The notes below the pieces were generated by a model. That model did not search any database and was not told the DNA's origin. It saw only the letters and a program-made list of their open reading frames with translations. From a virus (Duplodnaviria > Caudoviricetes), in the IMG/VR virus record IMGVR_UViG_3300001528_000580, positions 320,001-384,000 of that record: DNA of 64,000 nucleotides; one strand, given 5' to 3'. The position numbers were made by a program, and so were the translations under genes. Shown here one piece after another: positions 1 through 64,000 of the stretch; position 1 is the first letter of the stretch, and each line of letters opens with the position of its first letter.

Positions 1-1472
1 TCTATCATATCAACTTTTTCTCCATTTGATACATTAAAACCTATATTAGAATCTGGTGATAACATTTGCAATTCTTTCAATTCTGAATTAGGCTCATATC
101 CACCATTTTCTAACAATTGTTTAAATGGTTCAACTACTGAATCAACAACAATAGAAAATCCAATTGATTCATCTTTAGTTAAATGTAAATCTTCAAATGG
201 TTTTCTTAATGTTTTAAGTAATGCAATACCACCGCCAGGAACCATACCCTCTTCAACAGCAGCTCTTGTGGCACTTAAAGCATCATCAACTCTATCTTTT
301 CTTTCCTTCAATTCAATCTCGGTAGTAGCACCAACATTTATAACAGCAATTCCACCTGTTAATTTTGCAATGCGTTCTTTCATCTTTTCAATATCGTATG
401 GTGAATTAGATGATTCAATTTGACTTCTAATTGCTTTAACTCTATCCATTATTGCTTCTGGTGTACCTTTTCCATCAACAATTACAGTATCACCTTTAGA
501 TACAACTACTTTATTCGCTCTGCCTAAATCTGTAATTTCTGCATTTTCTAATTTCTTTCCCAAATCATCTGTAAAGCATGTTGCTCCTGTCAATGTAGCA
601 ATATCAGCCAACACTTCTTTCCTTCTATCTCCAAAATAAGGAGCTTTTACAGCACATGATCTTAATGAACCTCTCATTTTATTCATTACTAATGTACTCA
701 AAACTTCTCCTTCACAGCCATCTGATATAATCAATAATGGCTTTGATTCTTTTGAAACTAATTGTAAAATTGGTAAAACTTCTACCAATGAATTTATCTT
801 TTTATCTACGACTAAAATAAAAGCATCATCAAAATTAACTGTTTGATTCTCTGGATTTGTCACAAAATATGGTGATAAATAACCCTGATCAAATTGCATA
901 CCCTGTATAATATTTAAAGATGTTTCAGTTGAACCTGATTGATCTACTGTAATAGTACCATCTTTCCCTACCTTATCCATTGCCTCTGAAATAATATGAC
1001 CAATTTCAGTATCGCCATTAGCTGAAATTATTGCAATTTGTTCAATTTGTTCTCTTGTATTAACAGGAATACTAAACTCATATAATCTTGATACAATTTC
1101 TTTTACTGCATAATCTATACCTCTCTTTATTTCCATAGGATTTGAGCCAGCAGTAACATTTTTTAAACCATTTTTTAAAATAGATTCTGATAAAACTGTA
1201 GCAGTCGTTGTTCCATCTCCTGCAATATCAGCGGTTTTACCTGCAACCTCTTTAACCATTTGTGCTCCAATATTTTCATACGGATCATCAAGAAACACTT
1301 CTCTTGCTACTGTAACTCCATCCTTTGTTATAATAGGGAAGCCATATCCTCTTTCAATAACAACATTCCTGCCCTTCGGTCCCAAAGTTGTTTTAACTGC
1401 TTTACTTAGTTTTTCAACTCCTTTTAATAACTTTTTTCTAACTTCATCACTGTATTCAATTTCTCTTTTCAT
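1..1472 (-). CDS. groEL: Chaperonin GroEL (3' end runs off the window)
   Basis: Not in the ORF track; translated by hand from ATG at 1472: MKREIEYSDEVRKKLLKGVEKL..TLGPKGRNVVI..ITKDGVTVA..GDGTTTATVL..GMQFDQGYLSPYF..AAVEEGMVPGGG. Confidence 0.98.
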   Translation of the reverse strand, partial: MKREIEYSDEVRKKLLKGVEKLSKAVKTTLGPKGRNVVIERGYGFPIITKDGVTVAREVFLDDPYENIGAQMVKEVAGKTADIAGDGTTTATVLSESILKNGLKNVTAGSNPMEIKRGIDYAVKEIVSRLYEFSIPVNTREQIEQIAIISANGDTEIGHIISEAMDKVGKDGTITVDQSGSTETSLNIIQGMQFDQGYLSPYFVTNPENQTVNFDDAFILVVDKKINSLVEVLPILQLVSKESKPLLIISDGCEGEVLSTLVMNKMRGSLRSCAVKAPYFGDRRKEVLADIATLTGATCFTDDLGKKLENAEITDLGRANKVVVSKGDTVIVDGKGTPEAIMDRVKAIRSQIESSNSPYDIEKMKERIAKLTGGIAVINVGATTEIELKERKDRVDDALSATRAAVEEGMVPGGGIALLKTLRKPFEDLHLTKDESIGFSIVVDSVVEPFKQLLENGGYEPNSELKELQMLSPDSNIGFNVSNGEKVDMI

Positions 1473-1494
1473 ATATATTTATATCTCCATTTTA

Positions 1495-1782
1495 TTATTT
1501 TATTACAGCTAAAATTTCATTCGCATTAACAATTCTAAATGTTTCATCTGAATCTTTTATTTCATATCCACTGTGTTTACCTATAACAACAACATCTCCA
1601 ATCAATATGTTTTTAATTGGTATTAAGTCTCCATTAGCATTATAACCTCCTTCTCCTAATTCTACAACTTCAAAACTTACTGGTTGAGTTGCTGAATTAT
1701 CTGGAATTATAATTCCACCTACGTTATTTTCTTTTTTAATTTCCTTTAATAAAACTCTGTTGCCTATTGGTTTTACACTCAT
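1495..1782 (-). CDS. groES: Co-chaperonin GroES
   Basis: VKPIGNRVLL, GGIIIPD mobile loop; AAGGAG RBS; directly upstream of groEL. Confidence 0.96.
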   Translation of the reverse strand: MSVKPIGNRVLLKEIKKENNVGGIIIPDNSATQPVSFEVVELGEGGYNANGDLIPIKNILIGDVVVIGKHSGYEIKDSDETFRIVNANEILAVIK

Positions 1783-1816
1783 AAAATAATCTCCTTAGTT
1801 TTTGATTTTGATAATA

Positions 1817-1833
1817 AGCATGTTGTATGCCAA
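1817..1833 (-). promoter_or_regulatory. Sigma54-type -24/-12 promoter of groES-groEL
   Basis: Minus strand TTGGCATACAACATGCT has the exact GG-N10-GC spacing of TGGCAC-N5-TTGC, about 35 nt upstream of the groES start. Confidence 0.65.
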
Positions 1834-1927
1834 CTTTAATAACGCAAATACAAAATATTATCTTTGTTGTTTTTGAGTCATTATGTCACAACTTTGTCAC
1901 ACTTGTGTCTATATTATCTATTTATAT

Positions 1928-1955
1928 AATATAACACACAAAAATAAAAAATCAA
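1928..1955 (-). promoter_or_regulatory. Sigma70-like promoter (TTGAnn-N16-TATATT family)
   Basis: TTGATT-N13-TGT-TATATT; the same spacing recurs at 8 other intergenic sites. Confidence 0.7.
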
Positions 1956-1956
1956 A

Positions 1957-4900
1957 TTAATTTATAAAAAAGTTCCAACCTGAATTTAATAACTTATCAG
2001 TTATATCACTTGATATATCATAATATGGTGGAATAGGCTTGTTTCTACAAATAAATTTCTTGTTATTTTCATTATTTATATCAATCAATTTTGTTAATAT
2101 TTTTATAATATCATCGTATAATAAATAATTATTACTAATATTTAAATATATTAATTTATTACTAAAATTAACATCAAACCTATTAATAAAATTATCTGTA
2201 ACATCAATATAACTCAAGTTTTCATTTTTGTCAAGATATATGGTTCTTAAATTATTATTATTACAAACAACTTTATTTAAATTTGCACAATTATAAATAA
2301 ACATACTATTCAATTGACATTTTTCAATCACTAATTCATTAAGATTACAATTATCTATAGTTAATGAAAAAATATCTATATTATTAATTTCGACACGATT
2401 ATTTAAATGACATGTAGTTAATATCAATTGCTTTGTTTTATTTAAAATATTTTCTGGAAAATATATTATATCATTAATATTTTTTAAATCAATAGTCCTT
2501 GCAAAGTCAATTTTTAATTTTTTGAAAATATCCATAATATTATTACAATTATCAAATGATAATTTAGATAGATTATTATTTAATAAATTAATTTTAATAT
2601 TATTACAATTTTTAAACTGTATTTCATCTAAAAAGTTATTACATAAATTTACATTTAATAAATTATCAAATGATGAAAATGAGATATTATTTAATAAATT
2701 ATTAGATAAGTCAATATCAGAAATTTCTTTATTTAAATAAATAGATGTTAATTTATTATTAGATGCATATAATATCTTTTGCGTTCCATTCATAACATCA
2801 AGATTGGAAATATTATTATAACTACAATCAATTTTTTCTATTTTATCTGAATAAATGATCAATGATATTAAATCGTTATTAGCACAATGTAAATTTACCA
2901 AATTTTTATCATAAGTTACATTTAAAATAGTCAATTTATTATTTGAACAATTTAAATTATTTAATGATGGAATATTATTCCTTGATAAATTATTATTATT
3001 TTTTACTTTTTCATTGTTATTATAAAAATCTAAATATTTTAAATTACAATTATTACAATATAATTCTTTAAGACAATTATTATTGCAAGAAATATATTCT
3101 AAATATTTTAAATTAGATAAATTCAAATTGGTTAAATAATTATTATTGCAACTTAATAATAACAATCCATCATTATTATTAACTATTAAAGTTTCTAATT
3201 TTTTATTATTACATTCTATTTTAATCAATTTATTATTAGATACATCAATATAATTAAGATTAGAAGCATAATTATTTAATCCAATAACTTCATTTTCTAT
3301 TAAATTATTATTTACATCTAATTTAACTAATTGATTTAAATTACTAATATTAAATGATGATAATTTGTTATTGCTGCATATTAACTCTATTAAATTTTTA
3401 TTATCAGATATAATTAACTCATTTAATAAATTATAAGAACAATCTAAATATTTTAATGATGTTATATTCATTATATTTAATGATGGTAAATAATTATTAT
3501 TTAAAAACATGCTTTCAATAATATTTGAATTACTTAAATTAATATAATCTAATCTATTAAAACTAAAATCAATATATTTTAACTTACTTTTATTACTCAA
3601 ATCTATATGTTTAATCAAATTATTTCTACCATCTATATATTCTAAATTTATATTATGATTTAAATCAATAAAAATAACAGAATTATTATAAAATTTAAAT
3701 ATTTTCAATGCAGGAGAAAGAGAATAGTCAAAATTACTAATTTTATTATCATTACAGATAATTTCTTCTAATTTTCCAGCAAAAGGAGTATTCAATTTAA
3801 ACAATTCATTAAATGATATATCAACAGTTAATAATTCCATATTAGTTGACAAATCAATTTTAGCTATTTTATTATAAGATAAATTCAACTGTTTTAATAA
3901 AAAAGAATTTCTAAATTCTGCTATCTTTAATTTATTATTGTTTAAAACTACACTTTCTAATTTAGGACAATCATTTGCATAAAATTCTTCTAATCCTACA
4001 TTCGGTTTAACAATACTTGTTATATCAGTTCCACTTACATTAACAATTTTAAAATCATCAACATTTGTAAATCCTATAATATCTTCGATTAAATTATAGG
4101 ATATATCTAAATTAATTAGTGAATTGATATTTGTTAAATCTAAATCTTTAATATTATTATGACTACAATTTAATGTTACTAATTTTGTTAATCCTGTTAA
4201 ATCTAATTCACTTATATCATTATAACTAATATCCAAAGTTGTTAAGTTTTCATTATTATATATCTTAAAATCTTTTAATGAACCATTTGTTAATATAAAT
4301 TCAGTTATTTTATTATTATCAATATATAATTTTATTATTGATTTACTTAAATTATCTAATGTAATTATATTATTAAAAGATAAATAAACCTCCTCTAAAA
4401 ACACATTATTAACCAAACTCAAATTAGATACATTATTATATATATTTCTGATAATAATAGAATCAACTGATTTATAATTATCATATAAATATATTGATGT
4501 AATATTATTATCTTGAGAATTATATGATGCAATACTTAATTCACTTCCATCAACAAATGTAATATATGGTTCATATTTGTTATAAAAAGCCTTTTCTTTA
4601 ATATTATCTGAAAAATTTACAATTGTTAAATAACTAATAATATTAACATATGTTACTTTTTCTCCACCACCATCCTCGCTAGAAATAAAAGAAACAAGTT
4701 CTATATTATCGTTTTCTACGCCATTATAAACAACACCTATATCAATATAATTACCATTATACTTTACCTGATCTTTTTCAATTCTATTTTGATTATATCT
4801 TAAAAATTCATTATTTGATAATAATACCTTAAAATCTTCTGATGTCATACCTATGTCAGCATAATAACTTATATTATAAACACTAGATTTATTTAGTATT

Positions 4901-5223
4901 TTATTATATTTTAAATTTGAATTTTCTACATTTAAATATATTAACTTTTCACAATTATTTATACCATTTAAATCAGATAATAAATTATAAGAACAATCCA
5001 AGTATTTTAAATTAACACATTTTGATAAATCAATATTAGTCAATAAATTATGATGACAAATCAAAACTTCAACAGAACTTGGTATATTAAATTCAAAAAT
5101 TTGATTATCTGAACAATCAATATATTTTAGATTATCATTCAATAAGGAATCAATATTAACTAATGATTGTCCAGAGCAAATTAATTTCTCTTCATCTGTA
5201 TAATCATTCTCACTTATCATCAT
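1957..5223 (-). CDS. Large leucine-rich repeat protein
   Basis: Dozens of LxxLxCxxNxLxxLxl repeats of about 21-22 aa. Confidence 0.93.
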   Translation of the reverse strand: MMISENDYTDEEKLICSGQSLVNIDSLLNDNLKYIDCSDNQIFEFNIPSSVEVLICHHNLLTNIDLSKCVNLKYLDCSYNLLSDLNGINNCEKLIYLNVENSNLKYNKILNKSSVYNISYYADIGMTSEDFKVLLSNNEFLRYNQNRIEKDQVKYNGNYIDIGVVYNGVENDNIELVSFISSEDGGGEKVTYVNIISYLTIVNFSDNIKEKAFYNKYEPYITFVDGSELSIASYNSQDNNITSIYLYDNYKSVDSIIIRNIYNNVSNLSLVNNVFLEEVYLSFNNIITLDNLSKSIIKLYIDNNKITEFILTNGSLKDFKIYNNENLTTLDISYNDISELDLTGLTKLVTLNCSHNNIKDLDLTNINSLINLDISYNLIEDIIGFTNVDDFKIVNVSGTDITSIVKPNVGLEEFYANDCPKLESVVLNNNKLKIAEFRNSFLLKQLNLSYNKIAKIDLSTNMELLTVDISFNELFKLNTPFAGKLEEIICNDNKISNFDYSLSPALKIFKFYNNSVIFIDLNHNINLEYIDGRNNLIKHIDLSNKSKLKYIDFSFNRLDYINLSNSNIIESMFLNNNYLPSLNIMNITSLKYLDCSYNLLNELIISDNKNLIELICSNNKLSSFNISNLNQLVKLDVNNNLIENEVIGLNNYASNLNYIDVSNNKLIKIECNNKKLETLIVNNNDGLLLLSCNNNYLTNLNLSNLKYLEYISCNNNCLKELYCNNCNLKYLDFYNNNEKVKNNNNLSRNNIPSLNNLNCSNNKLTILNVTYDKNLVNLHCANNDLISLIIYSDKIEKIDCSYNNISNLDVMNGTQKILYASNNKLTSIYLNKEISDIDLSNNLLNNISFSSFDNLLNVNLCNNFLDEIQFKNCNNIKINLLNNNLSKLSFDNCNNIMDIFKKLKIDFARTIDLKNINDIIYFPENILNKTKQLILTTCHLNNRVEINNIDIFSLTIDNCNLNELVIEKCQLNSMFIYNCANLNKVVCNNNNLRTIYLDKNENLSYIDVTDNFINRFDVNFSNKLIYLNISNNYLLYDDIIKILTKLIDINNENNKKFICRNKPIPPYYDISSDITDKLLNSGWNFFIN

Positions 5224-5238
5224 ATTTATATTTCACTT

Positions 5239-6132
5239 TTATGCTAAAAATTTACGCCATGCTCTTAAAAATTGTGTTTTATACATTTCACAATCCTGTA
5301 AAATTGTATCAAGATTTTGTGTAGAATCCATGCCACCCCAAATTTGAATAGGATTAAATAGTTTAAATGAGTTAAAACCTAAATGTTCTCCCCAAAATTT
5401 AGTAGCTAATTCATTTGATAATGTAACATATGGAACAACTACTTTCAATCCAACATCTAACATATTATATTTGGAATATTCTTCAAATGTTATTGGTTTT
5501 TTATCTATTAATGTTCCTGTACATAAAATTAATACATCCATATCTTTAAACTCTATTCCTAATTTAGATTTTAAAGCTGTAACTGTTGTAAGTAATGGTA
5601 TAACTTCAATCAAGCCACCATCAACAATACATTTGTTTTTATATTCAATAGCTTCAAAATAAGTTGGAGCTGCTGATGTCATTAAAGAAAGTAACTCAAG
5701 AGTAACATCATCATCTTCTGATTTTGATATATTATCAAAAACTTTATATTGATCATCTGTTAAATTTAATGTTGGAATAATTAAATTCAAATGTGAATAT
5801 TTTTTTCTAACATCTTCTAAAATCATATTCCCAGTATACATATTAATAAAACTTTTTAATTGATCATTAGAATATGTTGGACAAGCTAATGGATTAACCA
5901 TAGCCATAAATCTTTTTTTGAAAATTTTATCACCGCCTTCGATAAATCCGTCTAATACATCTTGTGGTTTAGCACCAGCAGCATATGAATTTGCTAATAT
6001 ACCACCAATAGAACAACCTGATAATGTATCTATATCATTTATAAAATCACCAATAAAAGATAAAAATGCTGCTGGAATTATACCAAAAATTCCGCCACCA
6101 GCAATTACAAGAACTTTATGCTTTTTACTCAT
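5239..6132 (-). CDS. Patatin-like phospholipase
   Basis: GGGIFG oxyanion motif, GCSIG nucleophile, SAAPTYF, DGG catalytic Asp. Confidence 0.93.
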   Translation of the reverse strand: MSKKHKVLVIAGGGIFGIIPAAFLSFIGDFINDIDTLSGCSIGGILANSYAAGAKPQDVLDGFIEGGDKIFKKRFMAMVNPLACPTYSNDQLKSFINMYTGNMILEDVRKKYSHLNLIIPTLNLTDDQYKVFDNISKSEDDDVTLELLSLMTSAAPTYFEAIEYKNKCIVDGGLIEVIPLLTTVTALKSKLGIEFKDMDVLILCTGTLIDKKPITFEEYSKYNMLDVGLKVVVPYVTLSNELATKFWGEHLGFNSFKLFNPIQIWGGMDSTQNLDTILQDCEMYKTQFLRAWRKFLA

Positions 6133-6145
6133 TTTATGTTACTCC

Positions 6146-6400
6146 TTAATCCATAATTTCTATAAATGATTTCATTTCATCTGTTTTCAAGCATTCTTTA
6201 ATAGTAAAAGAAACAATTTCACTTATTTCTTTATTATCTACTTTTTGATCTAAATAAACATCCATTTTATCAGGTGCATTTTTACAAGCATCTACTATTC
6301 CAACTATTCTTATTTTTTGATCTGTTGGTATATCTGAACTAATACAACCAGAAACAAACAAAACAGATATACTACATAAAAGCAATAAATATTTTTTCAT
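6146..6400 (-). CDS. Small lipoprotein (start revised to MKKYLL at 6400)
   Basis: Signal peptide MKKYLLLLCSISVLFVSG-C with lipobox; the longer ORF-track start overlaps a terminator hairpin. Confidence 0.75.
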   Translation of the reverse strand: MKKYLLLLCSISVLFVSGCISSDIPTDQKIRIVGIVDACKNAPDKMDVYLDQKVDNKEISEIVSFTIKECLKTDEMKSFIEIMD

Positions 6401-6443
6401 TTTTCCATACTCCCTATGTTTTGATATATAAAAAATATAAAAA

Positions 6444-6469
6444 AAAGCCAGATGATAATCATCTGGCTT
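6444..6469 (-). terminator. Rho-independent terminator
   Basis: AAGCCAGATGAT/ATCATCTGGCTT hairpin followed by a T run on the minus strand. Confidence 0.75.
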
Positions 6470-6491
6470 AAATATTTTAATTAACAATTTT

Positions 6492-6887
6492 TTAATCAAG
6501 TAGATCTGTAATAAAACTCTTTTTTGTTAAATCTTCTTTATTTTTATTTGCTCTATTTTCTGCTGAAACAACTATGTTTTTACTAATAAAAACAATTTTT
6601 TCTCCTAAATCTTTATAATATAATTTAGTAATATATCCAATTCTATTTCCCAATTGAAAATCTTCTAATCTTCCAAAAATATAAGTTTTTGTTGTTTTGA
6701 CAGTTGAAAATTTTTCAACTTCCTTTTCAGTAAATAACAAGCAACGTTCATCTTTTCCATTATCTGCTTCAACCCAACAAGAATAATATTCCTTATTTGC
6801 ATTACTAAACTTAGGTATTTCAGTATTTTTTACTCTAATTAAATATCCAGCTTTTATTTTCATATCTTTATCAATTATTTCTGCCAT
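6492..6887 (-). CDS. Hypothetical protein (start revised to MAEIIDK)
   Basis: AGGAGA RBS before ATG at 6887; phage-like composition. Confidence 0.75.
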   Translation of the reverse strand: MAEIIDKDMKIKAGYLIRVKNTEIPKFSNANKEYYSCWVEADNGKDERCLLFTEKEVEKFSTVKTTKTYIFGRLEDFQLGNRIGYITKLYYKDLGEKIVFISKNIVVSAENRANKNKEDLTKKSFITDLLD

Positions 6888-6960
6888 AATATCATCTCCT
6901 TCTTTTATATATAAAAAAAATAAAAAATTTTTTATTTTTTTCTTTGTAAAAGGTGGTGTT

Positions 6961-7668
6961 ATGTTTTCACAAAAAATAAAAACTTTCTTAAATAACCACA
7001 ATCCAGAATATAAGTGGAAATTATTTATAATATTTTTATCATTTATGGTAGTTATAAATAGTTTATTTTTATATATAATTCCAGGAACCGATAAAGTAGT
7101 AATAGATCTAATACACTACATTGATTATTTTATTTGTTTTAATTTTTTTATTGATTTTATATGGAGATTATTCACAAGCAAAAACAAATTAAAATTCTTT
7201 TTTACTATTGGATGGATTGATTTATTAGCAAGTATTCCGTATTTGTATTTTTTAAGAATGTGTAAATGTTTTTATGTTTTTTCAATAATAAGAGAATTAA
7301 GATCTTTACAAAGAATATTATCATTTTTATTTAAAAGCAGAATTTCAACAACATTATTATTTTCATTGTTAATGTTTATCACTAGTATATTGGTTTCATC
7401 TATATTGGTATTACATTTTGAACATAATGCTCCAAATGCAAATATACATACAATTACTGGTGCAATGTGGTGGTCTATAAATCTGGCAAGCACTTGTGGA
7501 AATACAGAATTATTTCCTGTTACTGTTTATGGAAAAATGGTTGGAGGTTGTTTAATGGTAATAGGCTATGGATTATTTTCTATGAATGCAGGTGTATTAT
7601 CTTCATGGTTTATGAATAATCTAAATGAATTACATAAAGAAGAAAATAAAGAAGATAATAATACATAA
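6961..7668 (+). CDS. 6-TM ion-transport / K+-channel-like protein with atypical filter
   Basis: S1-S4-like segment (IDLLASIP..LRMCK), pore helix AMWWSINLASTCGNTELFPVTVYGK; only convincing plus-strand gene. Confidence 0.85.
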   Translation: MFSQKIKTFLNNHNPEYKWKLFIIFLSFMVVINSLFLYIIPGTDKVVIDLIHYIDYFICFNFFIDFIWRLFTSKNKLKFFFTIGWIDLLASIPYLYFLRMCKCFYVFSIIRELRSLQRILSFLFKSRISTTLLFSLLMFITSILVSSILVLHFEHNAPNANIHTITGAMWWSINLASTCGNTELFPVTVYGKMVGGCLMVIGYGLFSMNAGVLSSWFMNNLNELHKEENKEDNNT

Positions 7669-7744
7669 TGGTGGCTATGGTTGGGATCGAACCAACGACA
7701 TCTTCCTTATGAGGGAAGCGCAACTTCCTCTGTGCTACACAGCC
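7669..7744 (-). tRNA. tRNA-Met (CAT), elongator-like
   Basis: GGCTGTG..CTTCC-CTCATAA-GGAAG..GGTTCGATCCC..ACCA. Confidence 0.9.
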
Positions 7745-7749
7745 TTTTT

Positions 7750-7823
7750 TGGAGCACCATACCAGAATCGAACTGGTGCTTTAACATTGGCAATGTCATT
7801 TGCTACCGCTACAACAATGGTGC
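7750..7823 (-). tRNA. tRNA-Gly (GCC)
   Basis: TGACA-TTGCCAA-TGTTA arm, TTCGATT T-loop, U73, CCA. Confidence 0.92.
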
Positions 7824-7835
7824 AATTATCTCGGA

Positions 7836-7912
7836 TGGAGCCATCGACAGGACTCGAACCTGCACAAAGCGGTTTTGCAGACCGCCCCCTTATTCCATTC
7901 AGGCACGATGGC
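7836..7912 (-). tRNA. tRNA-Cys (GCA)
   Basis: GCGGT-CTGCAAA-ACCGC arm, U73, CCA. Confidence 0.93.
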
Positions 7913-7929
7913 ATATAAATAATTTATAT

Positions 7930-8005
7930 TGGTACTCACGATTGGATTTGAACCAATGACCTTTTCCGTGTTAAAGAAACCATCTAACCGCTGATATACG
8001 TGAGC
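7930..8005 (-). tRNA. tRNA-Val (AAC)
   Basis: TTTCT-TTAACAC-GGAAA arm, GGTTCAAATCC T-arm, ACCA end. Confidence 0.88.
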
Positions 8006-8013
8006 ATATTATA

Positions 8014-8172
8014 TTACCATTTTATTAAATTTTTTTCAATATTATTTTCTATAATTTCTATTTCTTTTTTATATTTTTCCTCGTATTTCTTATCAATAGT
8101 TTTACCATATTCCTTCAAAGAAATTCCATGTTCATCTTCAAATCTTTTCAATATTTCTTTATTTAAACTCAT
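8014..8172 (-). CDS. Small charged hypothetical protein (52 aa) inside tRNA array
   Basis: AAGGAG RBS; MSLNKEILKRFEDEHGISLKEYGK..NLIKW*; shorter than any ORF in the track. Confidence 0.7.
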   Translation of the reverse strand: MSLNKEILKRFEDEHGISLKEYGKTIDKKYEEKYKKEIEIIENNIEKNLIKW

Positions 8173-8200
8173 AATTATATGCTCCTTCAAAATATATAAA

Positions 8201-8276
8201 TGGTTGGCATGGAAAGAGTCGAACTTTCGTTTAGTGTGTATCAGACACTCGTCTTAAACCGTTGGACGACACGCCA
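8201..8276 (-). tRNA. tRNA-Ile (GAT), atypical body
   Basis: AGTGT-CTGATAC-ACACT arm, U1-A72 pair, ACCA end. Confidence 0.82.
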
Positions 8277-8286
8277 TCATAATTTA

Positions 8287-8362
8287 TGGTGCTTGTGGTA
8301 GGATTTGAACCTACGACCTTTTGTTTATCAGACAAACTATCTAACCACTGATATACACAAGC
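8287..8362 (-). tRNA. tRNA-Ile (GAT)
   Basis: TTTGT-CTGATAA-ACAAA arm, ACCA end. Confidence 0.9.
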
Positions 8363-8442
8363 ATATAAAATAGAAGTACTTGCTTTATCTCTTTCGATTA
8401 GGCTCAGCCTCATCAACATGAGTTTCCTTTCCTTCTATAAAC

Positions 8443-8517
8443 TGGTGCGCTCTGAGAATTTTGAAATCTCGACTCCCACCTTAAAAGGGTAGTGCTCTGC
8501 CTCTGAGCTAAGAGCGC
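8443..8517 (-). tRNA. tRNA-Lys (TTT)
   Basis: CTACC-CTTTTAA-GGTGG arm, TAGCTCAG D-arm, ACCA end. Confidence 0.9.
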
Positions 8518-8528
8518 AATATTATATT

Positions 8529-9455
8529 TTAATTATTACAATTTTCTTCAATATATTTTTTAAGTTTTTCCATCTCTATAAAAGTATTTTTCATTAAATC
8601 AATCCATTTTATTCTATAAACTTTCCAACCATGTTCAATTGTATATAAATCTCTAACTTTGTCGTGTTCTATTGCTTCTTGTGTTCTATAGTGTTGACTA
8701 CCATCTATTTCTACATCTATTTTTTCATTAACAAAAGCAAAATCAAAAAAATATTTACCAAATGGCATTTTTTCTTTTATTAAATAATTATCAATAATAT
8801 CAAATTCATATAACATTCTAATAAAAAATTTCTCTGGATAACTTCTATGATTAACATCTAAATTTTTAAAACTCCATCCACGATGACGCAATTCTTCATG
8901 TGCCTTTTTTAAAGAAATTGATATTTTTTGTTTTGTTTGTTCACTATGTTTGTGACACGTTGGTTTTAATTCACCACTTTTATATTTTTCTTTCAATTTT
9001 TCACTTTGCACTCTAATACGTTCATCATTGTTTTTATTCAATCCTTTATTCCAAGTATTTTTTTCTCCGATTTTAACTTGTTCATTATATATTATCAAAC
9101 CAGAATTATTATGTTTTCCAATATTAGATAATCTGTTTTTTTCAATATTACTTGGACAACTATTAGGTGATTTGCAACAACACCATTTACCATTTTTAAG
9201 TTTATATTTTGCTGCAGCTCCACAATAAAAACAAACTTCTGATAATCCAATATCCGATTTTTTCCTAATTTCAATAGGAATATCTTTCAACTTATTAATT
9301 CCACATTCTTTTAATTTTTGCCATTTTTTTGATATTTTTAAACGTATTTTTTCTTTAATAGCCTTGCATTTTCTAGCATTATTTTCACAACACCATTTGC
9401 CATTTTTTAATTGATATTTTGCGTTTTCACCACAATAAAAACAAATATTATCCAT
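8529..9455 (-). mobile_element. Free-standing homing-endonuclease-like gene (two Cys-rich repeats, NUMOD3-like motif, DUF559/Vsr-like nuclease)
   Basis: Two CFYCG..YxLKNGKWCC repeats; HSEQTKQKISIS; SYPEK..YFFDFA..VEIDGSQH..DKVRD..GWKVYRI. Confidence 0.85.
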
Positions 9456-9490
9456 TTTATATTTCCTTTACATAAATAATTCCTATTTAT

Positions 9491-9519
9491 ATAATAGAAA
9501 ATATAAAAAAATAAGTCAA
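9491..9519 (-). promoter_or_regulatory. Sigma70-like promoter of the endonuclease gene
   Basis: TTGACT-N17-TATTAT. Confidence 0.6.
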
Positions 9520-9546
9520 GTATCCTATCCAATTGATCTATGAATA
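9512..9546 (-). pseudogene. Possible 5'-half tRNA remnant (Arg-like D-loop)
   Basis: ATATTCA-TA-GATC-AATTGGATA-GGAT-A-CTTGA-CT; stops at the anticodon loop; no 3' half found. Confidence 0.4.
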
Positions 9547-9550
9547 TATT

Positions 9551-9626
9551 TGGCATCTCCAACGGGGAACGATCCCGTATTTGTAACTTGAAAGGCTACT
9601 GTCCTAACCAATTAGACGATGGAGAC
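9551..9626 (-). tRNA. tRNA-Glu (TTC)
   Basis: GTAGC-CTTTCAA-GTTAC arm; T-loop ATCGTTC; GCCA end. Confidence 0.9.
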
Positions 9627-9663
9627 AAATTAAAACCAATTAACAAAAATACTAATAAAATCT

Positions 9664-9739
9664 TGGCAGGGCGCACAGGACTCGAACCTGCATCTTACGG
9701 TTTTGGAGACCGCTGACTTACCAATTAGACCAACGCCCT
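9664..9739 (-). tRNA. tRNA-Trp (CCA)
   Basis: AGGGCG..GCGGT-CTCCAAA-ACCGT..GCCA. Confidence 0.94.
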
Positions 9740-9751
9740 ATCACTAATTCT

Positions 9752-9770
9752 TATTCAATTTTCAAATAAC
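9752..9770 (-). promoter_or_regulatory. boxA-like antitermination element
   Basis: GTTATTTGAAAATTGAATA resembles the rRNA-operon boxA form GTTCTTTGAAAACTGAA. Confidence 0.55.
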
Positions 9771-9795
9771 ACGATAATATTAAATTTATCTAAAT

Positions 9796-9871
9796 TGGTG
9801 GCGGAGGTCGGTAACGATCCGACTACACATGGATTTTCAGTCCATTGCTCTACCATTTGAGCTACTCCACC
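9796..9871 (-). tRNA. tRNA-Phe (GAA)
   Basis: ATGGA-CTGAAAA-TCCAT arm; T-loop ATCGTTA; ACCA end. Confidence 0.93.
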
Positions 9872-9873
9872 AT

Positions 9874-9910
9874 AAAACAAAAGGAGCGGATTTTTTATTA
9901 TCCGCTCCCT
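9874..9910 (-). terminator. Attenuator terminator immediately 5' of first tRNA
   Basis: GGAGCGGAT-8 nt loop-ATCCGCTCC then TTTTGTTTT, ending 2 nt before tRNA-Phe. Confidence 0.88.
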
Positions 9911-9940
9911 ACACTTTTATAACTAAATTTATAATATCAG

Positions 9941-10039
9941 TTATGAATATAAATGACGTGCATGAGCAGACAAACGGCGTTTAAACCATTCACCACAAAT
10001 CTCAAATTTTTCACAAATCATTTTACGCATAACTAACAT
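9941..10039 (-). CDS. Putative leader peptide of the tRNA operon (32 aa)
   Basis: GAGG RBS; MLVMRKMICEKFEICGEWFKRRLSAHARHLYS*; its 3' part can pair with the terminator 5' arm. Confidence 0.8.
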   Translation of the reverse strand: MLVMRKMICEKFEICGEWFKRRLSAHARHLYS

Positions 10040-10072
10040 TTTAAAACCTCTTATTTTTCTTTCAATAACTAT

Positions 10073-10100
10073 AATATAACACTATTTTTTTATAATTCAA
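10073..10100 (-). promoter_or_regulatory. Promoter of leader/tRNA operon
   Basis: TTGAAT-N13-TGT-TATATT. Confidence 0.75.
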
Positions 10101-10114
10101 GTCTTTTTTCAAAT

Positions 10115-10228
10115 AAAATTGAGAAAATTTTAATGTAGCCTCAAATTTTCTCTAACGATATTACTACCGAACATTTTGAAGGAATGCCACATCCTTCGAG
10201 GTAATGTTAAGACCCCACAATTTCTTTC
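10115..10228 (-). ncRNA. Candidate small structured RNA with its own promoter
   Basis: GC-enriched; nested stems AACATT/AATGTT and GAAGGA/TCCTTC; outer TGTGG..TCTTAA/TTGAGG.CTACA; 3' GAGAAAATTT/AAATTTTCTC hairpin. Confidence 0.45.
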
Positions 10229-10237
10229 AATAACTAT

Positions 10238-10265
10238 AATATAACATAAAAAAATATTTTTTCAA
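10238..10265 (-). promoter_or_regulatory. Promoter upstream of candidate ncRNA
   Basis: TTGAAA-N13-TGT-TATATT. Confidence 0.7.
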
Positions 10266-10295
10266 GTGCTATTTACATAAAAATATAAAAAAATA

Positions 10296-11030
10296 TTAAA
10301 AAAGTTCTTGTTGAATAGATAAATTATCCAAAATATCTTTAGCAAGGCTAAAAAAATCTTTATTTATTTCACAACCAATAAAATTCCTATTATTATTTAA
10401 TGATGCAACACCAGTACTACCACTACCCATGAATGGATCAAAAATAGTATCGTTTTCCTTTGTATGCAATTTAATAAAATCACTTAATAATGCAACAGGT
10501 TTTTGTGTAGGATGAATTCTCTCTTTTTTAGATGGAGAAGAATATCTTTTTGTTTTTAATTTTAAACTATAATCTGCTTCATTATTAAATGTAGAACCAC
10601 TTCCATGAACATAAACAATAAATTCTAGATCTGAAACATATTTACCAAAACAAAATGGAATAGGATTCAATTTACTCCACACCAATAATGTTGTAGGAAT
10701 ATTTAAATTCTCAAAAAAACTCATAGTTTTTGATACTTGATTATTTGAACAAAATATCAAAAAATTTGGAATATCACATAGTTTTAACATATTGGAAAAA
10801 CATTTTTCATAATCAAAACCATCACATATAAAATCAATATGTTTATCTTTAACTAACTTCCTTGTTCCAAAATCATTATTTTTTGTTCCACCATGAATGT
10901 CCATTTCATAAGGTGGATCAGTTATAATACAATCTACTTTTACGCCTCGATAAATCATATCATCCATTATTTTAAAACAATCATCATTATATATTGTATA
11001 ATCTGTCATAATTACTTTATTTATCTCCAT
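10296..11030 (-). CDS. N6A/N4C DNA methyltransferase (beta class)
   Basis: ITDPPY ... HPTQKP ... DPFMGSGSTG. Confidence 0.95.
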   Translation of the reverse strand: MEINKVIMTDYTIYNDDCFKIMDDMIYRGVKVDCIITDPPYEMDIHGGTKNNDFGTRKLVKDKHIDFICDGFDYEKCFSNMLKLCDIPNFLIFCSNNQVSKTMSFFENLNIPTTLLVWSKLNPIPFCFGKYVSDLEFIVYVHGSGSTFNNEADYSLKLKTKRYSSPSKKERIHPTQKPVALLSDFIKLHTKENDTIFDPFMGSGSTGVASLNNNRNFIGCEINKDFFSLAKDILDNLSIQQELF

Positions 11031-11341
11031 TTTCTAGAATGTTGTTCAAAACAATTCTTAGTTGATAAAACTCCTTTTAAATCTACTTTTTGAAATACAG
11101 TTTTTCCACAATCGTATTTATATTCAATAGTATAATCATCAATAATTATTGTTTCTATTTTTCCATTTTGACAATGACAACAATTTATCTCTATAAAGCT
11201 ATCAAACTTTTTGCTTTTCCATAATGTTATAAAAAATAATATTTTAACATAAAAAAACTTTATTTTTTCTTTAAAATTCAATTTTTTATAAGAACGACTT
11301 GCATTACTAATATCACATTTATTATTAATGATTACATTCAT
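11021..11341 (-). CDS. Hypothetical protein
   Basis: AGGAGA RBS, co-oriented, Cys-rich. Confidence 0.7.
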   Translation of the reverse strand: MNVIINNKCDISNASRSYKKLNFKEKIKFFYVKILFFITLWKSKKFDSFIEINCCHCQNGKIETIIIDDYTIEYKYDCGKTVFQKVDLKGVLSTKNCFEQHSRKWR

Positions 11342-11355
11342 ATATTCTCCTTATG

Positions 11356-11739
11356 TTATGATTCGGAAATGAATAACAAATCAATATTGTTATATTTTAA
11401 TTTCATATTTTTAATATCATTATATAATTCTTTCAATTTATTATAATCAAAATTTATTAAATTGACTTTATATTCATTATATATTTTACCATATAGTTGA
11501 TTCATCTTTGAATATTCAAAAAATTCACAATCAACATCACTATATTTATTTTGATTTTCATATATTATCATCAATACCACACCATATAAAAATTTGGTAA
11601 TATTATATTTATCTGAATCATTTAATTCGTGTTCTTCAACATACATATATGTTGTTTCATTTTCATCATATTCTGGTTGAGCTTTATAATCATCCCAAAT
11701 ATTAACTGTTATTTCATTATAATCATCAATTTTTTTCAT
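11356..11739 (-). CDS. Hypothetical protein
   Basis: AAGGAG RBS, co-oriented. Confidence 0.75.
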   Translation of the reverse strand: MKKIDDYNEITVNIWDDYKAQPEYDENETTYMYVEEHELNDSDKYNITKFLYGVVLMIIYENQNKYSDVDCEFFEYSKMNQLYGKIYNEYKVNLINFDYNKLKELYNDIKNMKLKYNNIDLLFISES

Positions 11740-11752
11740 TATTAAACTCCTT

Positions 11753-12520
11753 TTAAAATAATTCTCCTTGAACGATATGATTATTTAATCTATTTGCAAT
11801 GATGTCACAATACTTTTCTTCTTTTTCTATTAAGACACATCTTCTATTAGTATTCATACATGCAATTCCAGTTGTACCGCTACCAGCACAAAAATCTAAT
11901 ATTAAATCTCCTTCGTTTGTATAAGTCTTGATTAAATATTCTAATAAAGCAACTGGTTTTTGGGTAGGATGCAATCCTATTTCTGTATTAAATTTTTGCC
12001 ATGATGAAGGGACTCTCAATTCAGTTAGTTTATTATCTTTTCTTTCATCAAATTTTCTATAATTTTCGGTTTCTGTAATAAAATCACACTTATATTTAGA
12101 CCTTAATTTACCATTTTCTGATCTTTCTTGCATTTGTTTATTATATGTCCATTTCCCATTACTAAAAAATAATATTTGCTCGTGTTCTTTCATTGGTTCT
12201 CTAACTGTATTAGCAAAATTACTACCTCTATTTTTTATCCATATCCATTCATGTTTAAACATTTTAGGATTACTCATAACTAATGCAGAAGAAAATGGTT
12301 GAGAACCATGTAATAAAATAGAAGCATTATCTTTCATAATTGGCAATAAAGCACTCCACATTTCATTAAATGGTATTATAGCATCCCATTTACAACTAGT
12401 AGTTCCATACGGTGGATCTGTTATACAAGCATCAAAAGTAACATTAAGTTTAGGCATAATTTCTAAACAATCACCATAATATAATTTAACTAATTTATTT
12501 TCAAAATATTTATTATTCAT
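11753..12520 (-). CDS. N6A/N4C DNA methyltransferase (beta class)
   Basis: ITDPPYGTT..HPTQKP..DFCAGSGTTG. Confidence 0.95.
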   Translation of the reverse strand: MNNKYFENKLVKLYYGDCLEIMPKLNVTFDACITDPPYGTTSCKWDAIIPFNEMWSALLPIMKDNASILLHGSQPFSSALVMSNPKMFKHEWIWIKNRGSNFANTVREPMKEHEQILFFSNGKWTYNKQMQERSENGKLRSKYKCDFITETENYRKFDERKDNKLTELRVPSSWQKFNTEIGLHPTQKPVALLEYLIKTYTNEGDLILDFCAGSGTTGIACMNTNRRCVLIEKEEKYCDIIANRLNNHIVQGELF

Positions 12521-12521
12521 T

Positions 12522-13274
12522 TCAAATTATATAGCTTCCTAGTCTATTTTTTATGATTTCACAATATTTTTCTTCCTTTTCTATCAAAACACATTTTCTT
12601 GATGTATTAATACAAGCCATACCAGTACTACCGCTACCTGCAAACGAATCCAAAACCAGATCATTATTATTAGTTGATACATTTATTAAAAACTCTATTA
12701 ATTTAACACTTTTTTCATTGGGATGAATAGCATTAGATGCACGTTTTTCTGTTGCATATGAAACTTCTGTTTTAATAAAATTAGGATATTCATAAGTATA
12801 TTCATTTGGTTTTTTATTTCTTTTGTCATTAAACCATTCTTTAGATGTTTTAAAAAAATCAACATTATTTAACGGCTTTCCTCTTCCTTTTGAAAATACT
12901 AAAATTGGTTGAAATTGGAATCCAAAATTATTTTTTGCCCTTTTTGCTCCATTATTAAACGATCTTGTTGCAATAATGTTTTTATAAGTAAATCCATTTT
13001 CTATACCTGTAAATATCCAATTATGTAATGTCTTTACACCAACAAATAAAAATAAAAAACAATCATCTTTTAAAATATTATACCAACACATAAACCATTT
13101 AGGCATTTCTTCTAGTATATAATCATTTGTATCATTATAAAAATCATTTTTAAATCCTACTCCATATGGAGGATCAGTTATAATACAATCAAATTTTTTA
13201 TCAAAATTATACATTATACTTATACAATCATCGTTATATAATTCTATATTTTTATTACTAAAAACACAATTCAA
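12522..13274 (-). CDS. N6A/N4C DNA methyltransferase (beta class)
   Basis: ITDPPY..HPNEK..DSFAGSGSTG; TTG start with AAGGAG RBS. Confidence 0.94.
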   Translation of the reverse strand: MNCVFSNKNIELYNDDCISIMYNFDKKFDCIITDPPYGVGFKNDFYNDTNDYILEEMPKWFMCWYNILKDDCFLFLFVGVKTLHNWIFTGIENGFTYKNIIATRSFNNGAKRAKNNFGFQFQPILVFSKGRGKPLNNVDFFKTSKEWFNDKRNKKPNEYTYEYPNFIKTEVSYATEKRASNAIHPNEKSVKLIEFLINVSTNNNDLVLDSFAGSGSTGMACINTSRKCVLIEKEEKYCEIIKNRLGSYII

Positions 13275-13339
13275 TTTATAAACTCCTTGTAATTATTTAT
13301 TTTAATAATATAGCATAAAAATACATAAAATCAACATAT

Positions 13340-14368
13340 TTATATTTTTTTTCTAAAGATAAAGATTGGTTCATATTTATATTTATCTTTATGACTTAAA
13401 CTTGACAAACTATATTTCATTATTTTCATTAAATCAAAATTGTTTTTTTGAGCAACATTTAAAAAATCATTTTCTAAGTTATTATAAGAACGTACATTAG
13501 CTATATTAATAGCTAAAATACCTTTAGAATTTAATCCATAATAACAATTTTTTAATGTTTTACTCAAAAATTGTTCTATCCATTCCTCCTTTGAAGAATA
13601 TTTTAAATAAGATTGTGTTAATTCATTGGAATATCTTTCTGTATCAAAATAAGGTGGACTTGTAAAACAAAAATCCAAAGAATTTTTTTCAGGTATAAAA
13701 TCTTCTGAGCCAACTTTATATAATTCTACTTTAGTATGATATAAAGGAAATAAATAATCATCTTGATTATATCTACAATCTTCTGATATTTTTTGTAAAC
13801 CATTGAATGTTTGAGTACATGGTTCTGTTCCAATATATTTTTTTACTTCTGATTTTATTGCACCAAGTAATCTACCACCATATCCACAAGACATATCCCA
13901 AACAACTTTATCTTTAGCAAATAATTTATATATCAATCCGGCGGCAGTTGGTCTAAAATTAGAAACACTCTGTACACCAGAAAATATTTTTAACATTTTT
14001 CTAATACCATTATCAGATATATTATCTCCAAACTTTATTCTTTTATCTATAACCTGTCTAAAGGTATTATCATCAAGAAAAGCCTCTAGTGGTGTTTTAA
14101 AGCCGTTACAGTTGACATTATAAGCATGTGGCATATAAGACCAACACAAAGCTAAACCATGCATGGCTTGCCCTATTTCATCGTTATTCAACAATGTATA
14201 ATCATCAAATGACATGAATTTATCAAATTCATTTTTTCTCCATTGTTCATCTGTTGGGAAATATGGAAATCCATGTTTTCTATAATATTTAAAAACATTT
14301 TCTTTATAATTTTCTAATTCTTCGTCAGAAAATTTATTCCATTGATTTTTATTTAAAAAAATATTCAT
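13340..14368 (-). CDS. DNA methyltransferase with SPPY motif (probably N4-cytosine)
   Basis: SAM motif WDMSCGYGGRLLG precedes catalytic FTSPPYF. Confidence 0.88.
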   Translation of the reverse strand: MNIFLNKNQWNKFSDEELENYKENVFKYYRKHGFPYFPTDEQWRKNEFDKFMSFDDYTLLNNDEIGQAMHGLALCWSYMPHAYNVNCNGFKTPLEAFLDDNTFRQVIDKRIKFGDNISDNGIRKMLKIFSGVQSVSNFRPTAAGLIYKLFAKDKVVWDMSCGYGGRLLGAIKSEVKKYIGTEPCTQTFNGLQKISEDCRYNQDDYLFPLYHTKVELYKVGSEDFIPEKNSLDFCFTSPPYFDTERYSNELTQSYLKYSSKEEWIEQFLSKTLKNCYYGLNSKGILAINIANVRSYNNLENDFLNVAQKNNFDLMKIMKYSLSSLSHKDKYKYEPIFIFRKKI

Positions 14369-14372
14369 AAAA

Positions 14373-15095
14373 TTATTTATTTTTATTTAATCTATCAGTA
14401 ATAATATTGCAATATTTTTCTTCTTTTTCGATAAGAATACAATTTCTATTAGTATTCATACAAGCAACACCTGTCGTTCCACTACCTGCGCAACTGTCTA
14501 AAATTAAATCTCCTTCATTAGAACCTAACATAATTATTCTTTCTAATAATCTTACTGGTTTTTGAGTAGAATGATCAACTTTTTCTTTACTATTATGGGG
14601 TAATGCAGGTATATCTGTCCAAACATCAGAAAGTGAAACTCCATTCTTTAAAATTCCACTTTTATACTCTTTTCTATTAGAATTAATTTGAATTTTTATA
14701 TTATTAAATGTTGAATTATTTCCTTTAGAATAAAAACAAATAGGTTCATATCCACTACTAAGTGCCATCCCTCTTGTATTGTTGAATGCTCTTTTTCTAG
14801 CCCAAATAATAATTCTTTTTTCAATAAAATATTTGTCAAGAATACAAGCAATCTTTCTATTATATTGTCTACCTGTAAACAAAAAAATATTTTTATTTGG
14901 CTTTAAGATTCTTTCATATTCAATAACATTACTTTCAATCCATTTTAAATATTCAACTTCATTATCCCAAAAATTGTCCCATTTATCTTTCACAACATTA
15001 CAATATGGTAAATCAACAATTATACAATCAATACATTCATTATCTAATGATTTAAGAACATTGAGACAGTCATCATTATAAATTTCAAAATTCAT
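14373..15095 (-). CDS. N6A/N4C DNA methyltransferase (beta class, DLPY)
   Basis: IVDLPY..HSTQKP..DSCAGSGTTG. Confidence 0.93.
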   Translation of the reverse strand: MNFEIYNDDCLNVLKSLDNECIDCIIVDLPYCNVVKDKWDNFWDNEVEYLKWIESNVIEYERILKPNKNIFLFTGRQYNRKIACILDKYFIEKRIIIWARKRAFNNTRGMALSSGYEPICFYSKGNNSTFNNIKIQINSNRKEYKSGILKNGVSLSDVWTDIPALPHNSKEKVDHSTQKPVRLLERIIMLGSNEGDLILDSCAGSGTTGVACMNTNRNCILIEKEEKYCNIITDRLNKNK

Positions 15096-15153
15096 TATTA
15101 TATTACTCCATTAATTTTAACTTATAATATAACATATATTTTGAAAAAATCAA

Positions 15154-15861
15154 CTAAATATTAATAAATCTGTTTTTTATTATTTCACAATAATTTTCAT
15201 CTTGTTCAATTAATATGCATTTTCTTCCTAACTTCATACAAGCAATCCCTGTTGTGCCACTTCCTGCAAATAAATCTAAAACAGTATCACCTTCATTTGT
15301 AAAAATATTAATAATTCTTTCTAATAATTGAACAGGTTTTTGGGTAGGGTGTTGAACTCTTTCAGGAGACCACGGAACAATCGGAGATATATCTTGCCAA
15401 ACATTTGTTAATTTTCTGAACTCACAACCATTTTTTCTACCAATAGTTCCACCTGTTTTTTTCTTTATATTAGATAGTATTGGATTAAAAATATAATTAT
15501 CACCTTTGGAAAACCATAAAATATCTTCTCTTGTAGAAACAAAATTCTTTTTTGCTCCTCTTCCTTTTATTCTATCCCATATAATCCAATTATTAAATTT
15601 ATATCCATTATTCTTAAAACATGAAATAGCATAGTTAACATTACTCCAACCTTGAAAAACTAATAAATTACCATTTTCTTTTAATGATTTATCAAAAATA
15701 GGATAGTATTGATTAATATCAAAATTACTATCCCATTTATTATTTTCAAAATTAATTCCATATGGTGGATCAGTTATAATACAATCTACTTCACTACCTA
15801 CATAATCAATACAATTTCCACAATACAATTTTACATTGTCATTTTCATAATATAATTTCAT
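15154..15861 (-). CDS. N6A/N4C DNA methyltransferase (beta class)
   Basis: ITDPPY..HPTQKP..DLFAGSGTTG. Confidence 0.95.
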   Translation of the reverse strand: MKLYYENDNVKLYCGNCIDYVGSEVDCIITDPPYGINFENNKWDSNFDINQYYPIFDKSLKENGNLLVFQGWSNVNYAISCFKNNGYKFNNWIIWDRIKGRGAKKNFVSTREDILWFSKGDNYIFNPILSNIKKKTGGTIGRKNGCEFRKLTNVWQDISPIVPWSPERVQHPTQKPVQLLERIINIFTNEGDTVLDLFAGSGTTGIACMKLGRKCILIEQDENYCEIIKNRFINI

Positions 15862-15918
15862 ATAAATATTCTCTCTGTTTTAACAAATATGTTTAACAAA
15901 GAAAAATATTAATTTTTA

Positions 15919-16578
15919 TTAAAAATCATATTTTATATTGAGTTTATCACAAATCTTTTTAAATTCATCTATTTTATATTCACTTGATGTTCTCAACATA
16001 TGCATAATAAAATCACCATCTTCATATAAACAATGATCTTTACCTACATGCCTTGCAAAATCACCATGATATGAATTAAACTCTTTACATCTTACTTTAT
16101 TATAATGTTCTTTATATTTTACTTCAAGCATTCTACAAATTGCTTCTTGATCCCAAACACAACTATTTTTACAATCTTCATAAATACTAAAGCAGTCTTT
16201 CAAAAAGTTTCTAGTAATATCATTATTTATAAATAACATCACTCCTGAATTTTCACCTCTTTTTTCATTAAAATCTGCATTTTCGTTTCCAACTGTAATA
16301 CTTTTATTACTAATAAATTTTTCTATTTTAATATCATGATTAGCAAAACATGCATCTGCATCAATGAAGAATATATAGTCATATTCCATATCCAAACATT
16401 TTAATATTAACAATATTTTTGACCATGCTGGATGTTTATCTTTATCTAATGTTTCTGTGCAAACATAAAAATCATATCCATTCTTTTTACAATATTCTTT
16501 ATTTATCAATATGGAATATTTAGCATAATAACTAATATTTTCTGTTGCTAACATTGTAACTAATATTTTACTATTCAT
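15919..16578 (-). CDS. GT-A glycosyltransferase (GT34/MNN10-like)
   Basis: YCKKNGYDF, HPAWSKI, FIDADA (DxD), NSGVML, WDQEA. Confidence 0.88.
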   Translation of the reverse strand: MNSKILVTMLATENISYYAKYSILINKEYCKKNGYDFYVCTETLDKDKHPAWSKILLILKCLDMEYDYIFFIDADACFANHDIKIEKFISNKSITVGNENADFNEKRGENSGVMLFINNDITRNFLKDCFSIYEDCKNSCVWDQEAICRMLEVKYKEHYNKVRCKEFNSYHGDFARHVGKDHCLYEDGDFIMHMLRTSSEYKIDEFKKICDKLNIKYDF

Positions 16579-16593
16579 TTATTACTCCTTTTC

Positions 16594-17154
16594 TTATTCT
16601 ACTTTTTGTAACACAAGCATAATTTGAGCTAAACCACATCCAATTGTTTGATCAAATAAATTGTTTTCATGAAATTTCATTTTTCTTCTATCATAATTTT
16701 CATCTTGAACTTCAATTTTAATCAATTTTGAATTTGGTATTTTATTTGCTAAATCTAATAAATTAATTGATTTTTCACACCAACTTTTTCTTTTAGATAT
16801 TGTAAACGTATGTTTGCTAAGATTACACATCTTACTTGGAAAAAAACCTTGCTCATATAAATCTTCATCAGGAACTATTATTATCATATACCCATCTTTT
16901 TTTAATAATTTCCAAAACTCTAATAAAACAACATATGGGTCATCAAAATGTTGTAAAAAATAAGAAGAATAAACACAATCAAATTTATCTTTAATAAAAT
17001 TTGTTATATTTCTTGCTTTTTTTAAATCATATTCTACTTTAATGAAATTAGGAAATATTTTTTCATCAAAACCACCTATATCTATTCCCTTTCCAAAGAA
17101 CCAAATTAATTCATCATTTCTTAAAATGTTTTTTAACTTTATTCCTTCTTTCAT
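16594..17154 (-). CDS. Class I SAM-dependent methyltransferase (glycan-associated, degenerate)
   Basis: GIDIGG, FDCVYSSYFLQH, LLKKDGYMIIIVPD. Confidence 0.8.
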   Translation of the reverse strand: MKEGIKLKNILRNDELIWFFGKGIDIGGFDEKIFPNFIKVEYDLKKARNITNFIKDKFDCVYSSYFLQHFDDPYVVLLEFWKLLKKDGYMIIIVPDEDLYEQGFFPSKMCNLSKHTFTISKRKSWCEKSINLLDLANKIPNSKLIKIEVQDENYDRRKMKFHENNLFDQTIGCGLAQIMLVLQKVE

Positions 17155-17156
17155 TA

Positions 17157-17951
17157 TTACTTCTCCATATTAGCAATCCATTTATTAAAGATTTCATCAT
17201 TAAATGCATTATTTACATCAAGAGTTAAAACATTATATTTTTTCGTGAAATTATTAAAAGGAGCATAATTTTTTAAAAATAAAACTTTATCTGGATATAA
17301 AGTCATAGCAACATGAATAGGTCCAGAACCTACTCCTACAAATCCTCTACAAGATTTTAGCATTCCTATCAATGTTCCAATATTACCATTAGAATTTCTA
17401 ACATTATTATCTACAAATGAAAATTTCTCATTTCTTCCATTATGATATTTGTGAATAAAATGAGTTTCAATTGGTATCAATCCTTTTTCTTTTATTTTAT
17501 CCCATAATACTTTAGCAAAATTATAATTACAACCAATAGAATCTGGACAACATGTACTATTAAAATGAACTCCAACGAAAGGAGATTTAAACTCTCCTAA
17601 ATTTACATTAAATTCTCTATTAATATCATAATTTATTCCTAATTCTTTAACACAACAAAACTCTGGCTTTGTAAAATGCTTATATCTATCATCAAATTCA
17701 CAACAAGGAAATGATAACTCAAATACATAATCATAATTATTTTCATTACAACTATAATTTCCAAATATATCTTCTTGTCCATTTGTTGTATATAATGTCC
17801 ATTCAATTTTAGGATACATTTCTTTTAATTGTTCAAATATTGGATAAAACATAATAGTATCACCTAATCCATGAATGAATTTTATACAATTATGCTGACC
17901 ATCTTTTAAATATTCTATTAATTTTTTATGTTCAAAATTATTTATTAGCAT
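17157..17951 (-). CDS. GT-B glycosyltransferase (GT9-like)
   Basis: HGLGDTIM, FVGVGSGPIHVA. Confidence 0.8.
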   Translation of the reverse strand: MLINNFEHKKLIEYLKDGQHNCIKFIHGLGDTIMFYPIFEQLKEMYPKIEWTLYTTNGQEDIFGNYSCNENNYDYVFELSFPCCEFDDRYKHFTKPEFCCVKELGINYDINREFNVNLGEFKSPFVGVHFNSTCCPDSIGCNYNFAKVLWDKIKEKGLIPIETHFIHKYHNGRNEKFSFVDNNVRNSNGNIGTLIGMLKSCRGFVGVGSGPIHVAMTLYPDKVLFLKNYAPFNNFTKKYNVLTLDVNNAFNDEIFNKWIANMEK

Positions 17952-18578
17952 TTATTGCTCCAATTATTATTTTTTATAATCATCGTTGTTATATTAATTC
18001 TAGATTCACTTTTTCTTATCAAATCTTCTGGATTTCCACAACCTAATATTTCACAATTATGTTCAGAAAACCATTTTTTCATTCCATATTGATTCAAACA
18101 ATATATATGTTCATTAGGTTTAAAATGCTTCCATGCAGATAATTCTCTTAAGCTATCTGTATCTGGTGTTTCTGGAAAAGATAAAAATAAATATTTAAAT
18201 TTAATTTTAAATAATTCCTCAATATTATAATAATGTTCTAATACATCGGTTAAAAAAATCAAATCCCAATTCGTACTTTCTAACTCTTCTTTTGATATTG
18301 TATCACCACTCAAATCATATTCTGCACCATATCCGAAAATTTTTTTACAAATTTTTCCAAAAATACCATTACCAGAACCAACATCACAAACTTTCCAATT
18401 TTTAAAATCTTTTAATTCTTCTGAATTAATAAAATTTAAAAAATAACCTATTCTTAAATAACTCATTTCTAATGTTGTTGATTGCATTTTTTTTATAATC
18501 AGTATTATAATCAAATGGTTGAGGATCTTGCTGTTTCCAAAAGTTATATTTATTATCCTTAATAAAATTATATTCCAT
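17945..18578 (-). CDS. SAM-dependent methyltransferase, frameshifted at an A8 run
   Basis: VCDVGSGNG, TDVLEH, WKHFKPNEH in 17945..18487; RBS-led 5' part MEYNF..QPFDYNTDYKK from 18578 is one base out of frame. Confidence 0.75.
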
Positions 18579-18634
18579 ATACATCTCCATACTTAATATT
18601 TTTTAATATACAAAAATATTAATTTTTTATATAA

Positions 18635-18657
18635 AAAACGCACTAAATTAGTGCGTT
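18635..18657 (-). terminator. Rho-independent terminator
   Basis: AACGCACTAA/TTAGTGCGTT hairpin plus T run. Confidence 0.75.
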
Positions 18658-18668
18658 AATATCTTATT

Positions 18669-19646
18669 TTATCTATTTTTTAGCAATTTAAATCCTTCTT
18701 CGTAAAACCTTACATATCTAACAACTTCATCAACAGATATCATATCTAAACATTTTGGAATAACTTGTCCTGATTTTGTTTTTATCGGGAAATAACATAA
18801 TGAATTATCTTTAGGATCACCATCTCCAATAGGTATAGTTCTTGATTTCCAACACCCCCCTTTATCGCAACATGGCAACATTCCACATCTTGATATATAT
18901 TGATGAGAAGTAAATGCTTGCCAAGTCATAGGTTCTCTTCCACCTGCGATTACAATACACGGACGACTTTTTAAACATTTATTTGGTTCTGCTTGCATGG
19001 TAGCCAATAACATAGGGAACGATACTGGTGTAATTACACCTGATGAATGATACATCAAATTAATAAATTGTCTTGTTGTTGTTTTACCTATCAAATCAAT
19101 AACATTTTTTAATCTAGGATGTTTATGATCTGGATGATCCTCTCCTATTTGAACAAATACTACTTCACCTAGTAATTGATTTACAACTTGTTGATATCTA
19201 TCATACTCCCAACCCTTAGCAGTAAAGTCTTTTTTAAATCCAGCATCAATAATCCAATATCTTTTATCACCTGCCAATTGATCATCAATCATAGATGGAC
19301 TATTTTTTTCTTTTTCACTTAAATGTAAATCACAGCAAAAATCTCCTTGTTCTATTCTCATATTTAATTTTTGTTCAAAAAATTTTCTAAATCCATGTAT
19401 AAAGTGATATGGTTTAGTATTTGAGCTATGTATCAATGGATATTCTGCTTTAAAAACCATGTCAGCATTTTTTTCATTTATATCTCTATTTAAATATGGA
19501 TTATTTTCCCAAATATCCATAGCTGTTGTTTTTACATTTATTTCAAAAAAATCTTTACATGAATTATAAAGATCCCTTATTCCAGAAGTTAACATTAAAA
19601 TATCGCCAGGAGCTTGACCATTGGTAATAAAAAGTTTTTTCTTCAT
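18669..19646 (-). CDS. GT9-like (heptosyltransferase-type) glycosyltransferase
   Basis: PGDILMLT, FVQIG, DLIGKTT, Cys-rich C-terminus LPCC..GCW. Confidence 0.85.
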   Translation of the reverse strand: MKKKLFITNGQAPGDILMLTSGIRDLYNSCKDFFEINVKTTAMDIWENNPYLNRDINEKNADMVFKAEYPLIHSSNTKPYHFIHGFRKFFEQKLNMRIEQGDFCCDLHLSEKEKNSPSMIDDQLAGDKRYWIIDAGFKKDFTAKGWEYDRYQQVVNQLLGEVVFVQIGEDHPDHKHPRLKNVIDLIGKTTTRQFINLMYHSSGVITPVSFPMLLATMQAEPNKCLKSRPCIVIAGGREPMTWQAFTSHQYISRCGMLPCCDKGGCWKSRTIPIGDGDPKDNSLCYFPIKTKSGQVIPKCLDMISVDEVVRYVRFYEEGFKLLKNR

Positions 19647-19697
19647 ATATATATTATCCTACATTTTCATTTTTAATTTTAAAAAATTATAAAAATA

Positions 19698-20213
19698 TTA
19701 TAATGTTTTTATAATTAATTCATATATTTTATCCAACACTGTTACATCACCATCGAATTCATAAAATTCAATATGATTAGTTAATAACATATTTTTTAAT
19801 TCTATGGATAAATTATCAGATTCTAATTCTGATTCTCTCCTTCCATTATTATCAAATTTAAATCTTCTATTCAAGAATATATTAAAATTATCATATGTTA
19901 AAAACATGTCAATAATAAATTGTTTAAAACTATTTGGATAATCATCCGGTTCATATAATACTCCTAACAAGATTGGAGAATCTGTTATTACAAAATCAAC
20001 TTTATTTCTCAATCTATGTATGTAATGATTTTGAACTCCTGTAACATAAAATTGATCTTCTAAACAAATTTTCCTTTCCTCATAAATAAGCCCTTTAGCA
20101 AATTCTGTGACAAGTTCTACTTTATATCCATTTAATTTCATTTTATAAAACAATCCAGAAGCTATTGTACTTTTACCTGCTCCGCTAGATCCAAACAAAT
20201 TAATCACTTTCAT
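19698..20213 (-). CDS. NadR/AAA_28-type P-loop kinase
   Basis: INLFGSSGAGKST, VTEFAK, ITDSPI. Confidence 0.85.
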   Translation of the reverse strand: MKVINLFGSSGAGKSTIASGLFYKMKLNGYKVELVTEFAKGLIYEERKICLEDQFYVTGVQNHYIHRLRNKVDFVITDSPILLGVLYEPDDYPNSFKQFIIDMFLTYDNFNIFLNRRFKFDNNGRRESELESDNLSIELKNMLLTNHIEFYEFDGDVTVLDKIYELIIKTL

Positions 20214-20236
20214 TAAGATAAAATTCCTTTTCTATA

Positions 20237-20265
20237 AAAAAATCCAGATTTTTAAAATCTGGATT
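20237..20265 (-). terminator. Rho-independent terminator
   Basis: AATCCAGATTT/AAATCTGGATT hairpin plus T run. Confidence 0.7.
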
Positions 20266-20289
20266 AATGTTTTTAGTTAATACAAATAA

Positions 20290-21834
20290 TTAACTATTTT
20301 CAACTATATTTTGAATATAGCTGATAACCGAATCATTCCAACCAAATATCTGATGAATATTATATTCAACACACTGTTCTTCTGACATAGGTCTCTGATC
20401 ATATCCATCACATCTGATAACAAATGCACAAGCATTCGGATATTTCTTCTTATATTTTATCCATGATTCTATCCACGATTCATTACCACCATTATAACTT
20501 CTACGATTATAACTTTCAGTATCAGTAACGAAAACGCAATAATCACGTTCAATATTGTTTTTTAACATATAGTCTAAGGCACAATTCATATTTGTACCAC
20601 CGCCACCCAAAGATTTAATGTAATTCATATGAGAAATTACAGAATCTTTCTTTGGAATTTTATATGGTTTCAATGAAGAAGCCCACGGCAATACAATTGC
20701 ATCATCAACACCTTTAACGAGAAAACCAGTAAACATTGCAGAAATATCCAAATAACTCAATGTACTTCTTGCAGAATATCCACCAAGTCTACCATTCATG
20801 GAACCTGAAACATCAGGACAAATTGCCCATGTTTTTTCGTTAAACTTATTCCAATCATATTGAATAATATAATCATCCAATACATCTGCTAACACATCGC
20901 CAACCTTGTTAGTAGAAGAAATATTTTTCCATGTCATAAACAATCTGAAAGGAAATACTTTTGCCTTCTTCAAATTCTCTACTGTAAATTTTTGTTTTGC
21001 ATAATCATAGGTATTAACACCAACTCTTTCAAATTTGTTAAGATATTTCAAAAATCTCATTACAGGAGAATTTTTAGCAATAGCATCCCAAATATTTTTG
21101 TCAAATTTATCATAATATGCAGTCAAACTATCTACATCAAGACGATAATTTAAAATATTTTCTTTTACTTGTTCATAATTTCCTTCATTCAACAATTTTG
21201 GAATTTCTTCAAATGCAGAAAATTCTTTAAATTCATCATATGCCTTCTGAATATTTACATCAGTAGCACTATCAGTTTTTCCTCTCAAAATATAAGAATA
21301 AATACAATTATTATCTTTTGGTCTTGACAATCTAATTGCATCACCAATAGCTTTACGGTATTTCAACGCATAATATGGATTTACCTTTTTCTTCAACCAA
21401 TCATTAATAGCAGTTTTGATCGAACGCCCAAACCCTCTTGTTTTTCTTGTCAAATCAATAAAATTTTCCAAGTCATCGCCAGTATAAATAACATGTTCAA
21501 AACACTTTTTAAACAAATTGGTATCTTTTTGAGAAAGATAAACAAGACCCAAAATTGGAAATGCCCTTATATAACCAACATTCCTGCCAATAACAATTGC
21601 TTTTGCAAGATCAGATGCTTCGGATCTTTTTATCAAATCAATCGCTTCATCAATAATATCTTTTTGAGATACATAAAATGTTCTTCCCAAAACACCAGTC
21701 ATTGCATATTGAATTAATCTTTCTCTATCACTTATTTTCCATGCTGGTGCTCCTTCAAAAGTAATTGTGTCGGTTGTTTTCAAAACATCATTTTCAACCT
21801 GTTCAACTCTTGAAATTACATTCTTCATTTTCAT
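20290..21834 (-). CDS. Ro60-like TROVE/vWA RNA-binding protein
   Basis: TFYVS, GFGRSIKTAINDW, KVFPFR (TROVE); DVSGSM, GGGTN, VTDTE (MIDAS). Confidence 0.9.
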   Translation of the reverse strand: MKMKNVISRVEQVENDVLKTTDTITFEGAPAWKISDRERLIQYAMTGVLGRTFYVSQKDIIDEAIDLIKRSEASDLAKAIVIGRNVGYIRAFPILGLVYLSQKDTNLFKKCFEHVIYTGDDLENFIDLTRKTRGFGRSIKTAINDWLKKKVNPYYALKYRKAIGDAIRLSRPKDNNCIYSYILRGKTDSATDVNIQKAYDEFKEFSAFEEIPKLLNEGNYEQVKENILNYRLDVDSLTAYYDKFDKNIWDAIAKNSPVMRFLKYLNKFERVGVNTYDYAKQKFTVENLKKAKVFPFRLFMTWKNISSTNKVGDVLADVLDDYIIQYDWNKFNEKTWAICPDVSGSMNGRLGGYSARSTLSYLDISAMFTGFLVKGVDDAIVLPWASSLKPYKIPKKDSVISHMNYIKSLGGGGTNMNCALDYMLKNNIERDYCVFVTDTESYNRRSYNGGNESWIESWIKYKKKYPNACAFVIRCDGYDQRPMSEEQCVEYNIHQIFGWNDSVISYIQNIVENS

Positions 21835-21919
21835 TCTCCATTTTTATTTTAATTTTTCAGCGAATATAACTTAATATAACACATAAAAATAATAAGTCAA
21901 GCTATTTTTTTTAAAAAAA

Positions 21920-22342
21920 TCAAATTTTTAATCCATAATTATTATTATTCGATTTGGAGTCCTTGAAATTTCCACTTTTCCAAGAGCCACCCAACCAAAG
22001 ACTATTTACAAAATCACCATTTTCAAATATCCCATTTTTCCATATAGCATTCTTAAACAATCCAAATTTAAAAGTACCGTTATACCAAGTTCCACCTAAA
22101 AAATTACCATAAAATATTCCGTCTAGCCAATTTCCACTCTTCCAATATATAAACCCATCTTTTGTTATCTCAAAAGAACCATTCTCACATGTAAAATAAT
22201 GAACTTTATTTCTTTTTAAAGAAAAAACATCTTTATTCAACCAATATGAAATATTTCCTGTATAATGTTCAAAAGTATTATTATTTCCAGAACAAAAATT
22301 ATCTATAATTAAATGTTTCAATTCTTCATCTATAACATTCAT
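21920..22342 (-). CDS. Hypothetical protein with W/F-x-x-G pentapeptide-like repeats (start revised to MNVIDEE)
   Basis: WKSGNWLDGIFYGNFLGGTWYNGTF..; the track start overlaps the promoter at 22373-22400. Confidence 0.75.
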   Translation of the reverse strand: MNVIDEELKHLIIDNFCSGNNNTFEHYTGNISYWLNKDVFSLKRNKVHYFTCENGSFEITKDGFIYWKSGNWLDGIFYGNFLGGTWYNGTFKFGLFKNAIWKNGIFENGDFVNSLWLGGSWKSGNFKDSKSNNNNYGLKI

Positions 22343-22406
22343 ATTACAATTCCTTGTTTTACATTTATATATAATATAACACAAGATTTATAAAAGTCAA
22401 ATCTAA

Positions 22407-23231
22407 TCAAATAGATAAGATGATATTATCTTCATTTATTTTTGATTCTTCACTATGTATAATATGATTTCTAATTAATTTTGCTTTATATAAATCGTTA
22501 TCATTATACTCATATAAAACATTATTATCATGATAAAATTTATTATTAACTAATACCTTTAAAGTTAATTGACATGCTGTATTTTTAAATTTATATTTTA
22601 AATTATGTAAGCCTTCTGACAAAAATATATTATTGTTAATAATTTGACCATCTATATTAGATAATATTATACAATTAGTCTTTGTTATTAATGACTCATC
22701 GCTAAACATTGGTGTTTCAGAAAATTTATTTTTATATTTATTTCCTATAAAAAAATTAAAAATATCATCAATAGTAAATTTATAATATTCTATATTAACT
22801 GTGTTGTATATTAAATCATTTACAACAATAAAATTCATATTTGGAAATGTAATGACACCATCAATTACATAATTTGAATCGCACCAATATTCTGTATAAT
22901 ACAAATCATCAGAAAATAAATAATGAGTAGTATAATTACAATAAACAGAATCATTAATATTAATTATATCATTAATTAATATATAACTATCACTATTATA
23001 ATTATTTTCACTAATATTGATTATATCATCAATTATCAACTCTGTATTTTTATAATTTAAATACATGTTAGTTACATTCAAAGTATCGTTTATTGTAATA
23101 AAAATATCATTTATTAATATATCATACTTTATAACACTTAAATCATCAACTATTTCAATGATGGTATTTAAATCATTAGTATTATCAATTATTTTAAAAC
23201 TATCTTTAACATGTATTATTTTATTACTCAT
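22407..23231 (-). CDS. Probable virion protein with IxDxIxI repeats
   Basis: Repeated IHVKDSFKIID / ITINDTLNV / ILINDIININD; last gene of the structural operon. Confidence 0.6.
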   Translation of the reverse strand: MSNKIIHVKDSFKIIDNTNDLNTIIEIVDDLSVIKYDILINDIFITINDTLNVTNMYLNYKNTELIIDDIINISENNYNSDSYILINDIININDSVYCNYTTHYLFSDDLYYTEYWCDSNYVIDGVITFPNMNFIVVNDLIYNTVNIEYYKFTIDDIFNFFIGNKYKNKFSETPMFSDESLITKTNCIILSNIDGQIINNNIFLSEGLHNLKYKFKNTACQLTLKVLVNNKFYHDNNVLYEYNDNDLYKAKLIRNHIIHSEESKINEDNIILSI

Positions 23232-23233
23232 AA

Positions 23234-24145
23234 TTAACTATTTGTCATACTTAACTGATATTGTATTTCTACGGTTTCAAATGCTTCTTGCTGCCACGGA
23301 GTATCAAAATTAGCTAAACTAAATGGTACAAAATTGTCATTGTCGTCTTTATAATCAAGAGTAATTGCATAAACAGTATCACTACTATTTAAATCATCTA
23401 ATTCCAAATTAGTTTTAAAAATAACAGAATAATTCAAAGAAGAATCTGCTAAAACATAGGATATTTCTTTTCTTAATAATGGAGTCAATGTTGTAATATT
23501 TTCACTTGTAGCTTCTTGAGCATATAAACTGATATGGGTTGGTGGATAAACATTGGCTGTTTTTGAATATAATCTCAATCTATATAAATAATATGGTATA
23601 TAACTACTATATGAGCTAGCTAAAAATCCACCAAATACAAATCGTATTGATTTTGCTTTTATATTTGAATTTAAATAATAAATATTTTCATTTTCTAATC
23701 TATCATCAACTTCTATTTGTTCTCTTAAAAACGCTGGTATTAATAAATCATTTATCGGTATATATTGCAATCCACTATCCTTTTTATATTCTATTTTAAT
23801 CAAACTATTAACTGAATTATCATCAATATAATAATCACAATCTATACCAACAGCATATAATTCTGTAATATCATTAAATTCAATTGTATAATACGCTTCT
23901 TTTTGATTTACTTGAATATAATTTGAACTTGATTCTTTTATAGGTTCTAAAAGATCGCCACCAGATGAAATAAAACCAGTAGCTTGAACATTTGAATTAT
24001 TAATTAAATCTATTTTTTTAGAAGAATCGTTTTTATTTGTCAAAAACCATGCTTGCATTAATTCAAAACCATCTTTTTGAATATTGTTATTAGCAATTAT
24101 ATTTTTATTGCTCTTTTTTATATTATATTTTCCACTTAAAATCAT
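23234..24145 (-). CDS. Tail/baseplate-like paralog 5
   Basis: N-terminal MILSGKY..NNIQKDG and C-terminal TPW..ETVEIQYQL shared with neighbours. Confidence 0.6.
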   Translation of the reverse strand: MILSGKYNIKKSNKNIIANNNIQKDGFELMQAWFLTNKNDSSKKIDLINNSNVQATGFISSGGDLLEPIKESSSNYIQVNQKEAYYTIEFNDITELYAVGIDCDYYIDDNSVNSLIKIEYKKDSGLQYIPINDLLIPAFLREQIEVDDRLENENIYYLNSNIKAKSIRFVFGGFLASSYSSYIPYYLYRLRLYSKTANVYPPTHISLYAQEATSENITTLTPLLRKEISYVLADSSLNYSVIFKTNLELDDLNSSDTVYAITLDYKDDNDNFVPFSLANFDTPWQQEAFETVEIQYQLSMTNS

Positions 24146-24159
24146 TTTAAAAAATCCTT

Positions 24160-25224
24160 TTATAAAGAACTTGATGAAGTTGATGAATTACTTGATAAAT
24201 TATTATCAGAATAAATGTTAATGCAATAATCAACATCTACAATATCGTTTGATGTTTTTTTCCACGGAGTATCAAAAACACCTCTACTAAATAATCTATC
24301 ACAAATATTTGGTGTATCTGTATATAATATTTGATCATTATAAAAATATAAACCTATCTCATTAAATTCTACATCATTACAATCATTATAATTCAATCTA
24401 CTACTATAAACAATTTTATAAACATTTTCATTAGAATAATCTGATTTATGTTTATTAATAAATATTTTTGATGATAATCCAAATAAATCTGTATCTCCAA
24501 CAGAAGCTACAACACTAGAAGTTCCCAATCCTATTACACATGGTGGATTTGGATATGAATTTTTTTCTAAAATACCCAATCCATACATACCAAAACTATC
24601 TGAACCTTCACTAGTAATTAATTTTATTCTAATTGTTTTAACGTTATCAATACTTCTTTCAATTGAAAAAGGTGTATCAAATCTAACTATTTTACAATTT
24701 TTATATTTAGTACTAGATGAATTAGATGCAGATGGCATAGCAACATACTTTTGTTTAATCCAATAACTTTCATCCTTATCTTTTACATCAGCATAATTTA
24801 AATTAGTTGTTGATATTTCAAAATATGGAATACTATTTCCTCTGCTTTGACCATATAATAATATACCAGAACAATTAATAGTTCTATTAGAAATTTCTAA
24901 AAATATAACATTATTATTGTCATAATTGGCTCTCATTACCATTCCTGTACTAGTATTATCTAAATGTTTACTATAATAATTTTGTAAACAATCATTTGGA
25001 ACTAAATTATTATTTAAAACATATGGAGTTATCTCTTGATAATTTATAAATCTTTCACTTGATAAACTTTTTCCAGAAAAAAGATCATTATCATATCCTG
25101 TATAATTATCATGTGAAAGCCATTCACATATCAAACGTTTGCCAATATTAGTTATGGTATTTGAACCTTTTGATATAATATTTCCATTCAAATCTTTTAC
25201 TTCAAATGTTCCCTTAATTTTCAT
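24160..25224 (-). CDS. Tail/baseplate-like paralog 4
   Basis: NTITNIG..IGLGTS..EIGLY..LFSR..KTSNDIVDVDY. Confidence 0.65.
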   Translation of the reverse strand: MKIKGTFEVKDLNGNIISKGSNTITNIGKRLICEWLSHDNYTGYDNDLFSGKSLSSERFINYQEITPYVLNNNLVPNDCLQNYYSKHLDNTSTGMVMRANYDNNNVIFLEISNRTINCSGILLYGQSRGNSIPYFEISTTNLNYADVKDKDESYWIKQKYVAMPSASNSSSTKYKNCKIVRFDTPFSIERSIDNVKTIRIKLITSEGSDSFGMYGLGILEKNSYPNPPCVIGLGTSSVVASVGDTDLFGLSSKIFINKHKSDYSNENVYKIVYSSRLNYNDCNDVEFNEIGLYFYNDQILYTDTPNICDRLFSRGVFDTPWKKTSNDIVDVDYCINIYSDNNLSSNSSTSSSSL

Positions 25225-25237
25225 TTTAAAATATTCC

Positions 25238-26839
25238 TTAATTTATTTTCAATTCATAACTAATAATAACTTGCTCATCTTCTGTCTTAATCCAACTTGT
25301 TTCAAAAGTAGCTTTACTAAAACAATTCTTTTCAATAAGAGTTTGTTCAGAAACAATATCAATATCAGATGGATTTGAACTGTTAAGTGTTCCAGAAAAA
25401 TTACCAAATAATCCTATTGCATTATATTCAGTAGTTCCAATAGTAACCCCATCTAAATAATCTAATGTTTTTGAAAATACAACAGTATCATCTCCCTTTA
25501 TTTCAATATTATCAACAATCCATGAATTAACCTCTGTAAAACCATAAACATTTGTTGATAAAGCAATTTTACAAGGATTATATGGTGTTAAAATTGCTTC
25601 AAAAATATCAATAGAAAAAATATCAAAAATAAGTTTTGAATAACTACTATAAGATACTGGCTTTATTCTTAATCTTATAGCTTTAATATTAGGAGCAAAA
25701 CCGAATATATTTTCTGATTCCCCTCTTGATTCATTAAAATTCTCTCCTGCGCCATACATATCAACCTTTGTTTCTAAAGATTCAAAAGTAAAATTTTGAT
25801 AAATTTTACTACCAGAATAATTTGTACTATTAACATTATAATCATTATAACTTGAATGAGAAAAATCCCAACACATTGGTTTATCTTGCCAATTTCCAGA
25901 TGGATTTGCACTAGTATCATCCATAAATTGTGTTCCAGATTCAGAAGAAACGACTAAATTTTGTCTTACCATTGGATCATATAATCTATAACATGGTTCA
26001 TACCAATTATCAATATATGATGATACTGTTGCTCCACTCCATGTAACAGAATCAGGATAACCATTAGTTGCACTACTACTTAACAATGGAGTAAATGATT
26101 CCCCTTCATTTGGTAATCTATTCAAAACAACCCATTTTTGTTTGTCATGAAATAAATAAAACTTAACATACTCTTTAGAAGATAATGAACTCTTGGTTTT
26201 TCTAATATAATATGGTTTATTATTATATAAAGGTTTGTTAATATCATAACATCTTAAAAAATCACCGCCATAAATATTATAATATTTATCGTTTTCTGCT
26301 CTTCCAGAATCATTAATATGGTATCCTTCTGTTTTCAAATCTATATATACATTTTGCATAATAGTTGATGAATAAGAATTATTATTAGAATCTCCAAAAT
26401 TAAATCTACTTAATAAACCAATTTTTTTTAAATTAATAGATTTTGAAAAATAAATTTCAATACTTACCTCTCCTGATAAATTTTTAGTTATATAAGTAGT
26501 ATAATTTGTAGGATCATTATTAATACTATTCTTAACCTTATTCATTCCACCAAGATAAATTTCATTATCTGTTTTGCCAACAGTTACAAGAGATGAACCA
26601 TTTTTAATAGATATTTTCCTTGTTTCATTATTATATCCAACAGGAGAACCAAAAGTATTTGTCAATTCTTTCTTTGAAAAAATAATATCTTTATCTAAAA
26701 ATCTAGCAAGTTGTAATGCACCAAATTTAGTAATATTATTTTTAGTATTTATTTCACTTGCATTACCATTTTTAGATATTTTTTTACAATTATATTTTCC
26801 TGTTATTTCAATTTCATTTTCCATTTTTATGTTCCCCAA
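25238..26839 (-). CDS. Tail/baseplate-like paralog 3
   Basis: NNITKFG..AIGLF..FSKA..KTEDEQVIISYEL. Confidence 0.65.
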   Translation of the reverse strand: MGNIKMENEIEITGKYNCKKISKNGNASEINTKNNITKFGALQLARFLDKDIIFSKKELTNTFGSPVGYNNETRKISIKNGSSLVTVGKTDNEIYLGGMNKVKNSINNDPTNYTTYITKNLSGEVSIEIYFSKSINLKKIGLLSRFNFGDSNNNSYSSTIMQNVYIDLKTEGYHINDSGRAENDKYYNIYGGDFLRCYDINKPLYNNKPYYIRKTKSSLSSKEYVKFYLFHDKQKWVVLNRLPNEGESFTPLLSSSATNGYPDSVTWSGATVSSYIDNWYEPCYRLYDPMVRQNLVVSSESGTQFMDDTSANPSGNWQDKPMCWDFSHSSYNDYNVNSTNYSGSKIYQNFTFESLETKVDMYGAGENFNESRGESENIFGFAPNIKAIRLRIKPVSYSSYSKLIFDIFSIDIFEAILTPYNPCKIALSTNVYGFTEVNSWIVDNIEIKGDDTVVFSKTLDYLDGVTIGTTEYNAIGLFGNFSGTLNSSNPSDIDIVSEQTLIEKNCFSKATFETSWIKTEDEQVIISYELKIN

Positions 26840-28272
26840 TTAACAGATATTTTATAAGCCAAATCAATTCTTTTATCTTCTGTCTTGATAAAACTATTAT
26901 TAAGTGTTGCTTCACTTAGAATATTATCATATAAATCTTTATTTTCAATATTTGATCTATAAAATTTTGTTTCCTTTGTCAAATCATCACTAAATTTTGA
27001 ACTAATTGACTCATCTTCATAATATAAAACATTATTAATAAAATTACACAATCCAATACTATTATATGTATGACCGTTCCCATCTTTATAATCTAATTTT
27101 CCATAAAATGATATTGAACTATTATTAAAATCATTAGTCTTTCTATATATTTTTATTTTATGTAAAAAATCATTATCTTTTAAATATATCCCTAATGGTC
27201 CAAGTTTAGGAATTCTCAATTTAAAAAATTGCACTTTCTCTATATAAACATTTCCTAATCCATTACTTTTATTAGATGACAAAATACATATCTGATTTGG
27301 AATTTTTATATACCACGGAGATAAACTGAAAAAATAACTTGTCATTTTATCATTCAATTTTAAACCAGAATTTTTAGCATATATACATTGATTTGGATTC
27401 CCTGTTACCATTGGAAAAATTGCATTTGTTCTTGTTTTACCTTGATTAAATGATAAACTAATATTAATATATTCGTTATCAACAATTGTTCCGTTATCAC
27501 TTCTCATATCAATACGCATACCTGAAATATATTCATCTTCAAACTCATAATGATAATATGTAATAATAAATGTTTTCCCTAAATAATTTGCTATATCAAC
27601 TGATGTATTAGTAGTAAATGTTAATTTACCTTTTTCTGTTCTAGTTCCACAATCAAATGTGAACAAATCGGTTACATCACTATTATCATCCTTTCTAATA
27701 ACTTTGAATTTATTATATTTCAAATTTGAATTAGACAATAAAACATTTGATTCTGATAATGTAAATTCTTCTTGAACTTCATTCATTCCAATATCAAAAA
27801 TATATCCACTTTGATTTTTTCTATCTTTATAATCATTTATTTGTTTAGTATTTGGACAAAATAAATCTCCTTCATAATAATTTGATGAATAACTATTAAA
27901 CACGGTTGAACTATATGAATTATTTAAAAACATATTTTGCGTATTCTGTACTTGTGAATTATAATTTCCATCAGAAGATATATTTGAATATTGCTTTCCA
28001 TTAACTACTACTGGTGTATAAAATGGTATTTCACCAGAAAGACCAGAAAACATGTTTTCATTTGAAAGTAAAGATGTTTCTTCATCATCACTTGCATAAA
28101 TACTAGGATTGTTACTGTTTAAACCTTGTAATAACATTTCTTTAAAACAATTTAACCCACTACTTGTTATAGTATTCTTTTTAGTTATTTTGTCAATAAG
28201 TTTATTTTTTTTATCATAAATAGAAATTTCTACTTCACCTGTAATATTTATATTATGTGATTTTAAGCTCAT
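26827..28272 (-). CDS. Tail/baseplate-like paralog 2
   Basis: NTITSSG..SIGL..LSEA..KTEDKRIDLAYKI. Confidence 0.65.
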   Translation of the reverse strand: MSLKSHNINITGEVEISIYDKKNKLIDKITKKNTITSSGLNCFKEMLLQGLNSNNPSIYASDDEETSLLSNENMFSGLSGEIPFYTPVVVNGKQYSNISSDGNYNSQVQNTQNMFLNNSYSSTVFNSYSSNYYEGDLFCPNTKQINDYKDRKNQSGYIFDIGMNEVQEEFTLSESNVLLSNSNLKYNKFKVIRKDDNSDVTDLFTFDCGTRTEKGKLTFTTNTSVDIANYLGKTFIITYYHYEFEDEYISGMRIDMRSDNGTIVDNEYINISLSFNQGKTRTNAIFPMVTGNPNQCIYAKNSGLKLNDKMTSYFFSLSPWYIKIPNQICILSSNKSNGLGNVYIEKVQFFKLRIPKLGPLGIYLKDNDFLHKIKIYRKTNDFNNSSISFYGKLDYKDGNGHTYNSIGLCNFINNVLYYEDESISSKFSDDLTKETKFYRSNIENKDLYDNILSEATLNNSFIKTEDKRIDLAYKISVNWGT

Positions 28273-29878
28273 AAGTCACCTCAATACTTTCATCTTCACT
28301 TTTAGTAAAACTATTATCTCCCAATAATGTTCTACTAAATAAATTAGTACAATCATTTTTATCAATTGGCTTAATATTTGTCCATCCACCTGTACTATCT
28401 TTTATATATGAATCTCCATAAAATAAACCTATTTCAGTAAATTCAGTACCATTACCTATATCAAAATCCATGTATGATTTCCAACTTGCAATTGTATCTT
28501 CATCTGTTGAATGCCACCTCTGTACATCTAAATATACTTCTGGATTTTCTAAATTATCATTATTAATATCAACTACACTTGTTCCAGAGCCTAAAGCGAT
28601 AACTTGTGGTGTTTGTGGTGCAAAATTAGGAACTAAAAAATTAAACTTTTTTATTTGAATAACATTATCAGTTAATAACTTTTTGTAAAAACTAAAATTA
28701 GTAGCATTTTTAAATACATATGGATAAAATATGAAATAATGTTTACTAATGCCATCTGCATAATCATTTATCCAAAATGTATTTTTACCAGAAAAATTAC
28801 TTGAATTATCAGATTCATACTTTTCAACAGGTGAGCCACCCCACGGTAAACAGATATATTTATCCCATGTTTTTCCACCATCAATAGAAAAACTACCATT
28901 TCCAAAAATATTTTGTTCATCGAAATTATTTTTAGAACTATTAACAGAATTTTGAGCATAAGTATAATCAAGATATAATCCACATATGCCATATTTTATA
29001 TCATCAGTAATAATATGAACTTGATATTCAACAATTACATCAGTAGTTCTATTTACAAAATAATTATTTTTAAATATAATTGTTCTACTATCTTTATTAA
29101 AAATATAATCATTAATCGGATCTAATTTTACATATTGTGTCCCATTATAATATTTAACTATGACACTTAAACATTTTTCAGATTTCAATACATTAGAATC
29201 ATCAGGAAGTCTACCAATACCAGAAGATAAAAAATTACTTTCTTCATTGATCGGAAAATATTTAAATATAATATCTTTCTTTTCAACATTACCTGCATTA
29301 TTTAATATATGACCATCCCACAATTCATATGCAATATCAATTCCTTTTACAACAATTTTTTGTTTACAAAAAACTTTATTTATATCAATATTATGCCAAT
29401 TATGCAATTTATTAGAACTAGTAGAACCAGTCTTCCAAATTGTAGAAAATCTACTATTAGAACTTAAAATTTTATCAGTTGATTCAGAATCATATCCATT
29501 TATAGATTCATCATAATTATTAAACCAAATATAGCTATCAGTATAATTATTATATTTAAAAGGGCTTTTCAATACCCCACTATTAAAAAATGATGATGAT
29601 ACTGACCATTCATTAGAAGAATCAAATAATAATTCACAATTTCCAGATGAATTAGTCGTTAAACCATTACTGAAAACAGGCTTAATATTAAAAGGTGATA
29701 AATCTAATGACTTTAATCCATATAAATTATCAAAACTAGTAGTTGATGATGATTCTGACCATAATTCTAATATTCTTTTTCTACCAAGATTTGTAATAGT
29801 ATTAAATTTTTCAAATTTATCTACTATTTCATTATTTTTATTTCTCTTTATAAAAGAATATTTGCCTATTATCTTCAT
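28253..29878 (-). CDS. Tail/baseplate-like paralog 1
   Basis: NTITNLG..IALGSG..EIGLF..LFSR..KSEDESIEVTYEL. Confidence 0.68.
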   Translation of the reverse strand: MKIIGKYSFIKRNKNNEIVDKFEKFNTITNLGRKRILELWSESSSTTSFDNLYGLKSLDLSPFNIKPVFSNGLTTNSSGNCELLFDSSNEWSVSSSFFNSGVLKSPFKYNNYTDSYIWFNNYDESINGYDSESTDKILSSNSRFSTIWKTGSTSSNKLHNWHNIDINKVFCKQKIVVKGIDIAYELWDGHILNNAGNVEKKDIIFKYFPINEESNFLSSGIGRLPDDSNVLKSEKCLSVIVKYYNGTQYVKLDPINDYIFNKDSRTIIFKNNYFVNRTTDVIVEYQVHIITDDIKYGICGLYLDYTYAQNSVNSSKNNFDEQNIFGNGSFSIDGGKTWDKYICLPWGGSPVEKYESDNSSNFSGKNTFWINDYADGISKHYFIFYPYVFKNATNFSFYKKLLTDNVIQIKKFNFLVPNFAPQTPQVIALGSGTSVVDINNDNLENPEVYLDVQRWHSTDEDTIASWKSYMDFDIGNGTEFTEIGLFYGDSYIKDSTGGWTNIKPIDKNDCTNLFSRTLLGDNSFTKSEDESIEVTYELKIT

Positions 29879-30017
29879 TTATTATCCCATCTTCATTTTC
29901 AACTATTTCTTTTTTTATAACATCGTTATTTATAGAAAAATTATTAATTTTTTTATCATCACTTTTTTTGATTTTCTTTATAGTAACTCTATCTTGAATA
30001 CTAAATCCATCTTTCAT
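29838..30017 (-). CDS. Small hypothetical protein (59 aa)
   Basis: GAGG RBS; MKDGFSIQDRVTIKKI..FYKEK*; fills the gap in the operon. Confidence 0.5.
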   Translation of the reverse strand: MKDGFSIQDRVTIKKIKKSDDKKINNFSINNDVIKKEIVENEDGIINEDNRQIFFYKEK

Positions 30018-30019
30018 AA

Positions 30020-33000
30020 TTATACCTCTAATTGATAGAATTTACCAGCTACTTCACAACTAAATACTTTTTTTCCTGCTGTTGTTGCTGGATAACTTTC
30101 ATTATCATATTTTCCAGTAGAAGAATTATAATTTCCACTTGTTCCACCAAGAGCTAATGCAACTCTACCATACATTATTCCTCTTGATTCTAAGTCACCA
30201 GGAAAACTATTTTTACTACGACTATTTAAAATACTTTTTGCTTCTTGTTTAGTACAAATATAACTGTTCCATGTATATTGAGTTTTAATTTCACAAGCTG
30301 TTCTACCATAAGTTTCTTGTTCAGTACCCATTTGAACATCCCACGGACGATTTATATCTAATACTTGTTTGACAGTTCCATCTTGGACAACACCTCTTGG
30401 TAAAAATTTTAATTGTCCTTGTTCAAGTGAAGCATCTCCTTCATTAACAATTTTTATATCTCCAAAAGAATAATCTGGATATTTAGTTGTTGAATCTGCA
30501 ACTAATGTTGTATCTTCAAAAGAGAAATTAGAATATCCATCATTCCCCAATCTAAAATAAGTATGATGTCTATAATCACCAAATATTCTACCTCTTGGTG
30601 TTAAACCAAATTCATAACCAGTAGCATATGTTCCATTGTTAAATTCAACTATTCCTCTATCCTTATCAACTGAAAAATATTTAGATAATCTTCCATCATA
30701 AGCAGTATAAATAACTTCGCCTGTAATTGTAGAAATTGGATATTCTGGAACAACTAAATTTGTTTTTATTCCATCTGGATTAACGCCACTTGAAACTACA
30801 TATAAATTTAAATCTACATAATCTACTAAATCATCATTTGCCAATAAAAATGTTCTTGATGGTGGAGCTTCTGTTTTTGAATATGTATAATATGTATAAT
30901 CGGCATAAACATCATTTTCTGGCTTTACATCAAATATTACTGCACCATCATCATAATCTATTTCAAGACTAGTGCTATAATAATCATAAGTCATCTTTAA
31001 AGCATCAACGGATGCACCAGTTGTTGATTTGTGAACCCAAACCAAGCCATTTTTATTATCAACATTAAAATTATCCCAATATTTAACAATTTTCTTTGAT
31101 GCTTTAATCTTAAATCCACTACCAATCGGATTTTCTGCAGCAGATGTTGAATTTGCTGCATCTGATAAAAACATGACACAAATTCTTGTACTTGGAAATG
31201 TTTCTGTTGTAAAATCACCACTTGAACCTGCATTAACAGTGCCAGTAGATAATGAAAATACACCTGTTTGAGAACCAGTATACTCTTGTAATTTTTTTAA
31301 TTGTGATGAATCTTTTAATGTATAAACACTTTGTCCCAAATTATTAACAGTAGATGTTACACAACCTTCGGCACTTGCATCATAGATTCTTACGCAATCT
31401 GGCTTATCTCCTAACATATTATTATAAGGAGGACCATATGCAGTTTGATCAAGATAAAAATGTTCAAATTCTAACTGAATATCCCCATATCCTTCATTAT
31501 CAATGATCCAATATGTTAATCCAGCATAGTTGTCATCAATATCACCATAAGAAGATACCATTGCCGGATATTTTTTACTATTTGTCCATACAGTAGAAAC
31601 TCTTCCTTCTGTATCATAAACAATTTGATTATTTGAATTCAATACAACAGCATCATATAATTGTCTATTTGCACTATTTGCACTTTCAAGAGAAATAGAT
31701 ATTGCTTTTTCTGCATCAATAGTTCCATCTGCCAATGTTGGATATGAATGTGTTGATGGATAAAATATATCTTCCCATTTTCTTACTGATTCAGCTTGTG
31801 CAGAATCGGTTCTTGATATTAATGAATCTCCATTTGTACTAGATTCATATAATGCATGATCATAACCAGTACTTAACTCTCTTAAATTCCTTTTACTTGT
31901 TTTAAATAACTTTGTATTTAAATATATAGTTTTAATTAATGGCGTTTCTGTTGTATTACCTGCCTCATCATAAAACTCAACTTGAATATTTCTGGAATAA
32001 TCAGCATTTAATATGCCGCTTATATCTTCAAAACCACTATTATAATTTGGTTTTAAATAGACTGTTTTAATATTTTCACTTTCAATAAAAGTTTGAAAAT
32101 CACTCCATTTTTTATATCTAGGTTTTCCGTTTTCATCTAAATCATTATAATCAAGATATTCATCATAAATATCTCCAATAATTCTATATTTCAATCTTAA
32201 TGAACTTTGTGCAGCAAATTGTATTTTAACAGAATTATCAATTTCAAAAAAACCATTACTATCAATAGAAATACCTGTATAATTACTATTACCATTAGTT
32301 CCTGTTATTTTTAAAAATTCCATATTTGGTACAGTTGTATGAACAATCAAACTTCCATAGGCAACTTTACTAGTGTTAAATTCATTATCAGCAATCTGTA
32401 CATATACAACTTTATTTACAGTATCTTGATATTGGAAATTTACAACAACATTATTATCTCCAAGATTAGTTTCTAAATCAATCCACGGAATAGTTAAATC
32501 ATTATCATCAAAAGGTGTTTCTGATATTCTATATTTTTTTATTACATAGTATCCATTACTTTCATCACTTGTAAATGGATTGGTATCAGAAGAATCATCA
32601 TTATTGGATTCTGTTACTTTAAATTCATACTTTGATGCTGTATTAATATACTTATCAAATCCGTTAATAATTAATTTAGTAGGATCACTGGTGCTTATAC
32701 TATTTTTCTTATTGTTTACTTCAAAATGTCTTACAAATTGAGAAGCAAGAATACTTCTAACATCTACAATATTATTTGAATCACCACTAATTTGTGTTTT
32801 AAAAGAATATCTATATATCACATTTCCGGTGCTGCTATAATCATTTGCATTTCTTTCAGAAATATCCAAAAATAGATATAATTTCTTATTTTTTATATCT
32901 TCAAAATTTGTTTCTTGAGTATAATCCCAATATAGACTATAATTTGATGTAGCACTAATAGATTGATTTACTGTAAATTGACCAATATTACTATTTGTTC

Positions 33001-33910
33001 TTTTTTGACCACTAATTGCATCACCTGTTCTTACAAAATATCCATCTTTCCAATTAGTAGTTTCTCCTTTATATAAATGGAAATTTAAACCAAATTGATC
33101 TATACTAGTTGCCGCTATTGAATTCCAAATATTACTACCAGTATCATTATTTCTTTTTAATACAAGTTTTGCAGTAAATACATATGCATCACCATTTTTA
33201 GTTACACCAGCAGGATTTGTATCTGAATTATATTGTAATTCAGCATTATCAAGTAATATATTATTTCTATAATAACGAGCAAATTTTGTTTTTGTATTAA
33301 CTGCAACACTATTCTCTGTACCTTCATTCCAATAATAAACTTGATTATCCTCATCACCTAATATTATTTCTGAACCATCATCAAAAATACTTGTTTTAAC
33401 ACTTTTAAACAACAAATAATTATTTTCATCATAAAATTCTACTATTTCAGTAGAATTTTCATAAGTTATTTTCAATATTAAAGATGTATATGGAATTGGA
33501 TTGTAAAAATAAATACCACCATTGTAATTTTTATTAGTATTATTAAATATTTTTTTAATCATCTTTAATACGTCAATATTATCAGCAGTTACATCATTGG
33601 TAGTTTCTGATGTTGTAACCCAATATAAACCAGAAACTTCTGGTTCTGAACCTTCAAAATTAACTATTCTGTCATTATATTTATCTGCCTCAATATAATT
33701 TAAAGATTGAACGAAAAATAAAGTTGCAGGACTGATTAAAGTATTTGTATTAACATAAGGAGAAAAACCAAATCTTAAAGCTGGTCTAAATCTATATGAT
33801 GATGGTGATGTAACCAATTCACTATAACTACTACTAGTTAACGTAGTTATTTTTGTAGCAGAAGTTCCTGAACCATCTTTACTTTTAAAATATATATAAT
33901 TTCCACTCAT
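30020..33910 (-). CDS. Large probable virion protein with CUB-like domain
   Basis: Beta-rich; DYDDGAVIF..VYADYTY tail-type repeats; CUB-like pattern near aa 800-940. Confidence 0.65.
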   Translation of the reverse strand: MSGNYIYFKSKDGSGTSATKITTLTSSSYSELVTSPSSYRFRPALRFGFSPYVNTNTLISPATLFFVQSLNYIEADKYNDRIVNFEGSEPEVSGLYWVTTSETTNDVTADNIDVLKMIKKIFNNTNKNYNGGIYFYNPIPYTSLILKITYENSTEIVEFYDENNYLLFKSVKTSIFDDGSEIILGDEDNQVYYWNEGTENSVAVNTKTKFARYYRNNILLDNAELQYNSDTNPAGVTKNGDAYVFTAKLVLKRNNDTGSNIWNSIAATSIDQFGLNFHLYKGETTNWKDGYFVRTGDAISGQKRTNSNIGQFTVNQSISATSNYSLYWDYTQETNFEDIKNKKLYLFLDISERNANDYSSTGNVIYRYSFKTQISGDSNNIVDVRSILASQFVRHFEVNNKKNSISTSDPTKLIINGFDKYINTASKYEFKVTESNNDDSSDTNPFTSDESNGYYVIKKYRISETPFDDNDLTIPWIDLETNLGDNNVVVNFQYQDTVNKVVYVQIADNEFNTSKVAYGSLIVHTTVPNMEFLKITGTNGNSNYTGISIDSNGFFEIDNSVKIQFAAQSSLRLKYRIIGDIYDEYLDYNDLDENGKPRYKKWSDFQTFIESENIKTVYLKPNYNSGFEDISGILNADYSRNIQVEFYDEAGNTTETPLIKTIYLNTKLFKTSKRNLRELSTGYDHALYESSTNGDSLISRTDSAQAESVRKWEDIFYPSTHSYPTLADGTIDAEKAISISLESANSANRQLYDAVVLNSNNQIVYDTEGRVSTVWTNSKKYPAMVSSYGDIDDNYAGLTYWIIDNEGYGDIQLEFEHFYLDQTAYGPPYNNMLGDKPDCVRIYDASAEGCVTSTVNNLGQSVYTLKDSSQLKKLQEYTGSQTGVFSLSTGTVNAGSSGDFTTETFPSTRICVMFLSDAANSTSAAENPIGSGFKIKASKKIVKYWDNFNVDNKNGLVWVHKSTTGASVDALKMTYDYYSTSLEIDYDDGAVIFDVKPENDVYADYTYYTYSKTEAPPSRTFLLANDDLVDYVDLNLYVVSSGVNPDGIKTNLVVPEYPISTITGEVIYTAYDGRLSKYFSVDKDRGIVEFNNGTYATGYEFGLTPRGRIFGDYRHHTYFRLGNDGYSNFSFEDTTLVADSTTKYPDYSFGDIKIVNEGDASLEQGQLKFLPRGVVQDGTVKQVLDINRPWDVQMGTEQETYGRTACEIKTQYTWNSYICTKQEAKSILNSRSKNSFPGDLESRGIMYGRVALALGGTSGNYNSSTGKYDNESYPATTAGKKVFSCEVAGKFYQLEV

Positions 33911-33937
33911 TTTAATTTTTCCTATTTATTTTCATTT

Positions 33938-36430
33938 TTATAATGACAAATTTGAAACTTTATTTAACGAAAACACAATACATTGATATGATGAGTCATC
34001 TTTAAAAAAGTCAACTGCTCTTAATTTAAATTTTATTGTTTGTTCCTGTTCACTATCATAATATGTCAATACAATATTTTGATAATTTTCTTCTCTAGTT
34101 AATATAGCCGTTTTGTCATAAAATATATTAACTTTTTCAATTTGGCTATCATTAAACCTAAATATATATTCATATAATCCATTATCTGAATCAACTCTTG
34201 ATATTGTATAATCAGTATTCTCGATTAACAATAAGTCGCCATTATATATCTTTAATGTAGATTCAATCATTGTATCTATGATAGTTATAGTATTTATATC
34301 TACAAAAGTTCCATCTTGTTCTTCTACACTTGTATTTATTTTTTCACCAATTTTAATTACTGGATAAATAACTGATAAATTTAACAATCCATATTCATCA
34401 TGATCTAACGAACAACTAATATTTCCAATGGTTGACAAAGAATCATTTGTTTTTAAAACTATATTTAATTTATTGTTATTATTATTTTCTACTTTAAAAT
34501 AATTAGTATCTAAAAATTGATTTGGTAATAATGTATATGTTTTATCTCCACTGATACTACTACTGCTGCTACTACTTGAAGATGATTCTGTTGATTCAAC
34601 AAAAAAAGAAACCCTTGATAATTTTTCTGATTGAATAGTATTTTTATCTGGTAAATTAACATCTGTCCATTTACCTGTTGTTGGATCTTTCACTTTTGTT
34701 AAAAAAGAAACTCCAATAAATTGTTGAATATCATCTCTATATACCCAACGCTTCCCAATAGAACCAGGATATTCTTTGTCAGTTAATGCCTTATATTTAA
34801 ATCCACCAGAAACATAGTTTGGATCAAGATCTAATTTTTGATTTATTACACTTTCCATTCCTGCATAATAAGTAAAATTAGCTCTAACTTTACCTTTTTT
34901 TTCTGATTCTGCTTCAGTAGAAGTAGCATTAAAATCTTCTTTATCTTCTCCGAAAACAACTGCACCATTTCTATATCTAATTGTATAACCACTTTCTACA
35001 AAACAAGGAATAGCAGGAGTTTGAATAGTATTATTATTAGAATCTATGTATTCATCACCAGGATAATCTTTTTTACCATAGAATACATCAGGATTTAACC
35101 TCATATGTTCTGTCACCCAATTTTGATAATCGGATACAAATGTTTTAGTAGGACTTGATTCATAATAATATGTAGAAACAAATGCACCTCTTTTTAAATA
35201 ATCAATATTATTTAAATCAATTTCTCCATTTTCAACAGCTCTATTGATATATGCTGTCAAATCAAATACACCTCTTGTTGGATCTGTATAATAATCAATA
35301 ACAATATCTATATCAACATCACCACCAAGAGAAGATGAACTTGAAGAACTAGAAGAAGATTTACCAGTAACAGAAACAGTTCTCCACGGCTTTGTTTTGT
35401 GATTTACAATTATACCACCACATAGCATTTCTAGATTTTCTTTTGAACTATCAGAAAACTCATAATTTCCATCTTGATTTTTAGTAAAATTTATATCATT
35501 ATGTACTCTTTTAATTCTTTCAACATATAGATTATTTAATGAAGTCCCATCTTCTGTACCATTATATAATTTACATTTCAATGACGTAAATAAATATGGT
35601 GAGCTTAAATTTTTACTAAACAATTGATATTTTATTATTATGTTTCTAGTATTTTTGACTACCTGTGGATTAAAGATAATTCTTCCATCTTTAATAACAG
35701 TATAATAAACAGGAGAAATTAAATCACCTTGTTGATTATCTTCTGTTCTATCATATACTAAGATATTCAAAAAATCTGGACTACTTGTATCATAAAATAA
35801 CTGACGTTTTTCTCCGTTTAATAAAGATAAATCTAATGTTAATGTGTCATCTTGACCATATATTAAGGTATGATTTAATGATTGTTCTTCAAGATCATAT
35901 ACCCAAATATTTTTAATTAAATATGTAGTATTTTGTACACTTGTTCCATCTGCGGTAAACCATATCACCCAATTATTAGCTGTTGTATCAAAGAATATTT
36001 TATAATCATAACTTGAATCAACTGGTTCATTTTGATCTTCTTCTGATATTAAAATACCTTTAAGATAAGTACTACTATATTCAGTTTCACTTATTTTTTT
36101 CCATATTTCAATAAACATTGTTTCTTTATTTACTACTAAATATTTTGTAAAAATACTTGAAGACAATGTTATTTTTCCACTAGTATCTGAAACAGTATAT
36201 TCATAGCCACTTTCAGTTCCAGTAGAATGATTATAACCTAATCTCTTTACCGGAATAAGAATATCATTTTCTATTGTATTAACACCAACTAATTCATATG
36301 CTTCTGCTGGCATTAACTTTTTTTGCTTAATTGGTAATAATTCGTCATTTGTTGCGCCCTGAATATCGTTATCATTAGTGCTAGAGTATCCCTTAAACAA
36401 ACGATAAATCTTAATCTTAGGTGTAGCCAT
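33938..36430 (-). CDS. Probable virion protein with poly-Ser linkers
   Basis: Beta-rich; two long Ser runs; within structural cluster. Confidence 0.6.
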   Translation of the reverse strand: MATPKIKIYRLFKGYSSTNDNDIQGATNDELLPIKQKKLMPAEAYELVGVNTIENDILIPVKRLGYNHSTGTESGYEYTVSDTSGKITLSSSIFTKYLVVNKETMFIEIWKKISETEYSSTYLKGILISEEDQNEPVDSSYDYKIFFDTTANNWVIWFTADGTSVQNTTYLIKNIWVYDLEEQSLNHTLIYGQDDTLTLDLSLLNGEKRQLFYDTSSPDFLNILVYDRTEDNQQGDLISPVYYTVIKDGRIIFNPQVVKNTRNIIIKYQLFSKNLSSPYLFTSLKCKLYNGTEDGTSLNNLYVERIKRVHNDINFTKNQDGNYEFSDSSKENLEMLCGGIIVNHKTKPWRTVSVTGKSSSSSSSSSSLGGDVDIDIVIDYYTDPTRGVFDLTAYINRAVENGEIDLNNIDYLKRGAFVSTYYYESSPTKTFVSDYQNWVTEHMRLNPDVFYGKKDYPGDEYIDSNNNTIQTPAIPCFVESGYTIRYRNGAVVFGEDKEDFNATSTEAESEKKGKVRANFTYYAGMESVINQKLDLDPNYVSGGFKYKALTDKEYPGSIGKRWVYRDDIQQFIGVSFLTKVKDPTTGKWTDVNLPDKNTIQSEKLSRVSFFVESTESSSSSSSSSSISGDKTYTLLPNQFLDTNYFKVENNNNNKLNIVLKTNDSLSTIGNISCSLDHDEYGLLNLSVIYPVIKIGEKINTSVEEQDGTFVDINTITIIDTMIESTLKIYNGDLLLIENTDYTISRVDSDNGLYEYIFRFNDSQIEKVNIFYDKTAILTREENYQNIVLTYYDSEQEQTIKFKLRAVDFFKDDSSYQCIVFSLNKVSNLSL

Positions 36431-36493
36431 TTTATCTCCATCTTTATTTAAATTTTATAATACAAAAAATATAAAAAATGTTGCATTAAATAA

Positions 36494-39400
36494 TTAAACA
36501 TCTAAATATTTAAACTTATTATCAGGATTAATTGTATATCCAAAAGTTTCTGCATCAGCATAACTTAACCAGTTTCCATATCTATGATATTGTTTTTTAT
36601 TATCATTATTTAAAAATACAATTCTGACTTCTAAATCATTTAAGCTATATTCTCCAATAGAACTTTTACTTATTGATATACTGTTTTCTATTCCTGTGTT
36701 ACTTGTTGGTATAGAACCTAAATTACAAGATGAAGCCACAACATTATTATAATTATTCCATGTTCTCTTACTTGTAATTATTACTGTTTTAACAATAATT
36801 TTTTGAACATCTTTTCCATTTAATTTTCCATTTATGGTTGAATTATAATATAATCTTTGTATCTTATTTCCATAATAAACATCTGCAACTATACTAGGAT
36901 TAAAACCATTTTCTATTACTAATTGAGCTTCTTCCCATGATGTTAAATTGTTAGATTTAGTTCTATATATATCAGAATTACCATTCATATCATATACAGA
37001 AAAATATAAATAATAAGTTTTAACATTATCTTCTATATCCATATATAAAAATGGAGTTCCATAATTAATACTGTCATAATTATAAGAAAAATCTTTTATT
37101 TTTAAATTATCTTTATTTATTATAATATTTTTTGATTCCCATGATTTTTCATTACCATCAGAACCATAAAAAACTATATTTTGCCCATTTAATGCACATA
37201 ATATGTAATCATTATATTTTTCTATTACTGTTTGATTATCTTTTATTATTTCTCTTTCTTTTTCTTCATATATTATACTAGGATAATAACAATTATCTAA
37301 ACCATAACATGTTACTGGTTGTTCCCAATTGTCACCAGTATAATCCGATTTCTGAAAACAAACAACATTTTTATTACCTTCAAAATCAGTAATTTCAACC
37401 GCACTTGTCCACATATAAAAACTATTATTTATTCTTACAACAAATGGATCTAAAAACTGATCGTAGTTACATGTATCTGTAACAATGTCATCAGGATTAT
37501 ATGGAAAACATTGTGAATATTCACCATATTCTTGTCCATTTTTACTCATTGCAGAATATATTAATTTATTACCTTGAATTGATGGTTTATAATAAAATAA
37601 ATAATAATCATTATCAAATACCACACATACTGGTCTTATTTTATTTGGGTTAAAACTAATCCAATTTTTAAAACTATCATTATCAATAACATATCCATCT
37701 GAATCTCTCAATCTATCTGTTGGGAAAGCTACTGTATAACCAGAATAATTTGATGTACTTATATCATTTTCAGATGGATTTGCTAATTTTATAATATCAC
37801 TCTTTGTTTTTGAAATATATATAACATAGCCATAATAATCCCAACTTAACAAATGAACATTACCAAGATCTTTATTGCCAATTCCTAAAAATGTTATTTT
37901 TAAATTGTTTCCATCCTCAGTAATTGATTTTATTAAACTTCTTGAAATTTCTTTTTTAGTATCAGTAAATAAGTTATATGGTCTTAATCTCCAAAAATAT
38001 TCAGTTGTCCAACTATCATAATTACTTGGTAAAATATCTGTACTTATTTTACCAGGATATTTATCTTTTGGCATGTTATAATCACCATAGTATCTATTAT
38101 CTTCATGCTCTGGTGCTCCTTCTGGATCGGTATTTGAATAACTTTCTCCATCTATTTTAACATGGCTTGCATTTGATACACTTTTACCAGCCCTTATTCT
38201 TTCTGTTGAATCACTACTATCATTATAAGTATAAAATTCATCTCTTAATGGTAAATTTTTACCTTGTGAATTATACATAGAATTAAAATCCATTTGAAAA
38301 TTATAATATACTATATATAAATCTGTAATATCATCACTCATATTAGCATCTGAAACTGTACCAGTACTAGGAGAATCGATAACTCTAAATTTATATGGAA
38401 CAGGATTTTCTTCATTATATGTATTGTTCTCAAATCCATTATTATAATATCCCTGTCTTACTAAAGCTCTTCTATTTTCCATTTCACATTCTAACAATTT
38501 CTTTTTATATATCAATAAATTTGTTTTTTCTATTTCAATATCATTATTTAAGTTTGTGATTAAATCTATTCTTTTTACATTATAAACTTCATCATATCCA
38601 TTCATCCAATTATTATATCCTGTTCTATCAATAAGAACACCTGAATCATTATAATATTCTTGAACTCCCCATGCTATAGATTCTGAAACTCCATTATTTA
38701 TAACTGTTTTATATGGTCTATCTTTTATTTCTTGAACTTGATTTTCTTTATCTTTTATTGTTCCATTTGTTATTATATAATCTCTTGTTTCTGTTATTGT
38801 AATATAAACAATATTACCATTTTCATCAGTTACAATGTTACCATTTTCATCAGTTTTTTCTATCTCATATGTATATTCATATGGTTCAACCCTTTCCCAT
38901 GTTCCAACAGGATTATCAAGTTCAACGTATTCTGTTAATCCATCTTCATCTACAACTACCTCGAATCTATTTTCTTTATAAATATAATATTGTTTTCCAC
39001 CCTCTAATTGTAATATTTTTCTTTCATAATAATCAATTTCAGGGTTTTTGGTGCATATCCATGTGAAATAAGGTTTGTCACCTTGATTAAATTTTGTATA
39101 TGTTGCATCTATTTTAATACGATAAGATGTTCCTGCTGGTAAACTATAATTATTAGTATTCCAATAAATTCTATGAATAATCAAATCTTTTGGATCTCTT
39201 AAATTAGATGTTAAATATGTTGTTTGTCCTTTTATATCATCCATTTCAATAGAATTCCATGTTCTTCCATCTTGTGAATAATAAATTGCTGTTAAATCAT
39301 ATAAATCACCTTGAGTATCATCAATTCTAAAATCAATAGCTAACAATCCTGTCCACGGATTATATTCAATATTAACTATATTTGCTGGATTGACGGCATC

Positions 39401-42400
39401 ATGATCAATAACAAATTTACTACTATGTATAAATTCAGATGTAAATGTTTTAGTTGATTCATCATATAATCTTAATCTTAACATATATGTAACATTTTGT
39501 AAAAATATAGATTCATCAAATGTATCAACATAAACGCTCCAAGTTAACGGTGGAATTAAATATAAGTATAAATCATTATTAAAGGTGCTGTTAGTTGCAA
39601 TAAAATCATGCCAATCATTATCATTAACTACGCCTCTTTCGTTTACTATGCCATATTGTAAATGAATTTTAGTAGTATTACTCAAATTACCTTCCCAGTG
39701 TATTGTATTATAAGCGTCCCAAAATTGTTGTAAATATACAAATTGTAATTCTTCAAATTGATATGCTTCTGTAATAGAGAAAGTTAAACCAAATCCCCTA
39801 TCTCCTTCCCATATAGCATCTTTTCTCACCCAATATCCTTCATGTTCACTATGAGGATAAGCTGAATAATATTCCTTTTTATTGTCGTTATTAACATAAT
39901 AAGGTATAAAATCTAAATCTGGAAATCTCTCATTGTTTTTTCCATATATTTTTTTAACATTATCAAGATATTTATAACTTATTTCTAATTTTTTACCTAA
40001 TAATGTTCTACTATTATTATTTTTAGGATTTAATCTTACATTACCATAAGTAAAATCATTTCCTACCCATAATATGTAGTAATCCTTTTGAACCAATATT
40101 CTATTATTATTTGAATCATAATAATACATATTAAAGGTATCTTCAAGAATATAATTATGAGATAAAGTTATTGGCTTGTTCATTGCTGTAAAAGTGAGAC
40201 TTCTATCGTTAATAAAGCTATATTGTTGTATTTCAGAAATAATATTATATTTATATATAATTTTTACAGGTTTATTAAAAATAAAATTAATAGATTCATG
40301 CTTATTTAATCTTATCAATGTATTATCAACGCCAAATGTAATATTAAAATATTTTAAATCTAATTCTTTATATTCATTATTTTCATATAAATAAATTTTT
40401 AATGAATCCTCTAATACATTACCATTTTGTATAGTATATGTAGAAGAATTATCATAAAACATAATGTTATCAAAACTATTATTTTGTTCAATTAATTCAC
40501 TTTCATTATAACTAATATATGTTACTTTAATATTTCTATTATTATATAAATCAAAATTATTTATAAATGTAATAGCTATATTTGTTCCATTATCAGTTAT
40601 TGTATAATCAGTATTTGGTATGGCATAATAATTATCATTAAACGCTAAATAAAATAATTTTATACTATTTAAATCAATCGGATATTTACTTAACAAAATT
40701 GTTGATAATGTATTAGATTCATATAAATCAGTTTCATTGTTTCTTATATAATATTTATAACTCGCATTTAGTTTTTTGTTAATAAATCTATTTGATAATA
40801 ATACACTACTATTTTTATTATCACTTGTAACAATAAAATCATCATTAGATAATTCATTATATTTAATATCTTCAATATTTGTTTCAAAAGTATATATAAC
40901 GGTATCAACTAAAATATTTGTTTTAGATAACTTTAATACGTCAGTTACATTATTAAATTTTATTATTTCATTAAAAGAATTATCATCTGAATATGTTTTA
41001 TAACTTGATTCAATATTTTTATCTAAAATATTATTCTTTACATCATCATCAACAACTGTCAATATTCCAGTTGTTTGATCAAAAGAGCAATATTCCAAAA
41101 TATCCATTTGAATATCAGCATAATATATTTTCAATGAATCTAAAATAATGTTATCATTTATTACAAATGAATAAGAATTAAATGAATTAAATACAGCGTT
41201 AGATATCCTTATTATATTAGAATTTAAAATATATGTATAAGATATATTTATTTCTTTATTTAATAAATTATTATCTAAACCTATTTGAGTTAATTTAATT
41301 TTGTTTTCAACTAACTCAAAATTATTGCTTGATAATACATTATTAATCTTGTATGTGATAACTATATCAATACCATAAAAATCTTCATTTTCTAATGTAA
41401 TAGTGTTATTTGAATTATCTATTGAATAGTCGCTTTTATCAATATATATTATATTTCCATTATCATAATATGACAACTCAAAATCATATCCATTCATATC
41501 TTCATATGTAAAAGAATCATTGCCATCTGTAAATATAAAATTAAATTCTTTTTGTTCAATTATATAAGAATTAATATTTGAAATTATATTACTATCAATA
41601 GTTATTTCTTGATTTCTATTTGTAAAAATGATTACATTACTAGTATTTAACGTATTATATAAACTATAAGAATAATCTATTAAAATATTTTTGCCAACGT
41701 AATTAGTAGATGTTGTTTTTAATTTAATAATACCATCTGATTTTTTGGTTAAATCAAATAATGATTCATCTATTGTTAAAATTTCATGGTTACTATCTAT
41801 ATAATAAAAATATATATCATTTATATTTTTATTTAAAACTACTTGAGAATCAATATTTTCAAATACATAACAATTATCTTCTGTAATTTTTATTACTTGT
41901 TCTAATTCATGATATGTATAACGAAAATCTAAATTATTAAATAAAAACTGTACCAATAAAAACAATCCATTACTAATATTAAGACTAATATATCCATTAC
42001 TATAATTATAATATTCTTTTGAAATTAATAAATTATTTTGAAATAAATCAAAATCTATTATATCAAAATTTCCAATAAAGATGTTATTAACATAAAAAAC
42101 AAAATTTTGTTCCTGTAATCCATTTACATTATTATATTCAACATATAATTTATTTTGTAATAAATCTTGAATTAAATAATCATCAACATCTTGTAAAACT
42201 AAAGTGACATTAGAAATATAATTTTCAATATATTCTGGTAACTTATTATCTACAACTACACCATTTATTGCGACTTTATAAATATTATCTGATACAAATT
42301 GTTTATTATCATCTTCATCTAAATAAAATAATTTTATTGTTGTTATATCAATGGCATCATCAAAAATATCACCATGTATATCATCAAATAATACTTCACT

Positions 42401-45400
42401 ATTAGAAGAAACTGTTTTTTCAATATTATATATTATTTTTAATGGTTTATTATTAGCTTTAAAGAAATTTTTGTTGTTAAGATTTAAATAAATAGTATTA
42501 TTATCAATAGAATATATTGGTGCATGAGTATCATCATACTTTTTAACTTCATGATAAAAATCATTATTATCAATATAGTAAACATAAAGTGTATTTTCAA
42601 TAATATTATCAGCTATTTTATAAGTAAAATCCGAATTAAACATAAATGATTTACTTATTAAATCACTTTCAGTATGATAATTATATGTAACAACAATATT
42701 TCTATTTAACATATAATAATTTAAATCTATATATGATATATTATTATTTTCTGTTATTTTATAATATCTACTATTAATAATATTGCCATCTAAACTTAAT
42801 ATAAAATCATCCTTCAATATTAAATCATGTGGTATAATAATTTTACTGTTAGTTGAAGTAAAAATTATATCATTGCTATTGACAAGTTCTTCAATTATAT
42901 CATCAGAAGTAATATAATATTGATAATCATAGTGTATTTCTTTGTCATAATATTTTTCATTCTGATATAATACAAATGATGCATTATATCCCGAACTACT
43001 TTGACTAAAAGAATAAGAAGAACGATTAATATTTATTTTATCCTCTCCTACATAATAATATAATTCTAATGTGTTAGATATAACATTCCTATGTTCTAAT
43101 GTAATAGCTCTTGGTGTACTTATAAAATCTTGTTCACTAGAACCTGAATAATATTCATAAAATAATTCTGATACATCTCCTTCTATTGTAACATCAGATA
43201 TACCATATGATGATTTGTCGGAATAATAATTCTGCTTTTTTAACAATTCATAACCTAAATTACTTCCCTCAAAAGTTGCATCATACTTAACATTAAGTTG
43301 AATTGAATTAGCTCCTGTAATATATGGAGCAATATCATCCCTTACAATACTAACATAATCATCATCATCTATGTTAGACCAATCTACATTAAAAACTGAT
43401 GAATTATCTTCAAACCAAAAATATTCTCTTTTACTATCTATATCAAATGGTATATAAATACAATTTTTCTCTTGTATTTTTCTATCTCCATCTTCTAAAT
43501 ATTTATATTTATAAGCAAATAATCTAGAGCTATTACTTACTGTATCAAAGTTAGGATAATTTGATTTAAACCAATTATTTAAAACTTGTAATAAATTTTC
43601 ATCAGTTATTCTTTCACTCCAATCATAATAATGACCTAATACATATCTTCTTTTATCTCTTGTAAGTTTTATATCAAGATCATATGCTTGTTTTCTTCCA
43701 TTAAACTGATTTGCAGAATAAACTACATTAGTTGCTTTTTCATATTTTGGAACAGCAACATTACTAAAACCAGCACCATTCAATGTTATTTCTTCATCTG
43801 AACCTTCTTCTGGATATTCAATTGTTGGTTGTGCGCCTCTTATATTAATGTATTTCTTTTTATAAACTTGAAAATAAATTTTGTTATTATTTTCATCTAA
43901 TATATTATCATCAACAATATTTATTACATTAGGTAAATTTTCAAATAAATCTGTCACTTTTTTATTATCAACATACATTAAAATATTTTTTTCATCATAT
44001 ACTTTATTTTCAATTACAATTAATTTCAATGGTATTTCTTTATCAGAAAAAAATCTATGAAATTCTCCATCTATTTTTTCTGTAATAAAATTTTTATAAC
44101 CATATTGACCAGGCAACATGTGACCTTTTTCAAAATAATATTTTCTAATATATAATTTACTTAAATCAATATAATCCCAATATCTTTCATCGATAAATGG
44201 TGGATAACCATTTTTACAAATTACATCTGGATATAAAGTATATTCTGGTGACTCTGTTTCATTATCCTCAAAAACACATTCTCCATCAATATAAGTTCTT
44301 TTTCCAAATCCATTCTCCATATTATTAGATTCATTATAGCTTCCTAATTCACCTTTTAATTCCCCACCCCAACGATAATAATAATACAATCTTTCTTTAC
44401 CGTCATCATCCCTTTTATATTCAACATGATTATATACACTATATTTAGGGTCAACTATATTTTCATTTGTTTTTACATCAGGAGCAGTAGAAACAAATAT
44501 TGGATTACAAGCTGGTGGTTTTTGATATGATGGTCTAATTGTAACTTTATCTGTATTTCCAGTACCAGTACTTCCCCCCCAAACCCAATCATCTGGATTA
44601 ACAGAATCACTTGAGTCTTGTATTACATATTCACCATCATCTTTTTGCAAAAATGATCTGCTATCAAGATAAATAGAAAAATCTTTTATATCATCATATT
44701 TAACATTGTTAAATACATTATTTTCAGTAGTATATTTATCTGGATCTTCTGGATAAATGTTTTTAAAATTAATATAATATTCGTAATCTTCAGTTTTAGA
44801 ACTATCTATTAAACTTGAATCAATATGTATTTGTTCCCATAAATCACTATTCCAGCCAATATAATCAACTGGTAATTCTTTAGATGTCATTTGATATAAT
44901 AAAGGAAAACTTTCATCAATATCATCTGATTCTCTTTTATAAACCATAAAATAATTGTTAATAAATGATATAGTGATCGAACTTACTCCTGAACCACCAG
45001 GATTAAATCTTTCATTATCTATATATACTAATACCATTTGTTCATCACCATACATATTATTGCTATATGGCGTAGCATAAATCCAGTATTTACCACTTAA
45101 TTGAAGAATATCTTCACTTGTTCTCCATGTAACAGTATTATTGCCATTTGGTAGCAATACTGTTGAATTCATCAATGAACATGGTTTTTTATTTAAAACA
45201 TCATCTTCTGGTGCATATTGTATAATTACTGTTGTATAATCACCACCTGGATTATATAAATCAAAATTAATAATAAAATCACCATATTCATTGCCTGTAT
45301 CATATGCAGTTAAATTTGTTAATACAGGAGGCTGAAAACTTCTTATAAGAAAGCAATGTATAGTTGACCAATCAGAATAATCATACCCATCAAATGCTCT

Positions 45401-45991
45401 AACTCTATAAAAATAAAAACCATCATCTAACTTATATCCATTATATACAACATAACCACTTGTAACACCTGGTACACTTGTATCATTTATTAAAATTGTA
45501 TTGTCATGAAATAATGGATTAGTTGCAACTTGTAAATGATATAACAATGTTTGATTTGTATTTTGATCAAAAGACTTTTCCCACAAATAAGCTACTGGAT
45601 TTTGTGAATTTAATGTTTCAATAACATTATCAAGAATAAAAAAACCTGAATCACCATCTGTAACATCACCAGATGTATAATCCATATCTGTTCCAATTTT
45701 ATTATTATCAGAAAAAACAATTTCTATATGACAAAGACCCAACCAATTATTGTTCATTGATAATCCTAAGGGCCATTGAAATTCTTTTTGATCTCCAAGT
45801 GTTTCTGCACCTAATAAATATGCACCAGTTGCTAAGTTAGTAATTTTAATATTAAATCTTACTTGTGCAACATCACTTGGAATTTCCCACATTATATAAG
45901 GTGTGAAAGTAGATATACCACATGGTGTTTGATTATTCTTAGTTGTATCAGCAGTATTGCCTATATAAATCTTTACATCTTTTTTTATCAT
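36494..45991 (-). CDS. Giant probable virion/tail protein (FN3-like domain, tandem beta-sandwich repeats, beta-propeller)
   Basis: YFYRVRAFDG..SDWS (FN3-like); repeated l.lYy..Y.i..i.v.Y.Y units; DPFVV/YPSII/TPFLY/NPSIV blades. Confidence 0.7.
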   Translation of the reverse strand: MIKKDVKIYIGNTADTTKNNQTPCGISTFTPYIMWEIPSDVAQVRFNIKITNLATGAYLLGAETLGDQKEFQWPLGLSMNNNWLGLCHIEIVFSDNNKIGTDMDYTSGDVTDGDSGFFILDNVIETLNSQNPVAYLWEKSFDQNTNQTLLYHLQVATNPLFHDNTILINDTSVPGVTSGYVVYNGYKLDDGFYFYRVRAFDGYDYSDWSTIHCFLIRSFQPPVLTNLTAYDTGNEYGDFIINFDLYNPGGDYTTVIIQYAPEDDVLNKKPCSLMNSTVLLPNGNNTVTWRTSEDILQLSGKYWIYATPYSNNMYGDEQMVLVYIDNERFNPGGSGVSSITISFINNYFMVYKRESDDIDESFPLLYQMTSKELPVDYIGWNSDLWEQIHIDSSLIDSSKTEDYEYYINFKNIYPEDPDKYTTENNVFNNVKYDDIKDFSIYLDSRSFLQKDDGEYVIQDSSDSVNPDDWVWGGSTGTGNTDKVTIRPSYQKPPACNPIFVSTAPDVKTNENIVDPKYSVYNHVEYKRDDDGKERLYYYYRWGGELKGELGSYNESNNMENGFGKRTYIDGECVFEDNETESPEYTLYPDVICKNGYPPFIDERYWDYIDLSKLYIRKYYFEKGHMLPGQYGYKNFITEKIDGEFHRFFSDKEIPLKLIVIENKVYDEKNILMYVDNKKVTDLFENLPNVINIVDDNILDENNNKIYFQVYKKKYINIRGAQPTIEYPEEGSDEEITLNGAGFSNVAVPKYEKATNVVYSANQFNGRKQAYDLDIKLTRDKRRYVLGHYYDWSERITDENLLQVLNNWFKSNYPNFDTVSNSSRLFAYKYKYLEDGDRKIQEKNCIYIPFDIDSKREYFWFEDNSSVFNVDWSNIDDDDYVSIVRDDIAPYITGANSIQLNVKYDATFEGSNLGYELLKKQNYYSDKSSYGISDVTIEGDVSELFYEYYSGSSEQDFISTPRAITLEHRNVISNTLELYYYVGEDKININRSSYSFSQSSSGYNASFVLYQNEKYYDKEIHYDYQYYITSDDIIEELVNSNDIIFTSTNSKIIIPHDLILKDDFILSLDGNIINSRYYKITENNNISYIDLNYYMLNRNIVVTYNYHTESDLISKSFMFNSDFTYKIADNIIENTLYVYYIDNNDFYHEVKKYDDTHAPIYSIDNNTIYLNLNNKNFFKANNKPLKIIYNIEKTVSSNSEVLFDDIHGDIFDDAIDITTIKLFYLDEDDNKQFVSDNIYKVAINGVVVDNKLPEYIENYISNVTLVLQDVDDYLIQDLLQNKLYVEYNNVNGLQEQNFVFYVNNIFIGNFDIIDFDLFQNNLLISKEYYNYSNGYISLNISNGLFLLVQFLFNNLDFRYTYHELEQVIKITEDNCYVFENIDSQVVLNKNINDIYFYYIDSNHEILTIDESLFDLTKKSDGIIKLKTTSTNYVGKNILIDYSYSLYNTLNTSNVIIFTNRNQEITIDSNIISNINSYIIEQKEFNFIFTDGNDSFTYEDMNGYDFELSYYDNGNIIYIDKSDYSIDNSNNTITLENEDFYGIDIVITYKINNVLSSNNFELVENKIKLTQIGLDNNLLNKEINISYTYILNSNIIRISNAVFNSFNSYSFVINDNIILDSLKIYYADIQMDILEYCSFDQTTGILTVVDDDVKNNILDKNIESSYKTYSDDNSFNEIIKFNNVTDVLKLSKTNILVDTVIYTFETNIEDIKYNELSNDDFIVTSDNKNSSVLLSNRFINKKLNASYKYYIRNNETDLYESNTLSTILLSKYPIDLNSIKLFYLAFNDNYYAIPNTDYTITDNGTNIAITFINNFDLYNNRNIKVTYISYNESELIEQNNSFDNIMFYDNSSTYTIQNGNVLEDSLKIYLYENNEYKELDLKYFNITFGVDNTLIRLNKHESINFIFNKPVKIIYKYNIISEIQQYSFINDRSLTFTAMNKPITLSHNYILEDTFNMYYYDSNNNRILVQKDYYILWVGNDFTYGNVRLNPKNNNSRTLLGKKLEISYKYLDNVKKIYGKNNERFPDLDFIPYYVNNDNKKEYYSAYPHSEHEGYWVRKDAIWEGDRGFGLTFSITEAYQFEELQFVYLQQFWDAYNTIHWEGNLSNTTKIHLQYGIVNERGVVNDNDWHDFIATNSTFNNDLYLYLIPPLTWSVYVDTFDESIFLQNVTYMLRLRLYDESTKTFTSEFIHSSKFVIDHDAVNPANIVNIEYNPWTGLLAIDFRIDDTQGDLYDLTAIYYSQDGRTWNSIEMDDIKGQTTYLTSNLRDPKDLIIHRIYWNTNNYSLPAGTSYRIKIDATYTKFNQGDKPYFTWICTKNPEIDYYERKILQLEGGKQYYIYKENRFEVVVDEDGLTEYVELDNPVGTWERVEPYEYTYEIEKTDENGNIVTDENGNIVYITITETRDYIITNGTIKDKENQVQEIKDRPYKTVINNGVSESIAWGVQEYYNDSGVLIDRTGYNNWMNGYDEVYNVKRIDLITNLNNDIEIEKTNLLIYKKKLLECEMENRRALVRQGYYNNGFENNTYNEENPVPYKFRVIDSPSTGTVSDANMSDDITDLYIVYYNFQMDFNSMYNSQGKNLPLRDEFYTYNDSSDSTERIRAGKSVSNASHVKIDGESYSNTDPEGAPEHEDNRYYGDYNMPKDKYPGKISTDILPSNYDSWTTEYFWRLRPYNLFTDTKKEISRSLIKSITEDGNNLKITFLGIGNKDLGNVHLLSWDYYGYVIYISKTKSDIIKLANPSENDISTSNYSGYTVAFPTDRLRDSDGYVIDNDSFKNWISFNPNKIRPVCVVFDNDYYLFYYKPSIQGNKLIYSAMSKNGQEYGEYSQCFPYNPDDIVTDTCNYDQFLDPFVVRINNSFYMWTSAVEITDFEGNKNVVCFQKSDYTGDNWEQPVTCYGLDNCYYPSIIYEEKEREIIKDNQTVIEKYNDYILCALNGQNIVFYGSDGNEKSWESKNIIINKDNLKIKDFSYNYDSINYGTPFLYMDIEDNVKTYYLYFSVYDMNGNSDIYRTKSNNLTSWEEAQLVIENGFNPSIVADVYYGNKIQRLYYNSTINGKLNGKDVQKIIVKTVIITSKRTWNNYNNVVASSCNLGSIPTSNTGIENSISISKSSIGEYSLNDLEVRIVFLNNDNKKQYHRYGNWLSYADAETFGYTINPDNKFKYLDV

Positions 45992-46038
45992 TTACATCTT
46001 TATCCTACATTTATAAATGATAAAATATAAAAAACATT

Positions 46039-49000
46039 TTATGTTCCTGAAACTGGTTTTGAATTAGGTATTGTATATTCTTCACCACTATCAATCAATT
46101 CTTCTGTTCTGTCACGTTCTCTTAAATAAACTACTATATATGGAACATCCCAACATAATGTTTTTCTTTTGCCACCATTATCTAATTTAACACCTACCAT
46201 AAAACCAGTTTTATCTAAACCACCAGTTCTTTCTTTTACTACTGTACCATCTTTTAATTCTCTTACAGTTACTGCAGGAGCAGATACAGATAAATTTCCA
46301 CTAAGTATAGTATTAGGTCTTCCAAATAATTTTATAGTTCCTCTACATGTCCCAAATAATGATTCACAATGATCACCATAAATATCTTTTTCAAATGTTT
46401 CTTGACCAAAACCTGTTCTTTCATTTCCTCTTAACGTTCTAGTAACAAACTGATTATTATATATAGAATTTCCTTTTACTGTAACATCAATAGTAACTAA
46501 TTCGTTATTAAAACATGTCCACGGAATAGTTCTTTGTACACTTGCATTAGCCACATCAGCAGCACTTGTATATGTTTTAGAAGTATCTGCTAATGGCGTT
46601 GATGCACCATTATCTGGTAATTCTGTATTTATTTTACATATTGTTCCTTTTTCTACCTGATAACTTGGACCCCTACCATCTGCTGAAACATTTATTTCTA
46701 AACCATCTCCATTACCATACCAAGCCTTAACATTAACCATTGTTGGCATAAATGATTTACTTATACCGTGTCTTCTTAATAATCTTTCAAAATCTTTTAT
46801 ATCAACATATGTTTCTGATGTGCTTGAAGAACTAGTTGCACTTGTACTAGATTGCTCATCATCATCAAGTAATGGTTCAACTTTTGCATACTTTGGTAAT
46901 ACAACAGTATTTTTAGATAATAAATGATAAAAGTTTCCACCAACTACTTTATAATATTTAGCAGTTTTTTCTTCTATTTTTCTTTCACCATTTTCATCTA
47001 AAATATAATTACCTTCTTCATCTTTAACATATGATTCATATTTTTCTTCCTGTAATTCAACTTCCCACAATAAATCATCATTATATTTCATATTTTGTTT
47101 TAATGGTATATCATAAGAATTTTCTCTCGCAATAGATACCTTAAAAAATTGTGTTGGTAAATCAGTCAATTTATTTTTTTCTTTATATTGAAATGTTTCA
47201 TATTTAGGAGCTGGCATGATAGTTAAATCATCATCATTATAAGCACAACCATATATTTCAAATTTATTAAAACACATTGCATATATTTCCTGTTTAATCA
47301 TACAAGCTCCTTTTTGAACTTCTGGTATAGCACTAATGATTAATTTTCTTCCTTGATTTGTTTTTATTCTATATGTTGTACCATATTCACCTTCATCGTT
47401 TTGAAATGATATTTTTGCTCCATCTAAATCACCATTCGCTACCGATTCCAAATCATTATCCAACATAAAACATTTTTCCTCATTACTATATTCACCATAA
47501 GCTAAAAATGAAGTGTTTTTTAATGTTGGTAAAACACACAATTTAACATACCTGCCTCTATATAATTCTGAAAATACAACATTTATATCACTACCTAAAG
47601 AAACTTCGACTTTAGTTTTTGTAACTTCATCAAAATATTCATATTTCGCTGTTTTTTCATTATAAAATACATTTAATATACATTCCCAAACACTCTTATC
47701 TTCACTTATATAAATAGAAAAAGAACATGCTGGTGTATCGTCACCATCAAAATCACTTTGTCTTACTACTAAATTTTTAATTATTGGATTATCGAGAAAT
47801 GTTTTTTCATAAATAAAAGTTTCTATACCATCACTACTTGTTGTTGTTACTCCTTCTGCATTTTTTAATGATGTTCCACAAGCAGGACAAGTATCACCTG
47901 TAAACTGTGAACCTCTTTGTTTTGCCCAAATTCCAACTGGAGTTACTGGATTCATATTACAACTACAATCAGCATTAGGACAATAACACATAGAATAATC
48001 TTTTGAACCTGGCTCAATTCTCCAATCTCTTCTTTCTGATTCTATTGGACTTTGCAATAAATCTAATATCATGTATTGTACAGTTGCATTTAAAGATCTA
48101 TTTTTCCACGGTTTACAATTTTGTTTATTATAATTAGAATTTAATATATTTAATAAACCTTTTGGATGATTTCCATCTGCATAACCAGTTCCATCTATTA
48201 TTCTATTACAATCATACTCAAAATTCATTAAGTTATCCCAACCTGTAATATTAATATTTTCATTACATGTAATTACAACTTGTCCATCCAATGTAGTATC
48301 TGCATTTAATATATCAGATGCAATACCATTAAATTTTGAACTAATTGAAGATGCATCATATGTTCCAGCCTCTATTTCTAAATCTTTATCATTAATAGTT
48401 ATCTTAGTATTTTCTTCAAATACAAACGGTTCTTTGAATTTTGTAAAAAATATTTTTGAATTATTCAATTCATATTTTTCACCATATTCTTTTTCTGGCA
48501 ATTTACCATCTTCTGTTTTAGGATACCATTGGTTAGCATTCAACAAATAACCATGTTCACCATATAATCTTTTATTTATATTTATTCTTTCTTTTTTACT
48601 GTCATATGATTCGCTTTTAGAACCTGTATATTTAGATTCTTCATATTTTAATGCTAACATTTCTTCTAAACTTTTTCCAAAACTAGCATGATATTTTCTT
48701 TCAATTCTTTGATTATAAAGTTTTTTTACTGTTGATGTAATATCTTGTACAATAGTTGTTTCACCTGCTTCTGAATTTACTTTTTCGTTATCATATTCAG
48801 TTTGAACAATTACTATGTCATCATTATTATTCCAACCAGTATCATAATATTTTTCTTCAACTTTATTTATTACAGCATTTTGTAATCCAGAAGAATTCAT
48901 TCCTGTATAATTAAAATAATTTGGTATATTTTGCATTTGTTGTGTTAAAAATTCATTAACATATTTTGGATAGTATCTTTGAAAATCTTTTTCTATAATA

Positions 49001-52000
49001 TCTCCACCACCACTATCAATAACTAAAGTACAATCTGTTAAATATCTGTCATTTAAATCATTAAATTCTTCTAATGTTAATTCTTTCCACAATTCATTTT
49101 CTTGCTTTTTCTGGATAATATCTTCTCCAAATCCACCCCATTCTAAATATTTCCATGTATCAGTTTTTCCATAATCTTTATCTTGATAATGATTTATTCC
49201 GCTTAAAACTTCTTCTATATTAATTTCTTCTAATTGTGTTACATAAGGAACGTTTTCTTCTTTCCAACCAAATTCAATAATATCAAGAGTTTTACTTTTT
49301 ACTAAAGGTCTTTTTTTAATGTAAACCGGAAATCCATATTCATCAATATAAAATTTATCACCATATTTATCAATTATATAATGTGTATTACTACTTAACC
49401 AACTACTATCTTGTCCCTGATATAACATATCAGGTCTTCCAGGATATGCATCTTTTCCATGTAAATGTAATCCTTCTGTTTCATGTGATGTTGTAAATGC
49501 ATGATAATGTTGATAATGAATTCTTCCATTATAACCTAATCCAATAGGATTTTTTGTAGCATCTGTTCCATTTGGTTCTACTATTAAATAAGCAGCTACT
49601 ACTTCTTTATCAAGTGGAACTCCACCATGTATACATATAAAAGCATCAGAAGATGTTCTATCACCAGGACTTGTATGTACGGAAGAACCGTCTTTACTAT
49701 CAAAGTGACACCAAGAACCAGCTAAAGCAGTTGCTCTACCGCCAATTAATCCATATTTAAACCACCAGGGGGCTGACGGTGGATAATATTCTTTAACTGT
49801 TCCAATTCCAGGATCACCAGAATAATAATATACAACACATTCTGTTCCATTCTGATGTGCCAATACAATAGGTGGAACAGTACATCTTTGTTTTACCCAT
49901 GCTCTTTTATAAGTAACTTCCTTTCTATTATCATAAGATGCTCTATTTAATTTATATTCACTTGGAGAAACTGTTCCACCAATAATATATCCTAAAGTTG
50001 GTTCCAATCTATCCCTGAAAGCTCTAACGTAATCAATAGTAACCATTTTTAATCCGTCTCCACTTTTAAACGGTTCAAAATCTGCTAATGGATTATTACC
50101 TAAACTTTCTTTTGTGAATGGATTTATATATTTATTATTAGTATCTTTTGTATCAAATTCTGTAATTTTCTTATTCATCATTGGATTGCTCATAACAGTT
50201 TTATTGGCAATAGTCATATCATATGATTTTTTATCTGGATTAGCTTCTTTATCATATATTTCTGTTAATGGTAATCCCATCTTATAAAAACCTTTTGCTT
50301 CTTCTGGATCAACCCTATCTATTTTTTCTGTATCTTTATTAGCGTTTGAAGTTTTATAATCACCTAATTTAAATATCATTTGTGATACAAGTGTATTAGC
50401 AATAATTGTTGGATTTTTCCAAAAATAGGTATCTGTTTTAATAACAGTTCCAGGCAAACCGTATATACTAACATTACCCATTGCCTTCACTCTTAAAAAT
50501 TGTGTTAATGAAGTTTCTACTAATTCACCACCACACCAGGGACATATACGTGGTGTTCCATCAGCATTTGTTAAAAATCTTAATGCTAATGTTGTATCAC
50601 AAACTTGACAATAAGCACCTTTTCTTTCTCTTGGTAATGCTTCTGCATATCCAATATGAGGTGGAATTTTTTTAAAACTTTCTTCATCTATTTGATAAAT
50701 TGGAGGATCTTTTCTAAGAGCTTCTATTATTTCTTTTGTATCGGTTGAATAAACGGTACATCTATCAGGAGTTGGATTAGTTTGTTCTCCTGTTTCTGGA
50801 TCAGTAAAAGTATTAGTTTTTCTATTTGAAAGTCCAGTTGCTCCATTTGGACCACTACCTGGTTCTAATCTACCATCTTTATTTTCTAAAGCATTTTCTA
50901 ACGTAGCAGATTTTAAATCACCTAAACTTCTTCCATCTATAATCCATTCTCCACTTTCATCTATCCAATAACCTTGTGTACAAGTTTTAGTTTGTGGTAT
51001 TTTATCATAATCAGAGTCTCCAATTCCATAATCACCTGTCATAAATGTATCTTCAAGATATTCTTCTTTTTTAAAAATAAATTCATTTCCTCTTAATGAA
51101 ACATCTTTATATTGTGGATGATAACCGCCAATAAATTTTATTTCATTATCAACCGTTATCGGATCTCTAGTTGGAATAACTAAGTTTTCAAGTTTTATGC
51201 ACCATAAATCACCTTTTTCTGGTGATTCTGCACTTGCGTTTTCATCTGTTCCTATATCTCCTATCCCATAAGATTGATATAATGTATAAATATAATACTT
51301 TTTATTTTCATCATTTTCTTCATTAGAAACTAATTTTACTTTACATAATAACCAAGCCTTTTTAGAACTATCATATAACTCTTCTTCTAATAATATTTGT
51401 TGTATTCCAAACATATTATTTAATTGAATTATCCCATGTTCTTCACTAGTAAAATATTTAACATGAACTTCTGTTAATTCTCCTTGATTGTTTAATCTTT
51501 CAACAGTTCCTTCATATTTATAATAAATCTTATAAATATTATTTCCTTCCTTTTCAACATAAAATTCAGAATCTTTTTTAGAATTAGTATATGAATCCAA
51601 ATCTTGATATAATGATGAAAATAATCCTGTCAATTGAGATGTCATAAAATTATTATTAAATAAAAATTCAGAAGCTCCCTTGTTTACTCGATTATAAGGA
51701 CAACCCATATGTTTTTTTGTGGCTTTATTATAAAATGTGCAATATGGTTTTGATGTTTTTACTATTTCTCCTAAATCATTAATATACTTATATTCAACTC
51801 CACTATTTTTACCTGCACTAACATTTGTTTTTTTAGCCAATCCAATAATATCATTACAAAATTTTCCATTATAACAAGGTAATACATTGCTTAACCACCT
51901 ATGAAAATTTATCTGACTTGCATCTCCAAAATATACTGTATCTATTTTCAAAACACCAGCATTTTCTCTATTATCAATAGCAAATTTTCCAGTTCCTCTT

Positions 52001-53487
52001 TTAATGGTAACACCTTTGTTATTTTCTCTTCCTTGACCAACTACAATAACTGGATCGGCAGCAGTTTCAACAAATTCATATGTTACATTATATTTAATAC
52101 TAGTATTTTGTCCAAAAGAATTATAATCTGGTGTTTGAAAATTAGTAATATTAGAAGTAGGAAACATTATACTTCCAAGAGCTGTTAAATAATTATCACC
52201 CAAACCAAACCAACCATCTTGAGTATATTGTTCTAATTGTAATGGATTATCTGCTGTTGCTTCATAATATGCTAAAGGAATATTATCTTCTCTTTTTGAA
52301 AAATAAGGACACTTACTATTTTTAGCTGATGTACATAAATCACAATCTACATACAATTTATCTCTATTGCTACCAGTTAATTTATTTGCTTGATCACAAA
52401 ACGCTTGACCTGCATTTCCTTTCCAGTATTTACAACCACTATAAATTAAATTTCCTGGTGTTTCATCTGAACTTATTTTTCTAACTGTTTTATCACCAGA
52501 ATTTTTACCATTTATTACTCTCGGTTTAACTTGTAGTATTCCACCACTAAAATTACTATCATATTGATATTTTCTTGTATAATATAAGATATTTCCATCA
52601 TCATCTTTTTCTTCACTAATTAATGAAAATGTTAACGGTTTAATATAATATTCATTATTTTCTATATAAAATAAACCAAAATTTTTAGCATAAAACGGTA
52701 TACCGATTGATGCCGTATAAACTGGTCTTGGAACTAATTTAGTAGATGTTTCAATCCACTCACTAGGTGCAGATATATTTAACACATGAGGTGGTATATT
52801 GCCATGTTGCCCCCATTTAATACATTCAACATTTAATTTGATTTTATATAAAGTAGAATCATCTGCTCCTGTTGAATATCTTTCTGGTTCATAATATTCT
52901 AAATCTATTTTTCCGTTCTTATCTTTAACATCATACCAACCATACTTAGAAACTTTTTTTATCTTTTTTTCTTTAACTTCTCCACCTTCTTTTTCTATGG
53001 CAATATCATTTTTTGGTTCTAAAGTATCCCAATCATATAAAGGTGGTTCAATTATAATAAATGATTTATTTACTATACTAGGGTTGCCATCATCATCAAT
53101 AGATGCAATTTGTCCAGTACCTTTAAAAATATATTCAGTAAACATCCACGGATCATCAACATTAGCAAATACTGTTGTTTCTGCATTTTCATCAGAAATA
53201 GAAAGAAATCGATAATCTGGTTGTATTTTTTCAAGCCAATTCATCCAATTTTCATATTGACCCAATACTTTACCTTGAAGCTGTCCAGTCAATTCATACA
53301 ATTCATTTACAGAACCATTCATATAACTACCACTCCAGCCACTTGTTGGGTTATCTACTGCCGGTCCATTAAAAATTATATTATCTGGTTCTTGATCAAA
53401 TTCAAATACTTCATCTACAGATATATCTGCCCATTTTGTATTTTTATCGAATATATCTTCATTTACTGCGTCATTTAAATATGCCAT
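46039..53487 (-). CDS. Giant probable virion protein with Zn-ribbon-like CxxC pairs
   Basis: CQVC..CPWC, CPNADC..CPAC; discoidin-like RGRYVKL..FEIYG. Confidence 0.6.
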   Translation of the reverse strand: MAYLNDAVNEDIFDKNTKWADISVDEVFEFDQEPDNIIFNGPAVDNPTSGWSGSYMNGSVNELYELTGQLQGKVLGQYENWMNWLEKIQPDYRFLSISDENAETTVFANVDDPWMFTEYIFKGTGQIASIDDDGNPSIVNKSFIIIEPPLYDWDTLEPKNDIAIEKEGGEVKEKKIKKVSKYGWYDVKDKNGKIDLEYYEPERYSTGADDSTLYKIKLNVECIKWGQHGNIPPHVLNISAPSEWIETSTKLVPRPVYTASIGIPFYAKNFGLFYIENNEYYIKPLTFSLISEEKDDDGNILYYTRKYQYDSNFSGGILQVKPRVINGKNSGDKTVRKISSDETPGNLIYSGCKYWKGNAGQAFCDQANKLTGSNRDKLYVDCDLCTSAKNSKCPYFSKREDNIPLAYYEATADNPLQLEQYTQDGWFGLGDNYLTALGSIMFPTSNITNFQTPDYNSFGQNTSIKYNVTYEFVETAADPVIVVGQGRENNKGVTIKRGTGKFAIDNRENAGVLKIDTVYFGDASQINFHRWLSNVLPCYNGKFCNDIIGLAKKTNVSAGKNSGVEYKYINDLGEIVKTSKPYCTFYNKATKKHMGCPYNRVNKGASEFLFNNNFMTSQLTGLFSSLYQDLDSYTNSKKDSEFYVEKEGNNIYKIYYKYEGTVERLNNQGELTEVHVKYFTSEEHGIIQLNNMFGIQQILLEEELYDSSKKAWLLCKVKLVSNEENDENKKYYIYTLYQSYGIGDIGTDENASAESPEKGDLWCIKLENLVIPTRDPITVDNEIKFIGGYHPQYKDVSLRGNEFIFKKEEYLEDTFMTGDYGIGDSDYDKIPQTKTCTQGYWIDESGEWIIDGRSLGDLKSATLENALENKDGRLEPGSGPNGATGLSNRKTNTFTDPETGEQTNPTPDRCTVYSTDTKEIIEALRKDPPIYQIDEESFKKIPPHIGYAEALPRERKGAYCQVCDTTLALRFLTNADGTPRICPWCGGELVETSLTQFLRVKAMGNVSIYGLPGTVIKTDTYFWKNPTIIANTLVSQMIFKLGDYKTSNANKDTEKIDRVDPEEAKGFYKMGLPLTEIYDKEANPDKKSYDMTIANKTVMSNPMMNKKITEFDTKDTNNKYINPFTKESLGNNPLADFEPFKSGDGLKMVTIDYVRAFRDRLEPTLGYIIGGTVSPSEYKLNRASYDNRKEVTYKRAWVKQRCTVPPIVLAHQNGTECVVYYYSGDPGIGTVKEYYPPSAPWWFKYGLIGGRATALAGSWCHFDSKDGSSVHTSPGDRTSSDAFICIHGGVPLDKEVVAAYLIVEPNGTDATKNPIGLGYNGRIHYQHYHAFTTSHETEGLHLHGKDAYPGRPDMLYQGQDSSWLSSNTHYIIDKYGDKFYIDEYGFPVYIKKRPLVKSKTLDIIEFGWKEENVPYVTQLEEINIEEVLSGINHYQDKDYGKTDTWKYLEWGGFGEDIIQKKQENELWKELTLEEFNDLNDRYLTDCTLVIDSGGGDIIEKDFQRYYPKYVNEFLTQQMQNIPNYFNYTGMNSSGLQNAVINKVEEKYYDTGWNNNDDIVIVQTEYDNEKVNSEAGETTIVQDITSTVKKLYNQRIERKYHASFGKSLEEMLALKYEESKYTGSKSESYDSKKERININKRLYGEHGYLLNANQWYPKTEDGKLPEKEYGEKYELNNSKIFFTKFKEPFVFEENTKITINDKDLEIEAGTYDASSISSKFNGIASDILNADTTLDGQVVITCNENINITGWDNLMNFEYDCNRIIDGTGYADGNHPKGLLNILNSNYNKQNCKPWKNRSLNATVQYMILDLLQSPIESERRDWRIEPGSKDYSMCYCPNADCSCNMNPVTPVGIWAKQRGSQFTGDTCPACGTSLKNAEGVTTTSSDGIETFIYEKTFLDNPIIKNLVVRQSDFDGDDTPACSFSIYISEDKSVWECILNVFYNEKTAKYEYFDEVTKTKVEVSLGSDINVVFSELYRGRYVKLCVLPTLKNTSFLAYGEYSNEEKCFMLDNDLESVANGDLDGAKISFQNDEGEYGTTYRIKTNQGRKLIISAIPEVQKGACMIKQEIYAMCFNKFEIYGCAYNDDDLTIMPAPKYETFQYKEKNKLTDLPTQFFKVSIARENSYDIPLKQNMKYNDDLLWEVELQEEKYESYVKDEEGNYILDENGERKIEEKTAKYYKVVGGNFYHLLSKNTVVLPKYAKVEPLLDDDEQSSTSATSSSSTSETYVDIKDFERLLRRHGISKSFMPTMVNVKAWYGNGDGLEINVSADGRGPSYQVEKGTICKINTELPDNGASTPLADTSKTYTSAADVANASVQRTIPWTCFNNELVTIDVTVKGNSIYNNQFVTRTLRGNERTGFGQETFEKDIYGDHCESLFGTCRGTIKLFGRPNTILSGNLSVSAPAVTVRELKDGTVVKERTGGLDKTGFMVGVKLDNGGKRKTLCWDVPYIVVYLRERDRTEELIDSGEEYTIPNSKPVSGT

Positions 53488-53521
53488 ATTAATTTATTCT
53501 CTTTATTTTTATATTAATAAT

Positions 53522-53554
53522 AAAAAAACTTCTATTTCGTAAAATAGAAGTTTT
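53522..53554. terminator. Rho-independent terminator (possibly bidirectional)
   Basis: AAAACTTCTATTT-cgta-AAATAGAAGTTTT. Confidence 0.8.
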
Positions 53555-53578
53555 ATAAAAAATTATTTATTATAAATT

Positions 53579-54103
53579 TTAAATAGAATTAATATAACTT
53601 AAACATTGTTCATATTCGTTATCATTATATAAATTAAAATAAGGTATATTATAAAATTTAGCAATTCTCAACGCTTGATCAGTGCCACCTATTTTATTTG
53701 GATTTTTCCAAAAAACCACTAAATTTGATGGAATATTTAAAGATTGCCCTAATATCTGTTCGCAACTTCTTGCATGTAGTTTTTTTGCTCCAGAACTACA
53801 TTTATTCCAATATGGATGAAATTTTTCAGCCAATTTTAATGATTCTATTGATACATTATATAAATTTGAATTATTACCATTAAAATTTTTCCACGGCAAA
53901 TAAATCTCTTTTTTACCATTAAATGAATCTTGTGCATCTTCAAATATTGTATCCATACCAGATGCACCACCAGACCTAAGAATAAAATCCTTTTCCACTA
54001 ATTTTTTTACAATATTACTAACTTTATCAATAACATTATCTGTTACTAATCTACTTCCTATACCTGTATAATATCTATATTCTTTTAACATATTTAAAAC
54101 CAT
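53579..54103 (-). CDS. SLOG-superfamily (DprA-like) protein
   Basis: YTGIGSR, LRSGGASGMD, YLPW, GGTDQALRIA. Confidence 0.8.
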   Translation of the reverse strand: MVLNMLKEYRYYTGIGSRLVTDNVIDKVSNIVKKLVEKDFILRSGGASGMDTIFEDAQDSFNGKKEIYLPWKNFNGNNSNLYNVSIESLKLAEKFHPYWNKCSSGAKKLHARSCEQILGQSLNIPSNLVVFWKNPNKIGGTDQALRIAKFYNIPYFNLYNDNEYEQCLSYINSI

Positions 54104-54816
54104 TACTTATCAAAATTAACATCAAGATGAGTATCAGCCGCTACTATACCTGAACTAGATCTCATAACAGCTTTAACATTTCTTCTAAATGATTTCCAAT
54201 CTCTTGCACCACCATAACTTAACGATGCTTGTAATCTTAACTTTGTATCTAGTATAAATTGTTCTGTTTTACCTGTATATTTAATACATCCTTCATGTCC
54301 TTCAACGCTTGCATAACTTAATATACCTTTTCTCGCATCTCTTGATGCCATACCCTTGTACCCACGATATTTAACAATATGAGCATTAACATAATCAGAT
54401 TCAAGATTTGATAATTCATTTTCTTCTTCATCTGTTAAAGAATCCAAAAAGATAGGATCTTTTTCTATTGGTTGACATTTTAAATTATATAATTTACCAC
54501 AAGCCAAATTAGTAGAAGCAAGCATTTTACCACACATTACAAAATCTGCTCCAAAATATATTGCTTTAGCAATATCACCAGTATACTTACAACCACCATC
54601 TGCTATCAACCAAACATTATCATCTTTAACTTGTAAACAATCAATAATATTTGTTAAAATAGGAACACCAAAGCCAGTCTCCATCGCAGTAGAACAGATT
54701 GAATTGTGTACAATAATTCCATCTATATTATAAGAATGATCATCATCGACAGTTAAGTCATAAACTATTCCGCTGTAATCAAATTCCTCTATACTTTCAA
54801 TCTCTATTAATCTCAT
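54103..54816 (-). CDS. Split intein C-fragment fused to IMPDH/GMP reductase C-half
   Basis: 38-aa VYDLTV..HSY..VHN followed by SICST catalytic loop, IADGG, YKGMAS. Confidence 0.95.
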   Translation of the reverse strand: MRLIEIESIEEFDYSGIVYDLTVDDDHSYNIDGIIVHNSICSTAMETGFGVPILTNIIDCLQVKDDNVWLIADGGCKYTGDIAKAIYFGADFVMCGKMLASTNLACGKLYNLKCQPIEKDPIFLDSLTDEEENELSNLESDYVNAHIVKYRGYKGMASRDARKGILSYASVEGHEGCIKYTGKTEQFILDTKLRLQASLSYGGARDWKSFRRNVKAVMRSSSGIVAADTHLDVNFDK

Positions 54817-55852
54817 TTATTAAATTCCTTATTTTAATAAAATTTTCTATTTTATTCGCTATTTTATCTTTTACTCTAAAAATAATATAACCATTTTCCA
54901 TAGCTATTTTATCTTTAATTTCATCATTTTTTTTATTTTTATCAAAACTATGCCAATATTCTCCATCAAATTCTATTAATATTTTATCAAACAATAAAAA
55001 ATCATATACTTTTTGATTTAACTTAAATTGCCTTTTTATATTTTTTTTGCCAAAAAAATAACACAAAACAAAATAAAAATTATTTTCTGGTTTTGAACTG
55101 TTTTTAGTTCCTAAAAACAAATTTATTGAATCTTGTCCGAATTTTTCACATAATCTTTTATATAATATATACTTTGAAATATTTAAATTAAAATCAGATA
55201 TTATTTTATCTAAAGTATATAATTCTTTATTGTTATATGTTTTAGATAACAATAAATAAATTTCAGTTAATATATTTTCATCAATTAAAACTATATTTTT
55301 ATTTTCAAAAAATTCATATTTTAAAGAATATTTATGCATTTTTGCCAATTGCTTTAATTCAGACCTATCACATATTTCTAAAGCGATCCAATATCTTGAC
55401 AATGTTCTAAAATCTATTCCACAAATATTTTTTAATTTAAGTTGATTTATTTCTGGCTTTCTATACATATCAAAATATTTTTTTAAATCTTCTTCTGTTA
55501 AACCTTTTTCTTTAATATAATCATGTGTTATTTTATTATGTTTCAACAAACCAATACTAATTTTATTGCGAACATCATTTGGTATTGCCATTTTATTTTT
55601 ATGATCTTGATAATATTTATTAAATTCCCACGAGTGATTTATATTTGTAAACATTCCACAACCACAAAAACAAGTTGGTCTTATATTATTATAAAAATAT
55701 TTTAATATATATTCAACTTTTGTTATATTGTGCACATTCTTTAAATGAGTTTCTAATTTTCTTTTTAAAGACTGTTGAAACAAAGAATTAGAATTTGTTT
55801 TTACAACATCTATTTTTTCACCACAAATTAAACAAATATTATCAAGAATCAT
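54797..55852 (-). mobile_element. Free-standing DUF559/Vsr-like homing endonuclease between the intein halves
   Basis: Zn-like CLIC..H..H and CFCGCG; SKPEN..YDF..IEFDGEYWH..DEIKD..GYIIFRV. Confidence 0.88.
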
Positions 55853-55927
55853 GTTGCCTACTCCTTTATAATTAAAATAGTTAATATGTACTATATGTAA
55901 AATATAAAAAAATAGTTTAATAAAAAA

Positions 55928-56770
55928 TTATAATTCAACAAGGAGATGCTCTTTTGTTAATTTAGATGCCGGAATCCATTCCGCATAATCTAAATAATTT
56001 TTTTCATTCACAACATCTTTATATTTTTTATTTACAACAAGATATTCATGATTTTTTGTTGATTCTTTACCGTTTATTTTTATTAATTTTTCATTTTTAT
56101 AAAATTCTAATTTATTAATTACCTTCTTCCAGTTGTTTTTATGAGTTAATACAATATCTCCAACTTTTATATCTTTCATTGTTTTACTGCCGCTTATCGT
56201 TTTGACATTCATATTTGGAGTAAAACAACCAGAAGCTATTCCTATTCTAATACCATTAGCTCCGGCATCTTGTAAATGCCTAAAACCAGATTTGGTAGCT
56301 ACATTACCAGCGATTATATGATTCACATTTTTTAGTTTTCTAATATAATTAACAGTTTCAATACATGCCAATGAATCACCATGCGCCATATCTACTAAGA
56401 AATTAACAACGCCATGTTCATATAAATAATTAATCCATTCTTTATACTTCCAAACTGAACCAACAGAAAACCAAGTACCTTTTATTATTTTATCTATTTC
56501 TTCTTTTGTTTCAGATCTGTTTTTTGAATCCACGACATAATTAAATTGTTCTTCTGCTGTTTTAAACGCTCTATGAACTGTTGCAACTAAATTATTGTTA
56601 ACAAACAATCTAATCATATCTGGTGTTGTTACAGTATCCATAGGACTCATAATAATTGGTAAATCAAATCCAAACATACTAGGATTAGTTTCACCTCTTG
56701 ATCTTAAATCAGAATAATGTGGTACTAATGTAACATCATCATAACTATAAGTTTTCTTTAATTCATACAT
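55928..56770 (-). CDS. IMPDH/GMP reductase N-half fused to split intein N-fragment
   Basis: YDDVTLVP, SPMDTV, VDMAHG, AGNVAT, GIASG|CFTP..STKNHEY..HLLVEL*. Confidence 0.95.
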   Translation of the reverse strand: MYELKKTYSYDDVTLVPHYSDLRSRGETNPSMFGFDLPIIMSPMDTVTTPDMIRLFVNNNLVATVHRAFKTAEEQFNYVVDSKNRSETKEEIDKIIKGTWFSVGSVWKYKEWINYLYEHGVVNFLVDMAHGDSLACIETVNYIRKLKNVNHIIAGNVATKSGFRHLQDAGANGIRIGIASGCFTPNMNVKTISGSKTMKDIKVGDIVLTHKNNWKKVINKLEFYKNEKLIKINGKESTKNHEYLVVNKKYKDVVNEKNYLDYAEWIPASKLTKEHLLVEL

Positions 56771-56793
56771 AATAAACTATTCCCCTTAGAAAT

Positions 56794-57060
56794 TTACCAA
56801 TCCATTGTTTTAGCTTTTAAACAGGCAAGAGCAAAAACACATACTTGTGCAACATCCTTAAATTCTAACTCTAATCTATCAGAATCATAATTTTTTTCAA
56901 TAGCACTTAATAATTCTTGAACTTCTTCTGCTAATATACCATATGCTTCATGTTTTGAAGCAAATGTTCCATCTCCATGTCTTTTTAAACATGATTTAAC
57001 ATGATTTTTTAATTCATCTATTGCTAAATCTATAAATTCTTCATTAACTCTTGCCCTCAT
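56794..57060 (-). CDS. MazG-like nucleotide pyrophosphohydrolase
   Basis: HEAYGILAEEVQEL..EFKDVA (EExxE..ExxD). Confidence 0.7.
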   Translation of the reverse strand: MRARVNEEFIDLAIDELKNHVKSCLKRHGDGTFASKHEAYGILAEEVQELLSAIEKNYDSDRLELEFKDVAQVCVFALACLKAKTMDW

Positions 57061-57075
57061 TTTTTACCTCTTTTT

Positions 57076-57756
57076 TTATTTTATATATTTCATTACATGT
57101 GGTATATACGGTTCTATTAAAATTTTTATAGCTTTAGCATATTCCTGAATTTCTTTTTGAGCATGTGAATCATCTCTTAACACAAGAAAATTAATCAAAT
57201 TTCTCAAATCAACTGTCCACCAAAATGTTGTCATCATATTTTGTGGCAATACCCCTCTTGCTTGTTCTTTGCAAACTCCTAATTCTAATAATTTATAATA
57301 AATAGCCAATGCTTCTTCATTTATATATTCTGTAAGCATATATGCTTCTTCATTTTTTTCCACTAACTCGTCAGTTGATGCTTGTTTATTATTATCAGAT
57401 TGTTTTCTATAATTCTTTGGAGTATATAATTCCATTTCAAATTCAGTATATCTTCTGCTTATTTCATTATAAGAACATGCTCTGTGACGCATCCATTGAC
57501 TTCTTACATATAATGGACAGTGAACACTAAAAGTAAATTTAACATGTTCAAGAGGTGTCATGTGCTTATTTTCAATTAAATATTTTAACAAAACCTCATC
57601 TTTTTCATCAAATTCTGATTTTAATTTTCCAAAACTGACTCTTGCAGCATTAGTAATTGTGCTTTCATTACCCATGTGATCTAATAGACCTACCCAACCT
57701 TGATCATTATCTAACACTTTAATATGATTAGTTGGTGGCATATTTAAACTTTCCAT
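57076..57756 (-). CDS. thyX: Flavin-dependent thymidylate synthase
   Basis: AARVS, HMTPLEH, QWMRHRACSYNEISRRY, EQARGVLP, HAQKEI. Confidence 0.97.
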   Translation of the reverse strand: MESLNMPPTNHIKVLDNDQGWVGLLDHMGNESTITNAARVSFGKLKSEFDEKDEVLLKYLIENKHMTPLEHVKFTFSVHCPLYVRSQWMRHRACSYNEISRRYTEFEMELYTPKNYRKQSDNNKQASTDELVEKNEEAYMLTEYINEEALAIYYKLLELGVCKEQARGVLPQNMMTTFWWTVDLRNLINFLVLRDDSHAQKEIQEYAKAIKILIEPYIPHVMKYIK

Positions 57757-57827
57757 AAAAATTCTCCTTTAAATTTAAGTAACTATATAATAATATACAA
57801 CACTTTTTTATTTTTACAAATTAATTT

Positions 57828-58361
57828 TCAACTAAATAATTCAGATAATTGTGTTTTTTGAAATTCAGAATATTTTTCTAATATTCCAAGAACATGTTCA
57901 TGAATATTATATCCAACACATAATCCATCATTAGTTATCAACCTTACTTGTTCTCTGACATCACGATCTCTTAAAAAAGTAGGTTCACTTGTTATAACTA
58001 CATTTTGAAAATCTGGATATCTTAATCCTAAATCTTTTCCTAATTCATAAAAACAAATTGGTTGTGTTGATTCTGTATTACCTGCAAAATACATCGAAAA
58101 AATATTAGATTTTGATAAAGCATAAAATTCCCATTCAATTTGTTCTTTTGATGCATTGGGATCATTAATTGGAAAATTTTCTCTTCTAGGATTAAAAATA
58201 ATAAAATCATCTAAATTAATTGTTTTTTCATACTCTTTTAATAAATTAATTACTTCACTTTGCCAATCCCAACAATTAGTAATACCACCTGCCAAAAAAC
58301 AAGTCACCTTACCATTTAAATCAATATCATCGTATTTTTCTACTGCTGTTATTATTTTCAT
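57828..58361 (-). CDS. Nucleoside 2-deoxyribosyltransferase-like protein
   Basis: FLAGGI..DWQ, FNPRR, QIEWE, FYELG. Confidence 0.85.
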   Translation of the reverse strand: MKIITAVEKYDDIDLNGKVTCFLAGGITNCWDWQSEVINLLKEYEKTINLDDFIIFNPRRENFPINDPNASKEQIEWEFYALSKSNIFSMYFAGNTESTQPICFYELGKDLGLRYPDFQNVVITSEPTFLRDRDVREQVRLITNDGLCVGYNIHEHVLGILEKYSEFQKTQLSELFS

Positions 58362-59308
58362 TCTACAATACCTTTTCTTTTAAATCTATTAATAAACTCT
58401 ATTATCTTGGGATCTGTTTTACTTTCATGAGCAATTCTTTCAAGCAATTCAAAAACTCCACTTGAACTTTCCTTTAATTCTAGAAAATGTTTTAAAGATT
58501 CAACAGAATTAACATCTCTTTCTTCCATTTCCATTTTTGCAATTTTTTCTATTCCAGAAAATACATTTTCCTTAAAAATTAAATCACCATCTACTAATGT
58601 TGGGAAAAATAAATCTAGATTAAATTCTTTACCACGATTTTCAATTATTCCCATTTTCACTTTTAATTTTTTTAAATCTGATGAAGTTCTCAATAATGAA
58701 CCAGGATTAAAATAACTTGTATTACCAAATTTTTGTAATTTATAACCATTGTGAACATGACCAGATAAAATTAAATCTGCATTATTAGAACCTAAATCTT
58801 TTATAAAAATAACTTCTGCACTTGGAATTTTCTTATCATATAACATGTGATGATCTATTAAAACCTGAAATTTATTACTTTTTTCAGGAATATGTTCAAT
58901 GCAATAATGAATATTATTATAAGTATTACAACCATATAATATAATATCATCTAATTCTATTTTATCAAATATAGGAATTAAAAGTTCTGGCATTAAAGAT
59001 GATATAAAATTTAAAGAACTATCTTTATATGTATTTAAACTATTTCCATATATATCATGATTTCCTATAATAAAATAAGTTGGTTTGCCAAAACTATACA
59101 TTATATCAACTAATCCTAAAAAGATATTTAAATCCATTACTTTTTCTGTGTTAAAAATATCTCCACCACAAACCATAAAATCAAAATTATTTTTTGATGC
59201 AAACGAATAACATTCTCTTAATTTATTTATAGCAGTTTCGGCAACATTATCAATTCTTATGTGCCTATTTGTCAAATGAACATCAGTATAAAATCCAAAT
59301 TTTGACAT
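58358..59308 (-). CDS. SbcD/Mre11-like metallophosphoesterase nuclease
   Basis: DVH, GGDIF, GNHD, HH, SGHVH, NPGSL. Confidence 0.9.
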   Translation of the reverse strand: MSKFGFYTDVHLTNRHIRIDNVAETAINKLRECYSFASKNNFDFMVCGGDIFNTEKVMDLNIFLGLVDIMYSFGKPTYFIIGNHDIYGNSLNTYKDSSLNFISSLMPELLIPIFDKIELDDIILYGCNTYNNIHYCIEHIPEKSNKFQVLIDHHMLYDKKIPSAEVIFIKDLGSNNADLILSGHVHNGYKLQKFGNTSYFNPGSLLRTSSDLKKLKVKMGIIENRGKEFNLDLFFPTLVDGDLIFKENVFSGIEKIAKMEMEERDVNSVESLKHFLELKESSSGVFELLERIAHESKTDPKIIEFINRFKRKGIVE

Positions 59309-59325
59309 ATATAAATCCTTATTTA

Positions 59326-59374
59326 TATCATAAAATGGGGATATATAATTATCCCCATTTTATGATAATTTTTT
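59326..59374. terminator. Long hairpin / terminator
   Basis: TATCATAAAATGGGGAT..ATCCCCATTTTATGATA inverted repeat. Confidence 0.65.
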
Positions 59375-60028
59375 TTAGAAAAATGGTTCTTTATTATTTG
59401 TGTCTTGAATAAATAATACTAAAGACTCACAAATAGACTCTCCATATTTATCTTTAACTTCATCAACAAATTTTTTCCAAATATCAAGCTGTTGTTCATT
59501 TTCAAAAATTAATTGATATTGAAGTATACCCTTTTTAACATCTTTTTCTTTTTTATTATCTTCATTGTTATTTTCAATAACTTTTTCAATATCTATATTT
59601 AGATTATCAAGTAATTTTGATACTTCTTGATCACAAAATCCTGTTAATTCAATATTAGATTGATCCATATCTTTCAATATTTCAGCTAATTGAACATTAT
59701 CAAAATATGAAGTGTCAGATGCCTTATTATCTAAAATTGACAATGTTTCAGCTTCTTCATTGGTCATATCTTTAATAACACAATTTACTTCCACTTCATC
59801 AATATTAGTTCCTTCATCTTCTGCTAAAGATAACATAGCTTGGTACATACCATTACCAACACGTATCATCATATTATCTTTTTGAACAACAAATGGTCTA
59901 TACTGTTTATATTTCTTTAAAGATTTTTTAATGATCTCAATATTATGTTGATCGTGAACTCTTGTATTTTTTGGATCTAACTTTAAATCACTTAATTTAA
60001 CTTTTATAATATCTTCACTAAAATCCAT
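59375..60028 (-). CDS. ParB N-terminal (ParBc) domain protein
   Basis: DPKNTRVH..SLKKY..PFVV..GNGMYQA..DNK. Confidence 0.8.
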   Translation of the reverse strand: MDFSEDIIKVKLSDLKLDPKNTRVHDQHNIEIIKKSLKKYKQYRPFVVQKDNMMIRVGNGMYQAMLSLAEDEGTNIDEVEVNCVIKDMTNEEAETLSILDNKASDTSYFDNVQLAEILKDMDQSNIELTGFCDQEVSKLLDNLNIDIEKVIENNNEDNKKEKDVKKGILQYQLIFENEQQLDIWKKFVDEVKDKYGESICESLVLFIQDTNNKEPFF

Positions 60029-60029
60029 T

Positions 60030-61148
60030 TTATACCTCTTCTACATCAATTTCTGTTGTTTCTTGTTCTTCAACAGTAATTTCTTTTTTTGATTTAGTTT
60101 TCTTTTTTTCTTTTCCTTCATATATATCTTTAGGACAATTTCTTAAAACTACTTCTTTAACCTCATCTAATGTTTTACCTGAATTCATTTCTTTAATTGC
60201 TTCATTGATATCTTCAACCATTCCATATTCTTGAATAGAACTTCTGAAAGCATCAAGTCCATTTGCAAAATTATATTCACCAAATAAGTATACCCAAGCT
60301 CCACTTCTTGTAAACAATCCTTTATCAAAAGATTCAAATATTGTTGATTCTAACTTATCAATACCTTCTCCAAATCTTATTGTAAATTCACATTCTCTAA
60401 ATGGTGGAAATGTTTTATTTTTTACTACTGATGCCTTTACTCTTTTTGATACTCTATCACCATTTTTATCTTTTTCATCAGATGTCAAAGATTTTAACTC
60501 AATTCTTATCGATGTATAAAATTTCAATGCATTTCCACCAGGAGTAACATTAGGATTGCCATACATTACTCCAATTTTTGAACGAATCTGATTTGTAAAA
60601 ATCACAGTGCAATTATTTCTAGCTACTTCTGCTGTACATTTTCTCATTCCTTTACTAATCATTCGTGCTTGAGCACCCATCTGTTGATCAGTCATATCAC
60701 CTTCGTTTTCTGCCTTTGGAACTAAAGCAGCAACAGAGTCAACAATTATTAATCCAACTCCGCTCTTTGCCATATCTAATAATATATTAAATGCAGTTTC
60801 TCCATCATCTGGCTGAGAAATAATAATATTATCAACATCAACTCCAATTAATTTAGCATAAACTGGATCTAAAGCAAATTCACTATCAATATATCCAACA
60901 ATTTTACCAGCCTTTTGAAATTGAGCTACAATCTCAAGACAAGTAGTTGATTTACCACTTGATTCCATGCCATATAATTCAATCATTCTACCAATGGGAA
61001 TACCACCACCAATTGCTTTATCTAATTGAGCACAACCTGTCGTAATTCTTTGTATTCCCTTTACACCCTCATCACTTAAAGCCATTACATTTTCTTTACC
61101 ATGATCTTTAGATAATTTAGCGACTATATCTTTTACTGCTTGATTCAT
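60030..61148 (-). CDS. recA: Recombinase RecA
   Basis: GMESSGKST, IVDSVAALVPKAE, NQIRSKIGVMYGNP, GGNALKFY, VVKNK. Confidence 0.98.
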   Translation of the reverse strand: MNQAVKDIVAKLSKDHGKENVMALSDEGVKGIQRITTGCAQLDKAIGGGIPIGRMIELYGMESSGKSTTCLEIVAQFQKAGKIVGYIDSEFALDPVYAKLIGVDVDNIIISQPDDGETAFNILLDMAKSGVGLIIVDSVAALVPKAENEGDMTDQQMGAQARMISKGMRKCTAEVARNNCTVIFTNQIRSKIGVMYGNPNVTPGGNALKFYTSIRIELKSLTSDEKDKNGDRVSKRVKASVVKNKTFPPFRECEFTIRFGEGIDKLESTIFESFDKGLFTRSGAWVYLFGEYNFANGLDAFRSSIQEYGMVEDINEAIKEMNSGKTLDEVKEVVLRNCPKDIYEGKEKKKTKSKKEITVEEQETTEIDVEEV

Positions 61149-61171
61149 ATAATAATCCTTTATTTTTTAAC

Positions 61172-61210
61172 AAAAAAGCGTATGTTGAGATATTATCCCA
61201 ATATACGCCT
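61172..61210 (-). terminator. Rho-independent terminator
   Basis: GCGTATATTGGGAT/ATCTCAACATACGC imperfect hairpin plus T run. Confidence 0.65.
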
Positions 61211-61225
61211 ATATTTTAATTTAGA

Positions 61226-62182
61226 TTAAAATGGGATGTCATCCTCATCTTCTGTTTCCATAGCACTATCAACATTTTTTGTTGGTTTGCTTGCTTTACT
61301 TGATGTAGTTGATGAACTCTTTGTTTGCTTATTAGAACCATTGATAATATCTGAAAATGTTGGATCATTCAACATATCAACATACTTATCTAATAAATTA
61401 GCCATTACCAACTCATTAGGAACTTGTTTGCCACAAATTTCAAATAAATTAGGAACTTCAATTGCTCTTTCTTCATCTGTTAATGGTGTTTCAACAACTT
61501 GTCTACCATTCATTTTTAACTGAACAGTATATGTTGCCTTGTTTCCATCAATTTTCTTAACAACCAAATCACATCCTTTATCTTCTGAAAATATATCATC
61601 ATCTCCATATGCTTCTTGAGCGGCACAAAGCTGTTCAAACATTGTTTTTTGGAAAGTCATTAATTTATATCCAGCCAACTCTTTTGGTTCTTTAATAGTT
61701 GTTCTACCATTTATTGTTTCTAACACATATGGTGAATCTCTATCAAAACCTAACCAACGATATTGAAGTGATGGATTTGTTCTACTCTTAATAAGTTCCC
61801 ACTCTTTAAGTGATTCTGCTGGAACTCCTTGTTCTTGACCAACCCTAATCATTTCTCTAGCAATTTTATTCAAATTGAATAGCACATCACCATTATCTTT
61901 CCATTCCTCTGATTCAATATCCCAATTGGCACAGTTTATTACCTTTGGAATTGCATTTTCATTTGTTTCTCTATCAAATGCATCCTTATTAAATATATCA
62001 ATTGGACTATAAATACTCTTTGGTAAATAATAAGTTCTTGTAACAATTGGCTTACCTACCAATCTAATATTATTATCTCCTGATTTCCAATTGTAATAAG
62101 TAATTGATCTTGTAAAATTTCCATTACCTTTTTGATTACCATTTGAACTATACTTGTTCTTCATGTCAGTTAAAAGACTCAT
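61226..62182 (-). CDS. Phage single-stranded DNA-binding protein (gp32-like) with bacterial-type DDIPF tail
   Basis: GDNNIRLV, GCDLVVKK, acidic EDEDDIPF end; next to recA. Confidence 0.75.
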   Translation of the reverse strand: MSLLTDMKNKYSSNGNQKGNGNFTRSITYYNWKSGDNNIRLVGKPIVTRTYYLPKSIYSPIDIFNKDAFDRETNENAIPKVINCANWDIESEEWKDNGDVLFNLNKIAREMIRVGQEQGVPAESLKEWELIKSRTNPSLQYRWLGFDRDSPYVLETINGRTTIKEPKELAGYKLMTFQKTMFEQLCAAQEAYGDDDIFSEDKGCDLVVKKIDGNKATYTVQLKMNGRQVVETPLTDEERAIEVPNLFEICGKQVPNELVMANLLDKYVDMLNDPTFSDIINGSNKQTKSSSTTSSKASKPTKNVDSAMETEDEDDIPF

Positions 62183-62237
62183 AATTTTTTTCCTTTATTG
62201 TGTGTTATCTGTGTTTTTTTCTACGAGTGTTTAAATA

Positions 62238-62735
62238 TTATTTTATATTTATACTATCATCTAATTTTATAAAGCCTGCACATACTAGATTAGTAATATT
62301 GTTTAATGTATAACTTTTCTGTTTCCATGCTTCATAATACTGTTCTACCGAATTACATTGTTCTTCAATTTCACATATTTTTCTATCAAACTCCTCAAAT
62401 ATTTTAGAATTTGCCATCAATGCCATCGTTTCTGCCTCTCTAACTGTTGGCTTTGAAGATGATTTTGATGATTGTTTTTGTAAAGAAAGCATTGCTCTAT
62501 CTATACATTCCGAAAGTTTTTTATTTCTTTCACTACATATTTTATTTAATTCTTGTTTAAGACTTTTATAAATAACTCCATAATATGCAGTTCCGGCAGA
62601 TTGTTTTTGTAAATGTTCAACAAAATTTTCTTCATTAACAATCAATGCACGACTATCAAAATTTTCTAACTTAATACCACAAACTTCTACATTTGAAGTA
62701 TCTTTCAAAAATTTACTTACATCCATTCTATCCAT
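62238..62735 (-). CDS. UvsY-like recombination mediator
   Basis: Helical protein, Q..AYYG..KPTV..EAWKQKSYTL; beside SSB and recA. Confidence 0.55.
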   Translation of the reverse strand: MDRMDVSKFLKDTSNVEVCGIKLENFDSRALIVNEENFVEHLQKQSAGTAYYGVIYKSLKQELNKICSERNKKLSECIDRAMLSLQKQSSKSSSKPTVREAETMALMANSKIFEEFDRKICEIEEQCNSVEQYYEAWKQKSYTLNNITNLVCAGFIKLDDSINIK

Positions 62736-62804
62736 TTATTATTTCCTCTTTATAAACATTAATATAACATTATTTTTCAATAAGTCAAATTAATTTCTAA
62801 AAAT

Positions 62805-63497
62805 TTATTTTCTCAATATTTTTTCTAACTTTTCTATTGTTTCTGTATCGTTATTAGACAAACAAAATTCTTTTGTAGCTTTATATGCTGCACGTAATGT
62901 TATCTCATTTCTCGCTAATTTAATAATTAACTGTGCAATTTCCTTACTATTGAATATTGAATATAATTCTTTCAATACACCAACAACAGCAGTTCTTTTT
63001 TCTGTTTCTATACCATCTTTTCTTCTTGACAAAAATATATCTCTTTTTATATATAAAAATTTATCTATCATATTCGCAGACATACAAAAATTTACATTTG
63101 GCGGTAATAACTTCTGATTTGATTTATCCATAAAAAATTCATTGAACAACCACTCGACATATTCATCAACCGAACCATATGCATCTAATATTTTCTTTAT
63201 TTGCATACTATATATTTTCATAGAAATTCCATTAAATACTTCTTTAAATTCAGAACCAGTTAATTTTTCATACTCTCTTGTAAATAGTCCAATAAATCTT
63301 TGCGCTCCCTTCATTTCATTTGTTGCTTTATCCTTTGTTTCAATAATTTGAGGATTTTTTTCAACAATATCCATTAAATCAATTAGATCTTTTATTGCAT
63401 TTTGAATACTTTTATCCATTTTTTTAAAATATGGATCGCTTCTCCAAACAAGTAAATGTTGCTTTATCTCAACAGGTAATTCAATTACACGTAACAT
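62805..63497 (-). CDS. Hypothetical protein
   Basis: Co-oriented 230-aa ORF with GGAG RBS. Confidence 0.75.
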   Translation of the reverse strand: MLRVIELPVEIKQHLLVWRSDPYFKKMDKSIQNAIKDLIDLMDIVEKNPQIIETKDKATNEMKGAQRFIGLFTREYEKLTGSEFKEVFNGISMKIYSMQIKKILDAYGSVDEYVEWLFNEFFMDKSNQKLLPPNVNFCMSANMIDKFLYIKRDIFLSRRKDGIETEKRTAVVGVLKELYSIFNSKEIAQLIIKLARNEITLRAAYKATKEFCLSNNDTETIEKLEKILRK

Positions 63498-63999
63498 TAT
63501 CCATATCTCCTTTGCTTTTTATAAAGTCAATGCACATTTTATAAGTTCTCGGATCTGCATATGATTTTATATAATCTATTTTACAAATCATATCATTATA
63601 ATCTTTTATACATAAATCTAGTAACATTTCAATTGTTTTTTTGTCAAATATACCGATATTATGCATTAATTCAGCGCACCTTGCGTTTACATTATAATAT
63701 AACTGCGTTTCTAACAAATTCAAGTTATTTTCAATATTAATTTCTTTGTGTTTTGCAATTTCTTTTATCACAGATAATAACCTAAAAATATCTTTTCTTG
63801 TGCTTCCAATGTATGAACCAATTTTTTTAACCATTCTGTTTTGAAAAATTAGAAAATATACAAAAAAATCAAATTCTTCATTCAAATCAAGATAATATTT
63901 TGAACTAATCATATCTTTAAATTCAAAATATGCTGGATGATATACCTTATATCCAGAATAATAAGAACATAACCATGATAATGCTATCCAAGAAAAATC
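63481..63999 (-). CDS. Hypothetical protein, 5' end off the window
   Basis: Frame stays open upstream of the track's ATG at 63912 (DFSWIALSWLCSYYSGYKVYHPAYFEFKD-MISS). Confidence 0.75.
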   Translation of the reverse strand, partial: DFSWIALSWLCSYYSGYKVYHPAYFEFKDMISSKYYLDLNEEFDFFVYFLIFQNRMVKKIGSYIGSTRKDIFRLLSVIKEIAKHKEINIENNLNLLETQLYYNVNARCAELMHNIGIFDKKTIEMLLDLCIKDYNDMICKIDYIKSYADPRTYKMCIDFIKSKGDMDNVTCN

Positions 64000-64000
64000 A

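Follow-up and report, generated by a model that had tools for sequence, protein, structure and literature searches.

Why phages carry tRNA genes, and when these tRNAs are made, is a long-standing question. Transcription of pheST is controlled by a ribosome-mediated attenuator. The same kind of control acts on the amino-acid operons trp, his, leu, thr, pheA, ilvGMEDA and ilvBN (PMC1183508). The phage locus described here resembles these systems in its short leader open reading frame (ORF) with regulatory codons and its predicted, mutually exclusive antiterminator and terminator. An anti-antiterminator like theirs is predicted for the window type and for L025 but is absent in L008. It is also predicted to share with trp a leak at the stop codon that sets basal read-through (PMC1183508). 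Unlike the amino-acid attenuators, which control biosynthetic enzymes or a synthetase, the phage unit would control tRNA genes. Its leader contains codons of nine to ten amino acids, with one to three codons each, whereas the amino-acid attenuators contain runs for one to three amino acids. The unit is encoded by a phage, and its output would be the very molecule that is sensed. The initial annotation read the locus as having the trp/his/ilv/pheST layout. The anatomy and the alternative helices agree with this reading, but the controlled genes are tRNAs, and the strict definition of an amino-acid operon attenuator (trpL, hisL, ilvL or pheM, with genes that make or charge the amino acid) is not met. 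The phage unit works like the trp, his, thr and ilv attenuators and is not one of them. The comparative evidence for this is strong, and there is no experiment.

T-box riboswitches bind uncharged tRNA directly and have one specifier each. The phage unit is similar to them in that antitermination would respond to tRNA status, and its leader has no Rfam match to a T-box structure. In Anabaena, the trn operon and L-arrays are induced by translational stress and repressed by TrcR (PMC8421152, PMC10272220). Like the Anabaena array, the phage array would be a spare set of tRNAs that is silent until translation is impaired. Control in Anabaena is exerted on initiation by a protein repressor and is not codon-specific, unlike that of the phage unit. 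According to the available part of one report, phage tRNAs provide rescue from the anticodon-nuclease defences P2-OLD, PARIS AriB and retron Eco7 PtuAB; that part describes rescue and no sensor that switches the phage tRNAs on (PMC12445682). Replacement of cleaved host tRNAs is a likely purpose for the array described here as well. The initial annotation knew of no leader-peptide attenuation of phage tRNA arrays, and we likewise found no description of such control of tRNA genes in the full-text literature, in which subscription papers are mostly not covered.

Organization of the phage locus

The window analyzed is a stretch of 64,000 nucleotides (positions 320,001 to 384,000 of IMG/VR record IMGVR_UViG_3300001528_000580). 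It belongs to the genome of a giant phage (G000), which is complete at 440,868 bp, carries direct terminal repeats and has a G+C content of 25%; its tRNA genes number at least 33 and are spread over several clusters. Database searches found no close cultured relative of this phage. The locus lies on the minus strand. Its promoter (10071..10100, with the −35 at 10100) is of the sigma70 type, with a −35 and an extended −10 that follow the phage consensus. The score of 24.6, obtained with a matrix made from the phage's other promoters, is near the top genome-wide. The phage promoters are sigma70-like with an extended −10, and a domain search found neither an RNA polymerase beta domain nor a sigma70 region-2 domain in the genome; both points suggest that host RNA polymerase is probably used. 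In some Firmicutes transcription is uncoupled from translation, and since the host is unknown, this weakens the case for a switch that depends on coupling.

The Shine-Dalgarno sequence AAGAGG (10047..10052, GAGG at 10050-10047) is 7 nt 5′ of the ATG and is invariant among strains. The leader ORF of 32 codons (9941..10039) has its sensing block at codons 3–20, or 3–22 if Arg is included. It is annotated as a gene in public assemblies, and seven public contigs that encode the identical peptide carry different upstream methylase sets. The intrinsic terminator (9874..9910) consists of an 11-bp stem (9910-9881, −17.7 kcal/mol) and an 8-of-9 U-tract, which ends at 9874, only 2 nt before tRNA-Phe (9871). 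ARAGORN and Rfam place ten tRNA genes behind it. Phe(GAA), Trp(CCA) and Glu(TTC) (9551..9871) are strictly behind the switch and are the genome's only copies of these anticodons. An inserted DUF559 endonuclease gene (8529..9519) follows, and then Lys(TTT), two Ile(GAT), Val(AAC), Cys(GCA), Gly(GCC) and Met(CAT) (7669..8517). The initial annotation had placed every one of these signals correctly on the minus strand, from the promoter and GAGG to the terminator, and its list of tRNAs is complete. At this genome's other tRNA clusters, no leader with a terminator was seen on inspection by eye.

Predicted RNA structures of the leader

The 5′ arm of the antiterminator (9958..9973) spans codons 23–28. 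Its 3′ arm (9898..9914) overlaps the 5′ arm and the loop of the terminator. An inner stem (9919..9944, pairing 9944-9937 with 9926-9919) includes the stop codon; in strain L008 its sequence is altered and still paired. The 5′ arm of a start:stop anti-antiterminator (10028..10039) pairs with 9945-9934 with a probability of about 0.9 in naked RNA. A local hairpin in codons 15–25 (9966..9997) competes for the 5′ arm of the antiterminator in the folding model. Folding of the 201-nt leader, in which the terminator is included, gives z = −5.3. The duplex between ORF and terminator has an energy of −20.6 kcal/mol, which is beaten by none of 3000 genome coding stretches, by 0.13% of codon shuffles and by 2.1% of synonymous recodings.

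The switch was folded as a transcript cut just 5′ of the terminator's 3′ arm, with and without a masked ribosome footprint. The naked RNA makes a long hairpin of codons 1–10 with codons 26 to past the stop, and the terminator arm is free. With the ribosome masked at codons 2–19 the antiterminator forms, consisting of the inner stem and helices of 5 bp and 10 bp; from codon 20 on it no longer does, and with two other footprints this boundary is displaced by one or two codons. In the model the terminator arm is held with −6 to −11 kcal/mol at codons 2–9, −1 to −5 kcal/mol at codons 10–19 and only about −0.5 kcal/mol at codons 20–24, so that the hold drops near the end of the cognate block. A drop at the same place is modelled for L008, for two leaders of the phage contig L326 and for that of L327. 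The 10+5 bp helix (9973-9958 with 9914-9898) and the inner stem proposed in the initial annotation do form in the model. Its claim that a stall anywhere in codons 1–20 frees the antiterminator holds for codons 2–19, strongly for 2–9 and more weakly for 10–19, but codon 20 is marginal. Its set of structures was right for the antiterminator and terminator but missed the anti-antiterminator.

In silico, then, the antiterminator excludes the terminator and is free only for a ribosome in the regulatory codons, and it re-forms at the stop codon. When the masked ribosome occupies the stop codon, the outer antiterminator becomes possible again in the model (−8 kcal/mol), which implies basal read-through. 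At equilibrium the full terminator always wins in the model, and the switch must therefore be kinetic. The anti-antiterminator is present in the window type and in L025, and is lost in the L008/L016 type; the naked RNA of L008 already favors antitermination (−10.2).

Match between leader codons and the tRNA array

Among the first 20 leader codons, 18 are cognate to the array (17/19 without the start codon). Codons 6–20 are 15 consecutive cognate codons, all nine amino acids of the array are represented, and none of codons 21–32 is cognate. These counts are exactly those of the initial annotation. These nine account for 46% of the phage proteome. The binomial probability of 17/19 at genome amino-acid frequencies is 1.2e-4, and random sets of nine amino acids equal the leader match at 3.5e-5. 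A match of 17/19 is reached by 28 of 115,487 genome coding windows, none of which has all nine amino acids. It had also been claimed that the encoded anticodons can read the cognate codons. They do match, but this adds little as evidence, because TTT, ATT, TGT, GGT and GTT are among the commonest codons of the genome anyway.

If Arg is counted, codons 3–22 are cognate without exception (20/20, reached by 0 of 114,991 coding windows), and only Leu2 is unexplained. In the sister strain L017 the position of the DUF559 gene is taken by two tRNA genes, an intact one for Arg(ACG) and an additional one for Phe. L008 and L016 likewise lack the DUF559 gene and carry an Arg-type tRNA and a second tRNA-Phe in its place; the anticodon loop of their Arg gene is altered. 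The ancestral input was probably ten amino acids, since the intact tRNA-Arg(ACG) of the L017 array reads the CGT of codon 5. The nine inputs named at first are all cognate, but the original set was probably larger by one. The L017 contig begins inside the Arg gene, and Arg and leader have never been seen intact on one contig.

Leader–array pairs in other phages

A TAG-recoded relative (L025–L027), whose patatin is 61% identical, carries a leader and array in the corresponding position, upstream of the patatin region. Its array (array B) consists of Gly(TCC), a Tyr(GTA) candidate, Asp, Ala, Ser, Ser, Pro, Ser and Asn, plus Leu(CAA) in L027. The Tyr candidate lacks the D-arm and has only a weak Rfam match, and Asn also has its own promoter-like site. 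Array B is preceded by a promoter, a GAGG site and an ORF of 25 codons (L025:7175-7252), followed by a terminator; the 5′ arm of this terminator pairs with the final codons of the ORF. Codons 4–21 of this leader B are 18 consecutive codons from exactly G, Y, D, A, S, P and N, with all seven used, and the modelled hold dips at codons 14–17. The window's leader (leader A) scores 17/20 on its own array A (19/20 with Arg) and 1/20 on array B, while leader B scores 18/20 on array B and 4/20 on array A. Gly is encoded as GGT in leader A, with Gly(GCC) in the array, versus GGA/GGG in leader B, with Gly(TCC). Several other patatin relatives were left out, being non-syntenic or on contigs that end before the array.

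Further pairs come from a survey of 80 viral loci, sampled by a Tyr anticodon-arm pattern, which gave 62 tRNA clusters. L326 (IMGVR_UViG_3300022917_000008, 330-10100) has three leaders with terminators, each matching the sub-array that follows it (K V R N M E D I A; L S Y; P F T Q H W). L327 (IMGVR_UViG_3300033182_000991, 5057-6010) has one matched leader-terminator with the array E T M G D A P. The longest cognate runs of the six leaders on their own arrays are 15, 18, 13, 11, 12 and 9, compared with at most 6 on any other, and the true assignment of leaders to arrays is the best of 720 pairings. The four pairs of L326 and L327 were noticed partly for their match; the pairing statistic overstates their weight, and they show recurrence, not frequency. 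In most of the 62 sampled clusters no matched leader was seen. Degenerate leader patterns gave no match in viral or metagenome collections, in which near-identical records are possibly missing. The co-variation of leader codons with array content, named as a test in the initial annotation, is thus met in the distant phage with leader B and in four pairs of two more phages. Short ORFs with a terminator before a tRNA array in L281, L345 and L106 are possible further members and were not counted: the candidate at L106 1540-1710 matches poorly and is not conserved in L254, and the arrays behind L281 1-180 and L345 9600-9740 cover most amino acids, which makes a match uninformative.

These pairs bear on the reading of the element as a real switch that gauges translation speed or coupling in general, with single cognate codons mattering little. 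Nine to ten amino acids account for 46–50% of all codons, and with one or two codons per amino acid the response to any single tRNA would be shallow, as inferred from the model in PMC1183508. Such a gauge, however, has no need of disjoint, array-specific codon blocks of the kind seen in leader A, with its single match on array B, or of three different leaders for the three sub-arrays of L326. We consider it very unlikely. The preferred reading remains a leader whose codons are specific to the array that follows.

Strain variation and a promoter-like site behind the leader

Codons 1–21 are identical in DNA in six of six aligned variants. Differences are found in codons 22–24 and downstream, and the helix is mostly kept. 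A change of TCT to TCC converts a U-G pair to C-G, and the window allele is TCT, the weaker one. In L008 the leader change TTG → TCG has its counterpart in an A → G change in the loop of the terminator; together they replace U-A by C-G and alter an amino acid, and the terminator stem has a compensatory G-C → A-U pair. Compensatory changes in the helix, which the initial annotation proposed to look for, are seen in L008. Across the six close variants, however, the helix shows no significant covariation (162/500 shuffles), and a C-A mismatch occurs in L012.

The window allele also enters the argument that the attenuator is inherited and largely bypassed in this strain, with a nearly constitutive array fed by the stop-codon leak and the DUF559 promoter. 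The antiterminator is possible with a ribosome at the stop, TCT weakens the helix relative to TCC, and Arg(ACG) has been lost while the Arg codons remain. The promoter in question is a promoter-like site at 9519 that came with the endonuclease insertion and may feed the last seven tRNAs independently of the switch, so that the claimed control of the downstream operon by the leader stands for Phe, Trp and Glu but is less certain for the others. This site scores only 7.2, far below the 24.6 of the leader promoter, and it is downstream of Phe, Trp and Glu. Moreover, leader, Shine-Dalgarno sequence and terminator are almost invariant among strains despite differing flanking genes. We find a bypassed relic slightly harder still to accept than a general gauge, and retain a working attenuator as the better account.

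Alternative roles of the ORF and the hairpin

The peptide could be a small zinc-finger-like protein (C..C..F..L..HxxH) that is encoded next to an ordinary terminator, and the codon match an accident of composition. Its two Cys and three His are indeed spaced much as in a degenerate C2H2 finger. However, there is no Pfam match, the best score in the Atlas is only 0.75, and the sole other match in the representative library does not align. The Leu of the finger is Ser in five loci, and the motif is missing from leader B and from the L326 and L327 leaders. Genome windows around CxxC motifs have at most 16/19 cognate codons, and because they never reach 17, zinc-knuckle-like composition does not explain the match. 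This explanation is very improbable. Equally hard to sustain is control of pre-tRNA processing or stability, rather than termination, by ribosome position: the hairpin ends 2 nt before tRNA-Phe and adjoins the RNase P site, but it is a canonical GC-rich stem with a U-tract, and in L016 and L025 it is about 40–60 nt from the first tRNA.

Proposed mechanism of control

We favor a ribosome-dependent transcription attenuator that gates the phage tRNA operon, and regard this as very likely. It rests on the observed anatomy, codon–array match and co-variation across phages, and on alternative helices found in silico; translation, coupling, switching in vivo and the trigger are inferred, and there are no expression data. 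Host RNA polymerase would start at the 10100 promoter and a ribosome would translate the leader. If charged, intact cognate tRNAs are plentiful, the ribosome is expected over codons 20–30, where it would cover the 5′ arm of the antiterminator, and the terminator would stop transcription before tRNA-Phe. Scarcity of any one of the nine (ancestrally ten) tRNA species would make the ribosome linger in codons 2–19; the antiterminator would then capture the 5′ arm of the terminator, and the tRNAs would be transcribed. The new tRNAs should then speed reading of the same leader codons, a negative feedback on tRNA supply. Leader RNA that is not translated is predicted to form the start:stop hairpin and leave the terminator free. 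The phage thus probably makes these tRNAs mainly when ribosomes read the leader codons slowly.

The trigger is inferred. The likeliest one is that tRNA molecules are lost, whether to defence nucleases that cleave them, to decay or to over-demand, since extra tRNA would not cure amino-acid starvation. On this basis the phage tRNAs would be an inducible reserve with built-in feedback and not a constitutive supplement, and tRNA-cleaving defences are predicted to trigger the phage's counter-measure themselves. The question is reduced to a simple reporter experiment, and the module of about 200 nt would be a compact, recodable reporter of tRNA depletion. We lean, with less assurance, towards a wider proposal: that programmable leader-peptide attenuators with several inputs serve phages widely as sensors of the tRNA pool, that each tRNA block is switched on when its own species are depleted by host defence nucleases or by demand, and that leader codons are rewritten as arrays are reshuffled. 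Leader sequences would in that case be a record of the tRNAs under threat in each particular host.

Other features of the locus

Just upstream of the leader promoter is a second strong promoter (score 20.9; 10265-10105, minus strand), which drives an uncharacterized structured RNA of about 110 nt without an Rfam match. This RNA has two compensatory pairs among strains, in a 6-bp helix around a GC-rich hairpin. Further upstream, about six DNA methyltransferase-like genes in a row (10296-15861, minus strand) vary in content between strains, and a Ro60/TROVE-like RNA-binding protein is encoded at 20290-21834 (minus strand). A match of P0198 was spurious and driven by repeats.

Within the array, tRNA-Phe (9871-9796) and tRNA-Glu (9626-9551) have the T-loop GATCG instead of GTTCG, and tRNA-Lys (8517-8443) has an atypical T-arm; all three are on the minus strand, and the unusual arms are possibly an escape from tRNA-targeting enzymes. 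Between tRNA-Lys and tRNA-Ile lies an unexplained folded insert of about 75 nt (8440-8365, minus strand); most strains with the DUF559 gene have it, and L008, L016 and L017 do not. The tRNA-Val with the rare AAC anticodon (8005-7930, minus strand) is kept in all strains and is 74% like the neighboring tRNA-Ile(GAT), flanks included. The motif TTTGAAAA(A)TT (9775-9750, minus strand) recurs before other tRNA/tmRNA genes in G000, L016 and L025, shortly after promoters or terminators of tRNA units, and resembles a Firmicutes-type boxA. Directly after the array, some strains only have a potassium-channel gene (6961-7668, plus strand) inserted antisense. Genes of G000 near the leader locus are read under table 11, and relatives use TAG as Gln; a tRNA with a CTA (amber) anticodon is found at G000 256421-256495 (plus strand). 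Both phage groups have a tRNA-Tyr(GTA) without a D-arm and with a long variable region (G000 254461-254553 and L025 7431-7518, both plus strand).
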